Assembly (NCBI GenBank): GCA_951406725.2
Contig: OX597825.1
Location: 34,286,001 to 34,350,000 of the forward strand
Length of the DNA stretch: 64,000 nucleotides
Reading direction: 5' to 3'
From: Octopus vulgaris
Taxonomy: Eukaryota
The notes under the pieces were generated by a model. It was not told the DNA's origin. It ran no database searches and saw only the letters and a program-made list of their open reading frames with translations. The position numbers and the translations under genes are program-made. This document shows, one piece after another, positions 1-64,000 of the stretch (within the stretch, counting starts at the first letter, position 1; each line of letters starts with the position of its first letter).

Positions 1-119
1 GAACCTCTTAAATGTACACTAATTTTATATGAATAATATATAGTCTATTGACTATTTTCTGCATGCAGGCCACTAGTAGAAAAATTTCTATAATTTTCCT
101 ACCCTGTATATTTTTCCTA

Positions 120-121
<2 letters not shown>

Positions 122-184
<63 letters not shown>
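122..184. repeat. (TA)n microsatellite
   Basis: Pure AT dinucleotide run seen directly; explains the YIYIYI ORFs. Confidence 0.98.
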
Positions 185-186
<2 letters not shown>

Positions 187-289
187 GGAGTAAACACATA
201 AATGTGAAAACAAGATGGAAAAAAGAGTACTCGAATACCAGTGGTAGAGTAATATGCTTTATTTAAAGCAGCAGAAAATTCAACAAAAC

Positions 290-327
290 CTGTTACTCTG
301 AGTTTCCCATTGCCGTTCGTCGGACAG
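290..327 (-). ncRNA. Degenerate minimal hammerhead ribozyme-like motif in a probable Penelope-like terminal repeat
   Basis: Minus strand reads CUGU-CCGACGA-ACGgcaaUGG-GAAAC-UCAGA-GUA-ACAG: stem I CUGU/ACAG, core CCGACGA (U4C), weak stem II, GUA cleavage triplet. Confidence 0.5.
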
Positions 328-464
328 TTTTTGCTAGAATGGAACCGATATATGAATTCTATCCTGACTATTACAAACGCTACACCTTTAAAAAAAATGG
401 ACTTGTTTGATTGGCCCTTTAGAAATAACGGCCAATTTTCGAGCGATATGTATGTATGTATGTA

Positions 465-498
<34 letters not shown>

Positions 499-544
499 CA
501 TGTATGTATGTATGTGTAAATATATATATATATATAAACCCTTA

Positions 545-2207
545 ACTCTTATGTTGAGGTGGTATATGGCCCAAAATCGTCTTCAATAGCTCCAGTGAGA
601 ACAGCAAATGGAAATTTGCTTCTGACTGTCACTGTTTCTACTCATAAGCATTGGGTAGAACATTTTTCTGCACTTTTGAATAGACCATCATCTGTTGACA
701 TGAGGACGATAGAAAAAATCGAGCACCTTCCAGTTATAGAAGAGATGGCATTTGAACCAACTCTAAAGGACATTTATCTAGCTGTGAATAAGCTGAGTAA
801 CAATAAGTCTCCAAGGTCTGATGGAATCTGTGCAGAAGTCTCAAAATATGGGAGTGACAAAATGTTTGAACTTTTAAATATATTAATTTGTGATGTTGGA
901 GAACTGAGAAAGTGCCTCAAGAGTGGATTGATGCCATTTTAGTCTCCTTGTATAAATCGGGGCCAAAGGATCTGTGTGGTAATTTTCGGGGGATTTCGCT
1001 TTTGTCTGTGGTTAGAAAGGTACTTCATTACATTCTGTTAGAATGTTTAAATACTTTCATTTTTCCAAATATGGTATTTGCGTCTCGGTGTGGTTTTAGC
1101 TCCTCCAGGGGCACAGTTGATTGTATCTTTACTATCAGACACTTGCAGAGAAAGTGCATTGAACAGAATCTTCCCCTATACCATTCTTTTGTTGATTTCA
1201 GCAAAACATTCAAAACTGTTAATCAAAATTCTCTGTATCTAATTCTAAGAAAAATAGGTTGCCCAGAAAAATTTGTAAACATGATCTGGGCTTTGCATCA
1301 AGGTATGAAAGTTAGAGTTAATTTTGGTGATAGGCTCTCTGAATCTTTTGCCATGGAAAATGGAGTAAAGCAAGGAGACCTTGATGCACCCACCCTCTTT
1401 TCAATATACTGTGCTGTTGGGCTGTCACACACTTTTCAAAACTCAGATTAGGGTATTTACATAAAATATCGAACTGGGAATGTTTTTAATCTGACCAGAC
1501 TGAAATTCAAAATGAAGGTTTTTACTTCACTCATTAGGGAACTTTCGTATGCTGACAATTGCGATCTTGTCAGTCATTCTGAAACAGGTCTGCAATCTCT
1601 TGTATCTACATATAACTCAGTTTGTGATGATTTTGGCTTGACCACCAACTTGAAAAGAAAAAGAGCTATAATGTATCAACCTGCACGTGGTGCTGTCTAC
1701 AACCCCACAAAAATTTTTGTTAAGGGTAAGTTACTTAGCGGCGAGCTGGCAGAAACGTTAGCACGCCAGGCGAAATGCTTAGCGGTATTTCATCTGCGGT
1801 TACATTCAAATTCTGCCGAGGTCGATTAAATAAGTACCAGTTACGCCCTGGGGTCGATATAATCGACTTAATCCGTTTGTCTGTCCTTGTTTGTCCTCTC
1901 TGTGTTAGCCCCTTGGGGGTAGTAAAGAAATAGGTAAGTTACTTGAGGTTGTTGATTCATTCATCTACCTTGGAAGCTCTGTACAAAACGATGGAAATCT
2001 GGACACAGAAATAAATCTGCGAATTGAAAGAGCAGCACAAGCATTTGGTGATTTGGAGTCACGTGTTTGGCACCAACGACATATAAATGACCATACAAAA
2101 TTGACTCTTTATAAATCATTTGTCTTACCATCCCTGTTGTATACTTCTGAAAAATGGACATGTTATAAAAGACATTTCAAATTGTTAGGACAATTCCGCT
2201 ATCATGG
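545..2207 (+). mobile_element. RTE-clade LINE fragment (degraded reverse transcriptase)
   Basis: ORFs 559-942, 912-1451 and 1512-1829 carry RT motifs (NFRGISLLS, CGFSSSRGTVD, FVDFSKTF, GVKQGD, ELSYADNC); frameshifted and interrupted by a SINE. Confidence 0.92.
1737..1932 (+). mobile_element. tRNA-derived SINE (family A) inserted in the RTE
   Basis: GGCGAGCTGGCAGAAACGTTAGCACG head recurring many times in the window; 12-bp TSD GGTAAGTTACTT at 1725-1736 and 1933-1944. Confidence 0.88.
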
Positions 2208-2994
2208 GAAGAAATAGCTAAGGTTTTTTGGCTCCTATTTTTAAACTTCGGTATGTGGTAAAGCAAATCATTGCTGAACCCTAATTATAAAGTATTACTT
2301 AAGTTTACCGTGAAATGGTCCTTTTTCATGCCGAATTCTACTTGGTGAAATTATTGATTACTTCTTAATTAATTAATTTTACCCTTTGTTATTATTGATA
2401 ATAGAATTTTCTCCCTCATAACAAACTACAGATTTTCCTGTAGTATTTTACTTGACGACACACGCGGATGGGCAGGGGAAGGTGATGAACCTCATTCGTA
2501 TTTTGAATTCGGCGGTATTAACACCGAATATGATCTGTCTGATACGTTAGGTTGAGAGATATGTTCAATTCTTCCAGTGCCTTCGAATTTAATATTTTTA
2601 ATATTTAATATTGTTGGAGTCCCATGCTGATGAAGGAAAATGGTTGGGTAAAGTATAATTCTATATTCTTTATACCGATCTAATTCCAAAACGCGTACAT
2701 GGGTGACCAGCTATAGATTGATTTTTGTTATTTTTCTTCTCTGCCCGCGTGGATTGTTTTCAAGTATTTTGATTTTTCTGGGAGTCCCATTTTAAAGTAG
2801 AAGAAATAGCTAAGGTTTTTTGGCTCCTATTTCTAAACTTCGGTATATGGTAAAGCAAATCTTTGCTGAACCCTAATTATAAAGTATTACTTAAATTTAC
2901 CGTGAAATGATCCTTTTTCATGCCGAATTCTACTTGGTGAAATTATTGATTACTTCTTAATTTATTAATTTTACCCTTTGTTATTATTGATAAT
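2208..2994. repeat. Two ~195-bp direct repeats (2208-2402, 2800-2994) flanking a ~400-bp spacer; probable Penelope-like or TRIM-like non-autonomous element
   Basis: GAAGAAATAGCTAAGG...TTATTATTGATAAT occurs twice with few substitutions; adjoins a (TA)n run. Family assignment is inference. Confidence 0.75.
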
Positions 2995-3231
2995 TATACA
3001 TACATATATATATATACTCGTCTAAATTTGCTAGTTCGCGGTACGCCCGCCCCTCCACCTGTGCCAGAAGTCCCTATCCTTTGTCATCCTTTGGTTGTCT
3101 CCTATGAACACTTCTAAAGGCTTTGTGCCATCCCCACCCCTACTTAGGGTTTATCTCCTATGTAAGATAGTGATCATATAGTGCAAAAATATGATAGTGT
3201 AGTGTATGCAGGTTGAACTTAAGGCTATTGT

Positions 3232-6200
3232 TTGTTTTTGAATTCTGCCAAATGCGAGCTCTCTTTTCAGGAACATGACGCTGCTGTCCCCTGCCCCAGG
3301 GTCTCAAGGACCCATACCTCCCACACCCTCAGGGCTGGCACTCTCAATGTCGACACACTGAAAGGTAGGTCTAGTGAGATTGTTGAGATGCTTGAACGGA
3401 GATGTGTCGATATGTGCTGCATCCAAGAAGTAAAGTGGAGAGGAGGCTCCGCTAGGTTTCTCACAGGTAAAGAACACAGGTACAAGATTTTCTGGGCAGG
3501 GAACACTGATGGGGTCGGGGCGTGGGTATACTTCTGGCAGAGAAGTGGGTGGATAAGGTAATCGAGGTAGTCAGAGTATGCGACAGAATACTTAAGATTA
3601 GATTAGTGCTTCATCATGGGTTAGCAACCATTATCTCAGCCTATGTCCCTCAGCCGAGGCTACCCGATGGATAGAAAGACCGATTCTATGACACCCTCTT
3701 GCAGACTACCTCGTTGACGAATGACAGGGACCTTCTCTTTGTGGCTGGTGACTTCAATGGACATGTTGGATAACATACAGGGGACTTCCATGGCTTACAT
3801 GGAGGCTACGGTTTTGGTTCCTGCAATGAGGAGGGAACCAGACTGCTGGAGTTCTGCGATGCAAATGAACTTATGGTTTGCAATACTAACTTCAGGAAAC
3901 CTGCCAGTCACCTAGTCACCTACCGTTCTAGCAGACACACTAGCCAAATTGACTACATCCTCACCAGAAAAAGGGAAAGCTAGCTGCTTATAAATGCCAA
4001 AACCTTCCCAAGCGAAGAATGTACCTCACAACATAGACTGGTAGTTAGTGACTTCAGGATCAGGGCTAGGTGGATGCCCAGAAGACGACCAGCATGGAGG
4101 AGAAGGGTCTGGAAGCTTAAAGATCCATCGAATGGACAGAGATTTAGAAACATATTACTTGAAGCCTTTGACGAAATAGAAGGGCATATAGCTTCACACG
4201 ATGTAGAAGTCAGCTGGAGGTTTCTATGGGACAACCTGCTGAGGGCTACTGACTAGATCTGTGGATGGTGCAAAGTCCCCTCTCGACCCAAAATAATGTC
4301 ATGGTGGAATAAAGTTGTTGACAGGGCTATTAGAGAAAAGAAACAGGCTTGGAGGGACTGGAAGAACGGTGGTAGCAGGGGATTGTATCAGACTGTCAGA
4401 GGGGAAGCTAGGAGACAGGTTTATTTAGCCAGAGGGGAAGCAGATAAGAAAAAATTTGCCAATGTTCTGCACCGTGAGGACCAAAGACTTGAGGTATTTC
4501 GTGTTGCAAGACAGTGTGTGAGAGGGAATCATGATGTTGTAGGAGAGAAATGTGTCCACATGGATGATGGTTCACTTGCACTAAACAAGGCTGCAAACAG
4601 AGAGGTTTGGAGACGCCACTATGAAAGGTTGCTCAATAAAGAAAATGAATGGGAGAAAGAGAGTCTGCCAAATGTCGACCCAACAGACAGACCAGCTATT
4701 CGAGTCGACAGTACCTTGCTAGATAAAGTAATTAAGAGTATGAAGACAGGAAAAGCCCCGGACCACCAGGAATCACTGCAGAGATCCTCAAAATATCTGG
4801 CAGTGTCGGCTATAGCCTAGTTACCCGTATAGTTAACCAGGTGATACACAAAGGAATCAAACCCAATGACTGGTGTAGCAGCACTATAGTCAACTATAGA
4901 TACAAATAATTACAGAGGTATCGAGTTGTTGGATCAGGTAATGAAGGCCACAGAGAGGGTCATAGCCCAACTAATTAGGGAGAGAGTCAGTTTAGATGAG
5001 ATGCAGTTTGGGTTCGTTCCAGGGAAAAGCACCACTGATGCTATATTTTTGGTAAGACAGCTGCAGAAGAATACCTAGCCAAAGATAAACCTCTATACCT
5101 GGCTTTTGTTGACATGGAGAAAGCCTTTGACAGGGTCCCCCATTCCCTTATCTGGTGGTCAATGAGGAAACTAGGGATAGATGGATGGTTAGTGAGAGCT
5201 GTGCAAGCCAGGTACAGGGACGCTATCAGTAATGTGAGGGTTGGAAACGAGTAGTGTGAAGAATTCTGGGTAGAGGTAGGGGTCCACCAAGAGTCAGTCC
5301 TCAGCTTCCTCCTATTTATCATAGTCCTCCAAGTAATAACAGAGGAATTTAAGACAGGATGTCCCTGGGAGCTGATATACTGATGACCTTGCTCTAATTG
5401 CTGAGTCACTATCAGAACTAGAGGAGAAGTTTCAGGTGTGGAAACAAAGATTAGAATCGAAGGGCCTTAGAGTCAACCTAGCTAAAACCAAAGTCCTAAA
5501 AAGTAGGAAGGCAGGCAAACCAAAAATCCCTTCAGGTTGATCGCCCTGCTCGATCTGTAGAAAAGGCGTAGGTAGAAACTCTATAAGATGTACCCAGTGT
5601 AAGCTATGGACACATAAGAGGTGTAGCAATATCAAAGGAAGGCTAACTTGGAAGATAGTTTTTGTATGTGGCAGATGCTCAGGAGCAATAAACACTGAAA
5701 ATGTGCAGTGAGCAACTTCTGCCATATTCCAGGGAGAAAAACTAGAAGTAGTTGATAGCTTCTGTTACCAAGGTGAAACATGGTCTGTGACTGCTGAGGA
5801 CATGAGTAAGCTTGCAAGGAATGAAGCGAGTATGCTCCGATGGATGTGCAATGTCAGTGTGCATACTCAACAGAGTGTAAGTACCTTGAGAGAAAAGTTG
5901 GACCTAAGAAGCATCAGATGTGTTGTGCAAGAGAGACGACTGCGCTGGTACGGTCATGTGACGAGAATGGATGAGGATAGCTGTGTGAAAAAGTGCCAGA
6001 CCCTAGCGGTTGAGGGAACCTGTGGAAGAGGTAGACCTAGGAAGACCTGGGATGAAGTGGTGAAGCACGACCTTCGAACAGTTGTAAATGCCTAGAGACC
6101 GAGACCTTTGGAAATATGCTGTGCTTGGGAAGACCCTGCAAGCCAAGTGAGACCATAACCTCGAAATCAAATTCGATGACTGGCATCTGTGCTAGTGGAG

Positions 6201-6648
6201 CGCTAAGAGCACCATCCGAGTGTGATCGTTGCCAGAGCAGCTAACTGGCTTCCATGCCGGTGGCACGTTAAATGCACCGTTCGAGCGTGATCATTACCGG
6301 TGTTGCCATACTGGCACTTGTGCCGGTGGCATGTGAAAAAATATTTGAGCATGGTCGTTGCCAGTGCCGCTGGACTGGCTCCTGTGCATGTGGCACGTAA
6401 AAACACCATTTGAGCGTGGCTGTTGCCTGTACCGCCTGACTGGCCCTCGTGCCAGTAGCACGTAAAAGCACCCACTATACTCTCGGAGTGGCTGACATTA
6501 AGAAGAGCATCCAGCTGTAGAAACTCTGCCAAATCAAGATTGGAGCCTGGTGCAGCCATCTGGTTCGCCAGTCCTCAATCAAATCGTCAAATCGTCCAAC
6601 CCATTCTAGCATGGAAATCGGTTGTTAAACGATGATGATGATGATGAT
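3232..6648 (+). mobile_element. Near full-length degraded RTE-clade LINE (AP endonuclease + RT, repeat-containing 3' UTR, (GAT)n tail)
   Basis: GTLNVDTLKG..CCIQEVKW (APE N-terminus), FVDMEKAFD RT motif near 5105, RRLRWYGHV..GRGRPRKTW C-terminus (5787-6095), ~55-60-bp degenerate tandem repeats 6175-6480, GATGATGAT tail at ~6631-6648; multiple stops. Confidence 0.93.
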
Positions 6649-6680
<32 letters not shown>

Positions 6681-7067
6681 TAATAATTTAATAAAAAATA
6701 ATATAAAATGTACAGTTATTCACCAAAAGTGAATGATATTGATTTAAGACGATGATGATGAAAATAATGAAGGTAATGTCTGCACAGCAAAGAAGATTTA
6801 AAGCTCTTCAGGTGACGCCTCTTCTTCGGGTGTATTAGGAGAAGTCGTATTTCCGTGCGAGGTTTTCTTTGTGGGCTTGAACATTGTGATGGGAATTTGC
6901 TGTTGTTGTTTCTTCTTGGTAGAGTTTTATATGTCTGTATGGCAGCATCGATGGTATTTTTAAAACTGGAGAGAGCAAACCATATAGGGATCCCATGTTT
7001 CCGCCTCCCCTTGCAATTCCTTTGCTGTCCTTAAAAGGTCGGACTGACATTCGATTGTCAGGCCTTT

Positions 7068-7800
7068 CTAATCCTCCTCTTCCTTTGGATCTAGCACTTC
7101 CTTCCCCTCTTTGCTGGCAGACTCCGTTAACTCCAATAAATCTTCATCTGTCAGAGTTTCAGAGTGGGCATCGATGAGGTCGTTGACCTCATCTTGCGTG
7201 ATATCAAAACCAGTGCATCCAGTGGACAGGCAGCAGATTTTTATTCTAATTTTTGAAAGCTCTCGGGTTCGCAAACTTGTAGGTAAGTCCTGGTTTCATC
7301 ATGAATCCAACAGCATTGCCACACTTAAATAGCCTCACTCTGTCCTTCTGTGCCTTAAATACTAGGACTCTGGCTTCGTCCCTCATGATGTACTTTCTGG
7401 AAGATATCTTCTTCCAGAACAAGCTAGTTTCGTCCATAATGAAAACCTGTTCCAGCTTGTATCCCTTGTCCTCGATGATATGCCTGAAGGTCTCGAGGTA
7501 CTTCTTAGTAGTTTCTTTGTCGGTTGATACTGTCTCTCCAAGCAAGGAAACTCACCTTTTTTAAACCGTTTCTGGAAATGGTCAAACCATCCCTTGCTGG
7601 TTCGAAAATCATCGGGCTCCGGTGCTGTCAATGATCTTGGTTCTGGTTCTTTGGTGCCTTCTGCTTCGTTTCCTCTGTCAAACCACTGGTGTAAATTCCA
7701 CGCTTTCTCACGGATGATGTTACCACTCAAGGGATGTTATTTTTCCCCTGCAGTCACTGATCCACAATGCCATGGCAGACTCTATTTATCAACGTAAAAT
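7068..7800 (-). mobile_element. Tigger/pogo-like DNA transposon fragment
   Basis: ORFs give FRTSKGWFDHFQKRF (CENP-B-type HTH), QVFIMDETSLFWKK (DDE_1 first Asp) and DEVNDLIDAHSETLTDEDLLEL C-terminus. Confidence 0.88.
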
Positions 7801-7844
7801 TACTTCCAGTTCAGACGTCTTTTTTTAAATAGGTAGTTCTTCCT

Positions 7845-8575
7845 CTCAGTTGTCCAAAAGAATATCTAATCATTACTCTACATTTAGACATATCAACAAA
7901 TATAACAATACTGGGCTTAGTAAATTAATTTGGTCTCTAAAAGAACATAATAAACAATTTGATTTGGATTGGAATATTCTATCTAAATCATTTCCATATG
8001 ATAAAGGTAAATCTTTTTGTACGCTCTGTAACGATGAACTTTATTTCATCCTGTTCTCAGAAAATCCACTTGTTAACACGTTTAAAGAATGCATTTATAA
8101 TTGCAAACATAAGCAAAATATACCTATAGTTCATATAAGTGATTTCTATCAATCTGTGAAATTCGACCTTTAACTGTCTTCTTACATTTCACTCCCACTA
8201 AATATATCTATTTCCATGCCTTTAACCTTTATTCCTATTCACCTATCACACTATATTTCTCCACTTTCAATTTTCTGCTTATTTCTTTCTTCTCCGCCTT
8301 CTCTTTCTATAAATTGCCTTTGACATAATATATACTAATGTTTGTTTTTTTAAAGTAGCGTACTAGCATTCCCTTCATCATATATGCAGTAATCACATTC
8401 GGTTAAAATGTCTTATTGATGTGTTTTGCTTCTCTTTCTTTCCCTGGTGAGAAGATTGCATTGTTTTTCATCATTTTAATCCTTCTGGAATAATACCAAT
8501 GTTTTCTTCGAAACATATGTTGGAAATATAAAAATTTGAATAACACCTGCATTTAACTCCATTTATTTATTTATA
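7845..8575 (+). mobile_element. Penelope-like element 3' end (GIY-YIG endonuclease C-terminus plus terminal repeat)
   Basis: ORF 7850-8173 KRISNHYSTF..TGLSKLIWSLKE..WNIL..CTLCNDE..CKHK matches the PLE GIY-YIG C-terminal pattern; hammerhead motif downstream; ends in microsatellite. Confidence 0.85.
8439..8526 (+). ncRNA. Hammerhead ribozyme motif (A6G core change) in Penelope-like terminal repeat
   Basis: UUUCC-CUGGUGA-GAAGA...UCUUC-GAAAC-AUAU-GUU-GGAAA: 5-bp stem I, 5-bp stem II base, palindromic stem III AACAUAUGUU. Confidence 0.72.
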
Positions 8576-8640
8576 TATATATATACATATATACATATAT
8601 ACATACATACATAAATACATATATATATATATGTGTGTGC

Positions 8641-8693
<53 letters not shown>

Positions 8694-8739
8694 GGCATAG
8701 CTGTGCGGTAAGAAGCTTGCGTATGATGCCTGCTTCTGT

Positions 8740-9700
8740 TTAAGTTGACTAGTCCAGTCTCCTTTCAGTTGTATAAGCCCAGTTGTATGCTCAGAGTACC
8801 TACACAGTAGTTCTCCAACTCTGGTGATGTTATTGCTCTCTCTTTTGAGTATGCATGAGATGTACTCATCTCTTGTTTTACTGTTCAGCAGGTGTTGTCT
8901 AAGTGATACAATGCAAATTCCAAAGGTTGTTTGGACTGACCCTATGCCTCTACCATCATTATTTCACCTCACATATATCCTATTGGTGTTGCTGTTAATG
9001 TGGAAGTTGCTCGTGGTGGTCAGTACCTTTCTGGTTTTTATGTCCAGACTGCATATCTCATCAAATGTCCAATCCAATATCCCAAATGTTGGTATTAGCA
9101 ATGGTGCTGCAAAAGTATTGTGAGATACGGTCTTGTTAAATGCAGACAGCCCTGACTTCCATATTTTCCAGAGTCTACAGAAATACTCTGTTGTTTTTCT
9201 GGCTCTAGTCACAGTGCCAACTTCTGCAACATTCTCATAATTCCAAGGTACTTGTAGCTTTCATCATTAGAGAACATCAACAAGCCATTGATGTTCATGT
9301 TCTTTGTCTGGTCGACAATCTTTCCCCTATTGACTATCACGTATAAGCATTTCTCTTGCTTAAACTCCATTCCAAAATTTTCGTGTAGTTCTAACTATCT
9401 CTTGATGCTGATCACATTACACTTTAGGTCATCAACAAAAATGTGTGGATGACATTAACCTTTTCTTTCCTGCATATCCCAACAGGTAGCCTTCGCATTT
9501 TGTGAACAGGGCCAACAAGGGATTCACTGCCAATACAAACAGTATTACAGATGAAAAAAAAAATATCACATTGGAATATGTCTGTTGATAGCTTAACTCT
9601 GTAACACCAGGGGTTGCTTTAGCAGTTGTTAGTGATAACTGTGTGGAGCATATTGTGGTCAGTCTTTCAGTGGCATTCACTGTAGCAGCTGGTACCATAG
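8740..9700 (-). mobile_element. R4/Dong-like (restriction-endonuclease) LINE RT fragment
   Basis: ORF 8964-9212 KIWKSGLSAFNKTVSHNTFAAP..FGILDWT..LDIKTRK..RIYVR; ORF 9432 C-terminus ILFVLAVNPLL..GY..THF is RT-like. Confidence 0.8.
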
Positions 9701-9712
9701 CAAGGTGTAGTG

Positions 9713-9724
9713 ATGTATGTATAC

Positions 9725-9755
<31 letters not shown>

Positions 9756-9835
9756 TGTATGTATGTATGTATGTATGTATGACTGTATGTATGTATGTAT
9801 GTGCGTGTATGTATGCATGTATGTATGTATGTATG

Positions 9836-9866
<31 letters not shown>

Positions 9867-9990
9867 GTATGTATGTATGTGTGTGTGTGTATGTATGTGT
9901 GTATGTATGTATATCTGTCTATCTATGTATGAGTGTGTGTGTATGCATGTGTTTGTATGTATATGTATGTGTATTAGTGTGTGTTTGAGA
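9713..9990. repeat. (TATG)n/(TG)n compound microsatellite
   Basis: Seen directly; source of MYVC/HTYI ORFs. Confidence 0.97.
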
Positions 9991-10333
9991 GAGTGAGAGA
10001 GGAAGAAAGAGTGAATGGGAAGGAGAGAGAGATGACTGTGTTCCACATTAAAAGGAGATATCTTTATATCCTTATATTTATGTACCTGTTTCATTACCTC
10101 GATTGAAAGTAGTGTGAGAAAATAGTCAAAGAGCTGGATATTAATATGTTATTACCTGAATTGAAAACAGGAACTTTTAAGTAACATGATAATGCAGCAA
10201 AATCACGCACATTCACACACACACGCGCGCATTACGCACACACATGCACACACACAGCCACACTTATATGTACACACAGCCACATACACACAAACACACA
10301 GATTAAAAATGAGAATTCTATCCAAATACTTAC

Positions 10334-10556
10334 AGTTTCCAATCTCCAACCAGATACTATTCCACTAAAGATATTTTTTACTGTTTCATTTAATTTTAAT
10401 TCTTTTACTGGATCAATTTGAGGAGTGCAAAAATCAAAGCTTGGTTGAGATCCCCTTTCACATTTATTTGCACAAGATAACGTATTTGAGAAAACACGTG
10501 TTTCATCATTGATTAATTGAACATTGAAATAATTTGAGGTTCCAGACAAAAGTTTG
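10334..10556 (-). CDS. Candidate coding exon of a host gene, PLAT/LH2-like
   Basis: Acceptor TTTTATATTTCAAG and donor GTAAGT bound one open frame: KLLSGTSNYFNVQL..CERGSQPSFDF..IDPVKELKL..SGWRLET. ERGS..F and GWxLExV resemble PLAT-domain motifs (inference). Confidence 0.5.
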
Positions 10557-10669
10557 CTTGAAATATAAAATTTGATTCTCCAGCAGTAATCTAAAACGAA
10601 ACACCATAAGATAATGTTTATTACATAGATTGACTGTTTGTAATAATACTGTTTGTATACATTTTATAT

Positions 10670-11060
10670 TTTACTTCTTTCAGTCATTGAACTACGGCCA
10701 TGCTGGGGCACCACCTCGAAGGATTTTAGTCGAACGAATCGACTCCAGTACTTATTGCTTAAAACCTGGTACTTATTAAATCAATCTCTTTTGCCAAACT
10801 GCTACATTACAGGAATGTGAAAAAACCAACACTGGTGGTCAAGTAGTGGTGGTAGGGCAAACACAAACGCAAAGACACACACAAACACAAATGCAAAGAC
10901 ACACACAGACATATACACGCACGCATGCACACACACACATACATATAGGATAAGCTTCTTTGAGATTTTGTCTGTGAAATCTACTCACAAAGCTTTGGTT
11001 GCTCTGGGACTATAGCAAAAGGCACTTTCCTTAGGTATCAAGCTGTAGGATTGAACGAGG
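10670..11060 (-). mobile_element. SINE family B copy (degraded)
   Basis: Same ends as copies at 22780, 49450, 51618 (TTTCAGTCATT.ACT..GGCCATGCTGG; internal (CA)n). Confidence 0.75.
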
Positions 11061-12708
11061 AGCACATTGGACAAGTGTCTTCTGTTATAACCCCAAATTG
11101 ACGAAAGCATTGTGAGTGGATTTAGTAGAGAGAACCTGAAAATAGCTCATTGTATATTTGTACGAATCTTCATTGACAATCTATTGGTGTCAAATAAAGT
11201 GTTAAATACCTACAGCTTACAAATGAATAGCTCCAGTTCTCTGAAGCTAATGGACCTGTTGTGTATAAAAACAGATTGTCTACTCATTTCTCTGAGATTG
11301 GTCAAGTGATGTAGACACTTGAGATAGGAACCCAATAAGTTTCAAAAATGGATTAAAGCTGTTTGTCATCCTTTTTCAATCTCCGTAGGTTACACCCCCA
11401 TCACGTACATATTTATACGTCTGAATGGACAAAAGTAAGAAAGAGTTATTCAACACATTTCCTAGGAGTACATATATTGGTATTTAATAACACTCTGATT
11501 CAGCTCAACACAACTTAAAGTTTTGAAGGCGCTTCACACGAACCTAGCTCTTCAGGTTTAGGAGACTGAATGGAGAGATGGAAGAAATGCAACATGATTA
11601 CTGAAGATTGGGCACATATTGGTCAAGGTGGGTCACATGGTGTTCTCGCCATAAGTACCGAACAATTAGTAACATCAAATACATCAACTAGAAGCCTCAA
11701 TTCCGTATTTCTTGGACCACGTAGTTGGATAGAATGTTTGTGGCACATCGGTGGGTGATGTGGGTGAGAATCTTAAGTGAAAAGAAGTGGTGGTAAACTT
11801 GCACTCGTGCATGTGTGTTGGAGTATGCCTGCTTTATGAGTGCGTGAGTTTATGCATTTGGTACATATGTAAATGTGTGTGTGGCGAGTATGTCTGCTGC
11901 ATTAGTGTGAGTGTACACATTTCATGCGTATGTGTGTGTGAGTGCATGCATGTGTGCGTTTGAGCATTTTTTGTGTATGTTCTAGTACGAGCATACATGA
12001 GATCAGCGTGTGAGCATGTGTGTGTACGGATGTAAAGGCGCATTTTGTTAGGTGACATGTAATGGTAACAGCAGCTATACGTGACTAGGTCTGACCTGGG
12101 ATAAAGATTCGATGATAGTTGGGGAAAGGAAAATGGTAAGGAAAGAAAGGAAAGCGTGTGTGTGTGTGTAGGCATGTACTTGCATACACATGCAAAAACA
12201 ATCGTGGGAGATTACAGAAAATACATAGGGTTGGAAAGTTAGTCTATGGTCTGAGCAGGTAGCAGAGTTTAAGTACCCAGTGCTAAATTATGGGGCAGCC
12301 AGTACTAAGTTGGTATACTCGGGTCGTCAGCTTAAAGTTCCCTATGAGGGCACACCTCTAATGGCTGCGATGAGATAATTTGTTTATCCTGTTGTGGATA
12401 CTGAAGGTTCATGGAGAATATGTAAATTTCATAGAGACAGAGCTGGGGCTCTTTCATGCTAGTGCATTCAGGTAGGTGGAAAGTCTCCAGTTGAAGCCAG
12501 GTAAGGAGGGTTTTTTTTTCTATCTCTGCATCTGACGGAATGCATATACTGTGTATACCGTCTCTTGAAGTCATAGGTCATCATGTCCATGTTTTGCTTG
12601 CAGTGCCATTGAATAGTGTGAAGAAGGCTCATTAGCCCAGAGTCCTTGAGAGCCATATATATTCATATATATATGTGGGGGATGAATGGTTGGACGGATG
12701 GATGGATG

Positions 12709-12739
<31 letters not shown>

Positions 12740-13409
12740 GCATATATATATATATGTTCACATGCATGTTGGGTCGTGATTGTTTTGTATTATGATAATA
12801 TTTTGGTGGGTCTACAAATGTTTGTCAGCACCCATCACCTCTCCATGCATTGAGTCCCACACTAAGTTTAGCCTACTAGCAGACACACTTATCAAGTTGT
12901 GGCCAAGTATGGTCTCAGCAACAATAGTGAGAGTCAGATGAGAACCAATGTACCAGTTCATACCTAATGATGCTGCTACCAAAAACCAAGGTATTCTTCC
13001 TACATGAGTGCTTCAGGTGGCTGCTGTGCATCCTGTACAGAGAACACAAGACAAACAACTTTGTCAGGCAGCAAGTCAATGGATATGCTGGCAGATAGGA
13101 TCCTCTCTTCGTGCAGGTAAAAAAGTGAAAGCTTGTCTGGTTCAGCCATGCATCCTGCCACAACTCCCTGTCCAAAACCAATTTTCAGAGCACAATTGAG
13201 GAATGATGAAAAAGAAGTAAAGATAGAAAATTCTGACCTGACAGCTTCAAGAACTGGGCAGGTTACAATTCATGACCCTGCCAAGAATAACTGAAGAGAT
13301 GGAGCAGTGGGAACAGCTGACTACATTCACTTCAGAATCACTGGTAAAGCCTTTGATGTAATAGCCTTCAGTGCAACATTGAAGACTTTCCAGCACTTTG
13401 TATGAACAT

Positions 13410-13600
13410 ACATGCATGCATCCATCCATCCTTACAAGCATACATACATATATACATACACACACACAGACACACACACACATACATACATACATACATA
13501 CATACATACATACACACACACACATGCATACATACATACAAACACACACACACACACATACATACATACATACACACACACATATATACATACATACATG
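13410..13600. repeat. (CATA)n/(CA)n microsatellite at the RTE 3' end
   Basis: Seen directly. Confidence 0.95.
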
Positions 13601-15793
13601 ATGGCCGTCCACTCGTGACCGAGGAAGACCATTGCCGACCTTCAGGAACATTGTGCGCTCTGGACTAACTTATATTTTGCATTTGCGGCTCCGTTGGTGG
13701 CTAATGAGCCCTGCTCTTGACAAGCATATACGACTGCAAACATTGCAGACCAAGCTTTTCCCATTCACTATATGAGCCGTGCGCTTTCGCGCAGCTCGCT
13801 TAAGTTCTTCATGCTGGATACGTGCTCTCTCAAAGGTGTCGGTCCCCTCCTTAACCTGCTTCCTCCATCTGTGGCGATGACAGGCATTGTTCTCCCAGTC
13901 AGTGTCCTGCATATCAAAGGCCTTTAACGAGGACTTGACACAGTCCTTAAATCGCAGCCTTGGTTTCTGCCAGAGTCTCCTTCCATTCACAAGTTCTCCA
14001 TAGAGCATCTGCTTAGGAATCCTTCTATCCTCCATTCTAATAAGGTGTCCAGTCCAACGCAACCTGTGCTTGTGTACCACCGCCTCAATACTCAAGATAT
14101 CAGCTGTCCTCAGGATCTGTGTGTCTGGAACTTTTGAGGTCCAGCCGACATTGAGAATGTGTCTGAGACATCTCTGATGAAAACGTTCAAGGACCCTGAC
14201 CTGACGTTTGTATAGAGTCCATGTTTCACATGAGTAGAGAAGCGATGTCAGTACACAAGCACGGTACACAGCAACTTTTGTTCTCCTTGCGATGCCATGT
14301 TGGGACCAGACACGAGACTGAAGAGACCGGAAGGAATTAGTTGCTCTCTGCAACCTGAAAGATATTTCCTCATCCAGGGAGCAAGAACAGCTGAGTGTGC
14401 TGCCCAGGTAGACAAACTTGTTTACTACCTTCAGAATCGTTCCTTCAACCAAGATAGCTGGTTCTATATATGGATTTCCTGGTGCAGGCTGGAACATTAC
14501 AACAGTCTTGTCCAGGCTAATGCTGAGTCCAAATGCCCTGCAAGAAGCAGAAATGCAATTCATGAGTACTTGCATGTCATCCACTGTATGAGTGACTAAG
14601 TCACAGTCATCTGCATAAAGGAGGTCACGAATAATAGACTGGGAAACCTTTGAATTGGCAGCAAATCGGCGAAGATTAAAGAGGCAGCCAGAAAATCGAT
14701 ATCTGACATATATTCCCAGAGAGCTAACCTTAGCAAAAGCATGAGTAAAAGTAGCAGCAACGTACAAAGAAAAGAGAGTTGGGGCAAGGATGTCACCCTG
14801 CTTAACACCATTTTCTACAGGAATGGTTCCTGCCATGGCACCACCAACATTGACCCAAGCCTCCATCCCATCATGAAATGATTTAATTATTGATACAAAG
14901 TGATCCGGACATCCAAGTTTGCCAAGTATTTTCCATAGAAAGGCCCTATTTACAGTATCAAAGGCCTTAGTTAAATCAATGAATACCTGGACAAGATCCA
15001 TATTCTGCTCATAGCACTTCTCCTGCATCTGTCTTGCTGTGAAAATCATATCCATTGTCCCTCTACCAGATCGGAAGCCACATTGAGATTCAGATAGGAC
15101 TTCATTTATGAGACATCCATTCAGACAGGTAAGAAGAATATTTGCCAGAACCTTGCCAGCCGCTGATAGTAGAGCAATACCTCTGTAGTTACCACACATT
15201 GTTCTGGCTCCTTTTCCTTTATAAAGGGACTTCATGAAGGGACTTTGTGATGCAATTACCACCAAATCGCAAGACCTCAGCACAAATTCCATCCTTTCCA
15301 GGTGCCCTACCAAGATTCAATTTACTTATTGATGTCATTACTTCATGTTTTGATGGCGAGGAGTCTAAGGAGTCAATGATAGGTCTTTGTTTCATAGTAT
15401 CAATCACTGTTTCATCCACAACTGACTCATGGTTTAGGAGTTCAGAGAAGTGTTCGATCCAGCGACCTGTGATTTCTGTTGATTTAGTAAACATAGTGGA
15501 AGACTCCTTGGAAAGCAAAGGAGCTGATGTGGAGCTCTTAGGTCCATAAGCTCGCTTCATAAGATGGTAAAGCTTCTTGCTGTCATTTGCATCAGCAGCA
15601 GCCTGAGCATCACGAGCAAGATCCTCCCACCAAGTGTTCTGCATCTTCCTGAGAGATCGCTGCAGTAGTGATTTTACACTGTTATAGTGGGCAAGTGCTA
15701 GACTTCGCTGCACAGTAGACAGTTCACTGTGCAGCAACACACTGTGGGCATGGCGCTTCACCACTAATAGTCGTTGAATTTCAGCATCATTCT
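13600..15793 (-). mobile_element. 5'-truncated RTE-clade LINE, relatively young
   Basis: 547-aa ORF 13670-15313 with NYRGIALLS, QCGFRSGRGT, FIDLTKAFD, GVKQGD, LLYADD and C-terminal C2H2 (CNVC..H..); upstream ORF 15219-15848 in another frame, implying a deletion near 15225; both ends lie in (CATA)n. Confidence 0.96.
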
Positions 15794-15860
15794 CATACAT
15801 ACATACATACATACATACACACACACACATACACACACATACATACATACATACCTACAT

Positions 15861-15891
<31 letters not shown>

Positions 15892-16097
15892 TACACACAC
15901 ACATGCATACATACATACATACACACACACACATACACACACACACATACATGCATACATACACACACACACATATACACACACACATACATACATACAT
16001 ACATACATACACACACACATACATACATACATACATACACACACATACACACACACATACATACATACATACATACATACATACATACATACATACA

Positions 16098-16127
<30 letters not shown>
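15794..16127. repeat. (CATA)n/(CA)n compound microsatellite
   Basis: Seen directly. Confidence 0.97.
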
Positions 16128-16128
<1 letters not shown>

Positions 16129-16245
16129 GCTTATTTATTGTTTTCTAAGCCTCAAGCAAATGATAGTATTATTCTGCTGGATTAGATATTCAAATAGAGT
16201 TATGACTGGAAATAAAATTCATATTTCAATCTAAGATAAATAAGA

Positions 16246-16456
16246 AGGTGGCGAGCTGGCAGAAACGTTAGCACACCGGGCAAAATGCTTAGCAGTATTT
16301 CGTCTTTCTTTACAGTCTGAGTTCAAATGCCACCAAGGTCGACTTTGCTTTTATCCTTTCAGGGTCAATAAATTAAGTACCAATTATATACTGGGGTCGA
16401 TCTAATCAACTGACCCCCTCCCCAAAACTTCAGGCCTTGTGCCTTGACTAGAAAAG
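16246..16456 (+). mobile_element. SINE family A
   Basis: GGCGAGCTGGCAGAAACGTTAG head; TSD AATCTAAGATAAATAAG on both sides. Confidence 0.88.
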
Positions 16457-17654
16457 AATCTAAGATAAATAAGGTATTAAATATTGATTAATTAATATTC
16501 TTTGGAGTTCTACTCTCGTAAAATCTTGACAAATCTAGTATTTTTCTTCAAAGTTACCATAGGCACAATTTGATTCACAGCCATGATGTTAGTTTATTTA
16601 CATATAATTCTTCCTGGTTGCTAAGTGAGGTGAACCATCTGCAGTACCCTAGTTGTACAATATTATCTAGTTGATATTAAAAGGATTTAGTAAGCTAGCA
16701 GAAAATATGCACACATGCACGTGAACACATAAACACATGCACATACACATGCATGCATGCACACACTCACACACACGTGCATGCACACACGCACACACAC
16801 AGATTTCATCATTATCATCATCATCTTTTAACATCAATCTTCCATGCTGGCAAGGGTTGGATGGTTTGAGAGAATCTGATGTGTCAGAGGACCGCTTTCT
16901 GCTTCAAAGTCTGCTTTGGCATGTCTGAAGGCCCTTACTTCTCTCAACCACTTTCCAAAGTGCACTGGATGCTTTTTCATTGCACCAGAACCCTTGCATT
17001 TGCCATGTGGACTACAAGACTATGATCTTCATAGGCTGAATGGAACTACAGTAGAAAATGAGGCAGTTCTATACTAAGTAAGGAAACATTTGAGTACAAC
17101 AGAGGGAATTCGAACAGGTTTCTTGCTGTTAAGGAGATACAAATCTGTTCACATTATACAAGAGTTAGAAGGTGGTAAGCAAAAAATAATTGTTTGAATG
17201 CAGGACAAAATGCTTAGTGGTATTTTGGTTGTTTTTATGATCTGAGTTCAAATTTAGCAGAAGCAGACTTTATTTTTCAAGGGTCAATGAAATAAGTACT
17301 AGTTAAGCATTGAGGGCTGATGTAATAGATTTGCTCCAACCCCTAAAATTTCAGGCTCTGTGTCTTTGGTAGAAAGGACCATAGAAGAGTGGGTGAAAGT
17401 AATTAAGGTGGATCTAGAAAAAGAGATAAAAACAGTGGTAACAAGGTGTCAGGTTGGGCTCTGGAGTGAGAAGATCAAGAAGAGTGGGCAGATAGCAATT
17501 GTGAGAGGGAGAGAGAGGGGGCGAGGGAAGAGAAACAGACAGAGAGAGTTGGGATGCCTTTAATTCTTTTCTAAGACTGAATTAGATAGCAGAAACGTTT
17601 CTAGAATACATGTGATACTGCTACATAACACTTGCGTTTTTTTGATGTTCTATT

Positions 17655-18001
17655 CATTGAATACACGGGACGTTAAGGATAATAGAGCATCATGGACATG
17701 GCTTGAGTGAGGTGATTTGAAGCATATCACTGAAAACCTGATCATTGCTGCACAAGACCAGGCTCTCGCTACCAATTCAGTGAAGTATAACATCTATAAA
17801 GCTTCTGACACACAGAAATGCAGATTCTGTGGAAAGAGTTTGGGAAATGGGACCCACTTGGTAAGTGGATGTGAGAGCCTTACACAAAAAGAATACAAGT
17901 GTCACCATGATAAAGTGTGTGTGTATCTTCATTGGCTCTTATGCCATAAATATCAATATGAAGTAATGGAGAACTGGTATTAGCGTGTACCAAGTAAAGT
18001 T
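17655..18001 (+). mobile_element. R4/Dong-like LINE fragment (CCHC zinc-knuckle region), near-duplicate of 19475-19820
   Basis: ENLIIAAQDQALAT..CRFC..HLVSGC..YKCHHDKV..LHWLLC. Confidence 0.88.
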
Positions 18002-18552
18002 ATTTGTTTGGGTCTGATAAGAGAAAATTACTAGTCTAGTTTAGGAGATGGCATAATTTTTTCAGAATTGGATGTTCTGCCTTGATGTATCTGTTGCAGC
18101 ACTGTGCATTCTACACTCAATTTGTACCTCATCACAGAAAAATGGTGATACTTTGGTCAGGATCTGTGACCAATAGATAGTACGGCAATTTTGGGAAAAA
18201 CAATGGAAATGCAATTTCCTGAATTTGTTCTTACCATATGTTTATTAATATTTTGCTAAGACTGAAGTAGATGGTGATACAAGATTACAGAAATGAATAA
18301 CATTTAATTCAGTAGCACACTACAAATATTCTTAAAGCATATATTATTCTGATACGTACTTTTTGATATTGGTTCAGGCTGTAATTGTGAATTCCATATG
18401 CTGGTCTTACTCTGACCCACAGAACCTAAAAGAAAATAAGTGTCAGAAATTGGAGAAAAAACTTCAATTCATTTGATGAAAAATTAATATTAGTCCAAAG
18501 ATTTTCTGAATATTAATCTTACCTTTCATATCAATGGCTGTTATTAACTACT

Positions 18553-19990
18553 AATGTGCATGAAAGACTAGCAGCCCAATTGAATGAGTGTATCCAGAAA
18601 GGTGCAGGCCCTACATGGACGGTGAATGGGAGGACAAGACTTATAATGAAAGATAGAAGAAAGGGGAATATTGTGGGCCTCTACCATCCCATAGAATTCC
18701 TAAACATCATCTGCAAGATACTCACTGGAATATGTGCAGCAGAGACATACGCTTTCCTGGCATAGGAAGAAATACTACCAAGGAAAGAAAAAGGATGTAG
18801 GAAGAGTTCTCAGGGTACCAAGGATCACCTGATCATCAATAAAACAGTTTTGATGCATTGTAAAAAACATCATACAAAGATGTCTATGGCTTGGATTTGA
18901 CTTTAAGAAGGCATATGATATGATGCCTCCTCATTCTGGGATCGTTGAATGTCTGCTGGTGTTTGATGTTGTCAGCAACATCACAAATTTTCTGATGCAT
19001 AGCATGAAAGACTGGAAAACCAAATTGTACTCAAGTAAAGTACTCCTTGGAGAAGTTACTAGTAAAAAAGGCATCTTCCAAGGTGACTTGTTATCTCCAT
19101 TACTATTTGTAATTGCACTAATACCCATAACAATGACACTTAGGAAAGTTAATATGGGTGACCAATGTGGGAAGAAAAGCACATCAATAAATCATCTTCT
19201 GTTTATGAATGACCTGAAATTGTTTGGGAAATCTAAAAAAACAGACAGATTACTTAACAAAAGTAGTCCAGGAGTGTGGTAGGGACATTGGTGTGGAATT
19301 TGGGATTACCAAATGCTCAGTACTTAATATGAAATGTGGGAAGAAAGCAGCCTGCAGAGGATTGTGGTTAGCATCAGGAGAGATCATGGGTGAACCCAAC
19401 GGTAGCGGGGATAGATATTTAGGGATTTTGGAACTGGATGACATTCTTGAAATGAGAATGCATAGACAGTTTGAATGGAATACACAGGACGTTAAGGATA
19501 ATAGAGCATCATGGGCATGGCTTGAGTGAGGCGATTTGAAGCATATCACTGAAAACCTGATCATTGCTGACCAAGACCAGGCTCTCGCTACCAATTCAGT
19601 GAAGTACAACATCTATAAAACTTCTGACACACAGAAATGCAGATTCTGTGGAAAGAGTGTGGGAAATGGGACCCACTTGGTAAGTGGATGTGAGAGCCTT
19701 ACACAAAAAGAATACTAGCGTCACCACGATAAAATGTGTGTGTATCTTCATTTGCTCTCATGCCATAAATATCAATATGAAATAATGGAGAACTGGTCTC
19801 AGCATGTACCAAGTAAAGTTATGCAATAGGATGGAAAAGTAACGATACTCTGGATCTATGATTTTCAGATGGATCATGTAATTGAACACCGTCTGTTGGA
19901 TGTTGTCATATTGAATAAGAGAGACAAATACTGTCAGATCATTGATGTATCCAGACCCATTGACATGAATGTTGTGAGTAAAGAGGTTGA
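18553..19990 (+). mobile_element. R4/Dong-like LINE, degraded RT plus zinc knuckle and RLE start
   Basis: GIFQGDLLSPLLF, INHLLFMNDLKLF, FGITKC, YLGILE, CRFC..HLVSGC; stops and internal deletions. Confidence 0.9.
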
Positions 19991-20029
19991 AAAATCGCCA
20001 AATTCTCCGAACTGAAAGTGGAAATGGCA

Positions 20030-21400
20030 AGGCCAGCTCTGAGGCAGCTAAAAGGGAAGTTAAGAAGCAGGTATACATAGGGAAAATTGTGATGTTGTTG
20101 GGAAAAAGAGTGTTCACATGGATGATGATTCAATCGTAATTAGTGACACTGCAAAACAAGAGGCTTGGAAGTGCCATTATGAAAGGCTACTAAATGTAAT
20201 GAACTCATGGGAGAAGGAAAGTCTGCCTACCAATCAGAATAGACAGTAGCATGGTAGATAAAGCCATGAAGACTAGGAAAGCACCCAAACTATCAGGAAT
20301 CACTGCTGAGATGTTTAAAATACCTGACAGTGTTGGTTATGGTCTAGTTACTCAGGTTATACCTGAGGAAGTTATACCAAATGACTGGTATAGCAACACC
20401 ATTGTCAGCTGCTCAAAGGTAAAGGCAACAGCTTAGACAGAAACAATTACAGAGGTATCAAATTGTTGCATCAGGCAATGAAAGTTATAGAGAGGGTTGT
20501 AGCCCAACTAATTAGGAAGAGAGTTAGTCTAAATGAGACACAGTTTTGGTTTTGTGCCAGGGAGAAGCACCATCTGTGCTATATTTCTGGTAAGGAAGCT
20601 GAAGGATAAATACTGAGCCAAAAATAAACCTCTGTATTTAGTTTTTGTTGATATGGAGAAAGCCTTTGACAGGGACTCCCACTCTCTTATCTGGTGGTCA
20701 ATGTGGAGTAATTAGAGCTGTACAAGCCATGTACAGAGAGGCTCTCAGTAAGGTGAGAGTTGGCAACAATTACTACGATGAATTCAGGGTATGAGTAAGG
20801 GTTCACCAATGATCAATCCTCAGCTCCCTCTTGTTCTTCATAGTCCTCCAGGCAATAACAGAGGAATTTAAGTCGGGCTGTTCCTGGGAGATCCTCTGTA
20901 CTGATGACCTTATTCTTATTGCCAAATCACTACCAGAACTAGAGAAGAAATTTCAGGTTTTGATAGCAAATCTAGAATCAAAGTGATATGCTGTGCTTGA
21001 GAAGATTCATCAAGCCAAGTGAAATAGTAGTTGTGGCCAATGCCAGTGTCACATAACTGGCACATAAAATGCACGTGGAATGCATATCTGAATGGGGACT
21101 CTTGGCGGCAATGACAGGTGACTGAGACCTTTGGTAATTTGCTGTGCATGAGAAAACTCATCAAACCAAATGAAATCAGAGTTTTGACTGATGCAAGTAT
21201 CACGTAACTGGGATCCATACCAGTGATATATAAAAGGCACCCAGTATACTTTATGGAGTGGTTGGTGTTATGAAGGGCATCCAGCCTTAGAAACCATGCC
21301 ATGACTATAACTTAGTACAGCTCTCCAGCTTACCAGTTTCAGTCAAACTGTCTAACCCATGCTAGCATGGAAAGCAGACTCTAAATGATGATGATGATGT
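20030..21400 (+). mobile_element. RTE-clade LINE fragment of the same family as 3232-6648
   Basis: Nucleotide similarity to 4430-5470 (FVDMEKAFD region), repeated 3' UTR units and (GAT)n tail near 21386. Confidence 0.85.
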
Positions 21401-21423
21401 GATGATACAGACATACAAACACA

Positions 21424-21627
21424 TGAGGAAGTGCTGAAAAGTTTCTGGCTTTGGGTAAGAGAAAATACAGGAGGATTAGTTAACTAAAATTTTATTCAAA
21501 ATATTCCCCTTTCATAGAATGGTCCTTCAGTTTTTCTAAGCCCTGCAAAAGACCTTTTAAGTTTGGGCCTCCAACCAGGCTTTTCAGGATAGCCTTAATG
21601 CCAGGACTTTTCAGCACTCCACCTCAT
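21424..21627. mobile_element. Mariner-type MITE
   Basis: Imperfect terminal inverted repeats GAGGAAGTGCTGAAAAGTTTCTGGC / GCCAGGACTTTTCAGCACTCCACCTC, ~200 bp, no ORF. Confidence 0.65.
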
Positions 21628-22237
21628 ATATACCCTATTTTAACATGTATAAGGAACCCTTTTGTTTTCAAAAATTAGGTTAAAAAATATGGGAGTTTCT
21701 TATATATGGATCGTATTACAATCTCTTACAAAACCATTTTTCCAAATTTTAAGCCCCAAAAATTAGGGAGTTCCTTATAAAATATGGTATATTGATTTGT
21801 GAATCTGTTTTTCTGTTTGTATTTGTCCCTTACAACTAGTGTTGGTTTGTTTACATAACCATGACTTAGCGATTCAGCAAAAGAGGCTGATAGAATGAAT
21901 ACCAGGTTTTAAAAAAAGTATGTGCTCTGGTTGATTTGTTTGACAGTGCCCCAGCATGGCCACAGTCCAATGACTTAAAAGAGAAAAGGTAAAAACACTC
22001 ATTTATATTTTGTTTCATTTTACACACAAACTCACACACACATATATGCATGTGTGTATGCATACACGCACACACACATGCCCGCAAACACACATACATG
22101 CACAATTATGATAATGCAACTGAAATATAAGAATGTAACATTATGTAAAACTGAAATGAATCGATGTCTATGTTTTGATGAGATGAAAATTAATATTTCA
22201 AGAATTCATGAAAGAAGTTATTAGTTAGAATACTTAC

Positions 22238-22283
22238 TATAAACTATTTGCAGGAGAGAAAGTAAAATGAAAATGCAATTCAT
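22238..22283 (-). CDS. Candidate first coding exon encoding a signal peptide (MNCIFILLSLLQIVY)
   Basis: Polypyrimidine acceptor TTTTGTTTACTTTCAG before 22286, ATG at 22283, phase-1 donor GTAAGT after 22238; hydrophobic 15-mer. Confidence 0.5.
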
Positions 22284-22407
22284 AATCTGAAAGTAAACAA
22301 AATATTTGAATGACTTTTTGGAAATAGAGAAAATATATCACACTTTATTGAAAGTCAGAACAGTCACACTCAGTACTCAAAATTTCCCATTACAAATATG
22401 TGTACCT

Positions 22408-22622
22408 TTTCTTTACTACTCTAGACACAAGGCCCGAAATTTGTAGGGAGGGGGCAAGTCGAATAGATCGACCCCAGTACACAACTGGTACTTAATTCAT
22501 CTACCCCGAAAGGGTGTAAGGCAAAGTCGAACTCAGCAGAATTTGAACTCAGAACGTAAAGGCAGGTGAAATACCACTAAGCATTTCGCCCGGCATGATA
22601 ACGCTTCTGCCAGTTCACCGTC
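22408..22622 (-). mobile_element. SINE family A
   Basis: Reverse-complement family A sequence; TSD TTACAAATATGTGTACCT. Confidence 0.88.
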
Positions 22623-22777
22623 TTACAAATATGTGTACCTGTGTGCTAATGAAAGTGATTGTCTGACCTGGTAGAAATAGCAGTCAAGTCTCTCTTAACT
22701 CTAACTATACCATCTTAAAACAGGAAGAGCACATTGAATAATGTTGTTTTAGGTACACTATGGAATTTTAAAATTTT

Positions 22778-23162
22778 ATTCTTTTACTTGTTTCAGTTAT
22801 TTGACTCCAGGCATACCAGACCACTGCCTTGAAGGGTTTTAGTCGGACAAATCAACCCATGGCCTTATTTTTTTAAGCCTAGTATTTATTTATTCTATTG
22901 GGTCCTTTTGCTGAACTACTAAGTTATGAGGATCTAAACACACCGACACCATTTGTCAAGCAAAGATGGCGGGGGGGGGGGGGGACAAACACAGACACAC
23001 ACACATATACAACAAGCTTCTTTCAGTTTCCATCTACCAAAGGCTTTATTAGCCTGAGGTTATAGTAGAAGACACTTGTCCAAGGTGGAATACAGTGGGA
23101 CTGAACCTGGAACCATGTGGTTAGGAAGCAGGTTTCTTAACATGCAGCCATGCTTGTGCCTG
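22778..23162 (-). mobile_element. SINE family B
   Basis: Reverse complement of the tRNA-like head (..CCACATGGTTCCAGGTTCAGTCCCACTG..CTTGGACAAGTGTCTTCTACTATA). Confidence 0.82.
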
Positions 23163-23644
23163 TAGTCATTAATGGGATACCTTTGATGACGGGTTTGCAC
23201 AGTCATTACCTAACTGAAGTAAATAGCAACGACATGTGTATCAACAGTAGACACACACAAACATGCACACACACACACAAACAAGCACACACACCCACAT
23301 CCACACACACACACACACACATGCTTGTGTACGCACACATACATTCATCCCTATGGCACTCCTGTCGTCCTACTCACATGTTTCTTCAGCTCTTATCACC
23401 TTTGTTATATCTTATCGCCCCACCCTCACCTGACCCTGCCCTAAGAACTATACTCAGTCCTTCTTTCTCTTGACCATTGGCCTTTCAGGAATCTTCTTCG
23501 GCTTATATTTTCCTTGTGGTGCACATGTTTCAAAGGAACATTAGCAACAAAATGCTCTTTAGTCTTGGAGGATCTGTTTAGACATGGGCGCTAACTTTGT
23601 CTTTAGCCAATAAAATATAAATTAATCAAACTTGCTTGTTGTTG

Positions 23645-23659
23645 CTATTATTATTATTA

Positions 23660-23690
<31 letters not shown>

Positions 23691-24250
23691 CATTATTATT
23701 ATTATTGAGTGAGAGAGTAGTGCATGCCATCAAAATGACACTGGGGTACAAATATACGAAGCTCAATACACATATCATGACTACCTGTCTGATAAGAGTG
23801 CATCAGGCACATGCATCACAACAATATATGCATGACATGTGATTTCATATCAAGATAAACAGTGCATGACCAGGTGGTGTCCAGTTAGAATTTTCTTCAA
23901 GTTGAGTAGCCCCATCCTGCTCAAAAGTCCTTGAATAGGGTTTGTTGAAGGATGATGAACAAGACACCCATGTTTCCAGGGATGAATTATTCAAACCCCA
24001 AAGAATTCCTCTCAACACATAGCTATGATGCTCACCAACTGCTTCTGCTTGTGACCAAAGATGTACATACTGTCAGCCATTAAAGAACATGCTCAACTGG
24101 TTATGGTCAAGCAACTGACAAGCGAATCTGTGGTATTGAGCAGAATATTTGCTGTAGCCCATCTTTTATACCACGACAAAACATGTACATGATAACACTT
24201 CCAATCAGTTAAGATCAAAAGCTATGAGAGCTAGTACTGTATCAGGGCAT
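23645..24250 (-). mobile_element. 3' end of a non-LTR retrotransposon with (TAA)n tail
   Basis: (TTA)n run at 23645-23706 followed by degraded element-like sequence; a short related piece recurs near 24975-25020. Clade not determined. Confidence 0.55.
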
Positions 24251-25393
24251 TTATTACCTCCACCTTAGCGAAGGCAGAGGTATTGCTTTCAGTTGTGTTT
24301 GTTTGTTTGTTTATCTGTGAACAAAATATCTCAAGAACTGCTGGATGGTTTTAGATGAAACTTTCAGGGATGTTTGGCCTCATGACTGGCACAAACTGAT
24401 TAGATTTTGGGATTGGCCCAGTACCAGACAAGGTTCTGGATTATTTGTTATATTTATTTTACTTTACATGAAGTATTATGATCTTATGTTTGCTTTCAAG
24501 TCTTTCTCTGATTTTTTTCCCATGAAAGTATATACATGGTTTCCACATAGGTTATGGTGGCATTGCTGTTTCCAAAGTTTTATTTCCATTTCTCTATTAT
24601 TATTATTATTATTTACGTCCCTATCTTTGTAGAGAATGATGAATAAAGAAATCAAACTACATAAACAAACAGCAGCAAAAAACGTTCAGAAATTAAATAG
24701 CATTAACATATTCAGTAGCAATAATAGATTTAATTTATCCTTGCAAATTTTTAGTTTTACCAATTTTGAATACATCACTCCTGCTTAAAACCTCTTAACC
24801 ATTTCGCAATTTCATTTCTTGCTCTCCCTTGACAGAAGCTTTACTCCTTTAGCTCGCATTTTTGTGCCCAACAATTTTATTAAACCTCCGTTAACAGCAC
24901 TGTATGCAGGTCCTTTCCATTTCCTTTACTATAGACCTTAATGGTTGTAAAGACACTATAAACAGCCTATAACCTTGCAGGTGGGGGCCCAGTTAGAGTT
25001 TTCTTCAGGTTGAGTAGCCCACTCTGATCATGACCCAAACAAAACTATGACAAGATTTGAACTCAAAAACACATTGAGTTGGAACAAATACCACAAGATA
25101 CTCGATCCAATATTTTTGCAGTTCTGTTCATCCGTCTCCCTGGATTAATACTTTTTTTTTTCATCAACCCTGAAAGGATGAAAGGTGAATTTGACATAAG
25201 AATGCACAAATGACTATTTTCTAATAAATTTTGGATATTTCCAAGTTTGCTCAGAGTAGAAATAACAATTAATACAGCAGGTGGTATGTTTAGATTCTGT
25301 TGTGGGCGTCATTGTTGTTTACATCCCCATAACTTAGTGGTCTGATGATAGAGCCTTATAAATAAGCTCTGGGATTAATGTGTTCATCTGAAC

Positions 25394-25748
25394 CAGAGGT
25401 TCTCAACTGGGGTCAACATGGACCCTCATGGGCTATATAAGGTTTTTGTGGGTCCAAGCAGCAAAATAATAGATTGGAGATCCACAAAACTATTTTAAAG
25501 GCCCCTGAAAAAATTTTGCTTTACATGTATGTATTGTTATGTATTGCAAGAAACAGCTGGATGCTTTTTCTCTAACATTTTATATAGTTCGACCAACTCA
25601 AGTTAACGTGTGAAAAACAAAATAGGAATTTTAAAAGAAGTTTCTATAAAACTTTTTTTTGAACATTGAAGAGTAATGAGATGGGAGTCCACCAGAATAA
25701 AATAGTAATGAAAGGGGTCTATAGGTGAGAAATGGTTGAGAACTCCTG
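25394..25748. mobile_element. hAT-like MITE
   Basis: TIRs CAGAGGTTCTCAAC / GTTGAGAACTCCTG, non-coding interior; TSD not clearly preserved. Confidence 0.6.
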
Positions 25749-27039
25749 AACCCTTCAAGGTTGTGTCCCAGCATGTTCTACAGTTCAATGAATAAAGCAA
25801 GTGAAAGATAAAAGATAAAAACAAACAAGTAAATGAAATAAGGAACCACAACTTACTGGTTAATTAAAAATATAATTTCCACAAATCAGTGACTGCTCTG
25901 AATCAGTACGGTGTCAAGGTAAATTTTTTTTTTTTATAATTTTGATCATTTATATTCTGATTTCAAATCTTGTTGGGATCTGTTTGCTTGTTAGTTCTTT
26001 CGTTGGTTTGATAAACTGATTTTAATGAAGAGTGTGGTGAATCAATATATATGTGCTACACAGCTGCATCTAATCCACTCCTAACAAATTTGGGGCTTGA
26101 GTCTAAAGTGAGATATATTTGGTCAATGAGATTGTATGAGTACATGTGTGTGTAATTTTAGTATATTGGTGTGACTTTAATTAGATGTGTGTGTGTGTGT
26201 GTTATATAGGCAATTATATATAAATATAGGCAAATGTTTACATGTATACATGCATGTTTGTATACACATACATATGTGTGTATATGTAATTCACTTGAAT
26301 AGTAGCTGAGAGCAGGACGTTCTTTAAAGTAGCAAACAGAATTTGAAACTTCACTTCAAAAACAATCCTTAGTATTCCTTTATTTTCTTTTTCTTTTTTT
26401 TTTTTTTGTCTATGATTCACAAATCTTCTCACAGATATTCCTGTACAGTACTTACTTGTTTAATATTTTCATTTATTCAGAGAATGTCTGTTGCCACTGA
26501 AAACTATGATGAGGAGGATGTTAGTCATAAAGCAAGTCAATAAAATACGTCAATTTCATCAACTCCAGTGCTCAGCTGGTACTTATCTTATCAACCAAAA
26601 AAGGAAGGCAGGCAAAGTTGACCTTGGTGGAATTTGAATTCAAAACATGGATATGGATGAAATGCTGCTAACCATTTTGCCTGCTGTGCTATCAATTTTA
26701 CCAGTTTGCCAACCTATTGTTAATGTTAATATTAACATCATTCTTAAGTTAATGCAAACAAACTCATATTTAAGCAAAAAACATTTTTGGTAAGCAGAGC
26801 AGTTTCTTCCAGGATTTTGTTAAGGTATACTCATCCAGTAATTCTAAGGTCGTATGGCTGACAGTATTTCTCAGGGCATTCACAACAAGTCCTACAATTT
26901 TTACCTCTTTTTTTTTTTAAACTTTATTGATAGCATAGTGGTTAAGAGAGAGTTCGATTCCAACACTAACAACGATAATAATTATAACAATATCGAAAAA
27001 TACCTTAGGAATGAGAACCCAGGTTCGAAATTTGCCCAT

Positions 27040-27082
27040 GACACCTGAAGGAGGCTGGAAGGTATATCAGCCGAAACGTGTT
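27040..27082 (+). ncRNA. Degenerate minimal hammerhead motif (Penelope-like repeat)
   Basis: GACAC-CUGAAGGA-GGCUG..CAGCC-GAAAC-GUGUU: stems I and II intact, core altered and cleavage triplet apparently deleted. Confidence 0.5.
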
Positions 27083-27167
27083 AATAACAAACACGATGAG
27101 GACAAATATCCGTCAAATCTTTGCTGCTGTTTTTCAACAGATACTATCTAAGTGAAATCATATGATT

Positions 27168-30100
27168 TGTAGTGGAAATACATAATCAGTACCAGGTGGT
27201 GAAATAGCTGCATGTATATTATTACAAGAGCTATTACAAGAGCTATATTATTACAATAGCTGCATGTATATTATTACGGAGCTTTCTCCGTCCGGGTTGC
27301 GGATCCGTGGAACAAGCTGCCAGACGAGATGGTGAAGATGCCGACGACCGCTTTGTTCAAAGCCTCCCTTGACCTCAAGTGGCCTGAACTCTTTACGTGA
27401 ACACCACCCTGTACTTAACTCCATGTCCCCCTACATGGCCTTGCTATTTGCTTTTGAGCCATATTAACTAACTAACTAACTAACAAGAATTCATATAGAG
27501 ATGAAGAATAAATTCAAGCACTATATCTTTACTACATAAAAATATATTTTACAGCTAAGTGGTGGTTTTCAGTCATGTGGCGTAGAGAAATAGATGGACA
27601 TGGCAATTATGTGAATGGCTCTAAGTCTCATCGACTAAGAAGTGAAGAGCAGGGTTTGCAAGCTGTTTTTATTGATGGAACACAAGACATTCTAGAAACT
27701 TCCAAGAGAAACGCTAAGCTTCTTGAATAATTAAGAATCACGTCTCATGACATAGATGCTTCGAGAAACTTAGTAAAGGGAGGTTACTCTATAATCTTTC
27801 TTGTAAGGGAGATCATTCAACTATTTAGCTACACAGACCACTACACACCCCCTCAGCAGAGGTAACATTATACAATAATGGAAATAAAAAAATATATACA
27901 TCATAAAATGTCAAACTGTAGAAACAATATCACAGTTCAAATGTAATAAATGTTTGTTAAATTCTTAGGCCAATGCACTTGTCTACCGCTTTTGGTAGTC
28001 AGAATTTCTGAAGGTATGTGCAAAGGATGCGTTTGTAATGCTGTGTGTGTGTTGTCTGTAATGGGGTTGGAAATAGCCTTTTCAATGTGAGCCGTTTTTA
28101 GTCTATCAACAGAAATAGTGCCTTTACAACTGTTAAGATCTAAGATGAAAATTTAACTGTGCAAGAAAGTACATGAAAGGGTCCTGAATACGGTGCTGTT
28201 AAAGGATGTTGAATGGCATCATTGCAAATAAAAACATGAGTCCAGGAAGAATAGTCCTTAGGCAAATATGTTTTAATGTCTTGTTTTTTGGTGTTCAGAT
28301 GTGGTAACTTTGACATATAATCATGCAAGCATTCAACAAAATTTATAGTATCGATATCTTGCCTGTTTTCAGGAACTTGTGCTACAGTTAGAGAAGAGAT
28401 GTCTGTGAGTGGAATGACTTCTAGCCAGTGGGAAAAATGATCAATACAGGTTAATAAAAACGTGTAGCCCTGACTCGCAGACCAAGGCCCTACTATATCA
28501 ACATGTGCTGGAATTGTGCATCTGGAGTGGAGAAAGTACCTAACGGTGCATGGATATGTTTATGTACCTTGCATCTTTGACAGTCGACACAGATACAAGT
28601 CCAATTAGCTATATCTCGACGCATGTTCGGCCAAATGAAATGAGCTGAAATAAGCTTCAATGTTGCTGTTATACCAGGATGTGAAATATTGTGTAGCACT
28701 GAGAAAAGGATACGGAGATGCTTTTGAAGAACTAAAGTGTGGGGTTTACCAGAAGAAAAATCATAAAGGATTTCTTTGTTTGATGTCACAACTGGGAAAT
28801 GTTGGAGGTCGAAAGGAATTAGTTCTAGTTGTTGTATATATTATCCAAATCAACGGATGGTTGACCTTCCGACATTTCATCCAAGTTAATTTCTGCAGTT
28901 GAAAATAACGTGTTTACAGGTAAACAGGATAAAGAATCTGCAACAATGTTCTCAGAAACTGGAATGTATCATATATCACTCATGAATCGTGAAATGTAAT
29001 CCAAATGCAGAATGTCTTTGGGAGACAACTTATCTGGCTTTCAGTGTAAAGTGAATGATAACAGCTTATGGTTATGTATCATCATCGACCAGTAAATAAA
29101 ATATATTTTTATGTAGTAAATATATAGTTCTTGAATTTAGTCTTCATCTCTGAATGAACTCATGTAATAATATACACATGCAGCTATATCATCACCTGGT
29201 ACTGAATATATATCTCCACTACATAAATTGGTGACCCCAATGTATCATTATAAGTTTGGTTCTGCAGCTAGGAAATGTATTTCACTTTGTACATTTAAAA
29301 CACAGGAAAACTAAAAAGCTGAACTCCAAGTGTGACTGCAGTTCCTGGCACATTTTCTCCTAGTCGCGCATTTCTCGTACTAAATTTCGAGTCTAAGAAA
29401 GAATTTCTAGTCGATTCTGGAGTGTCCTGCAGTATATGGCCATCTAAATTTGTTAAAGAAAAACTTTTCACTTCTGCCAAATGTCTTCAAGCAGACAACA
29501 GCTCTCCTGTTAAAACTTTCGGTGAGATTTCACTCACGCTGGACTTGAATCTCAGATGAAGTTTCCAGTGGGTTTTCATCATTGCTGACCTTCTTCATCC
29601 AAGTTTATGAGCTGATTTTCTCCACCCATTTTTCATTATTAGAGGATGTCAAAAAAAGAAAAAAAAGAAAAGAGACTAATTGATAGCAGTACCCAGTTAT
29701 GCACTTTAAGAATATATTTCAATTCCGCTTCTGTCAGCCCACTATTTTTTATTGCAGATCGACCAAATATCAAACTTTGTTTCAATCCTTTCCTGAATTA
29801 ACAAATTTAACTTTCAGTGTCAATGCTTCAACACATACAACTATTCATCATATAACCACCAATTGATCTCCCGTTTTCTCATGTCCTAGACGTTTACCAC
29901 CTGAAAAATACAAAGCTGCTAAAGCAGAGTTCAGCCACATGCTCCAGCTTGGTATAACTCGTCCTTCAAAGAGTAACTGGTCATCACCACTCCATTTAGT
30001 GAAAAAGAAATCTGGTGATTTTAGATCTACTGGTCACTATAGACGACTCAACGCTATTACCATTCCAGATAGGTATCCTATAACGCGTTTTCAAGATTTT

Positions 30101-31421
30101 GCATCTTCTCTGCATGGTTGCTCTATTTTCTCAAAAATAGATTTGATATGATCATACCATCAGATTCCTGTAATCCCAAATGATATTCCGAAAATGGCTA
30201 TTGCAACTCTATTTGGGTTATTTGAACTTCTTACCATGTTCTTTGGGTTAAGGAAAGCCGCCAGTACTTTTCTGCATTTCAATTGATGAAGTAATATGAG
30301 GATTAGATTTTGTCTGCGCCTATATTGACGATCTTATCATTGATAGTTCTTCCAAGAAAGAACATGAGTTACATTTGAAGCAACTTTTTCAACGGTTTTC
30401 TCAATAAAAAATTTGTATCAACAGTACCAAATGTATTTTCAGTGTGCCTTCTCTCACTTTCCTTGGACACACCATTGATAAGGATGGAATAAGGCCTTTG
30501 AGAGAAAAGGTGGAGGCAATCGTACAAATTCCAGTTCCTGTTTCATTAAGACAGCTCAAACAATTTCTTGGATTAGCTAATTTCTATCGACATTTTATAC
30601 TTTGTTGTGCTGAAAATTTTACCCTCTCAGCAATTTACGGCAACACCACAAGAAGAGAACAGAAAAGATCACTTTAACCCCTGCTAAAATACAAGCTTTC
30701 GATGATGCTAAACAGAAACTCTCTCGCATCTCCAAGTTAGCTTGCCCCATTTGTGATACTGAAATTTCCCTTGTAGTTTACACATGAGAAATTGGCATCA
30801 GCGCAGTCATTCAACAACTTCACCATGGCGAATGTCAACCTCTGGCGATTTTCTCTAAGCAGTTAAAACCAGATGAAACTAAATATAACGCATTCAGTCG
30901 TAAACTATTAGCTATTTACCTCTCAGTTAAGCATTTCCAACACATTTTGGAAAGGAGAAACTTCACAATATTCAGTACCATAGCTGATGATATAGCTGCA
31001 TGTATATATTATTACATTAGTTCATTCAGAGACGAATAATAAATTCAAGAACTATATATTTACTGGTCGATGGTGATACATAATCAAAATGTAGAATCTA
31101 ATTGATTGAAGTAATCAATGCAAGAGAGTTCAGAGATAGAAAATGTAGAAACAACAGCTAAGTGGTGGTTTTCAGTCATGTGGCATAGAGAAATAGATGG
31201 ACATGGCAATGACGTGAATGATTCTAAGTCTAATCGACTAAGAAACGAAGAGCAGGGTTTGCGAGCTGTTTAAATTAATGGAACACAAGACATTCTAGAA
31301 ACTTCCAAGAGAAATGCTAAGCTTCTTGAATAATTATGAATCACGTCTCATGACATAGATCCTTCTAGAAACCTCTATGCAAGGGAGATCATTCGATTAT
31401 TTAGCTACATAGACCACTGCA
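27168..31421 (-). mobile_element. Degraded Ty3/Gypsy LTR retrotransposon with internal inversion
   Basis: LTRs 27168-27844 and ~30973-31421 (TGTAGTGG..CCACTACA ends); purine tract next to 27844 on minus; integrase on minus (HNISHPG..CVDCQRCK); PBS TGGTGACCCC at ~29229; protease FLVDSG, RT (WSSPLHLV, FSKIDL, AYIDDL) and RNase H on plus. Confidence 0.9.
27278..27484 (+). mobile_element. CR1-clade LINE 3' fragment inserted in the Gypsy LTR
   Basis: Matches reverse complement of 43548-43760 (FSVR.ADPWNKLPDEMV); (TAAC)n tail. Confidence 0.9.
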
Positions 31422-32129
31422 AATTGTTAAAGGTTTTCTGCTTTCATGTTAAGTATCTTGCTTTCTCATCTGCAATAAACATTTAAGAGCAGATTCAAAC
31501 AACACATATACTCTTTCAAATTCATTGATGGAACATGGAACCAACATTGCCTTTTCCCACATTATGTTTGAAACTTAAGGGACTAGTTCAAAATGTTCCC
31601 ATTGCCCAAAGATACTAAATTCAGCATCCACTCTATTCAAAACAAAAAAAGGATGAAAGATCTTTCCAAGCCACTAGTTCACAATGCCAGTTTCCTGGAT
31701 TCTGGGACATATTTTTCCCTAGATGACACATTGGTCTGTTGCAAGATTACTCATTTTTGCCAACTGAAGTGTTTCACTAAGAGCATGACTTGGTCCAGGA
31801 ACTGAAATAAGCCAAGTACTAGTAGCAATTTTATATACCATCTTCTTTACAACATTCCAAAACAGTTATGAAATTCTAAATGTCTCTTGAGTGATAATCT
31901 ACTTTATACATGTATGAGTAACTGCTATACATTTGTGATTACCTCCATAAAGGCATGTACAGGACTCAAAACTGGCTGAATTAGTGTTGATGTCAGAGAG
32001 AGAAAGAAAATATGCACATTTGCATTATTCTCACTCTCTCTGAAGGAGAGATTGTTAATTGTGGGCAGACTCAAACTGCAAGAGTAAGTAAATCAATGTC
32101 TTTCTACTTAGGATTAATTCTCAAGTCTC

Positions 32130-34720
32130 CTTCTACCATCTGAATAGGATGAGAGAAAACCCAGAAGAGGAATTCATGAAACTCATTTTTATTGTTGGCT
32201 TATCATGAGCAGAGGTAAAGCTGAAATATTTAGATCAATTATGACATCATTCTAAAATTAAATATACTGAAATAGCTGCTCTTACATCCACAATAGAATC
32301 AGAAACACTATTTGCAAGCAATTGACAGCTTACATCAGTAACAACAACAAACTTTAATGTTAACAAAAAGACTGCTAGCAGCAGCAGTCGTAATATCGTT
32401 AGTATAGTGAAATATCAGTATTGTCTGGGGGACACATAAAATGCATGAATATCCAGCATATGGGAAAGGATGTCACAAATGTCGGAAAGTAGGGAGTTTT
32501 GCAAGATTTTGCCAATCTAAATTTCTGTGTAACATGTATAACGTAAATGGGTTTCCAAGTAAGGCTGGTTTTAAAGTTGGTTTTAATCAAATGCTAAATG
32601 TGAGCAGGTAGATAACCTTGATTTTTGTAAATGATAGAGACATTGGTATTTTGGTAATCATTCAAAACTGAATCACTGGATACGTGATTAGATATCACGA
32701 GTGAACCACCATAGTTTCACGTGATTGGTATCATTATTCACCAACTCATCAAGTCATCCAGCCATGCATAGTGACAATATGAGGGTGGATACTGGAGTAG
32801 TTTGTTTGATAGTTCCATTTTCGTTCACTTCACAATTTAACCTTTCAGTCAAATCATGTTATAAACACTTTACCACTTTTGTTGGTTCAGATCTAAAAAG
32901 GGTTGGATCAATCCTTGTAAAATTTGAACTCATTGGTACAGAGGAATATTGTTGCTTTATTGTAGTAGATAGCACTTACACTTTTGGACTGCTTGGAGAG
33001 TGGAGGCACATGGACTAGTGGTTACAGCAGCGAACTCACGGTTGAGGAATCACAAGTTCAAATCTCAGATCAGGCGATATGTGTGTAATGGTGAACTTCT
33101 GCTGGTAATGGCGAACTTCTGCTGACTCTTTCACCATAACTTTCTCTCACTCTTTCCTCCTGCATCTTGCAGCTCGCCTGCGACGGACCGGCGTCCCTTT
33201 CAGGTGGGGAAACTATATGCCAAGGAAACTGGGAAACTGGCCCTTATGAGTCAGGCATGGTTCTAGAAGGAACGAACTCATTGGAAAAGATATTATTAAG
33301 GACAGCTCATTTTATTTTAAGTTAAACACAAAAACTTTAACAGAGGTTAAATATGTAGCAAGATTTGAAACCAAATGACCAAATTGCCAAGTTAAAGTCC
33401 CAGCTTAGCAACAGCTTTTTCATGTGATCAGCCAAGTTATGGAACAATCAGCAACAAGACATCATGTGATGTATCTTTCTAGAAGCTGCTAGAACATCAC
33501 TTTTACAAAGCTTATATACAGGCACGTTTTGAGCACCAAACTTTCAGCTAGTGGCTGCCCTAAGCTAAGCAAACAATATTCTTTGCTACTCTAGGCACAA
33601 GGCCTGAAATTTTGGGGGAGGGGCCAGTTGATTAAATTGATCCCAGTATGCAACTTAATTTATCAACCCCAAAATTATGAAAGGCAAAGTTGACCTGAGC
33701 GGAATTTGGACTCAGAACATAAAGGCAGGTGAAATACTACTAAGTATTTTGCCTGGTGTGCTAACTTTTCTGCCAGCTCACTGCCTTAAGCTAAGCAAAC
33801 CTTTCTGACATTTTTATGCTTTTAACAATCATTTTCATGACTGCAGAGCTATAGTTCACTGACCTAAACTCAGTCTGTATATTTTGTCCTGTCCTAGCCG
33901 CTTAATTACAGAGCCTTCTAATCAACTATTTGTAATAACTACAAAATTGTTCTACCAGCGTGTAAATTTTGTTGTTGCATTTTTAGTTCAGGACCTACAA
34001 TGGAAATATTTATGCGGTGAAATAAAATTATGTTAATTGTTCATGAGTGTTGTGCATTCATTATATGCAGCCTGAACCCAACTCAACTGCCAGTATTTCA
34101 TATTATTCATTCTATATCTATTGAAACAACGGTTAACACCACCTTGCGGCAAAGGCTTTGTTGCTCATATTAAATGCCAGGATGTGATTTAGCGTGATTT
34201 GTTCAGCAAAACATGTTCTCATTAATTTAGAAAATAAAGTCAAAGATGTGTTGCAGAGGTTGGAAGTGGTGAGTCCTATTACTCCGTCAGATTACCCTGG
34301 AGTCAGATGTACCTTAATCATGATCTGGATAATTAAAAAAGAATGTGTTTCTTCGTATGTGTGTTGATTACAAGGCACATTTAACTGCACATATTGACAC
34401 CTATTCTTTTCCCATATCATCGATTGATACTATATTCTCTAGCATGACAGATGCAAAAGTTTTCTCATCGCTCTATTTAAAGCATGCGTTTGGCAAATAC
34501 CTTTAGCTGAGGATGCAATTGTACTATCAATACAACCAATGGTTTGTACTTAGTCAACAGACTTCACCTAAGTCTTAAGCGTTAAAGTGTTATATTTCAT
34601 AACTGTATAGAAACTTTACTGAAGCGGACTGAAGACGATATCCTCATCTATGCTAGTAACGAATCAAAATTAATGAGCAGAGAGAATGTGGTAGTCACAA
34701 GTTTAACCAGTTATTTTCAA
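32130..34720 (+). mobile_element. Highly degraded Gypsy remnant (gag zinc knuckles ~32415-32520; RT ~34130-34700) with later insertions
   Basis: Manual translation gives PAYGKGCHKCRKVGSFARFC (Gypsy gag knuckle) and LRMCVDYKAHL (RT). Confidence 0.6.
33575..33785 (-). mobile_element. SINE family A
   Basis: TSD TAAGCTAAGCAAAC on both sides. Confidence 0.85.
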
Positions 34721-34745
34721 AGAAAACAAAGAAAAGTTATTTTCT

Positions 34746-35215
34746 ATTAGGTTGTCCCGTAAGTTCTGAGCATTTTTTAATATGTGAAAGGGGATATAAA
34801 ATTGACCTTTCAATAAATTCTATTAAACGAAATAATTTCCATTATTATTAATGACCTTTGCCCATCTATCAGGTTATTTAAATATTCCATCAGCATACAA
34901 TTTGACCGGTTTTGGATGCAAAGTTATCTAGATGCATTCTGACTTCATCTAAATCGTCAAATGCTTTTTCTTGCAATGAGTTCTGTAGAGACAAAAAAGT
35001 GGTAGGTAGGTGACACAATGTCAGGAGAATATGGTGGATTGGGTAAGAGATCCCATCCAAGTTTATGTAAGTTTGTTTGGGTAACTAAAGACACATGTGA
35101 TCAAGCATTGTCTTGTTGGAACATTACTCCTTTCCTGTTGACAATTTGCAGCCTCAATTCTTCGAGTTTTTGGTTCAAATTAGCTAGCTGACGAAAGTAC
35201 ACATCAGAATTAATG
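34746..35215 (-). mobile_element. Mariner transposase 3' fragment with one TIR
   Basis: Minus-strand QQDNA and PPYSPDI motifs; TA-TTAGGTTGTCC terminal sequence. Confidence 0.75.
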
Positions 35216-35841
35216 GCAGGGCTGGATTTATAGGGGGTCGTAGAGGGCAACTGCCCTGAGCATCCACTAGATAGAAGGCTCTCCTGCTATGGAGGGTATG
35301 TAGCATTCAATACAGGGATCACCCACCTCTCAGCAACCTTGCACACTGAGGCTCTCTTTCACTAAACAAACATAACTTAGAAAATGTAATGGACCTTTTT
35401 TTTTTGACAAATAACCATAGTTTTAACTACATTAGTGACATCCATTCATTCACTTAAAAACACTTTACTACCTATTCCCAAAGCAGCCATAATTTCCATG
35501 GGAAATAGATAGCAGTTCCTTTTGGGACATTGACAGAAAACAACAAAACACTCCAAAAAATGTATGCATCTGTGCATGTGTGAGTGTGTGTGTATGTGTG
35601 TGAGTGTGAAAGAGATAGAGAGAGAGAGAGAGAGAGAGAGTACGGATGTATATAAAGGCAGATAAAGCAATTGATAGAAAGAAGTTACTTGTTGTCTCTA
35701 ATTCAAATTCTTTCTTTCAGTGCATGATTGACCACTGGTCATTAAACACACACACACACACACACATATTGCCATTGTAAACTTCCTTATTTTAGTGAGG
35801 CATTGAAAACTGGTCTTATCTTATGAAAGAGCAAGTATGTA

Positions 35842-36864
35842 TCAGGCTGAGTAAAAAGTAAGCAACGTTTTGAAACATGAAATTCATCACAATATATTTC
35901 AACAATGCAGGAATTTAATTCATCAAAGTAAGTACCATTACAGTCAGCATAATTTTGCCGACAAGTTACAAGTTTGTTTGTTCCACTAACATAAAAATCT
36001 GGAGTTCTGGAGCTGATAAACTCTTTGGATTCACTTTCAGCATTGGTTTGATTTTTGAACTCCTTCTCTCACAGGACACAATCAAGGTGCTTGAAAAAGT
36101 GGTAGTCAGTAGGAGAAAGGTGTGGAGAATAAGCTGGGTGGGGAAGAACTTCGTAGCCAAGTTCCCCCAACTTCTGGAGTGTCATTAATGAAACGTGCAG
36201 TTAAGCATTGTAATGAAAAATGATTGGCCTTCTTCTGGGATGGAGGAGTGGCAGTTTTTCGTTCATTTTGGCAATTTCATGGCAATATGTCTCTGCAGTA
36301 ATGGTTTTTCTAGGTTTAAAGAAGATATAGTGGATGAGTCTAGCAGCACACCACCAAACGGTCACCATAACCTTCTTTTTGAAGAGCTTGGGTTTGGGAA
36401 GATTTTCGGTGCTTCATGTTGGTCCAACTACTGCAAAGTACGTTTTTTATTATTGTACAGAATCCACTTTTCATTGCAAGTTACAATTTGGTCAAGAAAT
36501 GGATTGGTCTGGTTACAGAGAAGCAGCAAGCAAATTTCATATCTGTGCATTTTTTGATTTCCATTCAAATCATGTGGTACCCATTTGTCAAGACTTTTTG
36601 ATTTTCCAATCACATGCAAATGGTTGCAGGCAGTTTTCTGGCTAACTTGAAGTTCATTTGCCAGTTCTCGAGTGGTTTCATGTGGATCTTTCTCAATGAC
36701 GGTCTTTAGTTGATCGTCATCGATGACAGATGGGTGTCCAGGCAAGTCTATGTCTGTGTTATCAGACAATTGCAAAGAATGTTTTAAAAAACTTCAAAAC
36801 TCTGCAAAAATCCAGTACGAATTCTTCATGGTTCATAATGTTGCTTACTTTTTACTGAACCTGA
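35842..36864 (-). mobile_element. Mariner element, internally deleted, both TIRs present
   Basis: TIRs TCAGGCTGAGTAAAAAGTAAGCAAC / GTTGCTTACTTTTTACTGAACCTGA, each flanked by TA; ORF 36428-36775 has WVPHDL and IVTCNEKWILY. Confidence 0.92.
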
Positions 36865-37241
36865 TAACATGTTACAAAATTTTAATTTTGAATTTAGTTT
36901 TAATTATAAAATTACATCTCTCAACACCTCAAATCGTTTCTTTTTCAGCTTTAGAATTATTGGCATATGGCATTTCAGAAGAATTGTTCTTGCTATTGTG
37001 AAGACCTATGAGAAGACCAAAACTCATATGTTGTCATCTGATGGAGAAAGGGAATTTTATTGGAATAGCTGTCCTATATATGTTGTAATGGTCACAGTTG
37101 GGACGTCTTTGATCATATCTGTTCCATCAGATTGGATCAAAGATGTCTCAACTGTGACCATTCCATCTTTCTACCCAGACATAGTGGACTCTATGTGTTT
37201 ATCACAGGATAGAGGTTTATTTTATTCTGTATATATAAAAG

Positions 37242-37518
37242 TGTGGTGTGGTGATGAGGGAGTGTGACAGAGAGGGAGGGAGCGGAAGTGGGTCTTGCAG
37301 GTCTCGCAGGGCGCATGCGCCGGCGGAAGCGGAAGTGAGAGACAGAACGCACGTGCGGCATCGACCAGGGCAGTCAGACTCGAGAACGACGCCAAGACGA
37401 CAAGACGCTAGCAAGTTGGCTCAAGGCGAATCCGGCTTCATCTCTACAGGTAAGACCAAATTACACTTCTAATTCTTTTCCTTGTTCTGTTACGCTCCTT
37501 TTCACCACACTTATCACA
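37242..37518 (+). repeat. 5' LTR
   Basis: TGTGGTGTGG...CTTATCACA; matches 41224-41500. Confidence 0.97.
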
Positions 37519-37530
37519 AGCTATTTCGGC
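37519..37530 (+). promoter_or_regulatory. Atypical primer-binding site complementary to tRNA-Phe nt 1-12
   Basis: AGCTATTTCGGC abuts the LTR end; its reverse complement GCCGAAATAGCT is the conserved 5' end of animal tRNA-Phe(GAA). No TGG (anti-CCA) start. Confidence 0.75.
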
Positions 37531-37571
37531 AAAATAATCACTCGGTTTCGTGAAAATAAAAAATAAAAATT

Positions 37572-38327
37572 ATGCAGACTGCTATGATTTCACGCGACCC
37601 TATAACACCGTTTTGCGGCGACACCGACGTGGTCGCTTGGTTGAGGAGGGTGAAGTTGGTGGCGAAGCTACATGGCATAGCTGACCTGGCTAGTTTTATG
37701 CCGTTGTATTTGGATGGCCCGGCGTTGGCGTTATATCTGGAGATGGAGGAAGCGGACCAACGCAGCGCGGACAAGGTGGAGATCCGACTTATGGAGGCCT
37801 TCGCGGAAGGAATGTTCGAAGCGTACACTCGACTGGGTAGGATGAGGTGGACAGGACAGCAGGTGGACGTGTTCGCCGGCGAGCTTAGAAGGTTGGCAAA
37901 ACTTGCGGGATATGAGGGAGAGTCGCTAGAACGCACGGTCAGGTTAGCGTTCGTGACCGGCTTTCCCGACATCATGTCGGTCGAGCTACAGAAGTTCCCG
38001 AACGTGCGTTCGATGCCGATGGCCGAGATTATATCGCGGGCACGTGTACTGGTGTCGTGCAGCAGGTCGACGTCGGTAGCAGCGACTGCAACGTCGAAAA
38101 GTGGCCCAGCTAGGAGCAACGGAGAGGGGCTGGGGAAAGAACGCATGCGGTCGTTTAAGGGACAGTGTTTCCGGTGCCAGGGCCCACACATGGTCCGTGA
38201 CTGCGCGTCGCCCAAGCCCGAGGTGATTTGCTACCGGTGCCGAGAGCCGGGGCATGTGGCCAGCGAGTGTCTGCGGGGAAACGGACCGCGGGAGACTACT
38301 GCGCCGGTAGTTGTCCCTTTGGATTAG
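37572..38327 (+). CDS. gag: Gag with two zinc knuckles
   Basis: 251 aa; CFRCQGPHMVRDC and CYRCREPGHVASEC. Confidence 0.95.
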   Translation: MQTAMISRDPITPFCGDTDVVAWLRRVKLVAKLHGIADLASFMPLYLDGPALALYLEMEEADQRSADKVEIRLMEAFAEGMFEAYTRLGRMRWTGQQVDVFAGELRRLAKLAGYEGESLERTVRLAFVTGFPDIMSVELQKFPNVRSMPMAEIISRARVLVSCSRSTSVAATATSKSGPARSNGEGLGKERMRSFKGQCFRCQGPHMVRDCASPKPEVICYRCREPGHVASECLRGNGPRETTAPVVVPLD

Positions 38328-41236
38328 TAGCGGCGCGTTTCTCATCGTTACCTGTGGTCGACATTCTGGTGAAGGGGAAGATGTCGCGAGCCCTGGTGGA
38401 CACGGGCTGTACGACGACCCTGATGACCACAGAAGTGGCAGAGATGTGGAGTGGAGGAAGCAGTGTCAGGGCAGTCGACGGAAGAGAAGTGCACTGCGAA
38501 GGGGTTACGGATGCGCAGATCGTGGTGCAGGGACTGCAGCTGACGTTGCGAGCGATTGTGGTCGGTCACTTGGTGGACGAGATCGACGTGGTGATGGGGA
38601 TGGATGCGATCACCCGTCTGGGAGGTGTTACCGTCAACGAGGCTGGCGTAACGTTTGGGCTAGCAGGGAAGCCGTGTAGGGCGACACCACGCACCGACGA
38701 CAACCGTGAGGAAATGGATGCGGTGCACACCATTGAAGACCAGGATTTTCGGGCTGTCTTTGATGGCAAGAGGTGGACAGTGGAGTGGCACTGGAAGGGA
38801 GAGCCCCCGATGTTAAAGAACAAAGTGGGCTGCTATCAGCATACTCTAAAAGGAGATGCCAGAAGTGAGTTCGAGGGGGAGGTGGAGCGGTGGATTAAGG
38901 AGGGCATACTGATCCCCTGGGAAAAAGAAGAGAGCGGAGTCCTGCCACTGATGGCGGTGATACAGCCCACAAAGCGTAAGGTCAGGTCAGTGCTCGACTT
39001 CCGAGAGCTGAATGACCACGTGTCGTGTCATACAGGCGGCGAGGCCACGGATGTCTGCGGAGACACCTTGCGAGAGTGGAGGCAGACGGCGGGGGCCTCC
39101 ACGATTGTCGATTTGAAGTCGGCATACCTTCAGGTTCATGTGGCTGAGAAACTATGGAGGTACCAGCTCGTCAGGTATAGGGGCCGGACGTACTGTCTGA
39201 CCAGGTTGGGATTCGGGCTGAATTCAGCTCCGAAGATTATGGCAACAATTCTCAAGGCCGTCCTGGGGAAGGTGGACAGAGTAAAAAGGGCCACCAATTC
39301 ATACATCGACGACATTCTGGTGGATGAAACCGTGATACCAGCAACGGAGGTCATAGGCCACCTGAAGAGTTTTGGACTGATCGCCAAGCCGCCAGAGGCT
39401 ATGGAGGGAGGTGCTGCACTGGGCCTCAAGCTATGGAGAGACAAAGCAGGCGCCTTGGTGTTCCGGCGAGGGAATGAGATCCCTGAACTGGGCGCCAGCA
39501 TGAGTAGACGGGAGCTGTTCTCTGTGTGTGGGAAGCTGGTGGGACACTACCCGATTGCAGGCTGGCTCCGGACAGCATGCAGCTTCATCAAGAGACGAGC
39601 CGAAGGAGTGAAGTGGAATGATAAAGTGGGGGAGAGGACGATCGACATGATGCAGGAAGTCCTGGTCAGAGTAAGAGCAGAGGACCCGGTGAGGGGCAGC
39701 TGGTACGTTCCCAAATCAAAGAGCGGGATCGTATGGTGTGACGCCAGTAGCATCGCAATAGGGATTGTCTTGGAAGTGGGAGGTGTCACGGTGGAAGATG
39801 CAGCCTGGCTCAGGAAGATGGATGACTGCAGTCACATCAACGTGGCGGAGTTGGAAGCCGTGCTGAAGGGGGTGAACCTAGCCTTGAAGTGGGGGTTGCA
39901 CACCATAGAAATCAGGACTGATTCAGCCACTGTACTTGGTTGGGCGACGGCAGTCATCACCGATGAGCGGAGGGTGCGGACCAAAGGGGCTGCAGAGATG
40001 CTGGTAAAGCGTCGATTGGGGATACTGCGTGAACTGACCACTGAGTTCAATCTGAAGCTGAGCGTGATCTTTGTGCCTTCCGAGAAGAACAGGGCAGACG
40101 TCCTGACCAGTGTTAAGCGAGCCTGGTTGCAAGTGCCAGAGGACGCGAAGCAGGATGTAGCTGCAGTATGCCATCTGAGCGACTCGGAGTTGCGGAGACT
40201 GCACACCATGCATCACATGGGTGTGGACAGGACGTTGTTCCTGGCCAGAAAAGTCGACTCCGACGTAACAAGACAGAGCGTGCGGAGAGTGGTTAGCAGT
40301 TGTGACAGGTGCCAGTCCATCGACCCTGCTCCGGTCGTGCATGAAGCGGGAAGTATTCCAGTGGACCAGGACTGGAGACGACTGGCGGTGGACATAACAC
40401 ACTACTGGCAGGGGACATACCTCTCAATGGTTGACTGCGGACCGGGGCGGTTCGCCATATGGAGGGAGATGAGGTCAGGAACCGCAGAAGAAATTGCGAA
40501 AGTGCTGAACGAGATATTCCTGGAACGAGGCCCCGTGGATGAACTGCTTCTGGACAACGGCACTGCATTTCGCTCGGAGGCGCTGAGAGAAATGCTTGAT
40601 GAGTGGAAGGTCAACCGCTTCTTCAGGGCGGCATACCGGCCAAGTGGAAACGGGGTGGTGGAAAGGCATCATCGTACCATCAAGGCCATGGCTGAGAGGG
40701 GTCACATTTCACCAGTCGAGGCCGTGTTTTGGTACAACATGTCGCCCAGATCAGGACAGGCCGAGGAGTCGGTGCCACACAGGGCAATATTCAGGTACGA
40801 GTGGAGGCATCCGTGTACTACATCAATGCGACCCGGGGCAGAGGAAGAGCACGCCTTCGTGCAGGTCGGGGAGGAAGTCTGGGTGAAACCCCCGAACGCA
40901 CGGTGTACATCGCAATGGGGAAAGGGGACAATAACCTCCGTAAATTCAAAGAATAACATCTCGGTAGATGGTATGCCACGCCACGTTTTGGACATACGGA
41001 GGATTGTCCATGCCCCGGAGGATGGGACAAGCAACAGTGGGCAAGACGATAACAACAGACAGGATGACGAGGTCGGCAGCAACACGCCAGAAACAAGTCC
41101 TAGGGTCGCACTGCGACCACAGAGGAGCGGCACCCTCCTCCCTGGTTGGCTGACTACGAAACCAGTTTCAGGTGCAGGAGCGAGTGAGGAAGCCAGTTCA
41201 GTGATCTATAGATCAGGGGGGCGTGTGGTGTGGTGA
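38228..41236 (+). CDS. pol: Pol polyprotein: protease, RT, RNase H, integrase (probably made as Gag-Pol)
   Basis: ALVDTGC; LDFRELN, DLKSAYLQ, LGFGL, YIDD; WCDAS..ELEAV..TDS..NRAD; H..HH..CDRC, AVD..LLDNG..VERHHRTIK; Gypsy domain order. Confidence 0.96.
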   Translation: MLPVPRAGACGQRVSAGKRTAGDYCAGSCPFGLVAARFSSLPVVDILVKGKMSRALVDTGCTTTLMTTEVAEMWSGGSSVRAVDGREVHCEGVTDAQIVVQGLQLTLRAIVVGHLVDEIDVVMGMDAITRLGGVTVNEAGVTFGLAGKPCRATPRTDDNREEMDAVHTIEDQDFRAVFDGKRWTVEWHWKGEPPMLKNKVGCYQHTLKGDARSEFEGEVERWIKEGILIPWEKEESGVLPLMAVIQPTKRKVRSVLDFRELNDHVSCHTGGEATDVCGDTLREWRQTAGASTIVDLKSAYLQVHVAEKLWRYQLVRYRGRTYCLTRLGFGLNSAPKIMATILKAVLGKVDRVKRATNSYIDDILVDETVIPATEVIGHLKSFGLIAKPPEAMEGGAALGLKLWRDKAGALVFRRGNEIPELGASMSRRELFSVCGKLVGHYPIAGWLRTACSFIKRRAEGVKWNDKVGERTIDMMQEVLVRVRAEDPVRGSWYVPKSKSGIVWCDASSIAIGIVLEVGGVTVEDAAWLRKMDDCSHINVAELEAVLKGVNLALKWGLHTIEIRTDSATVLGWATAVITDERRVRTKGAAEMLVKRRLGILRELTTEFNLKLSVIFVPSEKNRADVLTSVKRAWLQVPEDAKQDVAAVCHLSDSELRRLHTMHHMGVDRTLFLARKVDSDVTRQSVRRVVSSCDRCQSIDPAPVVHEAGSIPVDQDWRRLAVDITHYWQGTYLSMVDCGPGRFAIWREMRSGTAEEIAKVLNEIFLERGPVDELLLDNGTAFRSEALREMLDEWKVNRFFRAAYRPSGNGVVERHHRTIKAMAERGHISPVEAVFWYNMSPRSGQAEESVPHRAIFRYEWRHPCTTSMRPGAEEEHAFVQVGEEVWVKPPNARCTSQWGKGTITSVNSKNNISVDGMPRHVLDIRRIVHAPEDGTSNSGQDDNNRQDDEVGSNTPETSPRVALRPQRSGTLLPGWLTTKPVSGAGASEEASSVIYRSGGRVVW
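38276..38336 (+). promoter_or_regulatory. -1 ribosomal frameshift signal (slippery heptamer plus hairpin/pseudoknot)
   Basis: G GGA AAC in the gag frame at 38276-38282, 7-nt spacer, stem GGGAGACUACU/GGUAGUUGUCCC, loop GCGCC complementary to GGCGC at 38332-38336; pol is in the -1 frame. Confidence 0.85.
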
Positions 41237-41500
41237 TGAGGGAGTGTGACAGAGAGGGAGGGAGCGGAAGTGGGTCTTGCAGGTCTCGCAGGGCGCATGC
41301 GCCGGCGGAAGCGGAAGTGAGAGACAGAATGCACGTGCGGCATCGACCAGGGCAGTCAGACTCGAGAACGACGCCAAGACGACAAGACGCTAGCAAGTTG
41401 GCTCAAGGCGAATCCGGCTTCATCTCTACAGGTAAGACCAAATTACACTTCTAATTCTTTTCCTTGTTCTGTTACGCTCCTTTTCACCACACTTATCACA
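41224..41500 (+). repeat. 3' LTR
   Basis: Preceded by AGATCAGGGGGCG purine-rich tract; followed by TSD AAAAG. Confidence 0.97.
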
Positions 41501-41929
41501 AAAAGCTTGGCTATTTTTTCTAGCAGGTCATGCAACCACATACAGGCTCCATAGTTGGTCTGTCTCAGTAATAATTTTGTTGTTATTTAGCCTCAAATCA
41601 ACCTTGATACAGCAAACCTATGTTGCTATAAAAACATCTCTGGTTATTAAAGAAGGGTTTTGTTAGGGGAGTGGATATGGAAGTTGTTGTTCGCAAAAAG
41701 CAGCAGTAATTTTCTTCAGCTGAATACATGCCATTGATTGGTTAAAATCACCCAAATACAACAACTTTAACACAAAGTAACTTCTAAAATACAAAATTTT
41801 GTCAAAAACATGAAGAGTAAACTCTGTTCAGTGTGACACATTCTACCAGTATCCGAAGTTTCAAAGTGTTTAGTTACAAACAAATTCATTAAAAAATCTG
41901 TTGGTCAGATTGAAAAGATCCATTTCTCT

Positions 41930-43210
41930 AATTATAAAAAAAAAGATTAAGAAAATAACAAGAACTCATTAGTGTTGGGGTATTTGCTGTTTCAGTTCTT
42001 TGTCTTTTGTATAGAAATATGTTTCTTTTGACATTTGAAGTGAATAATCATATTTACTTGCACTGGAAAGTACTTCACACATACAACCATCAATTTATCA
42101 TACTTACTGTATATACACGGCTGATAGGCCACCTGCTGCAGTTTTTATTCAAGAAAGACATCTCTTATGGAGATGTTGTTTAAAAACATTATGTTGGAGG
42201 GAGATGAAAAATCATTCCAAGAAGTTCAAACAGCATCCAGTGTTCTCACTAGCCACTGCCGGAATGACTTTTCCACTACCGTTTGGCGGGGGCGGGGGGG
42301 GGGTCATGTACATGCATGTGTGTTTGTGTGTGAGTGTTTGTGTGTGGGTGTATCTTTCACTGAAGTTTATCAGCTAAAACAGCTGGTGCTTGTCAACAAG
42401 GCTTTGCGTTTATATTTGTTTGGTGCCATATTACACACTTCCTTGGTTGTTCTCACCATCAGGATGTGAGGGAATCTGGGATTGGACAATTGGACAAAGT
42501 TATTATTAAAAAACTAAAATATAAAACAAATGAAATAATCATATGTTAAAAGCCACTTGTGCATTTCATATGACACTCCTTAATTTATTTAAAAGGTGAC
42601 AAAGTTATTAACAAACATACTCGATTATTCAAATAAATTTCAGTTGTCTGAATTAAGACAACACCAATAAGAATGCAACAACTGAAAACTGTCTAATATT
42701 AGACTTGTCAGTTTAAATATAGATTTTCCTGTTCCTCCTCTCACTTTTTTTTACTCATCTCTTTTTATTTTAAGTAGCCGTCAGTAATTCGGGCATTAAA
42801 GTAATTTCATTAATTATTAAAAAAAAAATTAAGAAAAAGAAAAAAACAACTTATTAGTGTTGGGAAATTTCAGTTCTTTATCTTTTGTAGAGAAATATAT
42901 TTTGTTTGACATATGAAGTAAATAATCATATTTATTTGCCTTTGAAAGAATTAGCTACTTCACTTTCTTGAAATTTAAAACAAACGGTGTTGTTTAGTTT
43001 CAAACTTCACACACACAACCATCAATTTATCATACTTAATATATATACACCATTGATAGGCCAGTTGCTGCAGGTTTTATTCAAGAAAAAATCTCTTATG
43101 GACGTACTGTTTAAAAACACTGGATATCGGTGGGAGAGAAAAAGTCATCCCAAGATCAAATAGTATCTGTTGTTCTCACTAGCCAATGCAGGAATGACTT
43201 TTCCTCTCCC
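41930..43210. repeat. Diverged direct duplication of ~350-390 bp (41930-42280 and 42812-43210)
   Basis: Shared blocks ATTAGTGTTGGG, CAACCATCAATTTATCATACTTA, GTTCTCACTAGCCA.TGC.GGAATGACTTTTCC. Confidence 0.85.
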
Positions 43211-43547
43211 AACAACATATATATATATGCGGCATGTGGCAGACTACCTAGCAGTCTTGCCCTGTCAATATATACACACACATATATATATATTGGAGTG
43301 GTTGGCATTAGGAAGGGCATCCAGCCATTGAAACCATGCCAAACCAGCATGGACAATGGATGTTAAATGATGATGATGAGGATGATGATGTGGGTGTGTG
43401 GTAAGAAGCTTGCTTCCCAACTACATGGTTCTGGGTTGAGTGCCACTGCATGGAAACTTGGACATGTGTCAAGCCGACCAAAGTTTTGTGAGTGGATTTC
43501 GTTGACAGAAACTGAAAGAAGCTCATCGTATATATATATATATATGT

Positions 43548-45780
43548 TAGTTAGTTAGTTAGTTAATTTTTTGGCTCAAAAAGCAAAAAGCAAGGCCAAT
43601 TAGGGGGACATGGAGTTATGTACAGGGTGGTGTTCATGTAAAGAGTTCAGGCCACTTGTGGACAAGGGAGACTTTGAACCAAGCGGTCGTCGGCATCTTC
43701 ACCATCTCGTCTGGCAGCTTATTCCACGGATCCGCAAACCGGACGGAGAAATCGTCGCCGATGGAGCTTTTCGGAATGACCCCGCAGCGACGCTCTGGAG
43801 CAGGAGTGAAGAACAGCTCTTTCGAGAGGTTACACTTTCTGCTTATGATGTTATGAGCAAGAATGAGATCACCACGGCGTCGTCGTTTTTCTAGAGAATA
43901 AAGGTCGAGCGTCTTCAGCCTTTCTTCATAAGACAAATTCTCGAGACCAAGAACCATGCAGGTAGCCAGCTTCTGGACTCTTTCGAGATGCTGTATGTCT
44001 TTGAGGAGATAAGGAGAAGAGGCTTGAATCCCGTACTCCAATATGGGTCTCACCAGCGTGACATAGAGCGGTAGAAATATGGCTGCTGTGAGCATTCCGA
44101 ATGACCGTCGAATCAAGAACAGAACTCCGCGTGCTTTGTTGGCAGCATGGACGCACTGGGCCGAAGGCGAAAAGAAGGAAACCACCAAGATACCTAGGTC
44201 CTTTACCTGATCGGTCCTCTCCAGCAGCAGACTCGAAATCAAGTTGAGTTGCAGGAGGAGAGCCAACAGGCAGATGACAGCACTTTGATACATTCAGACA
44301 CAGGTCCCATTCGTTAGACCATCTCCAAATTTGGTGGAGGCATCGACGAAGATCCTCTATATCACCGCGAGGAGCGACCAATTTGACATCGTCGGCAAAT
44401 AGAAGGGTGTGTTGCGTGAGATCTTCGGGCAAGTCATTTATGAAGACTAAGAACAATAAGGGCCCAAGCACTGAACCTTGAGGCACGCCACTGCTCGCAC
44501 TGGAGACGTCGGACCGCAAACCATTAACTTGGACTTGGAAGGAGTGATCTTAGAGGAAGGCACCAACCCATCGTACAATATCTGGATGGAAACTATATGC
44601 TTGAAGCTTGACAAGTAATAGGCGGTGGTTTACCGAGTCAAAAGCTTTGGCAAAGTCCAATAAAACGATGTCAACAGCATCACTATCATCGAGGATGCGC
44701 GTCACCAATTCTTCCATTATCAGTAAGTTGGTCAAGCATGATCTCTTCGGCACGAAGCCGTGTTGGGAATCAGAGATAGAGGCTGTGTTTTGGAGGTGGA
44801 GCATCATACTTTTCTTAAGGATGGTTTCGAATATCTTGCTGATTATTGATGTAAGGGAAACTGGTCGGTAGTGAAGCGGGTCTTCGCAGCTCCCTTTCTT
44901 GAAAATTGGGCAGATTATCGCTGTTCTCCAGTCCGCAGGTATAACACCCGTCGCCAATGACATATTGAATAGACGTGTTAAGGGCTCGCAGATGACCGGA
45001 GCCAACGCTTTGATAACCCGTGGGTGTATGCCGTCAGGGCCGTGACCCTTGTTGACATCGAGGCCTTGAATAACGCATTCGACTTTGTCCCGCGTGATGA
45101 CCAATCGAAGCATTGGAGGTACCGATCTATCAAATGGAGGGGGTTCACGACCATCATCTTGTTTGAAAATAGTTGAAAAAGCCTCGGCAAATAATTGACT
45201 CTGTTGATAAGGGTCCTCAATCGATACGCCTGTTGAGTCTACCAACGTTGCAATTTGGTTGTTCAAGCGGGAATTCCGTTGGACATGGGCAAAGAAGGTT
45301 TTTGGATTGCTACTGGCGTTTGCCGCGATTTTGTATTCATATCTGAAGTGTTCTTCCTTTTCAATTTTCACGGCTCGGTCTCGTTGAGTTTTGTACACCT
45401 CAAAAGCTGCAGTCGAATCCAGATTTTTAGATTCAGCCCAAGCAATATCTCTGAGTCGAAGTTCTCGTTTAACCTTCTTCGTCACCCAGGGCTTGTGTTT
45501 CTTCTTCTTGGGAAGCCCAACGGGAACTGCCTGGTCAGTCAACCAGATTACATATGCTTTGAGGGATGACCATAGTTCGTCAACTGAGGACAACGTCATC
45601 AGGGATCGCCAGTCCAGAAGCGCGAAAGCCTCGGTTAGAATTTCAAGATTAATTGCAGAAAAGACTCTATGCGGCAGCGAAGTAGTCGTGGGCGTAGAAA
45701 AAGTTTTGTGCATGACGAACTTCAGGACCGCATGATCACTCTTGGCAAGAGGGGCGCACACAGATACGTCTGACACTGAT
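43548..45780 (-). mobile_element. 5'-truncated CR1-clade LINE inserted inside a family B SINE
   Basis: QHGFVPKRSCLTNL, LDFAKAFD, GVPQGSVLGPLLF, LFADD, VRPILEY; (TAAC)n tail; SINE halves at ~43390-43545 and ~45781-46010. Confidence 0.96.
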
Positions 45781-46301
45781 CATGTATATGCATGTATGTA
45801 TGTATGTATTTGTGTCTGTGTTTGTCCCCACTACCATTGCTTGACAACCGATGTTGGTGTGTTGGTGAGTTTACATCCCCATAACTTAATGTTTCAGCAA
45901 AAGAAACCCATAGAGCTTACAAAGAATAAGTCCTGGGGTCAATTTATTCAACTAAAAAGCGGTGCTCCAATAAGGCTGCAGTCAGATTACTGAAACAAAT
46001 AAAAGAGTAAAAGAGTATGTGTGTGTATATATATATATATAAATGGCGGTGCCCCAGCATGGCCACAGCTCGTGAGCTGAAACTAGATAAAATAAAAAAT
46101 ATATATAATACAAATAAGAAAATGGAGAAACAATTTAGTTTGTTCATCAACTTTTGGATATTAGAATGTTGAATTATTTATTCATTTAACAAAATGAGAA
46201 ACTTAATAGCATACATATATAACTTATAATTCAATACATATAAGATAAAAATGCAAATTATAAAAATCTTAATATAAATTATTGAAATCATTAAAATCAC
46301 T

Positions 46302-46427
46302 CCTTACAGCTGTTTCAGCATATGGTTAAAAGTATTTTTTTATTGCCTATAGTTGTCAATTATATTGAGGTTGTAGGCATTTAAGAATAGGGTACTTATA
46401 TATATAACCATAGGCCTCGTCAGAGAT
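46302..46427 (-). ncRNA. Hammerhead ribozyme motif with long stem II
   Basis: Minus: UCU-CUGACGA-GGCCUAUGGUUA...UAACCAUAUGCU-GAAAC-AGCU-GUA-AGG; palindromic stem III ACAGCUGU; stem I short. Confidence 0.72.
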
Positions 46428-46699
46428 TATAATGAACTCCAAAAATATTACTACAGGAAACAGGATAGACGTATAATTAATATATATAAAAAATATGAAC
46501 AAATATCCATATAGACTTATACATATACATATATACATACATAAGCAGAGTATATATACTTTTACATGTGTAAAAATACATAAATAAACACAATTAAACT
46601 ATAAGTCCAAGTAAGTAGACCATTCATCATATACATATATGTACATATATACTGGAACATATAAACACGTCTATGCTCATGACTACATAAACAATAATC

Positions 46700-46700
46700 A

Positions 46701-46759
<59 letters not shown>
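46700..46759. repeat. (ATT)n microsatellite
   Basis: Seen directly; source of the poly-Ile ORF. Confidence 0.97.
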
Positions 46760-46761
<2 letters not shown>

Positions 46762-47266
46762 TTATCAATAATAACAATATTATTAGATTTATAGTAATCG
46801 TCACTTGACAATACATATTATAATAGATTCTAATATATATCAAATATTACAATACAAGATAAACAATTTACAATCCATACAAACAAATATATATATGTAT
46901 ATAAATATATAAAAAACATACAGTTAGACCATGGCTTTTAGTATATAGTTCTTAATACATACAGGTTCATGCGTGTGGGTAACAAATAGAAGCAACATGT
47001 ACATGTATTTATATACGCACGAATATACACCAATATCAATATAAGGATTTTTTTCTTTTCATCAATGTTGAAGTTCAAATTATATTTATATTTGTATTTT
47101 TATCCAACGAATTAATATAGTATCATAGAATAATTCCACTATCCCTTAGTGGGTTGCACCCTTAACCCCTAACTTACTTTGTGTTATAAAATATATGTGA
47201 CCGCATGTGTACCGTTGGTGATTATTTTCCTCCATCTTCCCTTCTTTGGATCTTTCCTTTTCCTAT

Positions 47267-47301
47267 GTTTCTGACGAAGAGCTCCACTCGAAACGTTAAA
47301 C
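47267..47301 (+). ncRNA. Minimal hammerhead ribozyme motif
   Basis: GUUU-CUGACGA-A-GAG-cucca-CUC-GAAAC-GUU-AAAC; loop-less palindromic stem III (ACGU). Confidence 0.78.
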
Positions 47302-47380
47302 CCTCCTTCTTTCATGAGCGTCCAATAATACTATACTTGTTCCACGTCCTTGTGTTGTGTTTTCATGTTTGGATTAACTT

Positions 47381-47419
<39 letters not shown>

Positions 47420-47556
47420 CGGAGATGTACTTGCATAGCAAGTGACTTGATCTGAGATCGTGTGCTGGAACGAAAACAATTGCAGCGTGGAAGGTGTTTA
47501 TCAGCCATTTAAGAAACACACAAAACTGTTAGATTGACTTCAACATTTAAATTTAA

Positions 47557-47607
47557 TTTGTCAAAATATTTTCGTCGCTTTGAGACCGCGACCTGTTCAC
47601 TGACAAA
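47557..47607 (-). ncRNA. Minimal hammerhead variant with G3-C8 swapped core
   Basis: Minus: UUUGUCA-GUGAACA-G-GUCGC-ggucucaaa-GCGAC-GAAA-AUAU-UU-UGACAAA; 7-bp stem I, 5-bp stem II. Confidence 0.7.
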
Positions 47608-47700
47608 ACTTCGTGCTGCATATATATATATATATATATATTATTAGTGAATGGAAGAAATGGAGTTGAACGAAGATTGTACAGAATTCCTTTTATTACA

Positions 47701-47780
47701 TTCTACACATGTTTCAAAGGCCACAAATTTCCAAATTCTGATTAAATAAGGGTACCATATTGTGGCTTTCTCTTCAGGAA
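47701..47780 (-). ncRNA. Hammerhead ribozyme motif (left arm copy)
   Basis: Reverse complement of 47992-48071. Confidence 0.75.
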
Positions 47781-47991
47781 AAAACAGGAATTCCGTTGAC
47801 AGAACAAAACAAAACAGAGGCGCAGCAATTCGAACGAGGACGCTCTTTAAGAGCCCATGGCTGAACTGTTTATCAATGTACGTTGAAATCGGGGATTGAT
47901 AAACAGTTCAGCCATGGGCTCTTAAAGAGCGTCCTCGTTCGAATTGCTGCACCTCTGTTTTGTTTTGTTCTGTCAACGGAATTCCTGTTTT

Positions 47992-48071
47992 TTCCTGAAG
48001 AGAAAGCCACAATATGGTACCCTTATTTAATCAGAATTTGGAAATTTGTGGCCTTTGAAACATGTGTAGAA
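47992..48071 (+). ncRNA. Hammerhead ribozyme motif (right arm copy)
   Basis: UUC-CUGAAGA-GAAAGCCACAA...UUGUGGCCUUU-GAAAC-AUGU-GUA-GAA; canonical core. Confidence 0.75.
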
Positions 48072-48283
48072 CGTAATAAAAGGAATTCTGTACAATCTTC
48101 GTTCAACTCCATTTCTTCCATTCACTAATAATATTAAACTTCAATTATCCGCACCAACGCACGGTTGCAACACTAAATGGTCTTATCTCCAACCATGTTT
48201 TTTTCTGCTGTGACTTTTGCTACCCAGGTATCGGTTAAACTTTTGAATAATCTGTAACAAGAAAATTCATCTTTCTATTTCAC

Positions 48284-48331
<48 letters not shown>

Positions 48332-48356
48332 TATAAAGTGAGGAAGGCCAGTCTAT

Positions 48357-48417
48357 GGGATTACCCTGGGTTTCCCATCCATAAAGAGCTTAGCTTTATG
48401 GCGTATCGTCAGACCCC
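48357..48417 (-). ncRNA. Hammerhead ribozyme motif, base of stem II degraded
   Basis: Minus: GGGGU-CUGACGA-uacgCCAUAAAG..CUUUAUGGaugg-GAAACCC-A-GGGUA-AUCCC. Confidence 0.68.
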
Positions 48418-48909
48418 AAAACCTGTTGGCCTAAGAGTTCTTTAAAATAGGATTTACAAAGTAATCAAAAATAGTATATGTGAGCATATTTGGCTGGCCA
48501 GTGGACTTTTCTACTGCTCTTGGTAACATGAGCTGGGGAGAATGTAATAACTGGTGTAGTATTAGAAGACGCTGTGTCAGAGGAGTGTGTATGTTGTGTG
48601 GAAGTATGTATAAGTGTTGTGGGTGGGGAAGTGGGGTACTATTGCTGGGAAGGTGACTCAATAAAAGCCTACTTCACACGATTTATGCTAACAGTCTGAT
48701 GTTTCCCTTAAACGTCTAAAACCATGAACTTGGCTTTTAATTTCAACACTCGGTACAGGCTGGTATAAGACTGCTGTAGTGGTTGCTTGACTATATCATT
48801 GTGTATAAAATCATGAGTCCATTACAAACAGGAGTAATTCCATCATGTAATTTTGCAATCAGTGGACATAGTCTGCTGGATCAAAATGTTGGTTAGCTAC
48901 AAGTATATT

Positions 48910-49125
48910 CTTTTCTACTCTAGACACAAGGTCTGAAATTTTGGGAGAGGAGGGGCCAGTCAATTAGACTGACCTCAGTACATAGCTGGTACTTAATTTA
49001 TCAACCCTGAAAGGATGGAAAGCAAAGTCGACCTCAGTGGAATTTGAACTCAGAATATAAAAACAGACAAAGTATCACTAAGTATTTCACCCAGCATACT
49101 AGCATTTCTGCCATCTCACTGCCTG
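48910..49125 (-). mobile_element. SINE family A
   Basis: TSD AGCTACAAGTATATT. Confidence 0.85.
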
Positions 49126-49447
49126 AGCTACAAGTATATTAAATCTACTTAAGTTAATTATTTTCTTTTCTATGTTTGTCAATTTTTGAGATTATTTCTT
49201 GCTTTATTTTTATGAATAGTTATTTTTTAGTGGCTATGGAGTTGGGAGGGGTATAAGTATAATGTTGTTTTTTGTATATGCCTAGAATTGGAGTATATTC
49301 AGTAATAGGGGCTGGTTGGTTTTCTGATTCTGAATATACATTAGGATCTGTTTGTGCAATTGCTCAGAGTATTTTATGAGGTTAGTACATCATTAATTTT
49401 AATAAGCTGGTTGTTATTAGTGGGTAGAATTAATTTCTTTTATTATT

Positions 49448-49803
49448 TTCTTCTTTTACTTGTTTCAGTCATTTGACTGTGACACCAACTTAAAGGGTTG
49501 TAAAGGCTGAAGAAATTGCACCCAAGACTTATTCTTTATAAGCCTAGTACTTATTCTGTCAGTCTTTTCTGCCAAACCACTAAGTGTTGAGGGCAGCAGA
49601 CAAACACAGACACATGCACAAATATATACATATACATATATATATAATATATATACGATAGGCCTCTTTCAGTTTCTGTCAACTTTGGTTGGCCTGAGGC
49701 TATAGTAGAAGACACTTGCCCAAAGTGTCACACAGTGGGACTGAACCCAGAACCATGTGGTTGGGAAGCAAGCTTCTTACAATATAGCTACACATATGCC
49801 TAT
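49448..49803 (-). mobile_element. SINE family B inside the NUMT
   Basis: Same sequence family as 22778-23162 and 51618-52005. Confidence 0.82.
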
Positions 49804-50019
49804 TTAGTTAGGTTATTAAAATATCAATAAGTGTGTTGTTTTTTTTTTTTTTGTAATTTTTCTATATTTATAATATGAGTCATTTCTAGTATTGCAGAGA
49901 CCATCAGGCCCCATTTGATTTTGCTGAAGGGGAATCAGAATTGGTTTTTGGTTTAAATGATGAGTATGGGGCAGTTAGTCTTGCATTGTTATTTATGGCT
50001 GAATATGGGAACATTTTAA

Positions 50020-50231
50020 TGCAGTGAGCTGGTAGAAAAGTTAAGCACGCTGGGTGAAATGTTTAGCAGTATTTCATCTATCTTTACATTCTGAGTTCAA
50101 ATTCCACCAAGTCCGACTTTGCCTTTCATCCTTTCAGGGTTGATAAATTAAGTACCAGTTGTGTACTGTGATCTATCTAATCGACTAGTCCCCTCACTCA
50201 AAATTTCGGGCCTTGTGCCTAGAGTAGAAAA
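50020..50231 (+). mobile_element. SINE family A inside nad1 NUMT
   Basis: TSD GAATATGGGAA(C/T)ATTT duplicates nad1 sequence on both sides. Confidence 0.88.
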
Positions 50232-50479
50232 GAATATGGGAATATTTGGTTTATGAGATTTTTGTGTGCTGTTTTGTTCTTTGGGTGAGAGTTTTTCATT
50301 ATTTCTAAAGAATTATCTGTTTCATTGGTGGTTGGATTGTTAAGGGTTTTATTTAATTGTGTTCATGCAAATTATCCTCAGTATCGTTATGATTTATTAA
50401 TGTATCTAATTTGGAAGAGTTATATGCTGTATGTATATTTTTTATAATATATTATTATTAATATCAGGAAATCAATATT

Positions 50480-51045
50480 AGAAAATTCTTCAGAAAGATA
50501 TATACGTGTGTAAAATAATTGTTGTACTAAAAATATAAATATATATAGATATATGAAAATATGTATAAGTATAACTATATAATATATATTAGTTTCAAAG
50601 TTTTGAATTAAGTTTTTAAAGAATCTTACGATCATTTTGCGGAAGTGCTGTCTCTAAAAGGGAATCCTATATTGATAAGCATTTATAAACAACTCTTCTA
50701 TTCTTCAGCGATATAAAATTTGAATTTTGTATAATATGATAATATAAGTAATATGATAAAATGGTGTTTGGATGAAATATAAATTAAAAATTAAAAATTA
50801 CTGTTTTTGATTTTGGTAAGTACACTTTAGTATGAGAGTCTTTAAATCCATATATGCTTCCTTGGAAAGTCTTCTGTAATAATCCATAATAGTTATGTGT
50901 AAAATCCATTATATTGTCCTGTATTCCAAATATAGTTCATAGACTTAGATAATATAGAATAATGGAATCCTATATTGATAAGCATTTATCGATAACTCTT
51001 CTGCTCTTCAGAAATATCAAATGTGAAATTTGTATAATTTAACGA
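50480..51045 (-). mobile_element. Probable Penelope-like terminal repeat remnant with ~75-bp direct repeat and decayed hammerhead
   Basis: GGAATCCTATATTGATAAGCATTTAT...TTTGTATAAT at ~50661-50735 and ~50964-51038; minus strand has CUGAAGA...CUUCCGC-AAAA-UGAUC-GUA-AGAU (50623-50712). Confidence 0.5.
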
Positions 51046-51189
51046 ATCGTACTTTATGCTGTATGTATAAATAATTTTAGTTCTTGTAAGGGGTTTTAGT
51101 AAATTGATATATTTTTCATAGATGAAGAAATAGTTTAATTAAAATAATAAAATTGAAAGTTATAGATTAAAAGTAACTTTATTTTTTGA

Positions 51190-51540
51190 TATGGCATTAA
51201 TAATGTATTTTCATTTGGGGATTTCAATTACTAGGATATTAATTAAATTCAGCCTTTGCGATTAGGTTTTATGATCATTTTGATAGTATTGAATTTGGGG
51301 AGGATTTTTTTGTCGATGATGCTACTTTAAGTCGATTTTTTTTCATTCTTTGTTGCCCTTATTATTGTGGGTTTGGTTATTTCTATATTTTTTTGCTTAT
51401 ACATGAGGGGAGTTCAGGTATTCCTTTAGGTTTAAACAGTGATTTACATAAGATTCCTTTTCATCATTATCATAGATATAGAGCTGTTTTAGGTTTTCTT
51501 TTCATATTATTTGCATTAGTTGAATTAAGTTTATAAAATA
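51190..51540 (+). pseudogene. cob: NUMT: mitochondrial cytochrome b fragment
   Basis: WGGF.VD.ATLSRFF, HEGSSG.PLGLNSDL.KIPFH motifs at ~51295-51470; frameshifts and deletions. Confidence 0.88.
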
Positions 51541-51617
51541 GGATCCATTTTTTAATTGTTATGCCAAAAGTTGCTTGTTATGTTTATTTTCACACCAAAT
51601 AATAAAAATAATGACTT

Positions 51618-52005
51618 GGTGCAGGAGTGGTAATTAGCTTGCTTACCAACCACATGATTCCGGGTTCATTCTCACTGCATGGCACCTTGGGCAAGTGTCT
51701 TTCACTATAGCCTTGGGCCGACCAAAGCCTTGTGAGTGGATTTGGTAGACGGAAACTGAAAGGAGCCCGTCATATATATGTATATATATATGTATGTATA
51801 TATATATATATACATGTGTGTGTATATGTTTGTGTGTCTGTATCTGTCTCCTCCGCCCCCAACATTGCTTGACAAAGTTTGGCAAAAGAGCCCTGATAGA
51901 ATAAATACTAGGCTTACAAAGAATAAGTCCTGGTGTTGATTTGCTTGACTAAAGGTGGTGCTCCAGTATGGCCACAGTCAAATGACTGAAACAAGTAAAA
52001 GAGTA
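51618..52005 (+). mobile_element. SINE family B, full length
   Basis: GGTGCAGGAGTGG head with B-box-like GGTTCATTCTC, internal (TA)/(TG) tract, GAAACAAGTAAAAGAGTAAA tail. Confidence 0.88.
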
Positions 52006-52817
52006 AAGAGTAAAAGGAGAGATAATTAATATAATCTTAGCCTGAAATTGGAGGGGAAGGGGTAGACAATTACATCGACCCCAGTGCGCAGCTGCTACAT
52101 AATTTATCGCCCCCGAAAGGATGAAAGGCAAAGTCAGAAAGGCAGAACGTAGTGGCAGGTGAAATACCACTATGCATTTTGACCAGCATACTAATGATTC
52201 TGCCAGTTCATCACCTTAATTAATAATTAAAATAATAAATACAACTGTTCAGCATCAAATATTGAACTGTGAATTATATTAAGGAAAATTAATCGAAGAT
52301 ATTAAAATTTAATAATTTAATGGAATTGAGCCTTAAAAATATTATTTCCAAACTTATTGTATGAAAAAATATCTCTTATTCTTATTTTTCCTTAATATAA
52401 CGTATTACAAAAGAAAGACAAATAAAAGAATAAAATCAGGATAAAAAAAAAGATAAAAGGAAGAGAGAAAGAAAGAAAAAGAGAAGGAAGAGAGACAAAA
52501 GAAACATCAATGCAGTACAAAGTGCTACATTTGGTCTCACACCACAAATTTTAAAGGAAACTACAGTTTGCCAAACCAATGTTTTATATAAACTATTATA
52601 ACAGTTATGATTATAAATACTTGTTTATTTATAGGAGTGTATATAAATTGTGTGGCAGGGGCTGGTATTTGTTTAATTATTTCAGTGAAAACATATTTCA
52701 AATATTCTATTAGGTTTTTGAAGTGTTGACACTGAGGGTTGTTTTATGTATCTGTTTTCTTTAGATATAATTAGATTGAATTTTTAGAAGAAAACACTTT
52801 CAAGTAAGTTATCTTAA

Positions 52818-53259
52818 TCACTTATGGCAAGATTCCATATCAATATACATGCCATTTTTACCAGAGCATAAATCATTTTCAGCTGAATTTACATAATATC
52901 CTTCATTCTCAGTGAAACGTAAATCACTGTGAACAGTATCTGAGCCATTTTCATATTTATCATTTACATTTGAATATATATCCTTTTTAGCCATATACAT
53001 ATATTCTTCAACATTATCATCAACCATACATAAACCTTTTGCAATTGAATATACATCAGTGGAATGCAATTCCCTTTCCATCATGCAAGGATTATTTCTA
53101 ATTGAATGTGCATTACTTGGGGGCAATATCTTTGCTACTTGCTGTTTCAAAGTATTGTTTGGTTGTGATTCTATCTCCTCTGGTAAAAAGGTCCTTGTGG
53201 TCATCTTCTCGGTCATTTCTTCAGATATCACATTTGATTTAGATTTCTTGTACCTGTGT
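52818..53259 (-). CDS. Terminal coding exon: tyrosine-motif-rich cytoplasmic tail of a single-pass membrane protein
   Basis: Branch point CTAAC plus TTTTCTTAG acceptor, open frame HRYKKSKSNVISEE...GMYIDMESCHK-stop; phase 2 fits the upstream TM exon; AATAAA on minus near 52625. Confidence 0.82.
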
Positions 53260-53799
53260 CTAAGAAAATGTTAGCATATTTAATCAGACAACATTAAGTA
53301 GATTTTAGAATTAAATTTTGTTAATAATCACAAAAAAAAATAATAATACTTCTTACTAATTTTGTTTTATAATGATAATGATGGTTTCAAAATTAGGAAC
53401 AAGGCCAGTAATTTGGGGCTGGTTGTGAGTCAATTGGTACATATATTAACCCCAGAAGAATGAAGCACTAATTTAACTTCAGTGGTATTTGAACTTAGCA
53501 TGTAAAGATCCAGAAGAAATGCTGCTAAATATTGTATTTAACATGACAACAACTGTCAGTTTGATTAATCCTAATAATAATAGTAATAATCTTTTTTATA
53601 GGCTCATGGTCTGAAATTTGGGAGGAGAGGGTTAGTCAGTTGCAGTGACTCCAGTACTCAGTTGGATGAAAGGATGAAGGGTGAAGTTAGCCTTGATGGT
53701 ATTTGAATGCAGAACATAAAACCAGAAGAAATACTGCTTAGTATTTCGTCTGACATGGTAACACTTCTGCTAACTTAACACCTTATCACAGCCTATGAA

Positions 53800-54335
53800 A
53801 AAAAAGATGTGGTATGAGAAAACCCCAGAAGAAATCACCAAGATGAAAAGTGCAAAATCTTGTGGGATGCAATGATTCAGTGCAATCACCTGACCAGACA
53901 TTGGAAACTGAACATTGTTGTGGTGGAAAAAAAAAGGAAGACCATGCATGATAATCAACATAGCATGACCCGGTGACAACAGGATCAAAGAGAAAGAAGA
54001 GAAACTGAACGACTACGACAATTTGAAGTGGGAAATACTAAGGTTGTGGTCAATGAGGAGAGTAGATGTGGTACCAATTGTAACTGGTGCACTTGGAAGT
54101 ATCAGCACTCAACTACCAACTCAGATCAAAAGGATTGATACAAATGTAAAAGTAGAAGAACCTAAAAAAATCATCATTGCTTGAAACTGCAAGAATTCTT
54201 TGCAATGTCCTTGAAGCATGACCAGCAAACAAGTGTCACCTTAGTCTGCTGGCTGTGGACAGCTGACACTTTCCATCATACCCAGCAAAATCATCACTGA
54301 GTTTTCATCAAACAATAATGATAATAATAATGATA
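53800..54335 (+). mobile_element. R4/Dong-like LINE 3' end (RLE domain) in intron
   Basis: KILWD, IINIA.PGD, VVPIVTGALG, LLETARIL-like remnants; (TAA)n tail. Confidence 0.72.
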
Positions 54336-54344
54336 TTAATGATC

Positions 54345-55700
54345 TTGTTTTTATTGGCCACAAGATCTGAACACAAAACATACAGGGATGATGCAATGCA
54401 AGGGGAGTTTAGCACAACAATTTGTACATACAATTAAACAATAAAATAAAATTCTCCACATAATGGGAGTTCATCCTAAGAGCAACCAAGGAACTCCACA
54501 CATTTTCCTCACCCTGACTTCCAAAGGCACCTCAAGCAAGCACCTCTCATCTTCTCAACCCTCCTGGCTTACAAGTGTATGTTCAGAGTAGGCCCATTCA
54601 CATGGATCATCCTCACTATATTCACCCACCATTCAACAACAATACTAGGAGGCAGCACTTTCCTCAGCACCCTCATTTTCCTTTTCAAGTGGAACTTGAG
54701 AAAGTAAATGAGGGCTCAGCTGAAGAGAAAGTACCTGTCTTCAATCCTTTCAACCATGCCCACCACACTTCCTCTTTCGCCATAGCCATCAGACAGAGGA
54801 AAACTACCTTCCCTTCGTGGCCAAAAGAAGATGGCAGGGTGATCCTCATGATGGAGTCGTCTGATAACCAGATTTGTCCTACATGCATCAACAGCTTTTT
54901 GACAATGCTCCACAAATTTGAAATGAGTGCATGCAGAGAAGTTTCATTGCCCTATCCACATCTAGGACATGTCTGTCTGATGGCACTTCCAAGCTTGTAA
55001 AGCTTGTCTTGAACTGGCAGAGCTCCCAGGTAACACTATTAGGCCAAGGATTTCTGGAAATTATAGACTCCAGCCTGAAATTGCTCAATAAAAGACCAGA
55101 TAATTGATCCTTCCTAGAATTCCTCTGAAGGCATCGTTGCTCTTGCCCACCACTAATCTTCTATAGAATTCCAATGTAGAATTTCCACTGACTACATTGC
55201 CTGACTAGCAGAGGGCTGTGAGACCCTGTTTTCACTCCAGATGCAAAGTGCCCTTTCTTGATCTATGCTTAATTCAGGACTGTAGCTCCATCAATGAGAC
55301 AAGCTGCAGAAAATCCTGACTGATAAATGGTGGGCACACCTGCTCACCATCAAGGTAGTGCTAGATGTGTTGCAGACTCAGTACATGTCTGCATATCATT
55401 AGCCATGGCATTCCCAGTCCCCCACTCAGCACCTGTTGACAGCAGATGGACCGACTGAGGAGTGAGACATGTCCCTTCCACAGGAAGTGGGAAGAGCAAG
55501 TGATCCAGCTGATCAACCAGAAAACAGGGCAAGGGACAACAGTCAGATAGTAGTAGATGACAGTAGTGATGACAGCTTTCTCTCTGCTTATTTCTGGGGG
55601 AGACTGGCTACCCAGTTTGTCACCCACTCCAAGCTCTTGTCCAACAGGAGGTCCAGACCAAACAAGACCCAAAGCAATTTAACCAGTCCTTCTGTCTAGT
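54345..55700 (-). mobile_element. Degraded LINE 3' region, possibly L1/Tx1-like
   Basis: Fragmentary ORFs (LTWELCQ-, AKEEVWW-like segments) and AATAAA-type end near 54350; clade is a guess. Confidence 0.45.
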
Positions 55701-55735
55701 GTTCTACAAGTAAGATGTAGTCTTATATTACATAC

Positions 55736-55802
55736 CTGGTAACTATGATACATAATATACAAAGCAGGACTATTATTGGTATAAGAACACTGCAAAGAAT
55801 TA
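55736..55802 (-). CDS. Transmembrane-helix exon (VILCSVLIPIIVLLCILCIIVTR)
   Basis: Acceptor TTTCTCTTAACATTTCAG, donor AG/GTATGT, 67 nt, phase 1 to 2, uninterrupted hydrophobic stretch. Confidence 0.85.
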
Positions 55803-56658
55803 CTGAAATGTTAAGAGAAAAATGGAAAGCATTAAAAAAGAGAATTTGCTTGTTTGATTTTTTGCTTCTTTAATGGTCAAACATTTCAACAATTTGTAGC
55901 TTTTTTGTTACCTTTAATATTATTTGAATTCATTCAAACACCATGAATCATTTTAATCACCTTTCATACTGTATTTAGGAGGAGAGCCATCTCAAATATT
56001 CTTTCTCTGAAGTCATTGTTCTGATGAACATTAACCCAATTTGCTGCTTTCTCACTCCTCACACATCATCTGGACTGATTCGGGAGTCTGAGGTATTCTG
56101 TCATTCTGAACAGTAGACACTGAATCCACACCTCCATCCAGTATGAAAGTAACTGAATTTACCACCAATCCACGCTGTAGGATCCTAGCAACTAATTACC
56201 AGAGAGCAAAAGAGACAAATCAAGGAATCAGCATGTAATTGCAACCAAATGTTCCTCGAATCACACTGTATCATCTTAAGAAGGTAAGAAACACTGCAAA
56301 AGCATGGAGTTAACCGAAAAAAGCAACTACCATCTAATCAATCTAAAACAGTTACAATATGGACAGCTGTTATTTCACGAGACATTACTGTTTGTTAAAA
56401 AGATTGCTTCAAATCCATGTGATTCCAGGTTCAATCCCCCTCTGCAAAATCTTGGGTTGGTGAATAAATAGTTTTGTGTTGACCAATATCTTGTGAATGG
56501 TAGACAAAAATTGCAATGAATTCTGTTGTGTATGCTATTTGTTGGTTTGTATGTCTGAATGTTTATATGTACATAGGTAGGTAGGTATGTACATATACAT
56601 ACATATATATATATGCTAGCATGGAAAGCGTCGTTAAACGATGATGATGATATATATA

Positions 56659-57220
56659 GCAAATAAGAAAATGGAGGAGAACAATAGTTGGTTCATCAAA
56701 TTTAGGACATTAAAAATGTTAACTTATTTATTTATTAATTATAACAACATACATACACATATTCTATGCATATAAGATAAGGATACAAGTAATTATTTAA
56801 AAACATGAATATAAATTACTAAAATAAGTTACAGCTGTTTCAGCCCATAGATAAAAGTATCTCATTCTGCCTATATTAGTCAAGTGTATTGAGGTAATAG
56901 GCAGATGAAAATGAGGTACTTATATATATATATATATATCTAGGCTACCTTATTTTCATCTACCTATTACCTGAATACACTTGACTAATATAGGCAGAAT
57001 GAGATACTTTTATCTATGGGCTGAAACAGCTGTAAGTTATTTACTAATTTATATTCATGGTTTTTAATCATTACTTGTATCTTTATCTTATATGCATAGA
57101 ATAATATACTATATGTATATATGTTATTATAATTATCAGTTTAATAAATAAATAAGTTAACATTTTTAATGTCCTAAAGTTGATGAACCAACTATTGTTC
57201 TCCTCCTTTTTCTTATTTGC
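56659..57220. repeat. ~260-bp inverted repeat (56659-56918 / 56946-57220) of a Penelope-like terminal repeat related to 46110-46400
   Basis: Arms are reverse complements with (TA)n spacer; contain GAAACAGCTGTA hammerhead 3' half as at 46302. Confidence 0.9.
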
Positions 57221-57400
57221 AATATAAATTAATGGTAAAATATCTCTTTACCTTCACCTATTTAATACACTAGGTAATGTTATTGCATTGCAATAATTAA
57301 AACTTGTGTATTAATAATTGGGTATTCTACCAACAGTATATTTGATAGATATTATCCCTTAGTGGGATGGATTCACAACCCCTAACTTTCTTGGAGTTAT

Positions 57401-57407
<7 letters not shown>

Positions 57408-57492
<85 letters not shown>
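57408..57492. repeat. (TA)n microsatellite
   Basis: Seen directly. Confidence 0.98.
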
Positions 57493-57495
<3 letters not shown>

Positions 57496-60400
57496 TGTTT
57501 GTATGTGTATGGGGGGTGTATAAATTACATGCACATACACATGCCATCATCAACATCTTATGTCCGTTTTCCATGTTGAGATGGCCTGGATGGTTTGACA
57601 GAATCCAAGAGATTAAAGGATGATGTCTTGCTCAGATATCTCAGGTTCAGCATGGTTTTTACAGCTGGATAATCTTCCTAATTCAAACCACTTTACAAAG
57701 TGTACTGGATGCAGGTTTTCTGACATCGACACTAGAGAGGTTGTCATGCTTTTGTGTCATCTCAGCCATGCACCGGCTGAAAGGGAGAATAAGAGGAAAA
57801 AGGATGACTCTAGGTGAGGTGTTGAGGGAATAGTTAAAATAGGGTGGAAAGAACACTTTTATTGTTGTGAGACAGCAATTGTCAAGAGGAAACAATATTG
57901 GATTGGTGTAATGGAAATGACATAAGGAGATGGAAGGAAAAGATTAGTGTCACTGGTTAGTCATAGCAGGAGAGAGAGAAGGAGAGAGTTGGAGAAAGAA
58001 AGAGAGAGAGCGAGAGAGAGGGGGAGAGAAGATGGATGATGGGATAGGTTAAATAGAAGGGAAACCAGTACTGTGGTGACTCATCACATTAAGCTCTAGA
58101 GGAATGGCTAATTACTCTAAAGCATTAACTAACTAACTACAATTAGGAGAGAATACTGTACCAACATCGACAACAGAATATATGCAATTGACCTGGAAAC
58201 TTTCGCTATAGCTGTAGGCAAACTGTATAATGGGAAGGTACCTGGAAGAGATCTAATAATTGGATATTGGTACAAGTGGCTGACATTTTACAGAAAGCCA
58301 TTAATATGTATATTCAAAAGTCTATAGAAGGTCAGATTAACATATCAAATTGGCTTGGATGAATATTGTGGCCCAGAACGAAACTACTGATTTGGCAACA
58401 AAATATCATTCCATTGCTTCCTTAAACATTATATACAAACACACTATCAGAACTCCAAATATAACCTCCTGTGTTACCCTACTAACAAGAGAACATTCCA
58501 ATACACAAGATATGTTTAAGGAATAGTATGAAATTCATTTGGAGAGTGAATCATTCAAGAAAAAGAACTCAGATGAAAAAGAGCTGGAATAATTTATTAA
58601 ATCAAAGAAAAGAAGCATACAGGAAAGCAATTAAAAACGAAAATTTAACAGACACATACGCACAATAGATAAACCAAGAACCAGTGATTTTTCCACAAAA
58701 ATTTCGTCCCAAGAAAATTACATCAGAACCAAATGAAGAAACAAAAGCCAGAATAAATCTTGCGCACCAAAGATTCAAAGCATACATTAACATTCTAGAG
58801 CTTTGCACGCGTTGCTTTAAAGTGAAACTCGGGATATGTGACACCTTAATGCAAAAAGAAATCTCTGAACAAAGCAACGGAAAATTACTTGAAAAACTAC
58901 AATGACATAGAGATACAAGAAGCCAAATCAAATAAAATACTTGAGTCGAAAAGTCGATGGCTGCAAAACTGTGAATAGAGATTCATGAAGAGACAAACCT
59001 TTTTTCATAATAACAAGAACAAAAAGAAACATAACCCCGTCCATACCAGTTTCCCCCCTACAGAGAGGTACAGAGATGTAAGATGAAAATGTAAATCCCT
59101 TCATTCATGAGTCTCTCTGCTGAAATGATGGACAAGAAACAAAAATGTAATTTGAAAAAAAAATATTTTTAAATAATGAAACAAAAAGCAGTGCAGGGAA
59201 AAGTTTAAAGTCTGATAAATTCACAGAAAAAAAGAAACTCACAGTTATTGTGATTATTTAAAAGACATTTTGGAAGAAAAGATAATATTCAGCAATGCAG
59301 TGCTCTGCAAGTGGTATACTGCTGCTCATTTGTGTGCCACAAGATGATGCTAGATGTGCCGCAGTGTAACCTGAATATAATCATTTTCCTTATAATTTTA
59401 GTTCTAGTTCTAGTTCAGGTGTGCCACCGAATTTTGAAAAGAATGTAAGTATACCACAAGTGTAAAAAAGCTTGAGGTCTACAGGAGGCGAATTCCTAGC
59501 TAAAAAGTATTTAGTGGCACAAAATGTTTGGAAATTCCTCGCTGAAGAAAATTCCCTGGCGATATATGATAAATAAGGCAGTATTGTTTAGTTTGAAATC
59601 ACTGCTCAATGTTTATTGTTTTGCTTCTGAAGTGAATTTAAAGCACAAGTGTGAACAAGACTTTTGCTAGAAACAACAGTTCAATTTAACATTGTCACAA
59701 GTATGAAAACCAGTGTTAAAGCTCTAACAATGAAGATTATAATATTATTCTGCTTGTTCCTGTCTGTTTTTTTTTCTGTGTGTTACACTTTGGTCATCAA
59801 GGGAAGTTATAACACAAATGTAGAAATAAACGTACCAAAAGAGAAGAAGGGGAGAAAGGGAAACAAAGAAACGGGAATAGTAGGATCAGTGAAAAAATAA
59901 GGAAAATATAATATCAGAAAAAGATTGAGCTAAACGAGTCCTATCTTGTGGATCTTTATCTATCTGGGTAGCAAGCATGATGGTAGAATATGAGAGATAA
60001 TTGGTTTCTCATAAATGTCCAGATTTTAAGTTGGTAGAACTAATTTACAGAAAAGGTTTTGCGAGTAAATTTTTAAACTAGCAAAAGTTCAGTTTGGATA
60101 AACCAAATGTAGTGTGATTCAAGACAGTATATAATTATATAAATCTGGTTATAAAGACCAATTCATCAATGTAAAAATTAAATCAAAGAAAAGTTCATTT
60201 GGGAAATACATTTCAAAAGGATTTAAGAATAGTGTATACAACTTGTTATGAGGACTGCAACTAAAATAAAGCAAAAGTAGGTGTAACTTTTTAAGTAACT
60301 GACATAGGTCATTCACATTGTATATGTTGGTACAATAACACTTCCATAGTAATGCTTCTTCCTTGTATTATTCCTCTTCATTAAGGCAGCAAACTGGAAG

Positions 60401-60899
60401 GATTGTTAGCTGGATGGACAAAATACTCAGCAGCATTTTGTCCATCTTATGTTCTGAGTTTAAATGCTGCATGAGTTGACTTATTCTTTTTTGGTCAATG
60501 AAATAAGTACCAGCTGTGCAGTGGGAATCACTGAAATCAACTAGCCCCCTCCCCCAAAATCTCAGGCATTGTATCTATAATAGAAAGGATTATTCTTCTT
60601 CATTGTAAACAAATAATAGGTTTCAAGGAGAAATAGTGTACTGTTACTGAGTTCTTGACAAAGTGGGACTGCAGGCTGAGAAGGCTACAGGTTGTTGACA
60701 GTGATGACACAATTCACGTAGCGATCACTGAAAATAAAAATGGGGAAAAATATGATAGGAGAAGAAGATTGAGCTAAACAAGTCCTATCCTGTGTATGGA
60801 CAGTTGGATGAATATGAACAATGTTGATAGATGGATGAAGAGGTTTATAGAAGGGGGCACAAGCATTCCATATACACTTTAAATCAAAGAAATACATAC

Positions 60900-61007
60900 C
60901 AACAACTGATGTATTTTCCTCTGAATCTGTTTGATCATCTGTTGTAGTAATTATGTTAGAGGTACTGCCATATGGAATATATGGAATAGTTGGTTCCTTA
61001 ACAATAT
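60900..61007 (-). CDS. Ser/Thr/Pro-rich stalk exon (IVKEPTIPYIPYGSTSNIITTTDDQTDSEENTSVV)
   Basis: Acceptor TTTTTTTTAATGCCCAG, donor G/GTATGT, 108 nt phase 1-1, joins in frame to the TM exon. Confidence 0.75.
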
Positions 61008-61109
61008 CTGGGCATTAAAAAAAATGTCAAGCGGATAAATCTTTCACCTTTTACTAAATGTATATATACATATATATGTAAACACACATATATACATACA
61101 TATATACAT

Positions 61110-61157
<48 letters not shown>

Positions 61158-61159
61158 CA

Positions 61160-61428
61160 CACAAATGAGAGAGATGATCACTATGTGGACAACCCTTATG
61201 CTAGAAATAGATCCGCTGTGATTTTACCACTAAGAAATGTTCCCAAGAAAAATGAAAAGGAACAAAATATAAATTATCTATATTTTGTTACTTTACATTT
61301 GTGTTGCTCGTTTACATTCTGGTGTTTGCTAAATTTTTCTTGAAGAACATTTCTTAGTGGTAAGACCACAGTGGATCTACTTCTAGCATAAGGGTTGTCC
61401 ACATAGTGGTCATCCCTCTCATTTGTAT
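61160..61428. repeat. ~95-bp inverted repeat (61160-61253 / 61333-61428)
   Basis: CACTATGTGGACAACCCTTATGCTAGAA versus TTCTAGCATAAGGGTTGTCCACATAGTG; adjoins (TA)n. Confidence 0.88.
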
Positions 61429-61762
61429 ATAATACAGTTTACTGAACCTTCAGATTTTTAATATGCTAGACCACTGGTGTTAAATTGATGTTAGTTTAAT
61501 TAAATCAATATCCAATTTCTCACCCTCATTTTAAATTGATATATAAACATTTCCTTTTATTCTTTTACTTGTTTCAGTCATTTGACTGCAGCCATACTGG
61601 AGCACCACCTTTAGTTGAGCAAATTTATCCCAGGACTAATTCTTTGTTAGCCTGGTATTTATTCTATCGGTCTCTTTAGCTGACCCACTAAGTTACGGGA
61701 TGTAAACACACCAGCATCAGTTGTCAAGCGATGTTGGAGGGACAAACACAGATACACAAACA

Positions 61763-61795
<33 letters not shown>

Positions 61796-61809
61796 CTATA
61801 TATATATAT

Positions 61810-61841
<32 letters not shown>

Positions 61842-62202
61842 ATGTGAAATTCTTTAAGTGAATAGATGCACACACTTGGGTGTATGCATTGACAGGTCAA
61901 CCAACACACCAACTCATCCCCATTCCCACCGGGAACTCCTTCAACACAAAAAATCTTGTTGCTTTGTTAGTAACTAGTCCCCACACCATCCTTTGACAAC
62001 CTATGTTGGTTTGCTTACATCCCTGTAACATAGTGGTTTAACAAAAGAGACAGAGAGAATAAGTACTAGGCTTACAGAGAATAAGTCCAGGGATCAATTT
62101 GTTTGACTAAAGGCAGGGCTCTAGCATGGCTACAGTCAAATGACTGAAACAAGTAAAAGCCTTAAAAAAAGCATTTGTGTATACATACATACATACACAC
62201 AT

Positions 62203-62243
<41 letters not shown>

Positions 62244-62287
62244 GAGAGAGAGAGAGAAAGAGAGGAGGGAGAGAGGCATGGCTTGCA

Positions 62288-62590
62288 GGTGCAGGCATGG
62301 TTGTGCAGTAAGAAGCTTGCTTCCCAGCCACATGGTTCTGAGTTCAGTCTCACTGCATGGCACCATGGGCCAATGTCTTCTAGTTTAGCCTTTGGGGTAA
62401 CCAAAGCCTTGTGAGTGGATTTGGTTGACAGTAACTGAATGAAGCCTGTTGTATACATGTGCATGTATGTGAGTGTGTATTATGTGTGTGTGTGTGCACA
62501 CACGTGCATGCATGTGCATATGTTTCCGTTTGTGTTTGTCCTCCACCACTGCTTGACAATTGATGTTGATGTGTTTCCGTCTCCATAAAT
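62288..62590 (+). mobile_element. SINE family B
   Basis: GGTGCAGGCATGG..AAGAAGCTTGCTTCCCAGCCACATGG head as in other copies. Confidence 0.8.
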
Positions 62591-62689
62591 TTGTTTCCTG
62601 CTGAACAAGTTATGTGAACTCTTCTCCTCAATCTGAGAACCAGGATCAGTCCCACAGGACAATGGCAACAAATGTGAATGTGACAACCA

Positions 62690-63445
62690 TAGAGGTATCT
62701 CCCATTTGTGTGTTGCCAGGAAGGTCCTTTGAAGGGTTTATCTTAAACAGACTAAATGATGCCCTTGGCAGCATGGTGTCCCCTGAATCTCAGTGTAGAT
62801 TTCAGGCTGGTAGAGGCACAGTGGATATGATTTTTAGCCTAAGGCAGGAGCAGGAAAAGGCTTGTGAGCACAACGGAAACCTTTTTGCAATTTTTGCAGA
62901 TCTAACTAAAGCTTTCATTTCGGCACCATATCTAGAGATGCTCTTTGGGTTGTCTTTAAAAAGCTGGGCGTTTCAGAAAAGATGCTCAATGTCATCATTT
63001 CTTTCCATCAAGGGATGATGGCTTCTCTCAGATCTAGCATGAAACCATTTGATTCATTCACACTTTCAAATGGGACAAAACGTGGCTGTGTTCTTGCACC
63101 ACTCTTATTTGTTTTCTATTTCTCCAACATATTGGAAACAACATTCAAGGGTATTAAAGAAGGAGTAAAGTTTGAGCACAGAACTGGTTGTGGTTTGTTC
63201 AACCAACAGCATTTCAAAGCAAAAAGTAAGACTTTTGTGCAAACAGTTCAAGATTTACTCTTCACAGCTGACTGTGCACTTGTAGCACACATTCTTGAGG
63301 ACATGCTAAACAGCTTCTCACTGACCATCAGTATAAAAAAAACTGAGGTTGTCCATCAACCCATTTGTGACCATCTTCCTGAAGTTACCCTACTGTATAT
63401 GTTGATGGGAAAGCATTAAAAACTGTCACCTCCTTCACCAACATA
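62690..63445 (+). mobile_element. RTE-clade LINE RT fragment
   Basis: PESQCRFQAGRGTVDMIF, FADLTKAF, GTKRGCVLAPLLF, DLLFTADC. Confidence 0.9.
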
Positions 63446-63873
63446 GGTGAATGAAAGACATCTTGTGCAACTGAAACCTGAGTGTCTTTTTGGTCAGCTG
63501 AGACAATTTGGGCGCAAACTTGGCAGATACGTGTCTCATACCCAATTCTTCAGTGATAATGGACTGGTAATTGTGAGCAAATTTGTGCAAACATGTAGGG
63601 ATCCTGGCAAAATGCTGCTCCTCTAAATGGAAACCTTAACTGTCATTATAATTTTATAGCTCAAAGCAAAGCAGGTCTTGCCATCCACTCAAGAAAACAC
63701 AGTGTGATTGATCCAATTACACTCAAGCAAACCGAGTCCTCAACTTGTTCCATTCACCAACAGGTTTGCAAAGCACTAGTAGGCTTCAAGAGACACATTC
63801 ATGTCTATAGAACATGATTAATGCTTTATTTTACTGAACCCTCATTTGTAGTTCACATACAAGAGAATCCATC

Positions 63874-63972
<99 letters not shown>

Positions 63973-64000
63973 CATACATACATACATACATACCTACATA
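63874..64000. repeat. (TA)n / (CATA)n microsatellite
   Basis: Seen directly. Confidence 0.98.

Follow-up and report, generated by a model that had tools for sequence, protein, structure and literature searches.

A retrotransposon of Octopus vulgaris with a primer-binding site complementary to the 5' end of tRNA-Phe

In the window, the whole 64,000-nt stretch of Octopus vulgaris DNA analysed here, we identified a young LTR retrotransposon whose primer-binding site does not correspond to the 3' end of a tRNA. The site, AGCTATTTCGGC (37519-37530), directly adjoins the CA that ends the 5' LTR, with no spacer and no TGG, and its reverse complement is identical at 12 of 12 positions to nucleotides 1-12 of the host tRNA-Phe(GAA). 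Judged from sequence comparison within the host genome and across distant relatives, the element probably primes minus-strand DNA synthesis with a piece of about 12 nt from the 5' end of this tRNA. A first-pass annotation of the window had described the site in these terms and had proposed 5'-fragment priming; the description is borne out and the interpretation is supported.

The element is 4259 bp long (37242-41500) and carries the 5-bp target duplication AAAAG on both flanks (Table 1). Its two LTRs differ at 1 of 277 bases. The pol reading frame is -1 relative to gag, and a slippery heptamer in the overlap makes a -1 gag-pol frameshift likely. Every catalytic residue is present in pol; those of the reverse transcriptase (RT), RNase H (its D-E-D-D included) and integrase are invariant in all 31 aligned relatives. 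The ATCA or TCA word that precedes the polypurine G-run recurs in distant relatives and is a possible RNase H cutting signal. Splicing from the donor-like word close to where the 5' LTR ends (37447-37520) would remove the LTR end from the RNA. Similar words, AG/GTAAG or AG/GTAGG (the slash marks the donor-like boundary), also occur ~30-70 nt upstream of the LTR end in own-genome families with unrelated LTRs.

Table 1 Features of the element, in window coordinates
Feature	Position	Strand	Remark
Left target-site duplication, AAAAG	37237..37241	+	same 5 bases at 41501-41505
5' LTR, 277 bp, TGTGG...TCACA	37242..37518	+	
Intron-like stretch: donor-like CAG/GTAAG, CTAAT and a pyrimidine tract, up to the AG with which the primer site begins	37450..37520 (with CAG from 37447)	+	from sequence; splicing putative
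Primer-binding site AGCTATTTCGGC, 12/12 complementary to tRNA-Phe(GAA) nt 1-12	37519..37530	+	
First base past the site; single-base insertion/change hot spot among close copies	37531..37531	+	
gag ORF, two CCHC knuckles	37572..38327	+	
GGGAAAC slippery heptamer, then a predicted stem; gag/pol overlap	38276..38282	+	
pol ORF, stop to stop, 1011 aa: protease, RT, DUF7047, RNase H, integrase	38201..41236	+	
Polypurine tract region AGATCAGGGGGGCG, directly before the 3' LTR	41210..41223	+	
3' LTR	41224..41500	+	
Right target-site duplication, AAAAG	41501..41505	+	

The match to the host tRNA was established in a search of the 2.8-Gb host genome. The 15-mer GCCGAAATAGCTCAG, which is the reverse complement of the site extended by CAG, has 94 matches there versus 0 for the control, and all 25 of the loci inspected are tRNA-Phe(GAA) genes that begin at that G, as called by ARAGORN. 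Host tRNA-Phe thus starts with GCCGAAATAGCT in 25 of 25 genes, as the first-pass annotation had assumed. We also looked among the GCCGAAATAGCTCAG matches for longer captured primers and found none, the 25 inspected loci all being tRNA genes. Within the element, no perfect complement to tRNA-Phe is longer than this 12-mer, the runner-up being 8 nt long and located within gag. By simple arithmetic, a fixed 12-mer would match the 5' end of one of ~100 tRNAs by chance with a probability of ~6e-6, and any tRNA position with a probability of 4e-4. The 12-bp duplex between site and tRNA is predicted at -18.7 kcal/mol versus -8.8 kcal/mol for the acceptor stem alone, both for unmodified RNA; a co-fold with the full-length tRNA was set aside because the unmodified tRNA gave no cloverleaf. 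The earlier reading had also drawn attention to the identity of TTTCGGCA with the tRNA's own 3' acceptor strand. Seven of its letters do match, because that strand also pairs with nt 1-7, and the last A is not conserved (A 24, C 12, T 6 and G 2 in 44 elements); the identity is incidental.

Two arrangements of tRNA-Phe genes were seen in the host genome. One is a tandem array of ~45 genes at 200-bp spacing (L248, G000:C18:30147732-30157146), with a D-loop change in 5 of 5 copies examined. The other consists of many dispersed genes (L021-L032, L241-L247) with a common 3' flank starting TCCGG(T)GG and a leader that often ends in CCA. The shared flank and leader suggest that the dispersed genes spread from one gene, or that they belong to a tRNA-headed repeat.

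Within the Octopus genome the site is strongly conserved. It is exact in 19 of the 20 closest copies. Twenty more distant loci were taken from 150 RT matches listed; in most of the twenty, pol identity is 66-75%, and the LTRs of several are unrelated. The site is exact in 13 of these loci, has one change in 3 and two changes in 1, is deleted in 1, and lies beyond a missing 5' end in 2. The sequences of these distant loci part company immediately past the twelfth base of the site. Junctions of ACA with the site number 279 in the genome versus 3 for the control, and gag or pol lies downstream in 28 of the first 30 such matches listed. Among the 20 close copies, 3 insertions and 1 substitution occur at position 13, and no change is seen in the 19 columns that follow. 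Searches of the same genome with the RTs of two distant lineages returned only the already-known lineage among the 150 scored matches listed for each. At one locus (L051, G000:C4:102074400-102080500) the 5' LTR's end and the first half of the primer site are missing, through a deletion that apparently ran between short words of similar sequence.

To extend the comparison to other hosts, we used 72 related loci from one scan of metagenome contigs, 43 of which include the gag start; their pol is 36-55% identical. The CA plus the site, within three differences, lies upstream of the gag start in 38 of these 43. The five misses comprise two loci without upstream DNA (one with the site elsewhere in a permuted contig), one truncated locus (L087) and two with 4 differences. 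The expectation that the 12 nt past the LTR would be conserved therefore held both in own-genome families with unrelated LTRs and in distant relatives. Of 54 site differences among the relatives, 52 fall at positions 7-9, which face acceptor-stem nt 4-6, and none at positions 1-5, 10 or 12. Information content drops from 2 bits to 0.4 at position 13, a position that was not selected for, so that conservation ends with the base opposite G1. Written as the primers that they would pair with, the common variants read GCC-GAA/TAG/GCG/GTG/GGG-ATAGCT, with change confined to nt 4-6; in one further variant (L103) nt 7 is altered as well. The two misses with 4 differences from the window site (L116, L120) have CGCTATCTGTGC after the LTR's CA and are either decayed or a further variant. 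A search of IMG/VR for relatives found none.

Pattern scans of public contigs found tRNA-Phe(GAA) genes starting GCCGAAA, GCCTAGA, GCCGCGA and GCCGTGA, which are not linked to the hosts of the elements; a GCCGGGA start was not found among tRNA-Phe genes in a scan that fixed GCC and ATAGCT. Altogether 11 of the 64 possible triplets occur among the tRNA-Phe 5' ends found, and 3 of the 4 non-query site variants lie within this set (p ~0.011). In a pol tree of 47 fragments, from which 6 short ones were dropped, the variants are not monophyletic. Starred sister pairs (L072/L078, L062/L063) carry unlike variants, GGG appears on two separate branches that belong to one accession series, GCG is scattered, and the TAG elements all fall into a single clade. 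This spread over the tree fits a site that follows the host, but independent changes of variant are few, since many loci from the metagenomes represent the same element assembled more than once and TAG is a single clade. One TAG element (L083) is present in 22 runs belonging to 15 studies, and 21 of these runs bear the label annelid metagenome; LTR-sized pieces at ~3038-3212 in contigs of four runs place its site directly after the LTR as well. Several prokaryote genome records in the set L139-L207 contain eukaryote-type tRNA clusters with A34 anticodons, pointing to host contamination.

A priming cycle that would account for these features can be outlined. The site is predicted to displace the 3' acceptor strand of the tRNA and to open the first D-stem pairs. 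The tRNA would be cut at, or trimmed back to, the point where the duplex ends, after U12; from what is known of LTR-element replication the primer 3'-OH must face the LTR end, so the tRNA would have to end there (or at G10). The cut may be made by the element's own RNase H acting on an RNA duplex, much as in Tf1 but in trans, or by a host nuclease that makes or trims a longer 5' fragment, and we lean slightly towards the former. RT would then extend the primer 3'-OH into U5, and plus-strand synthesis would copy the primer up to G1 and run off. Such run-off would keep the length at 12, overwrite the site with sequence copied from the host tRNA and leave an untemplated base at position 13; it would explain both why conservation ends so sharply and why nt 4-6 are tracked. 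The changes at position 13 in close copies lend it only modest support, because two of the three insertions extend an A run and may reflect slippage. In retroviruses the primer is copied back in this way, and strict inheritance of the site is reported for Ty1 and Ty3 (sections of PMC7472051), so that the tracking of nt 4-6 may also come from selection. The Tf1 primer is released by an RNase H cut between nt 11 and 12 (PMC7175516, PMC4600332, in part). The RNase H form of 5'-fragment priming comes close to an even chance without reaching it. The portions of literature surveyed gave no precedent for a cut inside the D-stem of a modified tRNA.

The closest competitor keeps the tRNA and shortens the primer to nt 1-10, ending at G10, so that the AG beside the LTR becomes a 2-nt spacer trimmed by integrase and perhaps a splice acceptor. 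We regard this as a minor possibility, and it is counted within the probability given to 5'-fragment priming as a whole. One to three non-G bases often stand between the polypurine G-run and the 3' LTR, which fits 2-nt processed ends, and in own-genome families a donor-like AG/GTAAG or AG/GTAGG and a pyrimidine tract precede the AG. Against it, AAG is a weak splice acceptor. The AG is unchanged in 38 of 38 relatives and is the complement of C11-U12, whereas the two bases at the polypurine end vary (CG, CA, GA, GG and AG, by heuristic calls); because the one is constant and the other varies, pairing through U12 is favoured. It is improbable that the site instead docks an intact tRNA-Phe for packaging or folding, with synthesis starting from the freed 3' CCA at a second site or from an uncut 2'-OH branch. 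Invasion of the acceptor stem would indeed release the tRNA 3' end, but there is no site for that end beside the LTR, the best match being the 8 nt inside gag, and in 38 of 43 relatives the duplex stops right at the LTR's CA, where a primer 3' end would be expected. Priming from the 3' CCA was rejected, as the element holds no second site for it. We also considered a pre-tRNA with its leader as the primer and rejected it: most host leaders end in CA or CCA, so that the site should be followed by TG or TGG, and at position 13 A or C predominates, with T in 6 of 44.

Readings that dispense with tRNA-Phe fare worse. Another host RNA ending in GCCGAAAUAGCU could be the primer and the tRNA match incidental, which we consider very unlikely. 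The genome does contain 89 copies of the 12-mer with neither C nor an LTR end next to it, but this is fewer than the ~200 expected by chance from base composition, and such copies are scattered singletons among the first 100 listed. As the 89 stray copies lie within chance expectation, no third family is evident; a control count of 2478 for the 12-mer was inflated and was left out of the comparison. In addition, the variation among relatives is restricted to positions facing acceptor-stem nt 4-6. Least likely of all is self-priming of the Tf1 type, in which the element's own 5' end, or a splice junction within the LTR, would supply the primer. Tf1 has an 11-nt site at the same position (PMC7175516, in part), a donor-like site is present in the LTR, and one element (L093) has an 11/12 complement 327 nt upstream. 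In the 350 nt scanned upstream of the site, however, the best Watson-Crick complement reaches 6-9 of 12, the level of shuffled sequence, in 49 of 50 elements, and GT-AG junctions do no better than 10 of 12, a level seen in 2 of 50. The site is moreover constant although the LTRs are unrelated. Self-priming, which the first-pass annotation had named as a competing account, was rejected on these grounds for the 350 nt upstream of the site, as was splice-junction priming.

With respect to classification, the element shows the features of an LTR retrotransposon of the Ortervirales type, namely two TG..CA LTRs, a target duplication, a polypurine tract, gag and pol. In 15 automatically scored relatives the target duplication is 5 bp in 9 and 4 bp in 4, with boundary errors in 2. 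The pol order PR-RT-RH-IN is that of Metaviridae (Ty3-gypsy); the tRNA 3'-end site of this family is absent, though the family has known exceptions, such as Tf1. At the C-terminus of integrase, the GPF/Y motif is lacking at the expected position in 31 of 31 aligned proteins. Some gypsy lineages lack GPF/Y. The earlier label of 'Gypsy', based on domain order only, is unproven, no GPF/Y motif being present. The Pfam RVT_1 score is below cut-off and there is no RT_RNaseH match; the PDB matches listed are weak and mostly retroviral. The lineage is marked by DUF7047 at the position of the RT thumb and by an RNase H that scores with RVT_3 and RNase_H, not with the usual gypsy RT_RNaseH models. Its RT-RH motifs give us the impression of resembling those of DIRS elements. 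At E<=1e-30 there are 735 related proteins, with named members in crustaceans and molluscs, and the closest named pol relatives belong to Argonauta, Oratosquilla, Petrolisthes and Aplysia. A clade name was sought by cluster look-ups and in the Atlas, and none was found. Tentatively, and with somewhat less confidence than we attach to the RNase H cut itself, we suggest that the whole DUF7047-bearing invertebrate lineage, possibly outside the named Gypsy clades, shares one scheme: acceptor-stem invasion, a cut by its own RNase H after nt 12, a 12-mer copied back in each cycle and a site that tracks the host tRNA.

In copia and Ty5 the pairing partner is the anticodon-stem region of initiator tRNA-Met, whose 5' half serves as primer. 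Like these hemiviruses (Drosophila copia and yeast Ty5; PMC8515867, in part), the element here would use a host tRNA fragment as primer and not the CCA end. The Copia element FunCo1 has a site complementary to an internal region of tRNA-Lys (available text of PMC5445492). All three differ from the present element in their Copia order, with IN before RT in place of PR-RT-RH-IN, and here the pairing is to tRNA-Phe nt 1-12. The geometry of the site implies a primer that is a short tRNA segment, with both the tRNA and its region unlike those of copia and Ty5. As in Tf1, Tf2 and Tj1 (Tf1/sushi, Ty3/gypsy), a short site just past the 5' LTR pairs with an RNA at its extreme 5' end; here, however, that RNA is a host tRNA in trans, the site has 12 nt and there is no complement in the element's own LTR. 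The element would work like a cross between Tf1 self-priming and hemivirus priming and is a member of neither. It shares its genome layout and the position of the site with canonical Metaviridae and with endogenous retroviruses, including IAP, which itself primes with tRNA-Phe(GAA) (PMC7472051, in part). Their sites complement the tRNA 3' end (PMC7879559, in part), whereas the one described here complements the 5' end and has no TGG. Troyka (Kojima 2025, available sections of PMC12440569) is likewise a divergent lineage of aquatic animals with PR-RT-RH-IN order, no tether and no GPF/Y. Troyka elements have CG..CG ends, 3-bp duplications and a CX2CX8-10HX4C knuckle, whereas the present element has TG..CA ends, 5-bp duplications and CX2CX3-4HX4C knuckles; membership in Troyka was rejected because termini, duplication length and knuckle all differ. 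Primer, PBS and tRNA are unmentioned in those sections of the Troyka paper.

LTR elements have been described, in the portions of literature available, to start from a tRNA 3' end, from an internal or half-tRNA segment, or from their own 5' end; a site for the first 12 nt of a tRNA would be a fourth geometry. No description of a primer site for a tRNA 5' end was found in the full-text literature, a scope that leaves out most subscription journals, Repbase and supplements, and an earlier mention is possible. The available parts of PMC13191261, PMC4600332, PMC7879559, PMC5445492 and PMC13524379 contain no such description. The main texts of three mollusc and polychaete LTR surveys (PMC6238403, PMC8556966, PMC8220671) are without tRNA analysis, the word being absent from the first two. 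The 12-mer string itself was found in three papers, which to judge by their listings concern RNA methyltransferases. We regard the site for the tRNA-Phe 5' end as real and lineage-wide, and as a probable variant of tRNA-fragment priming with a geometry that we did not find described. Annotation limited to tRNA 3' ends is blind to such a site; the search in PMC13524379, for instance, used each tRNA's last 12 nt, according to the part available. The site also offers a defined substrate on which to test for cleavage of a host tRNA by an RT-RNase H within an RNA duplex, and it bears on whether very short 5' tRNA fragments are functional and on the relationship between self-priming and tRNA priming. 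If the proposal is true, Tf1 chemistry would be acting in trans on a tRNA, bridging these two modes.

The window contains further repeats. A 240-bp inverted repeat at 47638-48134 is 99% complementary and has a 17-nt loop. Two more reverse-transcriptase ORFs (Pfam RVT_1) lie on the minus strand at 13670-15316 and 44550-45779 and probably belong to non-LTR elements. Three direct repeats (17656-17955/19475-19774, 27551-27769/31154-31372 and 2208-2402/2800-2994) are present in two copies each and have no TG..CA ends; they are local duplications, not LTRs.
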